DNA of 64,000 nt, taken from NCBI RefSeq assembly GCF_006345805.1, contig NC_042999.1:22878001-22942000 (forward strand). Reading direction: 5' to 3'. Of this stretch, positions 1 to 64,000 are shown in pieces. Position 1 is the first letter of the stretch. Each line of letters begins with the position of its first letter. The notes under the pieces were generated by a model. It did not search any database. It was not told the origin of the DNA and saw nothing but the letters and a program-made list of their open reading frames with translations. This stretch comes from Octopus sinensis. Lineage: Eukaryota. The position numbers and the translations under genes are program-made.

Positions 1-14070: not shown

Positions 14071-14390
14071 CACGACACGCGGTTATGACGATGCATCATT
14101 ATTATTTAGCTGTCTTTATATATTCAGTCACGTATTCCAAGTGAGTAATTGCACCTTGAAAGACTATCCTGCTTTGACTGTTCATTTAAGAATCGATTTA
14201 TGTGTGTGTGTTGTGTGCAAGGAAAATTTTGAAATCATTCTACTTTTACACCTTCATAAAAATTCATGTCACTCTCAGGCGATCTTTCGATAAGATTCAA
14301 ACTCTTTGTCAGCCTCCCGTCCTCTTTTTCTCACCTTCTCTCTCCCTCTTTATCTCTCTCTCTGTCACTGATCTCCTCTCTCCCTCTTTC

Positions 14391-14423
<33 letters not shown>

Positions 14424-14608
14424 GTGTGTGTGTTTGTATGAATGCATGTATGTATGTCTCGTTCTATATATATATATAGAACGATTGTGGAGGCGCGTGG
14501 CTTAGTGGTTAGGGTGTCAATCTCCCGTCCGCTTTTTCGCACCTTCTCCCTTCCTCTTTATCTCTCTCTCTCACTGATCACCTCTCTCTCTCTCTCTCTC
14601 TCTCTTTT

Positions 14609-14643
<35 letters not shown>

Positions 14644-15635
14644 GTGTTTGTAAGTATGCATGTATGTATGTATGAATGTATGTATGTCTCGCTCTATATA
14701 AATATGTATCTATATATATGCAGATTGTGGAGGCGCGTGGCTTAGTGGTTAGGTTGTAAGTTTCGATTCCTGGACCGGGCGATGCGTTGTGTTCTTGAGT
14801 AAAACCCTTCATTTCACGTTGAGAGAGAGAGAGAAAGAGAGAGGACAAAGTGTACGTACGCCGCTATATATATAGAAATATATATATATATACATGCATC
14901 TATCTAACTATGTATCTATCTCTATACCTATGTTTATATGTATGTATTTATGTTAATGCAAGTCATCACAATGGTACATACTATAATTTTTTCAATCCAA
15001 TAATATTACATATAAGTTACACGTCTCTGACTATTTGATATTAAGATGATGTAATTTGCATTATGCAACCAATAATCACCTGAAGTTAGTGAAACTTACG
15101 TAAGCTGCTGTAACTAAATGTCTTGGCGCCATAAAGCTCCTGCTCATTAACAGAGTCTTTCTTTTGTAGACTTGGTAAATGAGAATGTTTCCACTTGCTT
15201 TGCGCATGTGTACAAGGTACGAGAAAAACTTAGAAAGTGATTTATAGATGTTGCTAAAGGACAACGTTTGCAAGTTGGAAAATTCTGGATTATGCTTTAC
15301 AATATTCTACATTGTAGAAACTGTTTTTTTTTTTTAGTTGCTCAACCAGAGATTTTTATTAGGGACTCGAAGATGTATAAGACGAAGGGACGGATTTATT
15401 CTTAAACTGAAGACTTAACCGGAATGAATGCAACAAAGTGGACCTCACTGAAGAAGCCCGGTGCTCAAGTAGAATGGTTATATTAAACCAGGCTGCGGAT
15501 GGATCCTACCATCCAAGAGCAGGAACGATTTCTCCGGCGGGTATCCGTACAGTTTCTTTTTACCAAATTTTAATTTACAAGAATTTGGTCCACTTGGGTC
15601 TATGCTAATAGGAACCTAGTGTCTTCTTCCATACC

Positions 15636-15860
15636 TATTTCTTTACTAAAGGAGCTAAACACAGAGGAGACAAACAAGGACAGACAAACGGATTAAGTCG
15701 ATTATATCGACCCCAGTGCGTAACTGGTATTTAATTTATCGACCCCAAAAGGATGAAAGGCAAAGTCGACCACGGCGGAATTTGAACTCAGAACGTAACG
15801 GCAGACGAAATACGGCTACGAATTTCGCCCGGGGTGCTAACGTTTCTGCCAGCTCATCGT
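15636..15860 (-). mobile_element. SINE-B, type 1
   Basis: Ends AAAGAAATA|GGTATG; no TSD found. Confidence 0.85.
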
Positions 15861-16279
15861 CAGGTACCAAGCGATGAGGACTGTACCCGAATCCATGAAA
15901 TTGCGAAACGAAATCCTTAAATACCCAACCATGCCTTCAGCTTTGAAGAATGAGAAACTGTAGCAGGCTGATGTGGATCCTGATAACAGAATTCACATGA
16001 GCTATAGATATGCAGATGAAAGGCAACGAACTACAGCATATCCAGTTGTTCATTGATCAGATTCCGCTCATGTCATAATAGAACTTTCATAATCCTCTGT
16101 CCGATGCACATTGTAAACAATGCGTTATTATCAATAGATGTTTTGCCGACCTAAAACTAAACTTTATCGTATTACATAAACAAGAAGATTTGTCATTAAC
16201 GAATACCCTATTTTTTTAAAAACTGAAAAAGGAAAAAATACCCATTTGACACTTCCCCAAGATAATTTTTCTAATATAG

Positions 16280-16660
16280 ACACAAAGCCTGAAATTTATA
16301 TCTGTCTGAAGGAGCTAATCGATTACATCGAACTCTGATACTTACTTTTATCAACATAGGAAGGATGAAAGGCAAAGTCGACCTCGGTGAAACTGGAACT
16401 CAGAACGTAAATAGCCTCAAATAATTCCTATTTCTTTTTACTACCCACAAGGGGCTTAACATAGAGGGGACAAACAAGGACAGGCAAACGGATTAAGTCG
16501 ATTATATCAACTCCAGTGCGTAACTGGTACTTATTTAAACGACCTCGAAAGGATGAAAGGCAAAGTCGACCTCGGCGGAATTTGAACTCAGAACGTAGCG
16601 GCAGACGAAATACCGCTAAGCATTTCGTCCGTCGTGCTAACGATACTGCCAGGTCACCGC
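16280..16660 (-). mobile_element. SINE-B dimer (type 1 followed by decayed type 2)
   Basis: Junction at 16428/16429. Confidence 0.8.
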
Positions 16661-16978
16661 ATCGTCTCTTTTTGGTAATAGTAGTTATGCTTTTCTTACT
16701 GTCGTTCTTAATATTGTTGTGGCTGTTGCTGCTGTTAGTGGTGGAGGCGGTGGTGGTGATTTGCCCAAGGGGCTGTCTAAACTGAGCAGACTTACTGCGA
16801 GGCATGTGTTTGTTATTTTAAAAGTTATTTTAAAGTTATCGAACAAAGTTTAATGTGTCGAGTGTCTATTCCTGTTGTTACTGTTGTTGTGGTTTGATCC
16901 CACGTTAATACTGACCAAGCAAACCTATAATACGTCAGGAATGAGTTGTTATTAATACATATATGAATATACACACGC

Positions 16979-17077
<99 letters not shown>

Positions 17078-17344
17078 CATATATATGTATTATATACATA
17101 ATTATTCTAAATCACTCAGAGAGAGATATTCAGTAACAGTTCTTCAAAGTAGAGACTATTTGTCAACATAATGTGGGTGTCCTGGAAGGGATGATTGCTA
17201 CTGTTGTTTAGCCCCAGGAAACATCGTTTCCAGCTGGCTATACAACACAATATCTGTGTCCTTATATTATAAAATTGAATAATGCGCCCACTCTTTTTCT
17301 ATGACAGTAAGGTGTGATTTAATGGAGCTTTGCCTGCTATTTCT

Positions 17345-17398
17345 TGCCTTGTGAGTGAATTTGGTAGACAAAACCAAAAGAAGCCCGTCGTATAAATG

Positions 17399-17443
<45 letters not shown>

Positions 17444-17652
17444 ATCTATATGTTTGTGTGTCTGTGTTCGTCGCCCCAACATCGTTTGACAACCGATGCT
17501 GGTGTGTTTACGTCCCCGGAACTTAGCAGTTCGGCAAAAGAGACGGATAGAATAAATACTAGACTTACAAAGAATAAGTCCTGGGGTCGATTTGCTCGAC
17601 TAAAGGCGGTGCTCCAGCATGGCCACAGTCAAATGACTGAAACAAGTAAAAA
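17345..17652 (+). mobile_element. SINE-A, 5'-truncated
   Basis: GCCTTGTGAGTGAATTTGGTAGAC, microsatellite and 3' half. Confidence 0.8.
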
Positions 17653-18139
17653 AATGCGTGTGTAAATGTGTGTGTGTGTGTGTGTGTGTGTGTGGTAAAA
17701 AATTACTGTTGACAAAGGCAGCGTGGCGTTCAATTATTAAATGAAAAAGGTTTCTGCTACACTCTCAGCAGTGACTTCTGTTTATGCCTTTCATTCTTCT
17801 CTATTTTCCTTAAATTCTAATCAGCTCAATTAGAGGAAAGTAAAGCTCAAATGACATTTCAAAGACAAAGTATGAAGGGTGATGTGTCAACAATCTCAAG
17901 CGACCTCGTAACTAGCAAACACATAACTAATACAAGGCAGGAGGAGATCTTGAAGGGGAAATGGTAGGATCTTCATATACGTACACAAACACCAATATAC
18001 AGATCACTAGATTGTTGACAATAAAAGTGTCATCACTGACAAGGTTTTAGCTTATATCTGTGTTCACTACTATTGTTTCTTCTCTTAGTGGCGGCAGCCA
18101 AGGGATTTTCCCACTGGTCATTGTATAAAACCTTCGTTG

Positions 18140-18390
18140 TTTGTTGTTTCTCGAGTCATGCTTGGCTCATAAGGGCCGGTTTCCCGGTTTCCTTGGCGTA
18201 TAGGTTCCCCACCTGGACGGGACGCAAGATGCAGGAGGAAAAAGTGAGAGAAAGTTGTAGCAAAAGAGTCAGCAGAAGTTCGCCATTACCTTCTGCCGGA
18301 GCCGCGTGGAGATTATGCGTTTCACTCATAAATACACACATCGCCCGGTCTGAGATTCGAACTCGCGATCCCTCGACCGTGAGTCCGCGC
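18140..18390 (-). mobile_element. SINE family C, V-core-like variant
   Basis: Homologous to 37245-37520. Confidence 0.75.
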
Positions 18391-19937
18391 TTGAATTTAT
18401 GAGGAAGTGTTCTTATCTGCTGGAAATTTTACCCCACAGGCGTCCTTTCAAGCTGCATAAACAATATCACCAAGTGTGGCTGGTTTGTGTTCCAGGGTGC
18501 TCCTTCCTATCAGCTGATTCATTTTTTCAACTATCACATGTGCTGGTCTCTGTCATTCCTCTTTTGTATTTGCTGGTGGCAAGTTGAGATTCTAGAGTTT
18601 GGCATCAAGGGTCTGTGCATATCTCCTGCTTGGTTAAGATTGAAGGCACCTTCAGATTGAAGGTATCTTAAGAGTTGTAGCCATTTCAGTCCAAGACACC
18701 ACTTGACTGTTCTCAAGAAGTAGCACTCACAACAAAAGCAACAACAGGCGTAGAAAACTTTTCTGGAGGATAACCAGGGCGAAATATTTTCTGTGTCGGA
18801 TCGCATTTCATATGTGTTGCATTTTGCTTTAATTCTGCAGGATTATGATATACAACCTGTTATTGGCGTTAAACCTCGACCTAACCCATCTTTCTGTATG
18901 TATCATCAAAGCCTATTTTTAGTTGAGACAAACAAAGGAAGAGAGAGAGGGGGGGGAACAGAGGGGGACAGAGAAGTCAGAGGGGACAGAGAGAGAACAG
19001 ACGGAGAGAGAGAAAGGGAGAGAGGGAGAGAGATAGGGAGAGGGAGAGAGAGAGGGAGAGAGAGGAGGAGGGAGAGAGAGAGAGAGAGAGATGGACAAAT
19101 AGACATATTGGCAGATGGGCAGATGGGCAGATGGGCCGATGGGCAGAAGGACAATTGAGTTTCGAAGTGAACTGGTTTTTAATTTATCGACTTCGAAGGG
19201 ATGAAATGCAAAGTAGATTGAAGGAAAGTCAAATGATTATTATAGGGCATCCATTCTGCATGCCAGTATTCATTATATATTCAAATATTCCTTATGCAGG
19301 GATTAAATAGGTTTTTCAAGTCACGATAAACTCTGCATCATGGTTTTATGGATGCAGAATTAATCACGCTGATAATATCGATAGCTATTTGTTAAGTTAC
19401 GACAAATCAGTGTTCTGAAGAATAATTTGATAAATATTACAGACTTTATATGCAAACTTATTAATATATACATACATAAATTGAAAGGTATAATGAAACA
19501 ACGCGCCGGTCGGTGAAAACAACTTTAAATCATTCCCAAGTTATCAAAAATTGAGCATGAATATATATTAGAACAACAGGCATCCAATGGTAAAACCAAC
19601 AGTATAAAATATACACAAATACACGAATAAAATATGATAAAACCTAAAAGGCTAATACGAGTGAAGTCGAATGAAGAAAAATATATGGATTAAATTAATG
19701 CATGATAAAAGTGACTAAAAATTTAAGGCAATGGAGCTAAAATAATATAAATACAAGAATATAAATGTAAAAAATAAGGTGTAAGGTAACCTGAACAGAG
19801 TCCATTCAAGCCCGTGTCTACGATCGTTTCAAAGGATGCTGTTTCACATCGTTAATGTACAATCCGTTGAGGAAATCCAAAGGCAACACCGTTTCATCAG
19901 GAGAAAAATTACACGCACACACACACACACACATACA

Positions 19938-19983
<46 letters not shown>

Positions 19984-20364
19984 CACACACACACATTCAC
20001 ATGCAACTTCAGTAATACTTCAGATTGTCCTTTGCCGTCTTTATTGCGTCAGTAACTCCATGTTCAGTCAGAGCTTCGCAAAATGAACACCTCACAAAAT
20101 CATTGCAGCTGACTTCATTTGACTCGCAGAACATCCGCTAGCCTTGGTTGCCCGTACTCTTCTCTCAGCTCCTTGTATGTAGCAATCTTTCTCCCTTGGG
20201 TCCCTTGTATGTGTTCTTCATAGGACACAGCTCTTACAGGATCACCTATTTAAAAGAATCTGAGAAGACAACTGTGTTTGATCGGCGGGTTGTTGATAAT
20301 ATTATAATCCAGGAACTATTATTGTTTGGCGAGTTCTATTTCCAGCCGTTAGTTTAAGACATCG

Positions 20365-20660
20365 TGCTCAGTGTTCAGAGAATTCGGCTCACGATCGAAA
20401 GATCATGAGTTCGAATCCTGGCGGCGTGTTGTATCCTAAAGCAAGACATTTTATTTCACGTTGCTCCAGTTCACTCAACTGGCAAAAAATAGTTGTCCTT
20501 GTAATTCAAAATGGCCAGTCTTGTAACATTCTGTGTCACGCTGAATCTCCTTGAGAACTACGTTAAGGGTACACGTATCTGTGGAGTTCCCATCCACTTC
20601 CACGTTAATTTCATGAGTAGGCTGTTCTGTTGATCGGATCAACAAGACTATTCGTCGTCG
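20365..20660 (+). mobile_element. tRNA-headed SINE family D (relatives at ~50-170 -, 14725-14822 +, 33015-33235 -)
   Basis: GAGTTCGAATCC B-box, then GTGTTGT.TCCT..AGCAA.ACA.TT.ATTTCACGTTGCTCCAGT.CACTCA.CTGGCAAAAA. Confidence 0.7.
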
Positions 20661-21044
20661 TAAGCGACGGAGTGCCACGATGTAGTTTGAGATCTTGGAA
20701 AGTAGGCAGAGACGCTGACACTTTCTTCTCAACATTAAGAAAAGCGATTGCTTCCTTACTGGAGTAGTTTTTTTTACTGAACTCAATACCACCGACACAA
20801 ACACCTTGGAATTTTAAAGAGGAAATAATGCTGTGATTCTTAGATGTTTCTGCTGAGTATAAACGTCTGTGCTAGCTTCTGTAACCAATTAATTTTCGAT
20901 ACTGAATGCTGTGTTGACTAAAGTCACTAACAGATGATAAACGGACATTCTTTAGAAGATTGTGCCTCTCTATCTCAAATAGTATCGAATTTGTTTTCGT
21001 AGATTCAAAGTTTAAGCGTAAGAGAAATATATGTGATTATATAG

Positions 21045-21273
21045 GCGCAGGGATGGCTGTGTGGTAAGAAACTTGCTTCCCATCCACGTAGTTCCAGGTT
21101 CAGTACCACTACGTAGCACCTTGTGTGTCTTCTACGATACTTTCAAGCCTTGTGTATGTGTGGATTAGGTGGACGGAAACTGAAAAAAGCCTGTCGTATG
21201 TATACATACATTTATATACACAATGTGTATTTTTTTTTTTTTCTATTTACTTATAATCGAACGCCACACACAG

Positions 21274-21310
<37 letters not shown>

Positions 21311-21570
21311 GCACGCACACACACATGCGTGTGTGTGTGTGCCTTTGTAGCAGTGTTTGCCCCCCCCCCCCCGCTTGACAACCAGTGTTGGTTGTTTATG
21401 CTGCCGTGTAACTCAGCGGTTCGGCAAAGAGACCGATAGAATAGATTTAGGGGTTGAAATCAAAAGAAAATAAAAAATAAGTACTGGGGTTGATTTGATC
21501 GACCAAAAATTATTGAAAACGGTGCCCCAGCATGGCCGTACCCTAATGACTTGAACAAGTAAATGATAAA
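21045..21570 (+). mobile_element. SINE-A, diverged
   Basis: GGCGCAGGGATGGCTGTGTGGTAAG head and degenerate 3' half. Confidence 0.75.
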
Positions 21571-21894
21571 GATATGACGTTCAAAACGTATTCAGAGCGT
21601 CGGCATGTGTGTACATGTGTGTATGTGTATGTGTGTATATGTGTATGTGTATTCTTTTATTCTTTTATTTGTTTCAGTCATTTACTGCGGCCATGCTGGA
21701 GCACCGTCTGTAGTCGAACAAATCGACCCCATGACTTATTCTGTGTAAGCCTAATACTCGGTTTCTTTTGCCGAACCGCTATGTTACGGGGGGAGTAAAC
21801 ACACCAACATTGGTAGTCAAGCGATGGTGGGGGGATAAACACAGACACACAAACATATATATATATATATATCTATATATATATATATATATAG

Positions 21895-22097
21895 TTAATC
21901 CCAACAAGAAAGCACAAAAAAACACACACAACGCGAGGACGTGGAACAAATATAGTATTATTGGACGCTCAGGAAAGAAGGAAAGAAGGAGGGTTTAACG
22001 TTTCGAGCGGAGCTCTTCGTCGGTAACATAGGAGAAGGAAAGATCCAGAGAAGGGAAGACAGAGGAAAAACAATCGCCAACAGTACACACGAGGTCA
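21895..22097 (-). mobile_element. Short (TA)n-flanked non-autonomous element carrying a hammerhead-like motif (Penelope-like derived?)
   Basis: Homologous to 29520-29720 across ~180 bp; lies between the two halves of a composite SINE. Confidence 0.6.
21993..22028 (-). ncRNA. Degenerate minimal hammerhead motif (family 2)
   Basis: Minus strand TGTTA-CCGACGA-A-GAGC-TCC-GCTC-GAAAC-GT-T-AAAC; core has a U4>C change. Confidence 0.45.
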
Positions 22098-22880
22098 CGG
22101 GCTTCTTTCAGTCTCCATCTACTAAATCCACTCACAAGGCTTTGCTCGATCCGAGGCTATAGTACAAGACACTTGCCCAAGGTGCCACGCAGTGGGACTG
22201 AACCCGGAACCACGTGGTTGAGACGCAAGCTACTTACCACACAGTCACTCCTGCGCCTATGTATATATCGTGTATTGTATATGTATATATATATTATGTG
22301 TGTATATATGTATATGTGTGTATTGTGCAGCCGCCGAGTTTGAATGGTTCTACCTGACTACTTGACTCGCTTATATTTTATCGACTCAGAAAGTATGAAT
22401 TGTAAAGCATATAGTGGCAGGATTTGAAATCAGAATTAAATACATTAATCAGTAATGCCATTGTTGTCTAGGCTGCATTCTTCATTCAATGTCCTTAGCT
22501 TGGGATTCGTAGATATATTGTAGCATTCAGCTATCTATTCCGACACTCTGCCATTTCTGCGACGAATGAGAATAAAAGTATTATGAATCGCCACAAGTCT
22601 TAGAAAATGGCCATGCAAAGATACTATGAAAGTTAGCATATAACACAAAAATGTTATATACTAGTATAACAATTATATTGTTACACTAGTATATATAATT
22701 GGCTCTCTGGTCGATATAAACTTTGCCTTTCGGCTTTACATGATCAATAAAATAAACATCAGTTGGGTATTGAGGTTCAGAAAATCGACTGAAGCGCACC
22801 ATAACAATTTGTGACTTTCTATTCCTGTAAGAAATCAATAATGTTCATCTTCGAATACTGGTTTTAAAAGGCTTACGACA

Positions 22881-22961
22881 AATAGTGGTTAAGAGCGCGG
22901 GCTACTAACCCCGAGATCCCGAGTTCGATTCCAAGCAGTAGCCTGAACAATAACAACAATG

Positions 22962-23034
<73 letters not shown>

Positions 23035-23180
23035 CTTAGGAATGAGAACTCAGGTTCGAAATTTTCCCCAAGACATCTGAAGAAGGCTAGAGGGTATATC
23101 AGCCGAAACGTTGTGTTAACAAGATGAGGGCAAATATCCGTCGAATATAAATAATATAAATAATTCCTCATCTCTTAAAT
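22881..23180 (+). mobile_element. tRNA-headed SINE-like element with (AAT)n spacer and hammerhead-ribozyme-like 3' domain
   Basis: A-box-like TAGTGGTTAAG at ~22883, anticodon-like arm with CTACTAA loop, B-box GAGTTCGATTCC 22921-22932, (AAT)n ~22948-23032, hammerhead core 23072-23117. Confidence 0.65.
23072..23117 (+). ncRNA. Minimal type I hammerhead ribozyme candidate
   Basis: GACAT-CTGAAGA-A-GGCT..AGCC-GAAAC-GT-T-GTGTT: intact CUGANGA and GAAA boxes, 4-bp stem II, 5-bp stem I (two G-U pairs), palindromic AACGTT in place of stem III. Confidence 0.65.
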
Positions 23181-23184
23181 ATAG

Positions 23185-23817
23185 GCCCTGATGCTGTACC
23201 AATGCCATGATGCAGTATAAATGCCCTGATGCAGTACCAATGCCCTGATGCAGTACCATAAATGCCCTGATGCAGTACCAGACAGTGGCTCTCGTGGCTT
23301 CTCATTTTAACTGATTGGAAGTGTTATTATGTACATTGTTTTGTCTTGGTATAAAAGATCGGCCACAGCAAATATTCTGCTCAATACCACAGATTTGGTT
23401 GTCAGTTGTTTGACCTTAACCAGTTGAGCATGTCCCTTAGTGGCTGACGATATGTGCATCTCCGATCACAAGCAGAAGTAGTGGGGGTGCTTCATAGGCA
23501 TGTGATGAGAGGGATTCTTTGGGGTTTGAATAATTCACCTCTGGAAACATGGGTGTCTCGTTCAACATCTTTAAACAACCCTTATTAAGGGACCTTTTGA
23601 GCGGGATGGGTTGCTCGACCAGAAGAAAATTCTAACTGAGCCCCACCTGCAAGGTCATGTGCTGTTTATTTTGATATGAGATCACCATGTCGCGCACGTG
23701 TGGTTGTGATGCATGTGCCTGGTGTACCCTTATCAGACGGGTAGTAATGATGAGTATACTGGGCTTCGTATATTTTACCCCAATGTCACTTTGATGGCAT
23801 GCACTGCTCTCTCACTC

Positions 23818-23874
<57 letters not shown>

Positions 23875-23875
23875 C
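23185..23875 (+). mobile_element. ~650-bp non-coding retroposon-like repeat with a 19-bp tandem 5' end and (AAT)n tail
   Basis: Five GCCCTGATGCAGTACCA-type units, body homologous to 62510-63065 (-) and 54553-54730 (-), ends CTCTCTCACTCAAT(AAT)n. Confidence 0.75.
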
Positions 23876-24671
23876 TTAGAAAAGCTAAAGTAATATGTGA
23901 AGAATCACTAAAGATAAGCCAACCCAAATAAGGGTTTCTATTTAAATATTTGACGTTAATTTTGTAATGACTTATTCAAAACAGAAAAAGCAAGACTCAT
24001 AACAATTTTTGCAATTCTTCATAAGCTGAAGGAAGTAAATTACCATTGACCAAGAAGACCCAATGTCGAAAGCGTCTAACAAAATCCTCTCAGCGAAGGG
24101 CTCTCGAGGGCCATGTAGTGCTGCTGAGCAGGGCAACAAGTTAAGTCAATACCCTGATATTCAGTTTATTGTCCATTTCTCAAACCAGCACTCACGCGCT
24201 CAATGAACAGTTTATTCTATAATTTGAATGCATCTCTTGATAGTTTATCGCTTAATATTATGATATGTCTGGCACCATTTATAAAAGATTAACGAGAAGT
24301 GATTAACAAATATTGCCTCTTTATGGCTAGTTAAACACGTTATATGTATACGCTCGTATATTCGGAATTTCGTACATAAAATCACTCGGTTACGAACACA
24401 AATATAAGTCTATGTAACACATTCACGGCCATATAAATAACTAGTCATTTGCACACACAGACAAAACACAGTGACAGATACGTGTTAGTGAGTAGTAGTA
24501 GTGGTGGTGATGGTGGTGGTGGGGTCGGTGGAGATAGTGGAAATATTAGATTGGTAGGTATATTGATGTTTAAATATTTCTTATGTTTATTATTTCCATT
24601 GCGGAAAATAGAAAGATCAAAACAATTAGTCTCATATTTACATATTGGTGTGTGTGTGTGTGTCTGTGTCT

Positions 24672-24703
<32 letters not shown>

Positions 24704-25869
24704 CTGTGTGTGTGTGTGTGTGTGTTTGAGGGGAAGGGGAGAGAGAGGAAGACATTTATGAATCTGCTCGTGCTTTGGTCTTCATACGTGCCTGTATCTG
24801 TGTATTCACTTCATTACTTTAATTAAATACTAATTTTATGGTATTTAACCACATACGAAGACTTCCTTTTATATAACTACGTTTCATAATTAACGTACAT
24901 ACACAGTTGACAGGCCAGTTACTGCGGTAATCAACCTAACATAACATAACATCTCTCATGGACGTGCTGCGTTAAAAACGCAATAAATATCGGAGGGAGA
25001 CGAATATGCTTTTAAATCACCACGTCTATAAAAAGTTATCTCAGGATGAATACCGCAGCCACAGGCCTATCAGTTGTGTATATACATTAACTGTGGTACA
25101 TAGATAGGTATTTCAGTTTAATACTATCTCAACTGCGTATAGCTGGTTTCCTTTTAGATATTCTATTTTATCTGTAACGTTTCCCAATCTTTTTGCTCTT
25201 AGGAGACCCTTAAAATAAATTCCATATCACAAGAAATCTCGAAATAAAGATTATTGTATATATCTTGAATTAATAATTTTTCTTTCTCTTTCATAAAATT
25301 TTATTTCATAATGGATTAAACAAATCAAAAATCTATAGTGGACTGAAGCAGCGCAAAAGGAAGTGCTTTGCTCAAGAAAATAACGTATGTATGTATGTAT
25401 GTATGTATGTATGTATGTATGTATGTATGTATGTATGTATGTATGTATGTATGTATGTATGTTCGTATGTATGTATGTGTATGTATCTGTATTTGTCCTC
25501 CTCCATCACGTAACAACCGGCATTAGTCAGTTTACGTCACCGCAAATGTGGGTGATTTGTGCCATTAAAAATTTCAGGTCGGTGCCGCTGCTTGGACACA
25601 GTCAATGGCTAAAAGTAGTTAAAAGTAAGACCAAATTCCCCTACAATTCCCTTTTCAGAGACTATTTTCTCGTAGGGGCTTTTTACTAGCTTAGGTGTCG
25701 GGATGTCTCTACTATAGGGAGCACACTGTGCGTGCATAATATTATGTACATAGAATTATACTTAAAATGCATTTGCATTTAATTAGCTCTGTATATGTGG
25801 TAAGGGTTATGTGAGATTGAACACTACGGTTCCAGAGAACCGCAGTTATGAGCATTAGTCTATAATATT

Positions 25870-26540
25870 GTTTATAATCATTCAAGTTACCTTTTCCCCT
25901 GGATGTAATTCAATTACTGAAGCAAATCCTGTAACAGATTGGAAAAAATGTTTAAAAAAACTAGAAACGAAAAAAGAAATCATCACATAAATACCACAAA
26001 ATCTTCAATAGAAATATAGTTAAAGTTAGTTATAGCTGCCTACTCCACATAGGATCGATGATTTTCAATCACTATAAGAATAACAGCATTAGGAATTTCC
26101 CCTCTAACCCCCAAAAGATCCTGTAATTGTAGATCCAAAGATAACTGTTCCTTGAACAATAGGTACCTGAAAAATGAATTAGCATCACTGACTTAAATGG
26201 AAGAACAAAATCTTAGGTTGGAATGACGGGAAACACCTTCAAAAAGAGATATACGCAGCATTTGGCTTCGATCAAAGACAAAAACAAAAGACACATAACA
26301 TATTTATACAATACGGTATAGAAACTTAAAGAGAGGAACGTGAACAACCCCCATATAAACTGGAGAATCATAGTTAAGGCCAGCAAACATAGAGGATCGA
26401 GCAGTAAACGCGACCTCTGTATCACGGACAAATTAAATATTATAAGATCAACAATGAAAGTTTTAAATATTAGGGAGGAAACCTTCTTTCCTTACATGTA
26501 CAAGAAACAGTCCAAACTTCGAAATTTCAAGCATGACTTC
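25870..26540 (+). pseudogene. Penelope-like retroelement C-terminal remnant (Cys linker plus GIY-YIG endonuclease)
   Basis: Translates, with stops and frameshifts, to KYHKIFNRNIVKVSYSCL.., RSCNCRSKDNCSLNNRYL.., *VGMTGNTFKKRYTQHLAS..*KLKE..INWRII..KRDLCITDKL..LNIREE, matching the PLE linker and GIY-YIG pattern. Confidence 0.85.
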
Positions 26541-26687
26541 CTCCACCCACTCTACCACCTCTGTCATTGGTTTCCTTTTTAACCCACAAATAAAGAATAT
26601 TTATCAACCGATGCGGTGTTGAGCACTCGTTATCACTGTTCTATATCATACACACACACCACACACACACACACATATGTACATATA

Positions 26688-27047
26688 GGCGCAGGAGCGG
26701 CTCTGTGGTAAGTAGCTTGCTTACTAACCACATGGTTCCGGGTTCAGTCCCACTGCGTGGCACTTTGGGCAAGTGTCTTCTACTATAGCCTTGGGCCGAC
26801 AAAAGCCTTGTGAGTGGATTTGATAGACGGAAACTGAAAGAAGCCCGTTTGTATGTCTGTGTTTGTCCCCCCAAAATAGCTTGACAACCGGTGCTGGTGT
26901 GTTTACGTCCCCGTGACTTAGCGGTTCGGCAAAAGAGACCGATAGAATAAGTACTAGGCTTCCAAAGAATAATTCCTGGGGTCGATTTGCTCGACTAAAG
27001 GCGGTGCTCCAGCATGGCCGCAGTCAAAATGACTGAAACAAGTAAGA
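26688..27047 (+). mobile_element. SINE-A, full length, almost without internal microsatellite
   Basis: Halves joined as GAAGCCCGTTTGTATGTCTGTGTTTGTCCCCC. Confidence 0.9.
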
Positions 27048-27080
27048 GTATACACATGATATATATATGTGTGTGTATGC

Positions 27081-27121
<41 letters not shown>

Positions 27122-27809
27122 GTAAATGTATGTGTGCATGCACGTACACACACACATATATGTACAAATATATCTACACACATATATATATATGTGTGAG
27201 TGTATGTATAAATATACATACATACATACATACATACATACATACATACATACATACATACACACATACATACATATATGCATGCATATAATGTTTACGA
27301 AAATCTACTCCAGATATTTGCTAACCGGAGGCTCCAGTAACAGACACTTGCCGAAGATGCAGACAGACCGGATCAAACCCAGCACCAACCAAACCCGCAA
27401 TAGTTGCGAACTGAACTTTTTCACCTCAGATAAATTGACCGAACATATATAACTATTTCAACTCAAAACGATGGTGGGAAAAACTGGAAACTCTACTATA
27501 ATACTAAAGTTGAATTACGAGCGTTAGCAATAACATTTATATTTCATAAATAATCTACAATCTCACAACACCTTGTTAAGTTATAAGCCTGTGTGGGATT
27601 TCTGCTTCACACGTAGAAAGAGAGATTCGCTAGAAATCTGAATGATAAATTCTGAGAACGGTAAAAGCGGACAGCATAATTACTAGATATATGACGTTCG
27701 TTACCCTTTTGTCGAGTGTTTGCGCCAACGGATAGGTTTTAATATGATAAATTGATGATTCCACTGAATTACATTATGGAATTATGCTTAAAACGTTGTA
27801 ATTTCACTT

Positions 27810-29221
<1,412 letters not shown>

Positions 29222-29519
29222 CAGACATGAATGCCATCTCTTTCTCACACGGATACCAGTATGACTCTCCTAGATCCAATTTGTTCTGCTCTATTCTTTT
29301 TTAAGTTCCTTGTATTATGATGGTTTCTTTCCTTTCTGCACTGAGGAGTACGGTGATGTTTATTTTATTTAATTCAACCATGAATTTATATTATTTTTAT
29401 ATCCCTGTACGAAACGATCGTCTGAAAGAATTAAACTCCTTAAAAGTTTTAACAACTCGTTTCCTCCATTTTAACTTCATTCCATAAATTCATCATACAT
29501 TATATATTTTTGTAATTAT

Positions 29520-29720
29520 ATGTGGATTGTTGGCAAATTTTTTCCTCCGTCTTCTTTTCTCTTGAACTTTCCTCAGTCTCTTTTTTCTGAAGAAGAGCTT
29601 TACTCGAAATGTAAAACACCCTTTCTTTTCTTCCCTGGGCGTCTTATTAATACTATGCATGTACCACGTACTCGCGTTGTTGTTTTTGTTCGTTTTGTTA
29701 TTAATTATATATATGTATAT
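29520..29720 (+). mobile_element. Second copy of the family-2 hammerhead-bearing element
   Basis: Shares TGTTGGC..TTTTCCTC.GTCTTC, the core, and CCTG.GCGTC..CCACGT.CTCGCGTTGT with the 21895-22097 copy; a more decayed relative lies at ~30000-30180. Confidence 0.6.
29582..29618 (+). ncRNA. Minimal hammerhead motif (family 2)
   Basis: TTTTT-CTGAAGA-A-GAG-CTTTA-CTC-GAAA-T-GT-A-AAACA; flanks are homologous to the 21895-22097 element. Confidence 0.5.
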
Positions 29721-30479
29721 ATATACATATACACATATATCGTTGCTATTATGTTAAACTGTCGTATGTCCAAATTTGGCCAAAGGCGTTTATTTTCCTA
29801 TATTCAATTTTGTTTGCAATAGCCGGTTCTTTTAGTCAAAATAATCGTATCTCCAGCTGCTTCAAATGCCAAGATAAGAAAAATTGTCAAAGTGTAGTAC
29901 AACGGTTTAGCATTTTTCAAAAGTGTAGTATGTTCCACGCTGTTCCAGTATAGCCCCTGCCTCAGGGCTGAAACATAAAATAACATATAAAGCGTTAACC
30001 GTTAGACATTTTCTCTCTCTCCGATTCTTTTTCATTCTCTGTCCATTTTTTTTTTCTCACAATACTTTATTTCGAAGACTTTTACATTCTTCCTGGGCGT
30101 CAAATTAATACACCTGTTTGTTGTTCCCTCACCTGCCTTCGTCATTTGTTTTCTATAAATTTGAACTATAAATATATAATGAAATTATTGTATATAGTGC
30201 TCAGGTGCACCACAACTTGTCAAAAGTGTGTATAAAGCACATGCAGAAATGTACAAATGTGTGGGAAGTAAACAGTGTATGAGTCAGATACATGCTTGCG
30301 TGTGTATGGAGGAGAGAAAATCAGATGTAGTGTTGGCGAATCTCAGGAAGCATGGAAGTTTTGAAGGACGCAGTGCCCCAACAACTAACATCTGATGTCG
30401 GTAGTTTGTTCCATACTTCAGCAACTCTTAGCATGAAAAAATGTTTCTGAAAGTCATGTGTTATATATAATATATATAC

Positions 30480-30548
<69 letters not shown>

Positions 30549-31060
30549 ATATATATATATAATATATATATATATATACAACACATATATAGACATAGAG
30601 AGTGAGAGGAAGAAAGAGAGGGATAAAAATTCCAATATGTAAAACACCATATAAAATGAACTCTTGATCTACTAAAATTATCTCTGTCTCAAGAGAATGT
30701 TTCATAATTACCAAAAGCCAATTAAGTCCAGCTTGACTAAAGGAGGGAAGAAAATCACATGATTCAATGACTATCCGAAGGTGACATGCCTCTAAAGTAA
30801 AGGACAAGCTTATTGTCTAGATACGTGTTTCTTGCTTGATAACTGTCATCTGTACAATTGTCAGACATTATCTTCAGACGCCATGCGACTTACACTTATA
30901 CAAAAAAGAGTAGATAAAGATTCGATTCTATGATTTGACAGCGTGGGCAAATGTTTATTATAGCGCCAGTCTCCACGAACACTTGTGAGATAATTTGGTA
31001 GTTGGAAAGAATGAAACCTGTTTATATATATAATAATATATATATATATATATATATATA

Positions 31061-31296
31061 TGTAAAGTAATATGTGACAATTATTCGGTAGCCATGATAA
31101 AATTCGAGTTTTGGATGTCGGGGCGGAACTCACACCGTCATCTCTTCAGTTATTCGGCCATCGAAAAAATGCTATGAAAATGACGGTTAAACAAAGGGAA
31201 ATTACTGTGTGATTGGCGGTGTGGGTTTCCGCCCCGACATCCGAAACTCGGAGTTTTATCATGGCTACCGAATAATTGTCACATATTATATTTACA
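31061..31296. repeat. Foldback inverted repeat (~80-bp arms, ~70-nt spacer)
   Basis: TGTAAAGTAATATGTGACAATTATTCGGTAGCCATGATAAAA..GGATGTCGGGGCGGAA mirrored by TTCCGCCCCGACATCC..TTTTATCATGGCTACCGAATAATTGTCACATATTA..TTTACA. Confidence 0.9.
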
Positions 31297-31362
31297 GATA
31301 AATTTCTCTATTGACATAATATCGAAGTCTCTTTCATTCTCTTTTGGTCTTACCATTTCTAT

Positions 31363-31424
<62 letters not shown>

Positions 31425-31454
31425 ATTACTTGTAGGGATATCATATTCCGTTTA

Positions 31455-31890
31455 GCCTACTACCAAGTATAATAAAGGTTTATATGTCAATACAGTATCC
31501 TACCTCTTTGTCTTGGCAGTATCATTCGATCACTTTTAAGTTATCTCTACATGTATTCTATATAATTTGGAGCCAGCGTTGAGAGCTACAACGTTTCGTA
31601 TACAATAACGTCTATGTAAAAAAAAGCGATCGATAATAGAAAAATACGTAATAAGTGTGTATGCATATTTCGGTAGTTATTGCACTTTCTTCAGCACCAC
31701 ATCCAAACCATTTATCCTCTACGACGAACACATTACTTAAGTATGTTTAGCGGTGTAACAATATCGGTTAGACCAATTTACATATCGACCTCATTAAACA
31801 CATTCCTGGCAACTGGTACGTACCTATTAATTGCTGGTACGGACCCTGTATATAATACAACCATAATAATACTATACTACCAATTTTATT
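31455..31890 (-). mobile_element. Interspersed repeat (family 3), (TA)n-flanked; second copy at 35500-35745 (+)
   Basis: Shared GCTGGCTCCAAATTATATAGAATACATGTAGAGAT..AAAAGTGAT..ATACTGCCAA..GGTAGGATACTG block in both copies. Confidence 0.7.
31655..31699 (-). ncRNA. Hammerhead-like motif (family 3)
   Basis: Minus strand GGTG-CTGAAGA-A-AGTGCAATAACTACC-GAA-ATATGCATAC-A-CAC; homologous to the 35517 copy. Confidence 0.3.
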
Positions 31891-31896
31891 AGTTTC

Positions 31897-31934
<38 letters not shown>

Positions 31935-32053
31935 TACCTACATACGTACATTATCTATTATTCTAAATTATAGATTATGTGTATATACGTGGTGTAATTT
32001 ATAAATAGTTCTATATCAAACGTTGTGAATTTAAATATGTAATGCATAGATAC

Positions 32054-32084
<31 letters not shown>

Positions 32085-33544
32085 TGTATGTATGTATGTA
32101 TGTATGTATGTATGTATATGAAATGTATCATATATTTGTGTTCGTGCGACTGTGTCTTTGTTTACGACTCGGGTTGGTTATTTTTTATGTCAGCCAGTAA
32201 CAGCGAGACATAGTCACAATCACAGACAAATAAATTGTTAAAGCGAAAGGGAAAGACAGAGAGAGAGAGAGAGTGGGAGTAAGGGAGAGAGAGAGGAGGA
32301 GGGAGAGAGAGAGACTGAAGAACGAGAAGTAATGGGAGAGTAAAAGATCTGAGATCAAACGAAAATTTTATAGTTTTGTTCACCTAACTTCACATTAATT
32401 AGTTAGATATATCTACGGTGTGTGTGTGCTTACATGTGCAGACGAGTGTACATTAAGTGTATATAAATAATATAGTTTGTATGTGTGTGTGTGTGAGGAG
32501 TCTGTGTGTGTGTGGTTGTCTGTGCGTGTGTATGTATGAGTGCCAGTGTGTGCGTGTGTGTGTATGTCTGTGTGTTTGTAGGTGTGGGTGTCTGTGTGTG
32601 TACGTGTGAGTGCTTGTGTGTGCGTGTGTGTGTGTGTCTATGTGTGTGTCTATGTACGTGTGAGTACCTGTGTTTGCGTGTGTGTATGTCTGTGTGTGGG
32701 TGTCTGTGTCTGTGTGTGTACGTGTGAGTGACTATGTGTACGTATGTGTGTGTATGTCTGTGTGTGTGTATGGGTGGGTGTCTGTGCGCGCACGTATGAG
32801 TGCCTGTGTGTGCATGTGTGTATGTGTGCGCGTCTGTATGTGTCTGTGTGTGTGCGTGTGTATGTGCGTATGAAAGAGAAAAATAGAGTATGTGTTCCCC
32901 GTTCGAAAAGCAATGTGTATAGAAGTGGTTAAATCATATTCAATGATATTTGTGCCAAGTACACCATGGATCGGATACAGATACAGCTCCTTCCTGAACC
33001 ATATAGACTCATAAAAGCCTGTTTTCCGGTTTCTATGGCACATAAATTCTCCACCTGGATAGAACGCAAGTCCGTCACAGGACTACTCATTTTTGCCAGC
33101 TGAGTGGACTGGAGCAACGTGAAATGAAGTGTTTTGCTCAAGAATACAACGCGTCGCCCGGTCCAGGAATCGAAACCGCAACCTTACGAGAATGAATCCA
33201 ACACCCTAACCACTAAGCCATGCATCTCCACGTTGACCGCTCCCTGAACCATAAAGTTGCTTCTGAGGCTTTGTAGTGGATTGCCTAAAGATATGAGGGA
33301 CGGGTACAGACTGTCCTTTTGAATGGGTTGCAGTAGTCTTAAATAGTGGTTTTCCTTAGACAATTCCTGTCTATCAGAAGGTGTGTGAGACTTAAAACTG
33401 GAAACAAAGGTGTGAACTTAGATAAACAACGTTTAACATTCGGCTGCTTTTATTTGGTGACAAGATGTGTGAAAATCGATGGAGTTGTACCTGGTCAAAA
33501 ATGGGAATATACCAATGATTGATAGTGACAAATTAACTCTTCTT

Positions 33545-34392
33545 TTCTACTCTAGGCACAAGGCTGAAATTTTGGGGGAGGAGACCAGTCGATTAGATCG
33601 ATTCCAGTACGTAACCGGTATTTAATTTATCGACCCCGAAACGATAAAAAATAATGTCTACCTCGGCGGTGTTTGAACTCAGAACGTAAATACAGACGAA
33701 ATACCACTAAGCATTTCGCCCGGCGTGCTAACGATTCTTATTTCTTTATTGATCACAAGGAGCTAAACACAGAGGGGACAAACAAAGACAGACAAAGGGA
33801 TTAAGTCGATTACATCGACCGCAGTGCGTAACTGGTACTTATTTTATCAACCCCGAAAGGATAAAAAGCAAAGTCTACTTCGGCGGAATTTGAACTCAGA
33901 ACGTAGCGGCAGACGAAATACCTATTTCTTTACTACCCACAAGGGGTTAAACACAGAGGGGACAAACAAGGACAAATAAACGGATTAAGTCGATTACATC
34001 GACCCCAGTGCGTAACTGGTACTTATTTAATCGACCCCGAAAGGATGAAAAGCAAAGTCAACTTCGGCGGAACTTGAACTCAGAACGTAAAGACATACGA
34101 AATACTGCTAAGCATTTCGCCCAGCGTGCTAACATTTCTGCCAGCTCGCCGCCTTATATATATATTTCTTTATTGCCCACAAGGGGCTAAACATATAGGG
34201 GACAAACAAGGACAGACAAACGGATTAAGTCGATTATATCGATCCCAGTGCGTAACTGGTACTTATTTAATCGACCCCGAAAGAATGAAAGGCAAAGTCG
34301 ACCTCGGTGGAATTTGAACTCAGAACGTAGCGGCAAACGAAATACCGTTAAGCATTTCGCCCGGCGTGCTAACGATTCTGCCAGCTCGCCGC
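33545..34392 (-). mobile_element. SINE-B tetramer (three type 1 units and a terminal type 2)
   Basis: Junctions at ~34163, 33922/33923 and 33738/33739. Confidence 0.9.
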
Positions 34393-34599
34393 TTTGAGTG
34401 ACAAATTAACTTCATCAGTTAAGTCTTTCTCAACACGACTTTCACAATGACAAATACGTCTGTGTAAAAGCAACACTTAACACCTCTACACAAACCAATA
34501 AGGTTGTTTAGATGCCCGCACGCACAAATTATTTAACAGTGTCGTGGAGATGTATTCCAACATGTCGACATGTCTGTTGACACAGTTTTATATCTCTGA

Positions 34600-35065
34600 C
34601 TAGATATTTTGACCCGTGCTTCGCTCGGGTTTTGATGGGTGTTGTTTTGTGCGTGTTGTCTCCTTTTTCCCTTTCTTCTTTTGTCCGTCTTCTTTGCCTG
34701 GTTCTTTTTATTGCCCTCTTCTTTACCCCCACCCCTTTCCAAAATCCCCCAAATTTTTACACCCACAATTAAAAATAACCGCCTCTTGCCCCTGCAGCAA
34801 CACGAAAAGCTACCATTATTCAAAAAGCGCAACTTGTCTATCCCATAAAACTCAATTTTTCGCATATTCCTCATCATGGCAACCAAACGGTAGCCCCGAG
34901 CGACTTGCAACCCTCCTCGCACCATTGCCCACCCCATTTTAACCTCCCCTCCCGTGTAAATTTTGGCACCAATCCGACCCCATCTACTCCTTAAACTGTT
35001 CCCATCCCAATATGAGACAAATAACCAAGAAATCAAAGAACTGTTTCGCATTTCAGCTTTATAGA
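34600..35065 (-). mobile_element. Non-autonomous Helitron
   Basis: Minus strand A|TCTATAAAGCTGAAAT..CCCGAGCGAAGCACGGG hairpin..CTAG|T. Confidence 0.8.
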
Positions 35066-35516
35066 TATTGATAAACTGTCAACTACATCGTCGAGTTTTT
35101 CAATAATCTGAAATTACAGGTCCGTACTGAAAGAACCCCCATCACCATCGGTTATCATTCTTAGTGACTTGGATGCTTCACGTTTATATTTTACTTGCTT
35201 CAGTCATTAGACTGCGGCCGTGCTAGAGTACCACGTTGAAAGAAAGTTAGTCGAACGAATCGACCCCATTACTGAATTTTTTTCAAAGCCTGGTACTTAT
35301 TCTATCAGTGTTCTTTGCCGAACCGCTGAGTTATACGGACGTGAACACAGGTTATCGATTGGCTATAGAAGACACTTGCCCAAAGAGTCACGCAGTAGAA
35401 CGGGACCCAGAACAACGGAGTTCAGAAGAAAACTTCTTACCATGCAGTCATGTAGAGTGACACAAGGTTGGTAGACAAAAAAAGTTAGTGTTCGTGGATG
35501 ATTAATGGTTTGGATG

Positions 35517-35561
35517 TTGCACTGAAGAAAGTGCAATAACTACCGAAATATGTATATACAC
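35517..35561 (+). ncRNA. Hammerhead-like motif (family 3)
   Basis: CTGAAGA-A-AGTGCAATAACTACC-GAA-ATATGTATAT-A-CAC; stem II is weak. Confidence 0.3.
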
Positions 35562-35882
35562 TCATTACCTATTTTTCTATTATCGATCGCATTTTTTACA
35601 TAGACGTAATCGCATACGAAATGCTGTAACTCTCAGCGCTGGCTCCAAATTATATAGAATACATGTAGAGATGACTTAAAAGTGATTGGATCATACTGCC
35701 AACAGACAAAAGGTAGGATACTGGATTGACTTATAAACGTTTCTGCTATACTACTACTCAATTCAGTTCTCCACTCTACTCTGTTCTAGTCTACTACTCT
35801 TCGGCTACTAGGCTTCTCCCTCTATATCTACGTATTGGGCTAGCCTACTTCATCATCTGGGGGCGTTCAGACAACAAAAACA

Positions 35883-36312
35883 GGATCTTTTCGGTTTGAC
35901 CGGCAGTTTTTTCTAGCGGTGTCATATGAAATTGTCACCCGTAATTATGACCCTAGCAGCGATCTATTGCATTTCAATCTGTTTTAGGGTTAGGGTTAGG
36001 GGTGGGGTTAGGGGTGGGGGGAAGGGTATCTTTTTTTTCTTCAGAAATGTAAATAAACCCAATCTGTTTCTTAAACGAGGGACATATTCATACGGCACAG
36101 AATGTTTTCACCTCAATAGACGTCATTGATTGGTTGAAATTGCAGAAATTGAAGAAAAACAACAACAAATATCTTACAAACTATAGAATTTTCTCAATAA
36201 AACCAAGAGAAAAAGATGTTTTATAAACACATTCTACCAGTATACGAATTTTAAAAGTGATTAGTTACGTGGAAATTATTTTTAAAAACTGCCGGTCAAA
36301 CCGAAAAGATCC
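35883..36312. mobile_element. MITE with 29-bp perfect TIRs and internal TTAGGG-like repeats
   Basis: GGATCTTTTCGGTTTGACCGGCAGTTTTT (35883-35911) and its exact reverse complement (36284-36312); near-identical 8-bp flanks CAAAAACA/CCAAAACA. Confidence 0.85.
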
Positions 36313-37026
36313 CCAAAACATACATACATGGATGCGTAAATACATATATACATGCAAATACACAAACGTTAGCATGCATACATCAATGGTGGTTGCTCTA
36401 TCTTCAGAGATGGTTGCCATCTCATTGTGCTTCTTCGTTGTCAATGACGTGTTTGACTTACCGTCCATGACCTTTCGTATGAGTAATCAGTACCGTTGCA
36501 GATCTGCATGGTTTGAAGCATAAGTGACAGCTGAAAGTTACTTACTGCGAGATTCCAACTGGCTAGGTCAGCACAACCGTCACTCTTCCATCGCCATAGG
36601 ACCTTTAATAGATAGAATGACACATGATATTTATCGTAAAGAGACATCTGTATGTCACTGGATTATAGAAACATACCTGTATACATAAATGCATGAATGA
36701 CTGCATAAATACATAAGCACTTAAATGCTCCAGTGTTGGCATACATACATACATGCAAGCGCGCATACACACACACACACATACATACATACATACATAA
36801 TACATACATACATACATACATACATAATACATACATACATACATACAACATACATACATACATACATACATACATACATACATACATACATACATACATA
36901 CATACACACACACAGAGACATACATACACACACAGAGAGACATAAACACAAGGATTGCAACTTCAAGAATTTCAGGATGATGCTGGAGTATTTAGACAGT
37001 AGCTGAAATTCTTAACATTTATAGTT

Positions 37027-37063
<37 letters not shown>

Positions 37064-37244
37064 AAAGTGAGTAGTGGGACTGTGTGGTTCGAGAGTTTCA
37101 GGGTTTTGAGGTGTGTAGTACCACCTTACTAGTCACTGTCGTTCCCTAGTCTTCTCAGACCCGGAGTAATAAAAAAGTTAGGTGAAATTACCTTCTCGAG
37201 TCATAGCGACTCACAAGGGTTTCATGGCGTATATATTTTCCACC

Positions 37245-37700
37245 GTGGAGGCACATGGCCTAGTGGTCAGAGCAGCGGACTCGCGGTCGAGGGATCGCGG
37301 GTTCGAATCTCAGACCGAGCGATGTGTATGTTTATGAGGGAAACACCTAAGCTCCACGCAGCTCTGGCAGAAGGTAATGGCGATTTTCTGCTGACTCTTT
37401 CGCCACAACTTTCTCTCACTGCGATGGACTGGCGTCTCGTCCAGGTGGGAAACCTATACGCCAATGAAACCGGGTAACCAGCCCTATGAGCCAGGCATGG
37501 CTCGAGAAGGAACAAACAATATTTCCCACCTGGACGGGATGCCCGTCCGTCGCAGGATTATTCATTTTTGTCAGCCGATTGGACTAGAGTAACGTGAAAT
37601 GAAGGGTTTTGCTCAAGAACACAACACATCACCTGGTCCAGGAATCGAAACCGCAATGTTACGATCGTGAGTCCAACACCCTATCTACTAAGCCACGAGT
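37245..37700. mobile_element. SINE-C (+, 37245-37520) and SINE-D (-, 37530-37700), tail to tail
   Basis: tRNA heads point inward; CTGCGATGGACTGGCGTCTCGTCCAGG resembles the V-SINE core. Confidence 0.75.
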
Positions 37701-38134
37701 CCTCACACCAGGAGCGATAGCACCTGTTAGGGCTCCAGCTATGGTTTAACTAGCATCTGAACCACTGGGAATGAAGGACCCCTTGTTTTCGTTAGAACTT
37801 CCTTCTAGGAGAAAGCAAAGGCACATACGTTTTCTTATCATCTCAGCTTCTGTGGTGCCACTGCATTATAAAGTGGATTTAGCACTGTACACTACATTCT
37901 CCACTTTAGACTAATACAAGACCAGGAATTTCTTCAATACTTGGAAACGTTTATACCGACTTCCTGGGTTTCGGAAATGGTCTTATTCAGTCACGCGTTG
38001 ATTTCTACCTTATTTCTATGTATAGCTTAATTAAGAGATCCACGGATTGCAAGTTATTTTTATACAATCAGAATCTACCTATATCTCTAACTGGCTAGCT
38101 AGTTAGCTATATACTTACTTATTTAACTACTTAC

Positions 38135-38145
38135 CTACCTACCTG

Positions 38146-38228
<83 letters not shown>

Positions 38229-38236
38229 GCCTACCA

Positions 38237-38300
<64 letters not shown>

Positions 38301-38382
38301 GCCTACCTACCTACCTATCTACCCACCTATCTATCTACCCACCTACCTATCTATTTATCTGTCTATCTATCTACCCACCTAC

Positions 38383-38467
<85 letters not shown>

Positions 38468-38616
38468 AATCTATTTGTCTACCAATTTGTCTGTCTATCT
38501 GTCTGTCTAAGAATCTATCTACGTATCTACATACATAATTTATTATATCATTATAATCATATGTGTATGTGTGCGTGCAGTAATAATTTTATATTCGGAT
38601 AGACACCTTGTGTGTG

Positions 38617-38651
<35 letters not shown>

Positions 38652-38702
38652 AATACATGCACACACACACACACTCTCACACACACACACACACACACAC
38701 AC

Positions 38703-38769
<67 letters not shown>

Positions 38770-39265
38770 GTATGTATATATGTATGTATGTATGTGTGTG
38801 TGTATCTATGTATGTGTGTATGTATGTGTGTGTGTATGAATGTATGTATGTATGTATGTATGTATGTATGTATGAATGTATGTATGTGTGTGTATGTATG
38901 TATGTGTGTGTGTATGTATGTATGTATGTATGTATGTATGTATGTATGTATGTGTGTATGTATGTATGTATGTATGTATGTATGAATGTATGTATGTGTG
39001 TATGTATGTATGTATGTATGTATGTGTGTGTATGTATGTGTGTGTGTATGTATGTATGTATGTATGTATGTATGTATGTATGTATGTGTGTGTATGTATG
39101 TGTGTGTGTATGTATGTATGTATGTATGTATGTATGTGTATGTATGTATGTATGTATGTGTGTATGTATGTATGTGGTGTGTATGTATGTATGTGTGTGT
39201 GTATGTATGTATGTATGTATGTATGTATGTATGTGTGTATGTATGTATGTATGTATATATGTTAT
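38135..39265. repeat. (TATC)n block followed by (CA)n/(TA)n/(TATG)n block
   Basis: Direct inspection. Confidence 0.95.
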
Positions 39266-39435
39266 GTATACACACGTTATTGATGCATGATGTAAGCTGC
39301 TGATTCTTAATTACAGTGAAGAACACGGCAAATATTTCGTAACGTATTGCTGTCGGTCATGTATAAAATATGTGAACTAAAAGCTTAAACACCCGGCCTT
39401 TCTCTCCCCTGCTCTCTCCCTTTCTCCTCTTCCTC

Positions 39436-39712
39436 TCCCTCTGCCTCTCCCTCTGCCTCAACCGCTTCCTCTCCCTCTGCCTCAGCCGCTTCCTCTCCCT
39501 CTGCCTCAGCCGCTTCCTCTCCCTCTGCCTCAGCCGCTTCCTCTCCCTCTGCCTCAGCCGCTTCCTCTCCCTCTGCCTCAGCCGCTTCCTCTCCCTCTGC
39601 CTCAGCCGCTTCCTCTCCCTCTGCCTCAGCCGCTTCCTCTCCCTCTGCCTCAGCCGCTTCCTCTCCCTCTGCCTCAGCCGCTTCCTCTCCCTCTGCCTCA
39701 GCAGCTTCCTCT
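39436..39712. repeat. 24-bp minisatellite (CTTCCTCTCCCTCTGCCTCAGCCG), ~11 copies
   Basis: Near-perfect tandem units; reads as (RQRERKRL)10 on the minus strand. Confidence 0.95.
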
Positions 39713-40564
39713 TTTTCTCTCTCATTTAGTCACCTCTCACTTTCTCTGTAATCATTGCAATACACAGAAGGTGTCTTAGTGAAGGGGAAAAAAATCTGGT
39801 TCATTCATATAAGCAACTGAAACAATCGATCGAAGTGAAAGTAAAAGTAGATCTTACTGTGTAGCTATGTGGCTGTGGCGGTGGCGGTAGCGGTAGCTGT
39901 AGTGATAGCGAAAGTAAGTAAGTGATTAAAGGATTAACGCACAAGCATTGAACTCTGCTTAGCAAATGCAGAAACAAACATGAAACGCGCGTACACATAT
40001 GCACTTATAGTCACACACGCACGCACGTATATAAACACAGAAACACGTACAAATACATACACGCTTATACCTATATAAATTATTGGTGCGTTAACTGTGT
40101 GGCGTTTGAATGCTATAATGTACTACAGAATATATATCCAGATTATTTTTCATGAGCATCGTGTGTATAGGCAGATAGAAGCATGTTATCTTTCTGTATT
40201 ATTTATTTGTAGACGGGGAAAATAAGGATCACTGGAAATAATTTTAATCCTATTTGGGGGGATTTAGAAGAATTTATAGACGCATGGGTATCCTCTTTTA
40301 CTACGTATGGACAGTTTTCATAAACCAACCATTGTTAAGGGTATGAGGAAATTAAATAGACCAGTTTGCATACATAACACAATGTTGGCAGTTAGTAGGA
40401 TAAATATATTACGGGAGCGTCAGCAGTTTTCCGTTTAAAGCTATTACTGTGTCATAGAATATACATACATACATACATACATACATACATACATACATAC
40501 ATACATACATACATACATACATACATACATACATACTTACATACATACACATATATGTATATAT

Positions 40565-40774
40565 ACTCTTTTACTCTTTTACTTGTTTCAGTCGTTTGAC
40601 TGTAGCCATGTTGGAGCACTGTCTTTAGTCGAGCAAATCGACCTCAGAACTTATTCTTTGTGAGCCTAGTACTTGTTCTATCGGCTTCTTTTGCCGAACC
40701 GCTAAGTTACGGGGACGTAAACACACCAGCATCGGTTGTCAAGCGATGTTGGGGGTGGGACAAACACAGACATA

Positions 40775-40840
<66 letters not shown>
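40565..40840 (-). mobile_element. SINE-A 3' half whose (CA)n(TA) tract hosts the maT insertion
   Basis: 3' half followed by (CA)n and TA|CAGGGTG. Confidence 0.8.
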
Positions 40841-40842
<2 letters not shown>

Positions 40843-40962
40843 CAGGGTGGGGGAAAAGTAAGGAAGCATTAGAAAATGCTAATAAAATCCATATTCCTTT
40901 TACAAATTTATTGAAACAAAGGATACATGTTCTTTATTACATGGGAAAATGAAAATAAATCT

Positions 40963-41627
40963 TCATATTTCAACGTAAGCACCGGTGGCGTTAACCAGTT
41001 TCCTCAAACAGCCAAGTATGGAATGAACAACCTTCTGAAGGACGTCGTCTGGGATATCACTGATAAGCTCCCGAATCCGTGTCTCTAAGTCCTCCAGCGT
41101 GCGAGGTTTTGTGTTGTACACCTCTTCTTTTGTGTAACCCCGCAAGTAAAAATCACATGGAGTGAAATCTGGACTTCTTGGAGTTCTGGACTTCTGCGGT
41201 CACAGTATCCTGCGAATGTTAACTCCTGCACGTAATGGAGTTTCTACAGACGAAAATTCAATTCTTTATGCAACACCGTACATATTGTGTGTCTTGTTTG
41301 TTCACTTTCACGAGTTGCTTGACGTGTTGATTTTTCGCGGGCTGCGATTAAACATTTTCTGCACTGTTGCCATGTTCTGCGCTGATCGGGATGTGGTTGG
41401 ACGGCCACTTCTTGCATCGTTCACAGAGCCCGTGGTCATTAGCTTTGCATGACAACTCTTTATTGCCTCCGGACGTAATGTTGCATGCTTACCTTTCCAT
41501 CTCTGCATGCTTACCTTTCCATCTCTGCATGCTTACCTTTCCATCTCTGAACCAAAACAATGGAATTCCACACTTCATAGCGTGCTGCCATCTTAGCTCG
41601 CGCCTGAACAGTCAAGCGACCTGCCAT
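40963..41627 (-). pseudogene. maT/Tc1-like transposase remnant lacking the catalytic core
   Basis: MAGRLTVQARAKMAARYEVWNSIVLVQRW.., TTGSVNDARSGRPTT..NRSPRK.., joined to PRSPDFTPCDFYLRGYTKEEVYNTKPRTLEDLETRI..TGAYVEI*. Confidence 0.85.
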
Positions 41628-41737
41628 CTGGAAAATAAGAAATAAGAAACACGACAATAAGAAAATAAGAAATCCCCATTAGCGTTGTCTGTTTAAAAAT
41701 TGCTTTCGTCATGACTTTGGTGATATTGAAAATTCTA

Positions 41738-42135
41738 AAGCGGCGAGCTGGCAGAAACGTTAGCACGCCGGGCGAAATGCTTAGCGGCATTCCGTCTGCG
41801 TTACGTTGTGAGTTCAAATTCCGCCGAGGTTCTCTTTGCCTTTCATCCTTTCGGGGTCGATAAATTAAGTACCAGTTACGCACTGGCATCGATGTAATCA
41901 ACTTAATCCGTTTGTCTGTCCTTGTTTGTCCTCTGTGTTTAGCCCCTTGTGGGCAGTAAAGAAATAGGTATTTTGTCTGTCCTTACATTCTGAGTTCAAA
42001 TTCCGCCGATGTCGACTTTGCCTTTTATCCATTCGGTGTTGATAAATTAAGTACTAGTTGCATACTGGAGTTGATCTAATTGACTGGTCCCCTCCGCCAA
42101 AATTTCGGGCCTTGTTCTTAGAGTAGAAAAGGATA
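41738..42135 (+). mobile_element. SINE-B dimer nested in the maT element
   Basis: Junction AAAGAAATA|GGTATTTT at 41966/41967. Confidence 0.85.
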
Positions 42136-42199
42136 TTAAAAACTCTATAAGCAATTTGTAATCCCTAGTTACTTTCCACCCATCCTGATTGCATGCATG

Positions 42200-42510
42200 C
42201 ATACATACATGCGGCACCTTGGGCAAGTGCCTTCTCCTTGGGCCTCAGGTCGACCAAAGCTTTGTGAGTGGATTTGGTGGACAGGTACTGAAAGAAATCT
42301 GTCGAATATATATATATATGTGCGTGTGTGTGTGTGTGTGTTTCTTTGTCAGTCCCCCACCTCCGCTTGACAATCGGTGTTCGTGTGTTTACGTCTACGT
42401 AACTTACTGGTTCGGCAAAAAGAGACTGATAGAATAAGTACCAAGTTTTTTTTTTTAAATTAAGTATTGGGGTGGATTCATTCGATTAAACATTCTTGAA
42501 GGCGGTGTAT
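42200..42510 (+). mobile_element. SINE-A, 5'-truncated and diverged
   Basis: GGCACCTTGGGCAAGTG..GAAAGAA, microsatellite and 3' half. Confidence 0.7.
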
Positions 42511-42567
42511 GCATGCATGTATGCATGTATGTATGTATGCATGTATGTATAACTTGTGTAAAATATA

Positions 42568-42747
42568 TATTTCGTTATTGCCCACAAGGGGTTAAACATA
42601 GAGGGGACAAACAAGGACAGACAAAGGGATTAAGTCGATTACATCGACCCCAGTGTGTAACTGGTACTTTATTTATCGACCCCGAAAGGATGAGAGGCAA
42701 AGTCAACCTCGGCGGAATTTGAACTCAGAACGTAATGACAGACGAAA
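42568..42747 (-). mobile_element. 5'-truncated SINE-B, type 1, with 18-bp TSD
   Basis: TAACTTGTG(T/C)AAAATATA at 42550-42567 and 42748-42765. Confidence 0.85.
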
Positions 42748-42959
42748 TAACTTGTGCAAAATATAATCATCTAATATTGTTACAGATGTTGGTAAATCAC
42801 TTCTCGTAAGCATAAATTGATATTAATATATGCAAATTTTCAATGTGAAATTATGGAAGAATAAATTATTTTTCGTCTTCCATCGCTTTTGGATCTGCGA
42901 ACATTTTGACGATATGACTTTTTGATGAGGTATTTTAAAAACGTATTGAAATCTCAGTC

Positions 42960-43260
42960 AGTTCCTGCATGATATTTATAGTTGAATTTCTGTCCATGAC
43001 CTCCGAAGAGTTGCATGATATGACTCCGTAACATAGATCAACACTTGCACGTGAAGATGCTTCTTGCAAGATGATGCAGGATAAAACAGCATTGTTAAAG
43101 AGGCTGTGGAATCGCATTTCAGAAGCAAGCAAGAAGAGATACTTTGCTATCATGTTCGATGCTTTGTTCAGTACTCACTTCTCTGCAACTCTGATATAAT
43201 TATCAGAGCAGCATGACAGAAGATATACTGTATCAAACGCAAGAAGAGAAAAATACCTAT
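42960..43260 (+). pseudogene. Probable decayed Helitron Rep-helicase fragment
   Basis: Fragments across frameshifts TSEEL, LQDDAG*NSIVKEA, RYFAIM, SMTEDILYQ resemble the LLxDDxxWxxxLxEA..LFAI..MSEDIL inter-domain region. Confidence 0.45.
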
Positions 43261-43969
43261 ATCGATAGCTTACCTTTGCCATATACGATCAAGCACTGGT
43301 TCTCGGTAAAAATAAACTGATCACTTTGGCTGGCAATGAACATGAAAATTGTGATCTGTCAGCCTCAGTTCGAATTGCAACTGCAAATCTCACGCAAGAG
43401 ATTATTTAGTCAAGCAGCTATGGTATTCAAGAACTGAAATAGAATATCTACCAAAATCAATACTACTGGTTCGAGATAAAAAAAAATTTTTAATGATTTA
43501 TATAAGGATAGAAGAAGATTTGCATAACTCGGAAGTAAGCTTTTCATGGAGTCTCGTTCTGAACAGGAAAAGAATTTATTTGATCAACCAGATAAAGTTC
43601 ATTCACTCAATCAGACTGCTATTATTGTGGCTTCAGCAGGAAGTGCTGCAACTTTACACACAGACGGCAGGATTTACTGATTTTAAGCTTTCCGTTAGTC
43701 TTCTATACCATGACAGAACTGTTTGTAATTTTGGCAAAGGATCTAGACGAACGGATTTCTGAAGTAGACCGAACTGAAAGAATGAGATGTCTATATACAG
43801 TATCTCACAGTCTTGCATTTGAAGTTTTCAGTTGCATCTTACAAGATCTTAGAGGTAACACTAACATCATTGGGGAGTTATAATTTTACTCTTTTGAGAT
43901 TGGAGGCAAATCCTGCGAATCTTCCTAATGGACACGCCCGCTGACCAGTTGAGGATAAATCTCAATGAA

Positions 43970-44024
<55 letters not shown>

Positions 44025-44301
44025 GAGAGAAAGAGAGAGAGAGATTGAGTGAAAGAAAGCGGTTAGACATAAAAAAAAATTGTACTGACCCCCGAATGGG
44101 AAAACAAAAAAAGCTTATCATGAAGCTTTGCAATAAGTTCCAAGTCGACAAATTATATCATTATTTTGACGAAAATTGTTCATTGCTTGAAAAATATTGG
44201 TCAAATTTCATAAAATTTAATATGTACTCAATGCATAAAGTGTCATTATTGGGGTCAAGGCCCAATGAAGAGCCCTATCCGACGGCTTTTAAGCTAGTAT
44301 G

Positions 44302-44333
<32 letters not shown>

Positions 44334-44844
44334 ATATGTATATACGACGGGCTTCTTTCAGTTTCTATTTACCAAATCCACTCACAAGGCTTTGATCGGC
44401 CCGAAGCTATTGTAGAAGATACTTGCCCGAGGTACTACGAAATGGAACTGAACCTGGAACCATGTGCTTGGGAAGCAAACTTCTTATCACACAACCACGC
44501 CTGCGCATGAGGGCCTATCCTTTTATCTTTATAACTAAAGTGGAGGCTGTAAATATTATTTCTTGTCTTGTATAATTCTAACTATTTTCCTTAAATCTGT
44601 GATAGCCAGGTTTATATTACTCATTGTCGTTGCTATTTTACCGTTCAGTTTTATCGTTGGTCCTAAGGAAGATTCATTGCTTTTAATTCTTTAATTACTT
44701 TTACCTTTAGATTGCCCTTCCCATAAATGATACTTTTAAAAATTTCCTCATTCTTAGCTTTCTTTTAGTTCCGTTTCTGTTAGTCTGCATTCTGTAGGTG
44801 TTCTAAGTGTATCTTTCTTTCTTCTTTGTCGCCCTTTTCAAGCC

Positions 44845-45135
44845 TATCCAGGCTCATGGGCCTGGTTTCCCGGTTTCTGTGGCGTATGTGTTCCCCCCAG
44901 CTGGACGGGACGCCAGTCCATCGCAGCGTTACTCAAGAAACAGGAAGAGAGAGTGAGAGAAAGTTGTGACGAAAAAGTACAAGAGGGGTTTCCACCACCC
45001 CCTGCTGGAGCATCGTGGAGCTCTTTAGTTTTTTTTTGCTCAATAAACACACGCAACGCCCGGTTTGGTAATCGAAACCGCGATCCTCCGACCTGTAGTC
45101 CGCTGCCCTAACCACTGGGCCATTGCACCTCCACG
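44845..45135 (-). mobile_element. SINE family C with V-core-like motif
   Basis: GCTGGACGGGACGCCAGTCCATCGCAG plus tRNA head. Confidence 0.75.
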
Positions 45136-45639
45136 AAGGAATCACTGCCGACCAGAATATTCAAAATAACGAATACGGCATCTGAACAATCATGAGAAAC
45201 CATGCTTACACAGGAAATAGTCCAGATGCTTCAAAAATAAATAAAGGTGTCAAGATATGATGAGATCGCAAATCTTTAGTGAAAATATTTAGTGTATAGT
45301 TTTGCTGTATTTATTTTCACGTCTTCGTTCTATCATCATGATTTATAACGTCAGCGTTTTCACATTTGTTGTTTCTTTATTCATTACTTGTGCTTTCGTT
45401 GTATTATTTCTTATATATGTCCTTTATCGATTTCTGGTATTTTATTGTGCTTTGAAACTACGCTTCTTAAGCCAACTAATCTATTACATCCAAGATATTT
45501 TGCATCCAAATATTGTGCGAGAATATTATCGTAGTTTCGATCTCTTGGGTAAGATGACGCTGTTAAAATATGCACGTCAAATAGAAACATATTTTTCTCA
45601 TCCATTTATGTATACTCTGTGTGTGTGTGTGTGTATGTT

Positions 45640-46230
45640 TTGCTCTTTTACTTGTGTCAGTCATTTGATTGCGGCCATACTGGAGCACTGCCTTTAGTCT
45701 AGCAAATCGACCCTAGGACTTATTCTTTGTAAGGCTGGTATTTATTCTATCGGTCTCTTTTGCCGAACCGCTAATTTACGGGGATGTACACACACCAGCA
45801 TCGGTTGTCAAGTGATGTTGAGAGGGGGGGACAACACAGACACACAAACACACACATATATATACATATATACCTATGCATATGTATGACGGGCTTCTTT
45901 CAGTTTCCGTCTACCAAATCCAATCACAAGGCTTTGGTCGGCCCGAGGCTATAGTAGAAGATACTTGCCCAATGTGACACGCAGTGGGAATGAACCCGGG
46001 ACCACGTGGCTGGTAAACAAGCTACTTACCACACAGCCACTCCTGCGCCTATATATGCATATATATGACGGGCTTCTTTCAGTTTCCGTCTACCAAATCC
46101 AATCACAAGGCTTTGGTCGGCCCGAGGCTATAGTAGAAGACACTTGCCCAAGGTGGCACGCAGTGGGAATGAACCCGGGACCACGTGGTTTGTAAGCAAG
46201 CTACTTACCATACAGCCACTCCTGCGCCTA
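45640..46230 (-). mobile_element. SINE-A with tandemly duplicated head
   Basis: Two heads (~45885-46050 and ~46065-46230) share private variants. Confidence 0.85.
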
Positions 46231-46793
46231 TTATTTAAGTTAATTTAATATTTGTTTAATTGGGAGTGTATTGGTCAAGGTGACCTACTCCGGTTCGAAA
46301 AATCAGAAATCTGGGAATGCTTTGGAGTAAAAGGTCTCAGAAAATCGATGTTGTACATCAAGTACAAGTCTTTTAGAAAAATAGTTCCTGCTATTCAGAT
46401 TGAGCTACAGTTTAGACCTGTTGTGAAAAAAAGGTGATCATTGAAGTCTGTTGTTACAGATTAATGAATGCTGTTGCCATGGATTAATAAATTCTGTTGC
46501 CACGGATTAATAAATGCTCATGACACAAATCTATGTATAGTACTTAGGTGTTTCTCTCAGAAATTGGTAATTTTTGTCAAGCCCGTTCGCTTGCTATGTG
46601 ATTGCAGTTTTTATCGTATTATTGTTTACCTCACCTGTCATGCTCTGCTATATTTGTGACATTATAGATTTTATTTTTTCTTTATTCATATCCCTTATTA
46701 TTATCCATTCTGCTTTTTTTTTTATTGTGCTGTATGCTTTTATTTCATGTTCTCCACCAAATGCTTTAACCTTTATTGATGTTGGTATGTTAC

Positions 46794-46844
<51 letters not shown>

Positions 46845-47179
46845 CCTCTGTTAATGTCTCAGTAAGAACTTTTTTTATTTGTTTCCAATACATTTTTCTC
46901 CTGAAAGAAGTATTCTCTTGTCTATAAAGCATCTTTATCATCAATGATTTGGTTGATATGATTTGCATAAGAGTTTTTTTTCGTGATTTCTGGAATTCTC
47001 TGATTATTTCAACTTTTCTTTCTCTCTTTTATATGAGACTCCTCTTTTAAAAATTTAGCCAGTCTTCCTCTGTCATGGTGAAGATTAAAAATAAAATAAG
47101 AAATGCGCCCTTCCGTGCAGCTGTTAGCTTGTATATGTAGCTTGAGCAGTGATATTATTCTAATTGTTAATATAATTAT

Positions 47180-47880
47180 TCGAGGTGGCACAAACGTTAG
47201 CATGCCGGACAAAAATGATTAGCGGTATCTCTCCGACTTTATAAGGCGGCGAACTGGCAGAAACGTTAGCACGCAGGGCGAAATGCGTAACCGTATTTCG
47301 TCTGTCGTTATGTTCTGAGCTCAAATTCCGCCGAGGTCGACTTTGCTTTTCATCCTTTCGGGGTCGATTAAATAAGTACCAGTTACGCACTGGGGTCGAT
47401 ATAATCGACTTAATCCGTTTGTCTGTCCTTGTTTGTCCTCTCTGTGTTTAGCCCCTTGTGGGTAGTAAAGAAATAGGTATTTGAGGGCGGCGAGCTGGCA
47501 GAAACGTTAGCACGCCGGGCGAAATGCTTAGCGGTATTTCGTCTGCCGTTACGCTCTGGATCGATTAAATAAGTACCAGTTACGCACTGAGGTCGATATA
47601 ATCGACTTAATCCGTTTGTCTGTCCTTGTTTGTCCCCTCTATGTTTAGCCCCTTGTGGGCAGTAAAGAAATAAGAAACGTTAGCACGCTAGGCGAAATGC
47701 TCAGCGGTATTTTGTCTGCCGCTATGTTCTGAGTTCAAATTCCGCCGAGGTCGACTTTGCCTTTCATCCTTTCGGGGTTGATTAAATAAGTACCAGCTGA
47801 GCACTTGGGTCAATGTAATCAACTAGACCCTTTTCTTAAAGAATTTCAAGCCTTGTGCCTTTGGTAGAGATGATTATTAT
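47180..47880 (+). mobile_element. SINE-B array (old head, two type 1 units, terminal type 2)
   Basis: Junctions at 47475/47476 (GGTAT) and 47672/47673 (AGAAAC). Confidence 0.85.
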
Positions 47881-48400
47881 TAATTATTTGATGAAAACTC
47901 TCAGCTTTCTTTTGCTGGGTGTGATGGAAAGGGTCAGCTTTCCACAGCCAGCGTACTATGGTGACACTTGTTTACTGGCCATGCTTCAAGAACTCTGCGA
48001 AGAATTCATGCAGTTCCAAGCAATGCTGAGTTTTGAAGGTGTTCTGTCTTTACATTTGTACCAATCTTTTTGAACCAAGTTGGTAGCTGAGTGCTGATAC
48101 TTCCAAGTGCACCAATTACTATTGGTATCACTTCTACTAAGGCAGCGAGCTGGCAGAAACGTTAGCACGCTGGGCGAAATGCTCAGCAGAATTTCGGCTG
48201 CCGATACGTTCTGAGTTCAAATTCCGCCGATGTCGACTTTGCCTTTCATCCTTTCGGGGTTGATAAATTAAGTACCAGTTACGCACTGGGGTCGATGTAA
48301 TCGACTTAATCCGTTTGTCTGTCCTTGTTTGTCCTCTCTGTGTTTAGCCCCTTGTGGGCAATAAAGAAATAGGTATCACTTCTACTCTCCTCATTGATCA
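47875..48400 (-). pseudogene. Second R4/Dong-type 3' remnant, split by a SINE insertion
   Basis: VEVIPIVIGALGSISTQL..KLSIAWNC/LLGTA-like sequence aligning at DNA level with 62280-62460; resumes after the SINE at 48372. Confidence 0.7.
48139..48371 (+). mobile_element. SINE-B, type 1, with 15-bp TSD inside the R4/Dong remnant
   Basis: GGTATCACTTCTACT at 48124-48138 and 48372-48386. Confidence 0.9.
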
Positions 48401-49457
48401 AGTAGTAGTAGTAGTAATGGTGGTGGTGGTCGTCGTGGTCGTGGTGGTGGCCGCGGAGGCGGTTCTTGGTAACGTGCGAGTCAGTCTGCTTTTGTATTTG
48501 TATTATAAAATGCAATTTTGAGAAATTTGGGAAGAAAATACTTAGAGACGTTGCGTCAGGAATAGAATTCGAGCGAAGAAAAGATGTATTTTTGCTTCGA
48601 ACATGAAAGATAATATCGTTTTGTTTTAAAAGTGTTTGCCTAAATCAATAAACAATTACATCAGATACATTACATTAGATTAGCACGAAATGTTCCTGTT
48701 ATAGAAAGCAACAGTAATAAAAACAAAGGTAACACTACTGTTAGTTTACAAGATCAGAGCACCAAATAGAACTTTGGTATTGATAAGACAAAACCAGCAT
48801 TAAAACCAGTGAAAGCACTAACAGTTACTTTTGGCAAAGCTGCAGTTGTAATAATGGTAACAACAATCAAAATTTTACCAACAGACATAGAAACAACACA
48901 TTCTTTTAGTTGAAATAGCTAAGTAGTTTAAATAGCTATCTGCATCGTCTGATGTTGAGAAAGATTTGTGAGAGTTTCAACGTCATTAGATAAATGTAAC
49001 AGGTTTTCTAAGGAAAAATGTTTGCAGGGGGAGAAAAACTCAAACGAGATAGTTATTGGTTTTTGCTCTTGGGTGTATTTACAGACAAGAAAATAAATCA
49101 TTTGAATTCGCATGAATATTGCTCCTCACAGTATGAATGTTAATGCTGGGTTATGAACTATATATCATGTCTCTATCTGTTGAGTTATATAAAATTTATA
49201 TCATTTCTTCTCATCATGGTGAGAAGACGTAATATAAATTGATGGAGAATTATGAATGGAATGTATCTACGAGGAAAATGTCAAGAGTTGAAAATTCTAG
49301 TATTGTGCAAGCTTTCAAGAAGGAGCATAGGATTTTGTGATGCTGTACACTTAAGGTTTCCGTTGAAGGAAATATTTCATTCATGAGGTTTTTCTTTGTT
49401 GGGAACAGAGCTGTTCTGAGATTTACATTTCAACTACTATAATCTACAAAAATATTC

Positions 49458-50345
49458 AGGCGCAAGGTTGTTGTGTGGTAAGAAGTTAGCTGCCTAACCA
49501 CATGGTTCCGGTTTCAGTCCCGCTGTGTGACACTTTGCGCAGGTGTCTTCTACTACAGCCTCGGGCCGACCAAAGCTTTGTGAGTGGACGTGGTGGACAG
49601 AAGCTGAAAGAAGCCCATCATGTGTGTGTGTGTGTATGTTTGTGTATGCGTGTCTTTGAGTCTGTGTTTGTCCCTCACAACCGGTGTTGGTTTGATTACG
49701 TCCCCGTACCATAGCGGTTCCGCAAAAAGAGACCGATAAAGTAAGTACCAGTCGCGTACTAGGGTCGATCTAATCGACTGACCTCATCCCCCCCCTCCAC
49801 CCCAAATTTCAGGCCTTGTGCTTATAGTAAAAAGGATTAATAATTAGAGAAAGGATGCGAACTGGTAGAATCGTTAGTGAGTCGGACAAAATCCTTTGCG
49901 ACATTTTTTCGCGGTTTGTTCTGGCTTCGAATTCCACCGGCTTCGACTTTGTTTTTCATCTTTTCGGGATCGATAAAATAAAAACCAGTTGAGAACTGTG
50001 GTGGGAATGGGCGGGGGGGGGGCAAGTAACCGATTAGCACCCAACCAAGCAAAAAAAAAAAAAAAATCACGTCTTGTGTCTATAGTAGAGAAGATTAATA
50101 GTTAGAAAGACGGTGACGAGCTAGCAAAATCGTTTGTGTGGGTCGGACAAACTGCTTGACGGCATTTTCTTCGCGCTCTTTACGTTCTGTGTTCAAATTT
50201 CGCTGAGGTCGACTTTACCTTTCATCCTTTCAAGGATCCATAAAATAAATATCAGTTGAACACGTGGGTCAATGTTATTGACTTACCCACCCCCCTTGAA
50301 GCTGTAGGCATTGTGTCAAAATTTGAAACCATTAACAGTTAGGGA
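49458..50345 (+). mobile_element. SINE cluster: SINE-A ending in a type 2 tail, then two diverged SINE-B type 2 copies
   Basis: Head at 49458; AAATTTCAGGCCTTGTGC tail at ~49805; Deu-core copies at ~49850-50100 and ~50110-50340. Confidence 0.65.
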
Positions 50346-50522
50346 GTTTGTTTTTTTTAGTTTTAAGAAATACAATAATCCCTCGTCATATCACGGTTCA
50401 CCTATCGCGGTTTATTATTTAAGTTTACGTCGATTCTTCTGTGGTGTTGTTTTGCATTTATAATTTAATAAATATATACAACTTATAAATTTTTTTTTTT
50501 AAATATACAGTACATATACATA

Positions 50523-50687
50523 GGCGCAGGAGTGGCTGTGTGGTAAGTAGCTTGCTAACCAACCACATGGTTCCGGGTTCAGTCCAACTGCGTGGCATCT
50601 TGGGCAAGTGTCTTCTGCTATAGCCCCGGGCCGACCAATGCCTTGTGAGTGGATTTGGTAGACGGAAACTGAAAGAAGCCTGTCGTA

Positions 50688-50734
<47 letters not shown>

Positions 50735-50960
50735 ATGTATGTGTTTGTGTGTCTGTGTTTGTCCCCCTAGCATTGCTTGACAACCGAAGCTGGTGTGTTT
50801 ACGTCCCCGTGACTTAGCGGTTCGGCAAAAGAGACTGATAGAATAAGTACTGGGCTTACAAAGAATAAATCCCGGTGTCGATTTGCTCGACTAAAGGCGG
50901 TGCTCCAGCATGGCCGCAGTCAAATGACTGAAACAAGTAAAAGAGTAAAAATAGTAAAAG
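50523..50960 (+). mobile_element. SINE-A, full length, young
   Basis: Intact head, microsatellite, 3' half and (GTAAAAGA)n-type tail. Confidence 0.9.
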
Positions 50961-51125
50961 AGAGAGTACACTACTGTTTCTACTTCGCGGATTTTCACCT
51001 GTCGCAGGGGGGTTTGGAACGTAACACCTGCGACAGTCGAGGGCTTATTGCAGATCTCAGTTTAATTTAAATTTGAGCAACCAGTGGCATATTCAATACC
51101 ATTCACTGTCATAAACTTTGGGGTG

Positions 51126-51188
<63 letters not shown>

Positions 51189-51362
51189 TGGTTTTTCTTT
51201 GATGTAGAGGACATAAATATCATTTAGTGAGTTTATTTTTTCAGGTTTATACAGCACGTTCGAAAAGAAAAGCATTGTACACGAATTTCTGACCAACTAG
51301 TTGATAACAGAGATGTACTTGCATAGCAAGTGACCTGATCTGAGATCGTGTGCTGGAACGAA

Positions 51363-51626
51363 AACAATTGCAGCGTGGAAGGTGTTTATAAGCCATTTAA
51401 GAAACATACAAAAGCCGTTAGATTCACTTCAACATTTGAATTTAATTTGTCAAAATATTTTCGTCGCTTTGGGCCCGCGACCTGTTGAGATTTTGTCAGT
51501 GAACAGGTCACGGTCTCAAAGCGACGAAAATATTTTGACAAATTAAATTCAAATGTTGAAGTGAATCTAACGGTTTTTTGTGTGTTTCTTAAATGGCTTA
51601 TAAACACCTTCCACGCTGCAATTGTT
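51363..51626. repeat. Near-perfect foldback (~120-bp arms, short loop)
   Basis: AACAATTGCAGCGTGGAAGGTGTTTATAAGCC..TTTTCGTCGCTTTG mirrored by CAAAGCGACGAAAA..GGCTTATAAACACCTTCCACGCTGCAATTGTT. Confidence 0.95.
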
Positions 51627-51800
51627 GTAGTTGATAACAGATCTGCTAAAAGTAAGCAAAAGGAATTCCGTTTAAGAGTAGCGCCGAATTAATAAACAAT
51701 TTGTTAACTCATATCCTGAAGAGAGTGTGTATACAGTAAGTATGTATAGTAAGATGGATGGATGGAGCAGACCGAAAGATTAACTAGTGGTTCTCATATA

Positions 51801-52035
51801 TATTTCTTTACTACCCACAAGGGGCTAAACACAGAGGGGGACAAACAAGGACAGTCAAACGGATTAAGTCGACTACATCGACCCCAGTGCGTAACTGGTA
51901 CTTAATTTAATCGACCCCGAAAGGATGAAAGGCAAAGTCGACCTTGGCGGAATTTGAACCCAGAACGTAACGGCAGACGAAATACGGCTACGCATTTCGC
52001 CCGGCGTGCTAACGTTTCTGCCAGCTCGCCGCCCT
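51801..52035 (-). mobile_element. SINE-B, type 1, with 16-bp TSD, just upstream of the coding exon
   Basis: TAGTGGTTCTCATATA at 51785-51800 and 52036-52051. Confidence 0.9.
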
Positions 52036-52124
52036 TAGTGGTTCTCATATAGGCTTGATCACTATGCTACTTGTCCTATATTTGGTACTCTATTTCTTTG
52101 ATCATTAGCGTGAATAACCAACTT

Positions 52125-52160
52125 TAATGTTCTTTTTTTCTTTCTTTCTATATATTCCAG
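52125..52160 (+). promoter_or_regulatory. Polypyrimidine tract and 3' splice acceptor; exon starts at 52161, implying an upstream exon
   Basis: TTCTTTTTTTCTTTCTTTCTATATATTCCAG ends at 52160, 30 nt upstream of the ATG. Confidence 0.75.
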
Positions 52161-52190
52161 AGTTTGAAATTCAAGAAAGAACTGCCAACC

Positions 52191-52479
52191 ATGAGATATA
52201 AACAACAAATCATCATTGTCTTAACTGCTCTTTTTATGGTATACACTGCTGTTGCTAGACGAAGCGATACTCGTGCACGAAGCAGAGGTGCAGGTGCTAT
52301 ACGTAAACCTCGCGATGGACCTATAGAGGAAGGCATGTGTGACCTTGAGCTGTCTTGCCGCGGAGAAGCAACTGTACCAATAAAGCTGCCGATAAGGGGA
52401 CCACGTGGACCGGCTGGACTTGATGGCGAGAAAGGAGAACCTGGTACGGCTGGGGTGCCCGGACTTCCTGGTGTCCCTG
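52191..52479 (+). CDS. First coding exon of a secreted collagen-stalk protein (probably C1q/TNF-related or short-chain collagen-like); remainder not seen in window
   Basis: ATG in GCCAACCATGA context at 52191; 96 codons MRYKQQIIIVLTALFMVYTAVA (hydrophobic signal peptide), then CDLELSC linker and 9 uninterrupted Gly-X-Y triplets (GPR GPA GLD GEK GEP GTA GVP GLP GVP); donor CCTG|GTATGT at 52479/52480 splits the next Gly codon (phase 1). The C1q assignment is inference: no C1q domain is visible. Confidence 0.85.
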
Positions 52480-52571
52480 GTATGTAGACTATTTATTGTC
52501 GATGTATATAGATATGAACATTAACTCCCACACGTACAAGTATATTCACAGATGCAGAAATATTATGATGC

Positions 52572-52621
<50 letters not shown>

Positions 52622-52714
52622 ACGAATAAGTCTATTTGGCATATTTAACCTTTAAATGCTGGCCATTGATATAATTTTTTTTTTTTCGAAAAAACTTTTA
52701 TCCTATATTAGATG

Positions 52715-52775
<61 letters not shown>

Positions 52776-52855
52776 TTATTTAAGGGAATAAAATCCAACT
52801 TACAAGGAAAAAGAATTCAATCTAGAAATACTAAATCAAATTACACACAATATAT

Positions 52856-53194
52856 TATATATATAAACTATTAGAAAAAAACCCCCACCTTTTATCAATT
52901 CAAAATGAATAATTAAATTACACCATCTAGAAAATTACATATAATAGAAATATTAACATTAAAATAACAATAAAATGTAAAGATTAAGTAAATTACAAAA
53001 ATAATAAATATGTATATAATAGGTAGAAAAAATATATATACATATTTATTATTTTTGTAATTTACTTAATCTTTACATTTTATTGTTACTTTAATTTTAA
53101 CTTTTCTATTATATGTAATTTTCTAGATGGTGTAATTTAATTATTCGTTTTGAATTGATAAAAGGTGGGTTTTTTCTAATATTTTATATATATA
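52856..53194. repeat. AT-rich foldback (~160-bp arms, ~15-nt loop)
   Basis: TTAGAAAAAAACCCCCACCTTTTATCAATTC..AATAAATATGTATATA mirrored by TATATACATATTTATT..GAATTGATAAAAGGTGGGTTTTTTCTAA. Confidence 0.9.
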
Positions 53195-53269
53195 TTTAAT
53201 ATATATATATATATATATATATAAACATGTGTACACACATTCAAACGTACATATGTATAATGGGTGTAT

Positions 53270-53695
53270 GATAAGCTTCCCAATCACATGGTTCGGTCTT
53301 ATTGCACGGCACTTTGAGTTAATGTCCTCTACTATAGGCCCCCCGGGTTGATCAGAGCCTTGAATGGATTTGGTAGACTGAAACTGAAAGAAAACTCTCG
53401 TATATGCACATATATATGTATGTGTGTGTTTGTTTCCCCACCGCTTTGTAGCCGGTGTTGATTTCTTTACGTCTCCGTAACTTACCGGTTAGGCCAAAGA
53501 GACTGATAGCCTAAGTACCAGACTTAAGAAAAACTAAAGAATGGGGTCGACTAAGCCCTTCAAGATACTTCCCAGCATGGTCCCAGTATGGTCCCAGCAT
53601 GGTCCCAGCATGGTCCCAGCATGGTCCCAGCATGGTCCCAGCATCGCCTCAGTATCACCCCAGTCTAATGACTGAAACAAATAAAAGAGAAAAGA
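53270..53695 (+). mobile_element. SINE-A, diverged, with 11-bp tandem amplification
   Basis: About seven GGTCCCAGCAT units at ~53570-53650 replace the single CCAGCATGG motif. Confidence 0.75.
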
Positions 53696-53769
53696 TAAAT
53701 GTCCCCGACCTTCTTATCGATCCTACACGGCTGATAAAAGAAATGGAAGAAAAATACAATGATTCGTAG

Positions 53770-54168
53770 AGTGAGAGGAAATTTTGCTGTAAGCATTTTT
53801 GCCGAATGAAAATTCGCCGCGAGAATTACATTTTAAATGACCTCATCACGTGTTTTTTAATGTTTTACGTTAAATAAAGACTTACTTATTTAATACTTTT
53901 ATAAAACATTTTATCATTCTTTTCTTTTAAATTAAAAAAAAATGCTGATATAAGACTGTCGAATATGTCCCGGAGAATTTTTCCTGTTCAGTGAAATTTC
54001 TTACTGCAGAATTTCTTATTCAGTGAAATTTCTTACGGCAGATTTTCTTATACAGTGAAATTTTCTTATACAGTGAAAATTCTTACGTCAAATTTTCTTA
54101 TTCAGTGAAATCTCTTGCGCAAATTTTCCTATTCAGTGAAATTTCTTACGGCAAATTTTCCGGATACA
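53770..54168. mobile_element. MULE-like MITE with expanded subterminal tandem repeats
   Basis: 9-bp TSD GATTCGTAG/GATTCATAG; repeated CAGTGAAATTTCTTAC..AAATTTTCTTAT units at ~53985-54160. Confidence 0.6.
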
Positions 54169-54552
54169 GATTCATAGTTTGCACTCAGAAAACGAAACCT
54201 GATCCGAAAGTTAAGAACAGAGTAAACTCCACTAACCTCTCAGAGGTTAGGTGTTAATATTAGAGGTGATAAAGGTTTTTCGTATGCAAGCCGCAGGGCT
54301 CGCTCTGAACACTCTAATTTTTTCTGTCAACGCACCGGCTGCCTCAGATATTCGGCGAATATCACTCCCGGTAGAACCGTGCGAGCTGAGACAACCAGAA
54401 GTTGGCGGAGTAAATTTTAGTGTTATTTTGTAAATAACGCTGTATAACAGGATTTTTGTCCTTGAGTAGCAACTGTTATTTGCTGTTTACTTGTTCTTAC
54501 AAAGTATGAAAAATCGTTAATATTTCCATGAAACTTCGCTTTTGTTACATTT

Positions 54553-54730
54553 ATTCAAACCCCAAAGAATCCCTCTCAACACACGGCTATGATGCTCCCC
54601 CACTACTCCTGGACATCATCAGAGATACACATACTGACAACCACTTAGGAACATGCTCAAGTGGTTAGGGTCAAGCAACTGGCAAGCAAATCTGTGACAT
54701 TAAGCAGAATATTTGCTATAACGATGTTTC
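54553..54730 (-). mobile_element. Internal fragment of the (AAT)n-tailed repeat
   Basis: ATTCAAACCCCAAAGAATCCCTCTCAACAC..ATGCTCAAGTGGTTA matches 62820-62940. Confidence 0.7.
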
Positions 54731-55214
54731 TGCTTCAACAACTCCGTTCAGAATCTGTTTGAAATGTAATGTAAAATAGGTCATTTTAAAAATATTGATG
54801 CCCAGGTTGCAAAAGCAGTTTGAAGGGCGGAGTAGTCTGATTTCTAGATAGAAGCAAATAGTAAATAACACTTGCTGAACGAAGGACAAAAAATAAAATA
54901 AAAATGTTGTTACACAGTGTAATTAATAGCGACAGAAGCAGTATCAATACCAGAAGAGCAATTTTTATCTCCAGCTAAACATGGAGGTTGTGTTTAGAAC
55001 GCACAACACTGCGTTATTTATTTTGAGAGAGACTCTGATATGGACTTGTGGTGCATAAAATCACTCGTATATATATTGATGACAGACGAGAACCGTCTGC
55101 TATGGCCGCCGGAAATGTCAAGTCACATGATTTCGCTCTGGTTTGAGCTCTTTCATGAACAGATATCCGGTCGCGTCATAACAGCCGAATCTCCCGTCAA
55201 CGATATATAGAATA

Positions 55215-55605
55215 CTAGCAGTATCGCCCGGCGTTGCTCGGGTTTGTTTCGACCCTTTAGAATTGGAATTTTTGAAAAGTAAAACTTTTGCATTATGTAG
55301 CTTGATATTCTCTTTAAGTGAAAATTTTTCTGGTTGAAATACACCGAAAAATGGCAACACAGCAGTCAAAAAATCATAAAAAATAGGGATTTTCATAGAA
55401 AAAAAAGCACCTTTTTGATGTAAATAATTTTTGGTCTTAACATGGTCCGATTTGAATTTTTTCTTCTACGGAATGAAGAGCAAACCTTCTTTTATCATAC
55501 TTTCAATTTTGGTCAACTTGTGCCGCAGGGTCTCGGAGGAGATAGTATTAGTTGAAGGCTACCAAACCTGCCACACACAGACAACTTCAGCTTTATATAT
55601 ATAGA
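55215..55605 (-). mobile_element. Non-autonomous Helitron
   Basis: Minus strand A|TCTATATATATAAAGCTGAAG..CCCGAGCAACGCCGGG hairpin..CTAG|T. Confidence 0.8.
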
Positions 55606-56249
55606 TTAGCGTCTATTCTGGAACTGATGTCGCAAATAACTAGTGAGCTTATTAAAAAAATAATTTATTGCAACAGAATCAATATGAATACTAAAACGTA
55701 ACCGTTATTTCCCTTGAGAGAACCTCTCCTATGGACTCATGGCGCAGAGGTAAATTTGGTCGTTATTTCTAACACCCATCGAGACACACTCGTTGGCTAA
55801 GGCTTTGATATCTGCTACAACCCGGTTATTTTTAATCTTCGAAATAAAACGACATAGACAAGGATTTATGATGTTAAAAAATCATGTTCAGTGTTGACAT
55901 AACCAATTATTTCTTTTGCTATGCTTACACCAGACTCCATTCATATTTGGCTTTTCAATCGATATCCACATGCATCGCTCATTGCGGCAGAGTTATTTTC
56001 TTATTCGAATCACAAACAATATACGAATAAAAGTATATACGAATGGGTGAACGAATAAAGGAATTCGCGAATGAATGAATGTTCTTTTTTTTATTGTGAA
56101 CATTTAAGCGAAAATGTTTTATATTTGCTGAAGAATAATATTTGTAGCATTTGATAATTTATTAATACAACCGGAAATTAAATATAAATTTAATTTTAAA
56201 TGTTTGCACTTACTATTTACTTATTTATGTGTTTATTTCCTTATATGTT

Positions 56250-56251
56250 CC

Positions 56252-56299
<48 letters not shown>

Positions 56300-56429
56300 A
56301 TATGTTGATTTTTTCGTCTTCCTGTGATGTCCCGTACGTATATATATTTATATATGCATGTATATATACATGTAGATGTCGGTACGTACATATATGTTTG
56401 TATGTATGCATATATTTTATTTATTACAC

Positions 56430-56494
<65 letters not shown>

Positions 56495-56542
56495 ATGAAT
56501 AAGTATGTGTATATATATATATATATATAATGTATGTATATG

Positions 56543-56579
<37 letters not shown>

Positions 56580-56900
56580 ATATATTTATATATATATATA
56601 TATATGTATATATTCAGTGTATGTGGTTTTTTGTCTCCGTTTGTACGTGTGTATGTACGTGCGTACGTGTGTACGTGTGTATGTATGTGTTCGTGTATGT
56701 GTGTGTGTGTTTGTACATGCGTTTGTACTCTTGTGTATGTCTATACGTCTCTTTGTCTGTATGTGTGTGTTCGTGTTCGTGTGTACATGTGTTTTTATGT
56801 GTGTCTGCGTCTATACGTCTGTATGTACGTGTATGTATACTTTTGTTCATGGGTCTCTATTTTTACATCTGTATTTTCACGTCTGCGGTCGTGTGTACGT
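56250..56900. repeat. (TA)n/(TG)n and cryptic GT-rich simple repeat
   Basis: Direct inspection; similar tracts at ~32470-32870 and ~60550-61400. Confidence 0.9.
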
Positions 56901-57234
56901 CTCTATATGTTTGTTCTCACATAGAATTGCAGTCACAGGTGTTTGTGTACACAATTTCTTATCTCACCTGCGACGAGGTACATTATGTCTATAATAAAGG
57001 ATTTATAGATCACACTTCTGGCTTTCAGCTAATTATTATCAAATAAACGTGGCAGGCTCTTCAAACTGTTAGAAATAACAACCAAATGTCACTTTTGTCA
57101 CATAACACTGCCTTTAAAGAGGAAGAGATACATCAAATTACGTACGTCCTCATACATATACGAAAACAAGGCGTGACTGTGGATGTCTGGTCATTTGGTT
57201 GGTTAATCAGGGTTAAATGACAACTTCTCTACTT

Positions 57235-57519
57235 CAGTGCTTCTCAAACTATCTGATGTGTCGTACCGGCAAATCTTTTTTTGACAATGTGTCAGGGACT
57301 GGTAATATTTCTTAAATATTAATTTGTACCGGAAACGATATATATAATAATGAATATAATAAAAGTTGACAATTTTTGACATCCTATATTTATTTTGTAA
57401 ACAAATAATACAATGATACGTAAGCATTTTATAAGCATTTTAGAATGTTTCTTTCTTTTCTGGAAACTCGTCGCGTACGGCAGCTGATGGCTCGCGGACC
57501 ACTACTTTGAGAAGCACTG
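57235..57519. mobile_element. hAT (Charlie-like) MITE
   Basis: Perfect 14-bp TIR CAGTGCTTCTCAAA/TTTGAGAAGCACTG; degenerate 8-bp flanks CTCTACTT/TTCTACAC sharing TCTAC, close to the NTCTAGAN Charlie target. Confidence 0.8.
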
Positions 57520-57566
57520 TTCTACACTAATGAACATATTATATATATATATATATTATATATATA

Positions 57567-57621
<55 letters not shown>

Positions 57622-57654
57622 TTAAAAGAATATATATATATATATATTCTTTTA

Positions 57655-57897
57655 TTTTTTATTCTTTTACTTGTTTCAGTCATTTGACTGTCGCCATGCT
57701 GGAGCACCACCTTAAAGGGTTTATTTTTAAGAGGGGACTTATTCTTTATAAGCCTAGTACTTCTATCGGACTTTTTTGCCGAACCGCTAAGTTACGGGGA
57801 CGTAAACACACCAACATAGGTTGTCAAGTGATGATGGGAGACAAACACACACACACATGCACACACACTCACACACGCGCACACACGCACGCACACT

Positions 57898-57946
<49 letters not shown>

Positions 57947-58866
57947 GTATACGACGGGCTTCTTTCAGTTTCCGTCTACCAAATCTACTCACAAGGCTTT
58001 AGTTTGGTCAGCCCGAGGTTATAGTAGAAGACACTTGCCCAAGGTGCCACGCAGTAGGATTGAACCCGGAACCATATATACATAGTCTAGCGGTGGTCTG
58101 CTCCTAGGTAGGTTCTGTGCATGTGAACCTTTTCTAGCACTCCCTATATGATCTGAGAGGACCCGTACTCCCTCCTGTCACTGTTAAGTAGATTACTGGG
58201 ACCTCGGTTACTATAATTAGACTTGGGTGAATACCTATTTCTTTATTACCCACAAGGGGCTAAACACAGAGGGGACAAACAAGGACAGACATAGGTATTA
58301 AGTCGATTAGATCGACCCCAGTGCGTAACTGGTACTTAATTTATCGACCCCGAAAGGATGAAAGGCAAAGTCGACCTCGGCGGAATTTGAACTCACAACG
58401 TAACGCAGACGAAATACGGCTACGCATTTCGCCCGGCGTGCTAGCGCTTCTGCCAGCTCGCCGCCTTTTCACTTGGGTGAATACCGGTTTGGGTTTCCGT
58501 TGCCTTCTCCAGGTAGATAGAATTTGAACTCAGAATGTAGAGAGCCAGAAGATATATCATCGTAAAGCATCTCTGACGACGTGGCAACGTGACATAAAGT
58601 CCCCGCCCTGGGAATCGAACCCGCGAACCTTCACTACACACACATTATAGACTTTGGCCATGCTGGGCACTGCCTCGATCAACTTTAGTCGAACGAATTG
58701 ACCCCAGTTCTTATTTCTTTTTTTAACATGGCACTTATTCTATGGGGTCTTTTGCCGAACTGCTAAGTTACGGGGACGTAAACACACGAGCCTCCAGGTA
58801 TCAAGCGGTGGTAGGTGGGACACACACACACACACCACACCCACACACCACACACACACACATATA

Positions 58867-58904
<38 letters not shown>

Positions 58905-59045
58905 CGGGCTTCCACACACAAGCCTTCTGTTGGTTCGAGGCTACAGTAGAAAAAAACTTGGCCAAGGTGTCGCGCAGAGGGACTGAACCCAGAATCTTAT
59001 AACTGGGAAGTAAGCAACTTCACCATACATCATGCTTGTGCCTAT
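57655..59045 (-). mobile_element. Two SINE-A copies (57655-58075 and 58655-59045)
   Basis: Both halves recognisable in each copy. Confidence 0.75.
58236..58470 (-). mobile_element. SINE-B, type 1, with 15-bp TSD
   Basis: ACTTGGGTGAATACC at 58221-58235 and 58471-58485. Confidence 0.9.
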
Positions 59046-59482
59046 GTTTTAATGAGAGGACACGTAGCCAAAAAGACAAAGTAGCCAAAAGACATGTTCG
59101 TAGAAAGACATATTCGTCGAAGAAAATTCGACAATATTCCATAAATGCAATTTTCAAATGAATGCAATGATGGAAGCAGGACGTTATTTTGACATTTTTT
59201 TTTTTTCAGTGAATATTCAAAACAAAATTCGGCTTCCGCAGTCTAATCGATTTTATATGTTAATTTATATTTCTAAACCAACCAGGTAGATTTTTTTTCG
59301 AATTGTCCAATTCTGACCTTTAAAAAACTTGGCTCGCCATCGTCTATTACTTTCTTTACATCATTTGTATATTTCTGACCAATCGATGGTCAGCTGTTTT
59401 GACGTTCTTTTTACAAAAGAATTCAGCTATACTTGGGAGACTGTTTTATGTAATAAATGTGGACGAGATTACTTCGTTTCCA

Positions 59483-60049
59483 TTAGGTTGTCCGGAAAGT
59501 TCGTGCCGATTTTTAAATGAAAGAAAAGGATCAATAAATACTTGCCATTGCATTTTTAATCAACCAAATATGAACCATTTTATTGCACAATGCGTCTCCG
59601 TCTTTCCTTTAACTTGAAAATACCCTCTTCCCAGAATTGAGGTGGTTTCATGGCAAAGAATTCATCAAGGTATATTTTTATGCCATCCAAGGAATTGAAA
59701 CTTTTATCATTAAGACTATTCTGCAGAGACCTGAATAAGTTGAAATCCGAAGAAGCAATATCTGGTGAATACGGAGGGTGGGGTAACACATCCACAGCCG
59801 AGCTGCAGCAATTTTTGTCTGGTTCCCAAAGCATTAAGTGCCGAAAATGAACTTTCTTATCTTCCATGTTAAAGGGTTACAGAATTAACACAGGTTATAG
59901 GAACATAAACCTTCTTCCACGAAAAGATAGCTTAAACTGTGCTCTAAATGGAGGTGTAGTCAAATCCCATTTTATGGACTCAACCATGTTCTAAAATAAG
60001 TGGAAAGGTAAGCTACTATAAATCGGCACGAACTTTCCGGACAACCCAA
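59483..60049 (-). mobile_element. Internally deleted mariner element (DD34D type)
   Basis: ~30-bp TIRs TT(A/G)GGTTGTCCGGAAAGTTCGTGCCGATTT; TA on the right, CA on the left; ORF 59580-59867 with MEDKKVHFRHLMLWE and VLPHPPYSPDIASSDFNLFRSLQNSL. Confidence 0.9.
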
Positions 60050-60333
60050 TAGATTTGTGTTGTTGAGGTAGATACTTGTGGGTCGGACACTGTTTCATTT
60101 TTTGCTTGCATTGTTCGTTTATTCTCGAAATGTCTTTTTGAGATACATTTTCCGACATTATATTTATAATTGTGTGTATATTCTTTTCGTTCTGGGCTCA
60201 AATTAGGCCGAGGTCGACTTTGACTTTCATCATTTCGAAGTCAATGAAATCAGTACCAGCTATACACTGTGGTCGATGTAATAGACTATCCCCTCATATA
60301 TTGCACACAGACACACATATTACACTCCCACAC

Positions 60334-60369
<36 letters not shown>

Positions 60370-60601
60370 ACACACGCACGCACGCACACACATTAGTTAT
60401 GCAAGTGTCTTCAATTATAGCTTCGAGCCGACCAAAGTTTTGTGGGTAGATTTGGTAGACGGAAACTGAAAGAAGCTCATCTCAAGTGTGTGTATGTAAG
60501 TGCGTGTATGTATGTACGCGTGCGTCATTGTGTCTGTATTTATTCCCACCACCATACATACACAAATACATACATACATACATACATACATACAACATAC
60601 A

Positions 60602-60687
<86 letters not shown>

Positions 60688-60846
60688 ATGAAGAGAAATA
60701 ACCTTTATTAACGTATATTATATGTTGTGAAATTTGATTTGGAATTGCTAAATTGAATTTTTCCCTGTAAGTTTAGAATTATATTCCCTACTATTATATA
60801 TATGTGTGTGTTGTGTGTGTGTTGTATGTATATATATATATTATAT

Positions 60847-60882
<36 letters not shown>

Positions 60883-60977
60883 CATGTGTGTGTGTGTTTG
60901 TGTGCATATATATGCACACACACACACATGCATCTATATGCATATACTGTATATGTATTTCTCTCTCACTGTATACA

Positions 60978-61009
<32 letters not shown>

Positions 61010-61014
61010 TACAT

Positions 61015-61047
<33 letters not shown>

Positions 61048-61936
61048 CATATACATAAATGCATTGATACAATCATGCATACTTACATACCCACGCACAC
61101 ACTCATATATTTTTTCATGTAGAAACGAGAGAAAAACTAATGCATGTACAGTATATATATATAGCAATAATTTGAGCCGACGAAATGTATATATATATAT
61201 GTGTGTATGTGTGTGTGCGTGTGTGTGCGCATATATATGCACGTATATGTAAACACATGCATGTATATCTATACATATATTCGTATGCACACACCCACAT
61301 GTCTGTATGTGTATGTGTGCGTGTGTTTTATATGTATGCATTTACGTATGCACATCAATATACTGCATAGTGTATATGCACTTATGTAAGCACGTATGTA
61401 TGTATGTTCGTCTATCTGTCTGTCCGTATATACGTACATATATAGCTTTTGAAGTGATGTGATAAAGTCACTGTTTTACGTAATGCCCTGAATTTTTTTT
61501 TTTGTGTTCTTTGTTTATTATTTTCCAAGTTAAGTTCAATAATCGATAAAGCATTACAATACTTCATTTACTAGCACAAACATCCATTTTCAAATTGGAA
61601 TGTTTCAGCTAAACATTTCATCTCTAAAGACAAATATATTTACTAGTCTGTCGCCATTATTTTCTCTTGATAACAAAGATACAGAGACAGTTAGGATGGG
61701 AGAAAAATAGATAGATAGATAGATAGATAGAGAGATAGAGAGAGAGAGAAGAGAGAGAAAGAGAGAGAGAGAATAATTAGAGAGGCCGGGAGAAAGATGG
61801 AGAGAATAAGCTTCTGCGGAAGGAAGATAGGTAGGGCTATAGTACAAAGTAGAGATAGTAATGTGTGCTAGAGAGAATTAGAAAAAAAGAGGAGAAAAAG
61901 GAAAGAGTGTGTATGAGCATTTGTGTGTGTGTGTGT

Positions 61937-61972
<36 letters not shown>

Positions 61973-62138
61973 AGGGAGGAGTGAGAGACTAGAAGTGGAG
62001 GAAATGCAAGGAGGAAGTGGAGGATGGGGTTGTAACATTCAGAAGATAGATAAAACAGAAAGAAAGGGTTATGGCCGTAAGAGAGCTGCAGGACTAAAGA
62101 GAACGTTATATACATTATTATTATTATTATTATTATTA

Positions 62139-62187
<49 letters not shown>

Positions 62188-62189
62188 AA

Positions 62190-62490
62190 TTATTTTTATA
62201 TGAAAACCCACATCTTATTTTGCTGGGTATGCTGGAAAGTGCCATCTGTCCACAACCAGCAGACTAAGGTGACATTTGTTTACTGGTCATGCTTCAAGAA
62301 CCCTGCGAACAATTCTTGCAGTTCCAAGCAATGCCAATTTTTGCATGGGTTCTATCTTCACACTTGCAACAACCTTTTTCAGCCATGTTAGTAATTGAGT
62401 GCTAACACTTCCAAGTGCACCAATTATTACTGGTATCACGTCTACTCTCTTCATTGAAAACAACCTTCTTATTTCCCACTTCAAATTGTC
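62190..62490 (-). pseudogene. 3' remnant of an R4/Dong-type (RLE) non-LTR retrotransposon with (AAT)n tail
   Basis: ORF 62287-62484 KWEIRRLFSMKRVDVIPVIIGALGSV..MQKLALLGTARIVRRVLE is the typical C-terminus of RLE-clade elements; followed by a 3' UTR and the AAT tract at ~62115-62186. Confidence 0.75.
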
Positions 62491-62509
62491 ATAGTTGTTT
62501 ATTTAAAAT

Positions 62510-63065
62510 TTTTTAAAATTTTATTGTTATTGAGTGAGAGAGTCGTGCATGCCATCAAAGTGATACAGGGGTAAAATATACGAAGCCCAGTATACCCATC
62601 ATGACTACCCGTCTGATAAGGGTACACTAGGCACATGCATCACAACCATGTGTGCGCGACATGGTGATTTCATATCAGGATAAACAGCGCATGACCTTGC
62701 AGGTGGGGCCCAGTTAGAATTTTCTTCAGGTCGAGTAGCCCATCCCTCTCCAATGGTCCTTGAATAAGGCTTGTTTAAGGATGGATGTTGAACGAAACAC
62801 CCATATTTCCAGAGGTGAATTATTCAAACCCCAAAGAATCCCTCTCAACACATGGCGATGATGCTCCCCCACTACTTCTGCTCGTGGTCAGAGATGCACA
62901 TATTGTCAGCCACTAAGGGACATGCTCAAGTGGTTAAGGCCAAATAACTGACAGGCAAATCTGTTGCTATAGCTCGTCTTTTCTACCCAGATAAAACAAA
63001 GTACATGATAACACTTCCAATCAGTTAAGATGAGAAGCCATGAAAGTCACTGCCTGGTACTGCAA
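62510..63065 (-). mobile_element. Second copy of the (AAT)n-tailed repeat
   Basis: Reverse complement of ~23270-23825; bordered by the AAT tract at 63068-63242. Confidence 0.75.
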
Positions 63066-63067
63066 AC

Positions 63068-63242
<175 letters not shown>

Positions 63243-63515
63243 TCAAAAACAGTTTGATTCGGCTCTATGCATCTTAAAGCTACGCAGGTTTCTTGTAGAA
63301 ACCTGGTTCGGCCAGGCTACATATATATATAGGAAGAAAGAGAGAGAGAGAGGGGGGGGCAAAAAGAATGAGTGAAAGATAGCTATGTTCCATTCCTTGC
63401 TAGCAAACAGGAGTAATATGAGAATTAGAAATGGAGAGAAATAGTCGGAGAAAAAGAGCTGGGCGGTTAACACTAGCATACAAGATATATATGTAAAGAG
63501 AGATGGAAACAAGTA

Positions 63516-63560
<45 letters not shown>

Positions 63561-64000
63561 GGGATAGAATGACAGTAAATATGGCTGAGAGAGAGAGAGA
63601 GAGAGAGGCGGAGGAAGAATGAGTGATACATACAGACATGTTACTCTCGGAAATAAGATAGAAAGAAACAGAGAACTACACATGAAGAGAGAGAGGTGAG
63701 ATTTTAAGAATATAAGAGACAGAAAAATGAATTAACGAACGGTGGGTAGACATGAAGAGAAGTATGTAGGTGTCTGTGTCTGTATTAGAGTCTGTGTTTA
63801 TGATAAATACAGTATTTCTGTTGGTGTTATATACCTTAATATTTTGAACGAATAGCGATCAATATCAGACGTATCAGGCTACAAGTATCGACTGGTGTCG
63901 ATATGATTGATTAAAACTCTTGAAGGCGGTGCACCAGAATGGCTGCAGTCCAATGACTGAAACCAGTAAAGGTGTTAAAATAGTATAGAGTAGAAATGAT

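What the first reader, a model, noticed from the sequence alone, without database searches (positions are those of the whole stretch)
33545..34392. Self-targeting SINE: a young subfamily builds tandem arrays by inserting into its own family's head
Seen: five arrays (12375-12740, 16280-16660, 33545-34392, 41738-42135, 47180-47880) all have type 1 units upstream and a single type 2 unit as the 3'-most member. Junctions recur at fixed head positions: AAAGAAATA|GGTATTT (12541, 33922, 41966, 47475) and AAAGAAATA|AGAA(A/T)CGTTAG (33738, 47672). Both types also occur alone, so this is not one dimeric master. The GGTATTTC junction forms a GAAATA-GG-TATTTC inverted repeat. Inference: target-primed insertion at a preferred site inside older copies, with the 5' end resolved by homology, a safe-haven strategy that converts old copies into arrays.
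Basis: partly seen in the sequence, partly recalled or inferred. Interest (0 to 1): 0.7.

Follow-up and report, generated by a model that had tools for sequence, protein, structure and literature searches.

The report
Octopus SINE copies stacked into arrays
An octopus short interspersed element (SINE) forms head-to-tail stacks, most likely because new copies are added in register to older resident copies at a few fixed points near their 5' end; this is a real variant of known retrotransposon behaviour, not a new kind of system.

Summary
The window is octopus DNA. It has five same-orientation arrays of one SINE family with a tRNA-SINE-like head. Type 1 units lie upstream, and a more diverged type 2 unit is always last. 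Junctions recur exactly: tail|GGTATTT at head position 47 (four times) and tail|AGAA(A/T)CGTTAG at position 14 (twice), with none expected by chance.

In favour:
- Target-site duplications (TSDs) of solo type 1 copies start with NNTAT, often GGTAT, the same motif as position 47.
- Terminal type 2 units are older (CpG kept 48% vs 86%).
- No junction carries its own TSD.
- At two orthologous loci compared across three Octopus species, type 1 sequence was added in register inside an older copy, and the unoccupied state survives in a sister species. At one of them the upstream unit is a chimera.

Against or beyond:
- One perfect 15-bp TSD flanks all four units of the focal array.
- Its A|B junction (tail + 7 nt + leader + full head) looks like a reverse-transcriptase template jump or read-through RNA.
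- Position 14 does not fit the TSD motif.
- Positions 56 and 131 are also used.
- One new insert carries a GGTATTTC trailer, so its donor came from an array.

"Safe haven" is untested. This is a new variant of a known kind.

The parts
34397..34411 (-). 5' copy of the target-site duplication AGTTAATTTGTCACT that flanks the whole four-unit array; the leader CAAA follows at 34393-34396
   Evidence: 15/15 match to the 3' copy, no shuffle as good
34163..34392 (-). Unit A, full-length type 1 (AGAATCG/CCACC subfamily, closest to solo 9398, 95.1%)
34153..34162 (-). A|B junction: spacer TATATAT plus leader AAG, then a full head. Not a head-internal junction
   Evidence: the same class as 47476-47486
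33923..34152 (-). Unit B, full-length type 1
33739..33922 (-). Unit C, type 1 starting at head position 47 (junction AAAGAAATA|GGTATTTCG at 33923/33922)
33539..33738 (-). Unit D, type 2 starting at head position 14 (junction AAAGAAATA|AGAATCGTTAG at 33739/33738), tail ...GAGTAGAAAAGAAG
33524..33538 (-). 3' copy of the TSD AGTTAATTTGTCACT
12376..12770 (-). Array 12375: old head fragment (about 50-82; 12737-12770) + type 1 from position about 36-40 (12542-12736, joined at an AAAT microhomology) | type 2 from position 47 (12376-12541). No TSD found
16267..16660 (-). Array 16280: type 1 (16429-16660; head 1-46 carries 7 of its 14 differences) | very degenerate type 2 from about position 47 (16267-16428). 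No TSD found
41722..42147 (+). Array 41738: TSD GATATTGAAAATTCTA (41722-41737), leader, type 1 (41740-41966) | type 2 from position 47 (41967-42131), TSD copy GATATTAAAAACTCTA (42132-42147; 14/16)
47181..47871 (+). Array 47180: old head fragment 4-65 (47181-47241), TAAG, type 1 (47246-47475), GGTATTT+GAGG (47476-47486), type 1 with an internal deletion (47487-47672) | type 2 from position 14 (47673-47871)
58236..58464 (-). Solo type 1 whose 15-bp TSD GGTATTCACCCAAGT is non-SINE target DNA starting with the head-47 motif. Other solos: 9398-9627, 15636-15855, 42563-42751 (5' end at about 50), 48142-48371, 51801-52032; type 2 solo 7295-7505

Best explanation
The units are copies of one octopus SINE family whose head resembles a tRNA-derived pol III promoter. 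All share a roughly 165-nt head and body. Type 1 and type 2 differ in the 3' part but share a related tail motif (CCTTGTG..TAGTA.AGAAA), so they may use the same LINE partner.

Arrays grow one unit at a time.
1. A type 1 RNA is reverse transcribed from a break in a resident, usually older, copy. The break is most often at 46|47 (GC|GGTATTT) or 13|14 (GC|AGAA) of the head.
2. The far end of the new cDNA is captured by the homologous resident sequence upstream.
3. The new unit therefore lands in register and in the same orientation, and makes no target-site duplication of its own. The outer duplication belongs to the resident copy.

Site 47 is favoured because its sequence (GGTATTT) is the same motif with which ordinary type 1 insertions start their duplications. 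That could reflect an endonuclease preference. It could also reflect pairing of the nicked DNA with a GGUAUUU trailer on RNAs transcribed from copies that already sit in arrays.

A minority of junctions have the form tail + 7 nt + leader + full head. These include A|B in the focal array. They are better explained by the reverse transcriptase jumping from the 5' end of one SINE RNA to the 3' end of another, or by read-through RNA.

Shown: the anatomy, the age asymmetry, the unoccupied sites and the chimeric first unit.
Inferred: target-primed reverse transcription, the cause of the site preference, and the RNA trailer.
For: 1. Junctions recur exactly and beyond chance.
2. No junction has its own TSD. 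Solos have 12-21 bp TSDs.
3. Six of 7 type 1 insertions with a verified TSD start it with NNTAT (GGTAT twice, AGTAT, TATAT twice, AATAT). One TSD-less solo, 15636, is also followed by GGTAT. Solo 58236 reads AAAGAAATA|GGTATTC with GGTATTC in target DNA.
4. In arrays 12, 16, 41 and 47 the terminal type 2 unit is much more decayed than the type 1 units upstream. CpG kept is 24/50 against 72/84 (Fisher 7e-6). Type 2 pairs are 75.9% identical against 89.2% for type 1.
5. The quality of the outer TSD follows the freshness of the type 2 unit: perfect at 33545, 14/16 at 41738, and none at 12375, 16280 or 47180.
6. Units within an array are no more alike than units from different arrays, so local duplication is excluded.
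7. Orthologous locus a. O. vulgaris L010:7543-7820 has 108 extra bp, type 1 (131-230) + GGTATTTC, inserted in register in an old copy. The old copy is unoccupied in O. sinensis L009:7282-7451 and O. bimaculoides L008:7854-8021.
8. Orthologous locus b. O. sinensis and O. vulgaris (L009:16963-17231, L010:16756-17024) carry a chimeric unit followed by old(56-end). The chimera has the old-specific head 1-45 and then type 1 123-230. O. bimaculoides has the single old unit.
9. L008 holds an old head split at 14-28 with a 14/15 overlap that shares three derived bases, as a staggered cut at 13|14 would leave.
10. The head of a16_u1 (positions 1-46) has excess differences, as expected of a chimera (P = 0.012).
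Against: - The focal array has one perfect 15-bp TSD around all four units. Its type 2 unit is as fresh as the others (CpG 0.81). Its A|B junction cannot arise by insertion into a head.
- In array 41738 the first 46 nt of the first unit are pristine although the resident type 2 is decayed. The model then requires the resident head to have been replaced exactly.
- Position 14 (AGAAA) does not fit NNTAT.
- 5' ends at about position 50 also occur next to unique DNA (solo 42563; fragment 12737-12770). That suggests an intrinsic stop or cleavage point.
- The old fragments upstream of arrays 12375 and 47180 are too diverged to be duplicates of the downstream unit.
- The two clean comparative cases use positions 56 and 131, not 14 or 47.
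- The L008 split head has an assembly gap inside the intervening block.
- The sample is about 155 kb, not a genome.
Confidence: 0.55

Rival explanations
1. One-step chimeric retrotransposition. Target-primed reverse transcription starts on the 3'-most (type 2) RNA. The reverse transcriptase stops at specific head positions (before GC at 13|14 and 46|47) or at the RNA 5' end. It then jumps to the 3' end of another SINE RNA, sometimes several times, and the whole concatemer integrates with a single TSD.
For: - A single perfect 15-bp TSD flanks four units at 33545, and a 14/16 TSD flanks the 41738 dimer. There are no internal TSDs, and the first unit is full length with a normal leader.
- The A|B and 47475 junctions read tail + 7 nt + leader + full head, as expected when an RNA 3' end is joined to the 5' end of the next RNA.
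- 5' ends at about position 50 lie next to unique DNA.
- Published precedent exists in Magnaporthe. [quoted passage not shown] The sites here are GGC*A and AGC*G, and 46|47 is the loop/stem boundary of a predicted 13-bp hairpin.
Against: - It does not explain why the first template is the old, CpG-decayed unit in 4 of 5 arrays.
- Three of 5 arrays lack TSDs although their type 1 units are as fresh as solos.
- Type 1-initiated events show no jumps (0/6) against 5/6 for type 2.
- Loci a and b show stepwise addition to a resident copy.
Confidence: 0.2
2. Multimeric or read-through source elements. Arrays, or a type 1 unit plus part of the next head, are transcribed as one RNA from the first unit's promoter and copied as a block. 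The fixed junctions are then inherited from a few founder arrays.
For: - The O. vulgaris-specific insert at L010:7672-7779 carries GGTATTTC (head 47-54) after the tail, in a place where the target has no such sequence. Its donor therefore had the tail|47 junction.
- A GGTATTT spacer lies at 47476-47482.
- Dimers are flanked by a single TSD.
- The consensus unit has no TTTT terminator. CpG decay of TTTCG to TTTTG at 41967-41975 creates one just after the junction.
Against: - The type 2 parts of the three dimers are only 64-77% identical to each other, while their type 1 parts are 86-93% identical. They are therefore not copies of one dimer.
- Array architectures differ from one another.
- Loci a and b show addition to resident copies.
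Confidence: 0.12
3. DNA-level tandem duplication or unequal crossing-over within a single inserted element, as proposed for bivalve SINE arrays.
For: The overall layout, TSD-(SINE)n-TSD with head-truncated internal units, resembles that described in Scapharca broughtonii (PMC11481361).
Against: Units within an array differ by 6-11%, as much as units at different loci. Arrays mix two unit types with different 3' parts. Every internal unit has a complete tail.
Confidence: 0.03

Closest known systems
Gene conversion or replacement of resident Alu copies by target-primed reverse transcription plus homology, and L1 chimeras formed when a nascent cDNA anneals to an upstream endogenous L1.
   Same: A new cDNA is primed in or next to a resident homologous copy and is resolved through homology. 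This leaves no new TSD and a chimeric element, as seen at locus b.
   Different: Here the outcome is an added tandem unit rather than a replacement. The 3' junction falls at recurrent positions inside the head rather than in an A-rich tail.
Chimeric retrogenes made by LINE reverse-transcriptase template switching (bipartite and tripartite chimeras; PMC2104539)
   Same: Concatenated retrocopies with no internal TSD and one flanking TSD. The 3' part is truncated at specific sites, the 5' part is full length, and double jumps occur. This fits the focal array and the tail+7 nt+leader+head junctions.
   Different: Those chimeras join unrelated RNAs in one event. Here the partners belong to one family, the 3' unit is usually older, and stepwise addition is seen at orthologous loci.
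Tandem-like SINE arrays in bivalves, TSD1-(SINE)n-TSD1 (PMC11481361)
   Same: Another mollusc with SINE arrays bounded by one TSD, in which internal units share the same head truncation.
   Different: In the bivalve arrays the units also have truncated tails and are highly similar, pointing to recombination. Here tails are complete, units are diverged, and two unit types are involved.
Correlation between the start of the TSD and the 3'-end sequence of SINE/LINE RNA in RTE-related retroposons (PMC6007223)
   Same: TSD starts are not random and mirror the 3' end of the RNA (NNTAT/GGTAT for type 1, ATTAT/ATATT/TTAAT for type 2).
   Different: The LINE partner here is unidentified. The motif also lies inside the element's own head, which makes self-insertion possible.

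Membership tests
tRNA-derived SINE (non-autonomous, LINE-dependent retroposon) | Dispersed short copies flanked by target-site duplications | tested here: met
   Six of 7 solos in the window have 15-19 bp TSDs. More are found in L006, L008 and L009.
tRNA-derived SINE (non-autonomous, LINE-dependent retroposon) | Head recognisable as a tRNA with internal A and B boxes | tested here: inconclusive
   B-box-like GAGTTCAAATTCC and A-box-like TTAGCACGCCGG are seen by eye. ARAGORN finds no tRNA and Rfam has no hit. The minimum-free-energy fold is a long hairpin, z = -1.8.
tRNA-derived SINE (non-autonomous, LINE-dependent retroposon) | 3' tail shared with a partner LINE | not testable with these tools
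   No LINE open reading frame or 3' end was found in the window. Type 1 and type 2 share a tail motif.
Template-switch chimeric retrocopy | All parts inserted in one event: one TSD around the whole, none inside | tested here: inconclusive
   Met in form at 33545 (15/15) and 41738 (14/16). No TSD at 12375, 16280 or 47180. The age asymmetry and stepwise gains at other loci argue against one event as the general rule.
Template-switch chimeric retrocopy | 3' part truncated at a switch site, 5' part a full-length RNA copy | tested here: met
   Terminal units start at position 14 or 47. Upstream units are full length with an AAG-type leader.
Bivalve-type TSD1-(SINE)n-TSD1 array | First and internal units have truncated tails and the units are highly similar | tested here: not met
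   Every unit has a complete AAAGAAATA tail. Within-array identity is 88.6-93.6%.
   Loci a and b in the KLHL10 region of three Octopus species. Not testable for the arrays of the window itself.
   Clear at locus b. Suggestive at 16429-16660 (P = 0.012). Not seen at 41740-41966.
Named octopus SINEs (OK, OR1, OR2 of Ohshima and Okada 1994) | Sequence identity to the published consensus | not testable with these tools
The lead comes from memory only.

The most novel reading that the evidence does not exclude
A homing SINE. Type 1 copies that sit in an array are transcribed past their tail into the next unit's head, giving a ...GAAAUA-GGUAUUU(C...) trailer. CpG decay of TTTCG to TTTTG even supplies a pol III terminator there. 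That head-derived trailer pairs with nicked heads of resident copies, so array-born RNAs preferentially seed new arrays, with both ends resolved by homology. This would be a self-reinforcing route from a dispersed SINE to a proto-satellite.
Probability: 0.2. Interest if true: 0.65.

Novelty: new variant of a known kind. Interest (0 to 1): 0.42.

Why it matters
If confirmed genome-wide, it would show that a SINE can expand by adding units to its own older copies at defined head positions. That would have four consequences.
- It would explain the dense SINE clusters of octopus genomes.
- It would bias repeat annotation and age estimates, because the first units are chimeras.
- It would give a concrete, testable path from interspersed repeats to tandem arrays.
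- It would offer natural markers, unit-by-unit gains, for Octopus phylogeny.

It does not reveal a new class of element or enzyme.

Tried and rejected
- **Metagenome, bacterial-genome and viral collections.** I scanned them for the SINE. Only chance matches turned up, and no octopus DNA.
- **ARAGORN and Rfam**. Neither recognises the head.
- **ORFs in the window**. Only low-complexity artefacts were found, so there is no gene through which to find orthologues of the window itself. An exact look-up of the ORF next to the focal array found nothing.
- **Protein searches.** The search with a concatenated six-frame SINE translation and the one with KLHL10 gave few octopus proteins. The useful route was cluster members of KLHL10.
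- **Classical nested insertion with TSD for each array.** Rejected. The upstream fragments at 12737-12770 and 47181-47241 are too diverged to be duplicates of the downstream unit.
- **Local tandem duplication.** Rejected by within-array divergence.
- **A single dimeric master.** Rejected by the divergence of the type 2 parts.
- **Microhomology between tail and head as the cause of the position-14 junction.** Rejected, because both AGAAA motifs are retained at the junction.
- **Locus c** (L009:23231-23815 against L008:30800-33857). Too rearranged, and interrupted by an assembly gap, to interpret.

Full report
**What the window is.** It is microsatellite-rich eukaryotic DNA of about 37% G+C, with no real open reading frames. 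Translating the repeat and searching the protein collection hit a 'hypothetical protein' of Octopus vulgaris that is itself a translated copy of the element. The genomic copy there is 96.5% identical to my consensus. The family is also present in O. bimaculoides and O. sinensis. The window therefore comes from an Octopus genome.

**The element.**
- All copies share a head and body of about 165 nt: (AAG)GCGGCGAGCTGGCAGAAACGTTAGCACGCCGGGCGAAATGCTTAGC|GGTATTTCGTCTGCC...AATCGACT.
- Type 1 continues TTAATCCGTTTGTCTGTCC...CCCCTTGTGGGCAGTAAAGAAATA.
- Type 2 continues ...CCCCAAAATTTCAGGCCTTGTGCCTATAGTAGAAAGG.
- The two tails are alignable (CCTTGTG..TAGTA.AGAAA), so a shared LINE partner is plausible.
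- ARAGORN and Rfam do not recognise the head. The tRNA origin rests on A- and B-box-like motifs seen by eye.

**Check of the observation.**
- The focal array lies on the minus strand: leader CAAA, A (34392-34163, full), TATATAT+AAG, B (34152-33923, full), C (33922-33739, from head position 47), D (33738-33539, type 2, from position 14).
- AAAGAAATAGGTATTT occurs exactly four times and AAAGAAATAAGAAWCGTTAG exactly twice. None is expected in shuffles.
- Six of the 14 type 1 tails abut a same-family head, which occupies about 3% of the window (P about 2e-6).
- Three corrections apply. The 47475 junction is of a different class: GGTATTT is followed by GAGG and a complete head. The 16428 junction is degenerate. 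Arrays 12375 and 47180 carry extra old head fragments at their 5' side.

**Target-site duplications.**
- Six of seven solos have 15-19 bp TSDs with one mismatch in about 111 nt. Further solos in L006, L008 and L009 behave the same way.
- No junction inside any array has a TSD.
- One perfect 15-bp TSD (AGTTAATTTGTCACT) flanks all four units of the focal array. A 14/16 TSD flanks the 41738 dimer. Arrays 12375, 16280 and 47180 have none.
- Six of 7 type 1 insertions with a verified TSD start it with NNTAT: GGTAT twice, AGTAT, TATAT twice and AATAT. The TSD-less solo 15636 is also followed by GGTAT.
- Solo 58236 reads AAAGAAATA|GGTATTC, and there GGTATTC is demonstrably target DNA.
- Head position 47 (GC|GGTATTT) is therefore a good copy of the normal insertion motif. 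Position 14 (GC|AGAAA) is not.

**Ages.**
- Over the same 119 positions, type 1 units are 89.2% identical to each other and type 2 units 75.9%.
- In arrays 12, 16, 41 and 47 the terminal type 2 unit keeps 24 of 50 consensus CpGs. The type 1 units upstream keep 72 of 84 (Fisher 7e-6). The losses are mostly private to each copy.
- The exception is the focal array, whose type 2 unit is as fresh as its neighbours (0.81).
- TSD quality follows the freshness of the type 2 unit, not that of the type 1 units.
- Units within an array are no more alike than units from different loci (A-B 89.1, A-C 89.7, B-C 88.6, X1-X2 93.6%). That excludes local duplication.
- The three type 1|type 2(47) dimers have type 2 parts only 64-77% identical, which excludes a common dimeric master.

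**Comparative evidence.** Members of the KLHL10 protein cluster could be looked up, which gave orthologous regions of O. bimaculoides (L008), O. sinensis (L009) and O. vulgaris (L010).
- *Locus a.* O. vulgaris alone has 108 extra bp inside an old copy. They consist of type 1 positions 131-230, the tail, and then GGTATTTC, followed by the old copy resuming at position 131. O. sinensis and O. bimaculoides keep the single old copy. The 8 nt after the tail equal head positions 47-54 and are not target sequence. The donor RNA or DNA therefore already carried the tail|47 junction.
- *Locus b.* O. sinensis and O. vulgaris have a unit whose first 45 nt carry the old copy's private substitutions and whose positions 123-230 are type 1. 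It is followed by tail|GA plus the old copy from position 56 to its end. O. bimaculoides has only the old copy.
They show stepwise addition in the same orientation and in homologous register, with a chimeric first unit.
- O. sinensis also has a lineage-specific tail|GGTATTTCG junction (L009:23700-23720). In O. bimaculoides an old head is split at 14-28 with a 14/15 overlap sharing three derived bases, and a type 2 tail abuts the downstream half. Both loci are rearranged, and the second contains an assembly gap.
- Counting all loci, 8 of 10 junctions are at position 14 or 47. The other two are at 56 and 131.

**What does not fit stepwise insertion.**
- The A|B junction of the focal array and the 47475 junction read tail + 7 nt (TATATAT, GGTATTT) + leader + complete head. 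No insertion into a head makes that. An RNA 3' end joined to the 5' end of the next RNA does.
- The focal array as a whole, with four units, one perfect TSD and a fresh type 2 unit, has the form of a multipartite chimeric retrocopy. LINE reverse transcriptases are known to switch templates at specific sites (GCC*A/U, near hairpins) and to do so twice in one event (PMC2104539). The sites here read GGC*A and AGC*G, and 46|47 is the loop/stem boundary of a predicted 13-bp hairpin.
- 5' ends at about position 50 also occur next to unique DNA (solo 42563; fragment 12737-12770).
- I therefore keep one-step template switching as a serious rival. It may be the true origin of the focal array. It does not explain the age asymmetry, the missing TSDs or loci a and b.

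**Conclusion.**
- The core of the inference is supported by direct comparative evidence: younger copies are added to older resident copies, with the 5' side resolved by homology.
- The claim of a single preferred target mechanism is only half supported. Position 47 matches the insertion motif and position 14 does not.
- Part of the constancy of the junction may be inherited from array-derived donors.
- Template jumping probably contributes.
- 'Safe haven' is untested.
- The behaviour combines known processes: homology-resolved target-primed insertion, template switching, and TSD motifs that mirror the RNA 3' end (PMC6007223). It resembles arrays already described in a bivalve (PMC11481361). 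I rate it a new variant of a known kind, of moderate interest.

Noticed in passing
window 45875-46231 (minus strand): A second, unrelated SINE family with a tRNA-SINE-like head (GGCGCAGGAGTGGCTG...) forms a head-to-tail dimer of two full-length 179-bp units that are 95% identical. They are joined through a (CATATATATG)-type tail. Tail-to-full-head stacking is therefore not limited to the family in the finding.
   Followed up: partly
window 49680-50350 (plus strand): An older array of three related units. Each has a longer tail (...TATAGTAGAAAGGATTAATAATTAGAGAAAGG) that abuts a nearly complete head. The extra ATTAAT... resembles the sequence with which young type 2 copies start their TSDs (ATTAT/ATATT/TTAAT). 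That hints that priming pairs the target with the RNA tail.
   Followed up: partly
window, about a dozen sites (e.g. 1282-1338, 3986-4043, 8792-8849, 13109-13165, 26938-26996): Weak profile matches to positions 118-165 only (GATAAATTAAGTACCAG...GTCGATGTAATCGACT). They suggest a central domain shared with other SINE families of this genome.
   Followed up: no
window 39426-39712: A 24-bp minisatellite, CCTCTGCCTCAGCCGCTTCCTCTC, in 12 copies at 97% identity.
   Followed up: no
window 58520-58590 (minus strand): An old head fragment (positions 18-83) lies about 55 bp upstream of solo 58236 in the same orientation. It is another case of a young copy landing beside an old one, though not inside it.
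   Followed up: no
L009:23597-23850: The O. sinensis array ends in an inverted head fragment with its leader (AACGTTTCTGCCAGCTCACCACC-CTTTAAG). The tail is duplicated (GAAATAGAAATA), and a foreign insertion of about 240 bp splits the first unit at position 127. The inverted piece is reminiscent of twin priming.
   Followed up: partly
all full-length copies (window, L006, L008, L009): Nearly every full-length copy is preceded by AAG, AGG or AAAG between the TSD and GCGGCG. The transcribed element therefore probably starts about 3 nt upstream of the head as usually drawn.
   Followed up: partly
L007 (Logan contig SRR11869384_2110364): A 1.5-kb contig from another octopod run carries four diverged units of the same superfamily, again partly stacked tail to head.
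   Followed up: no
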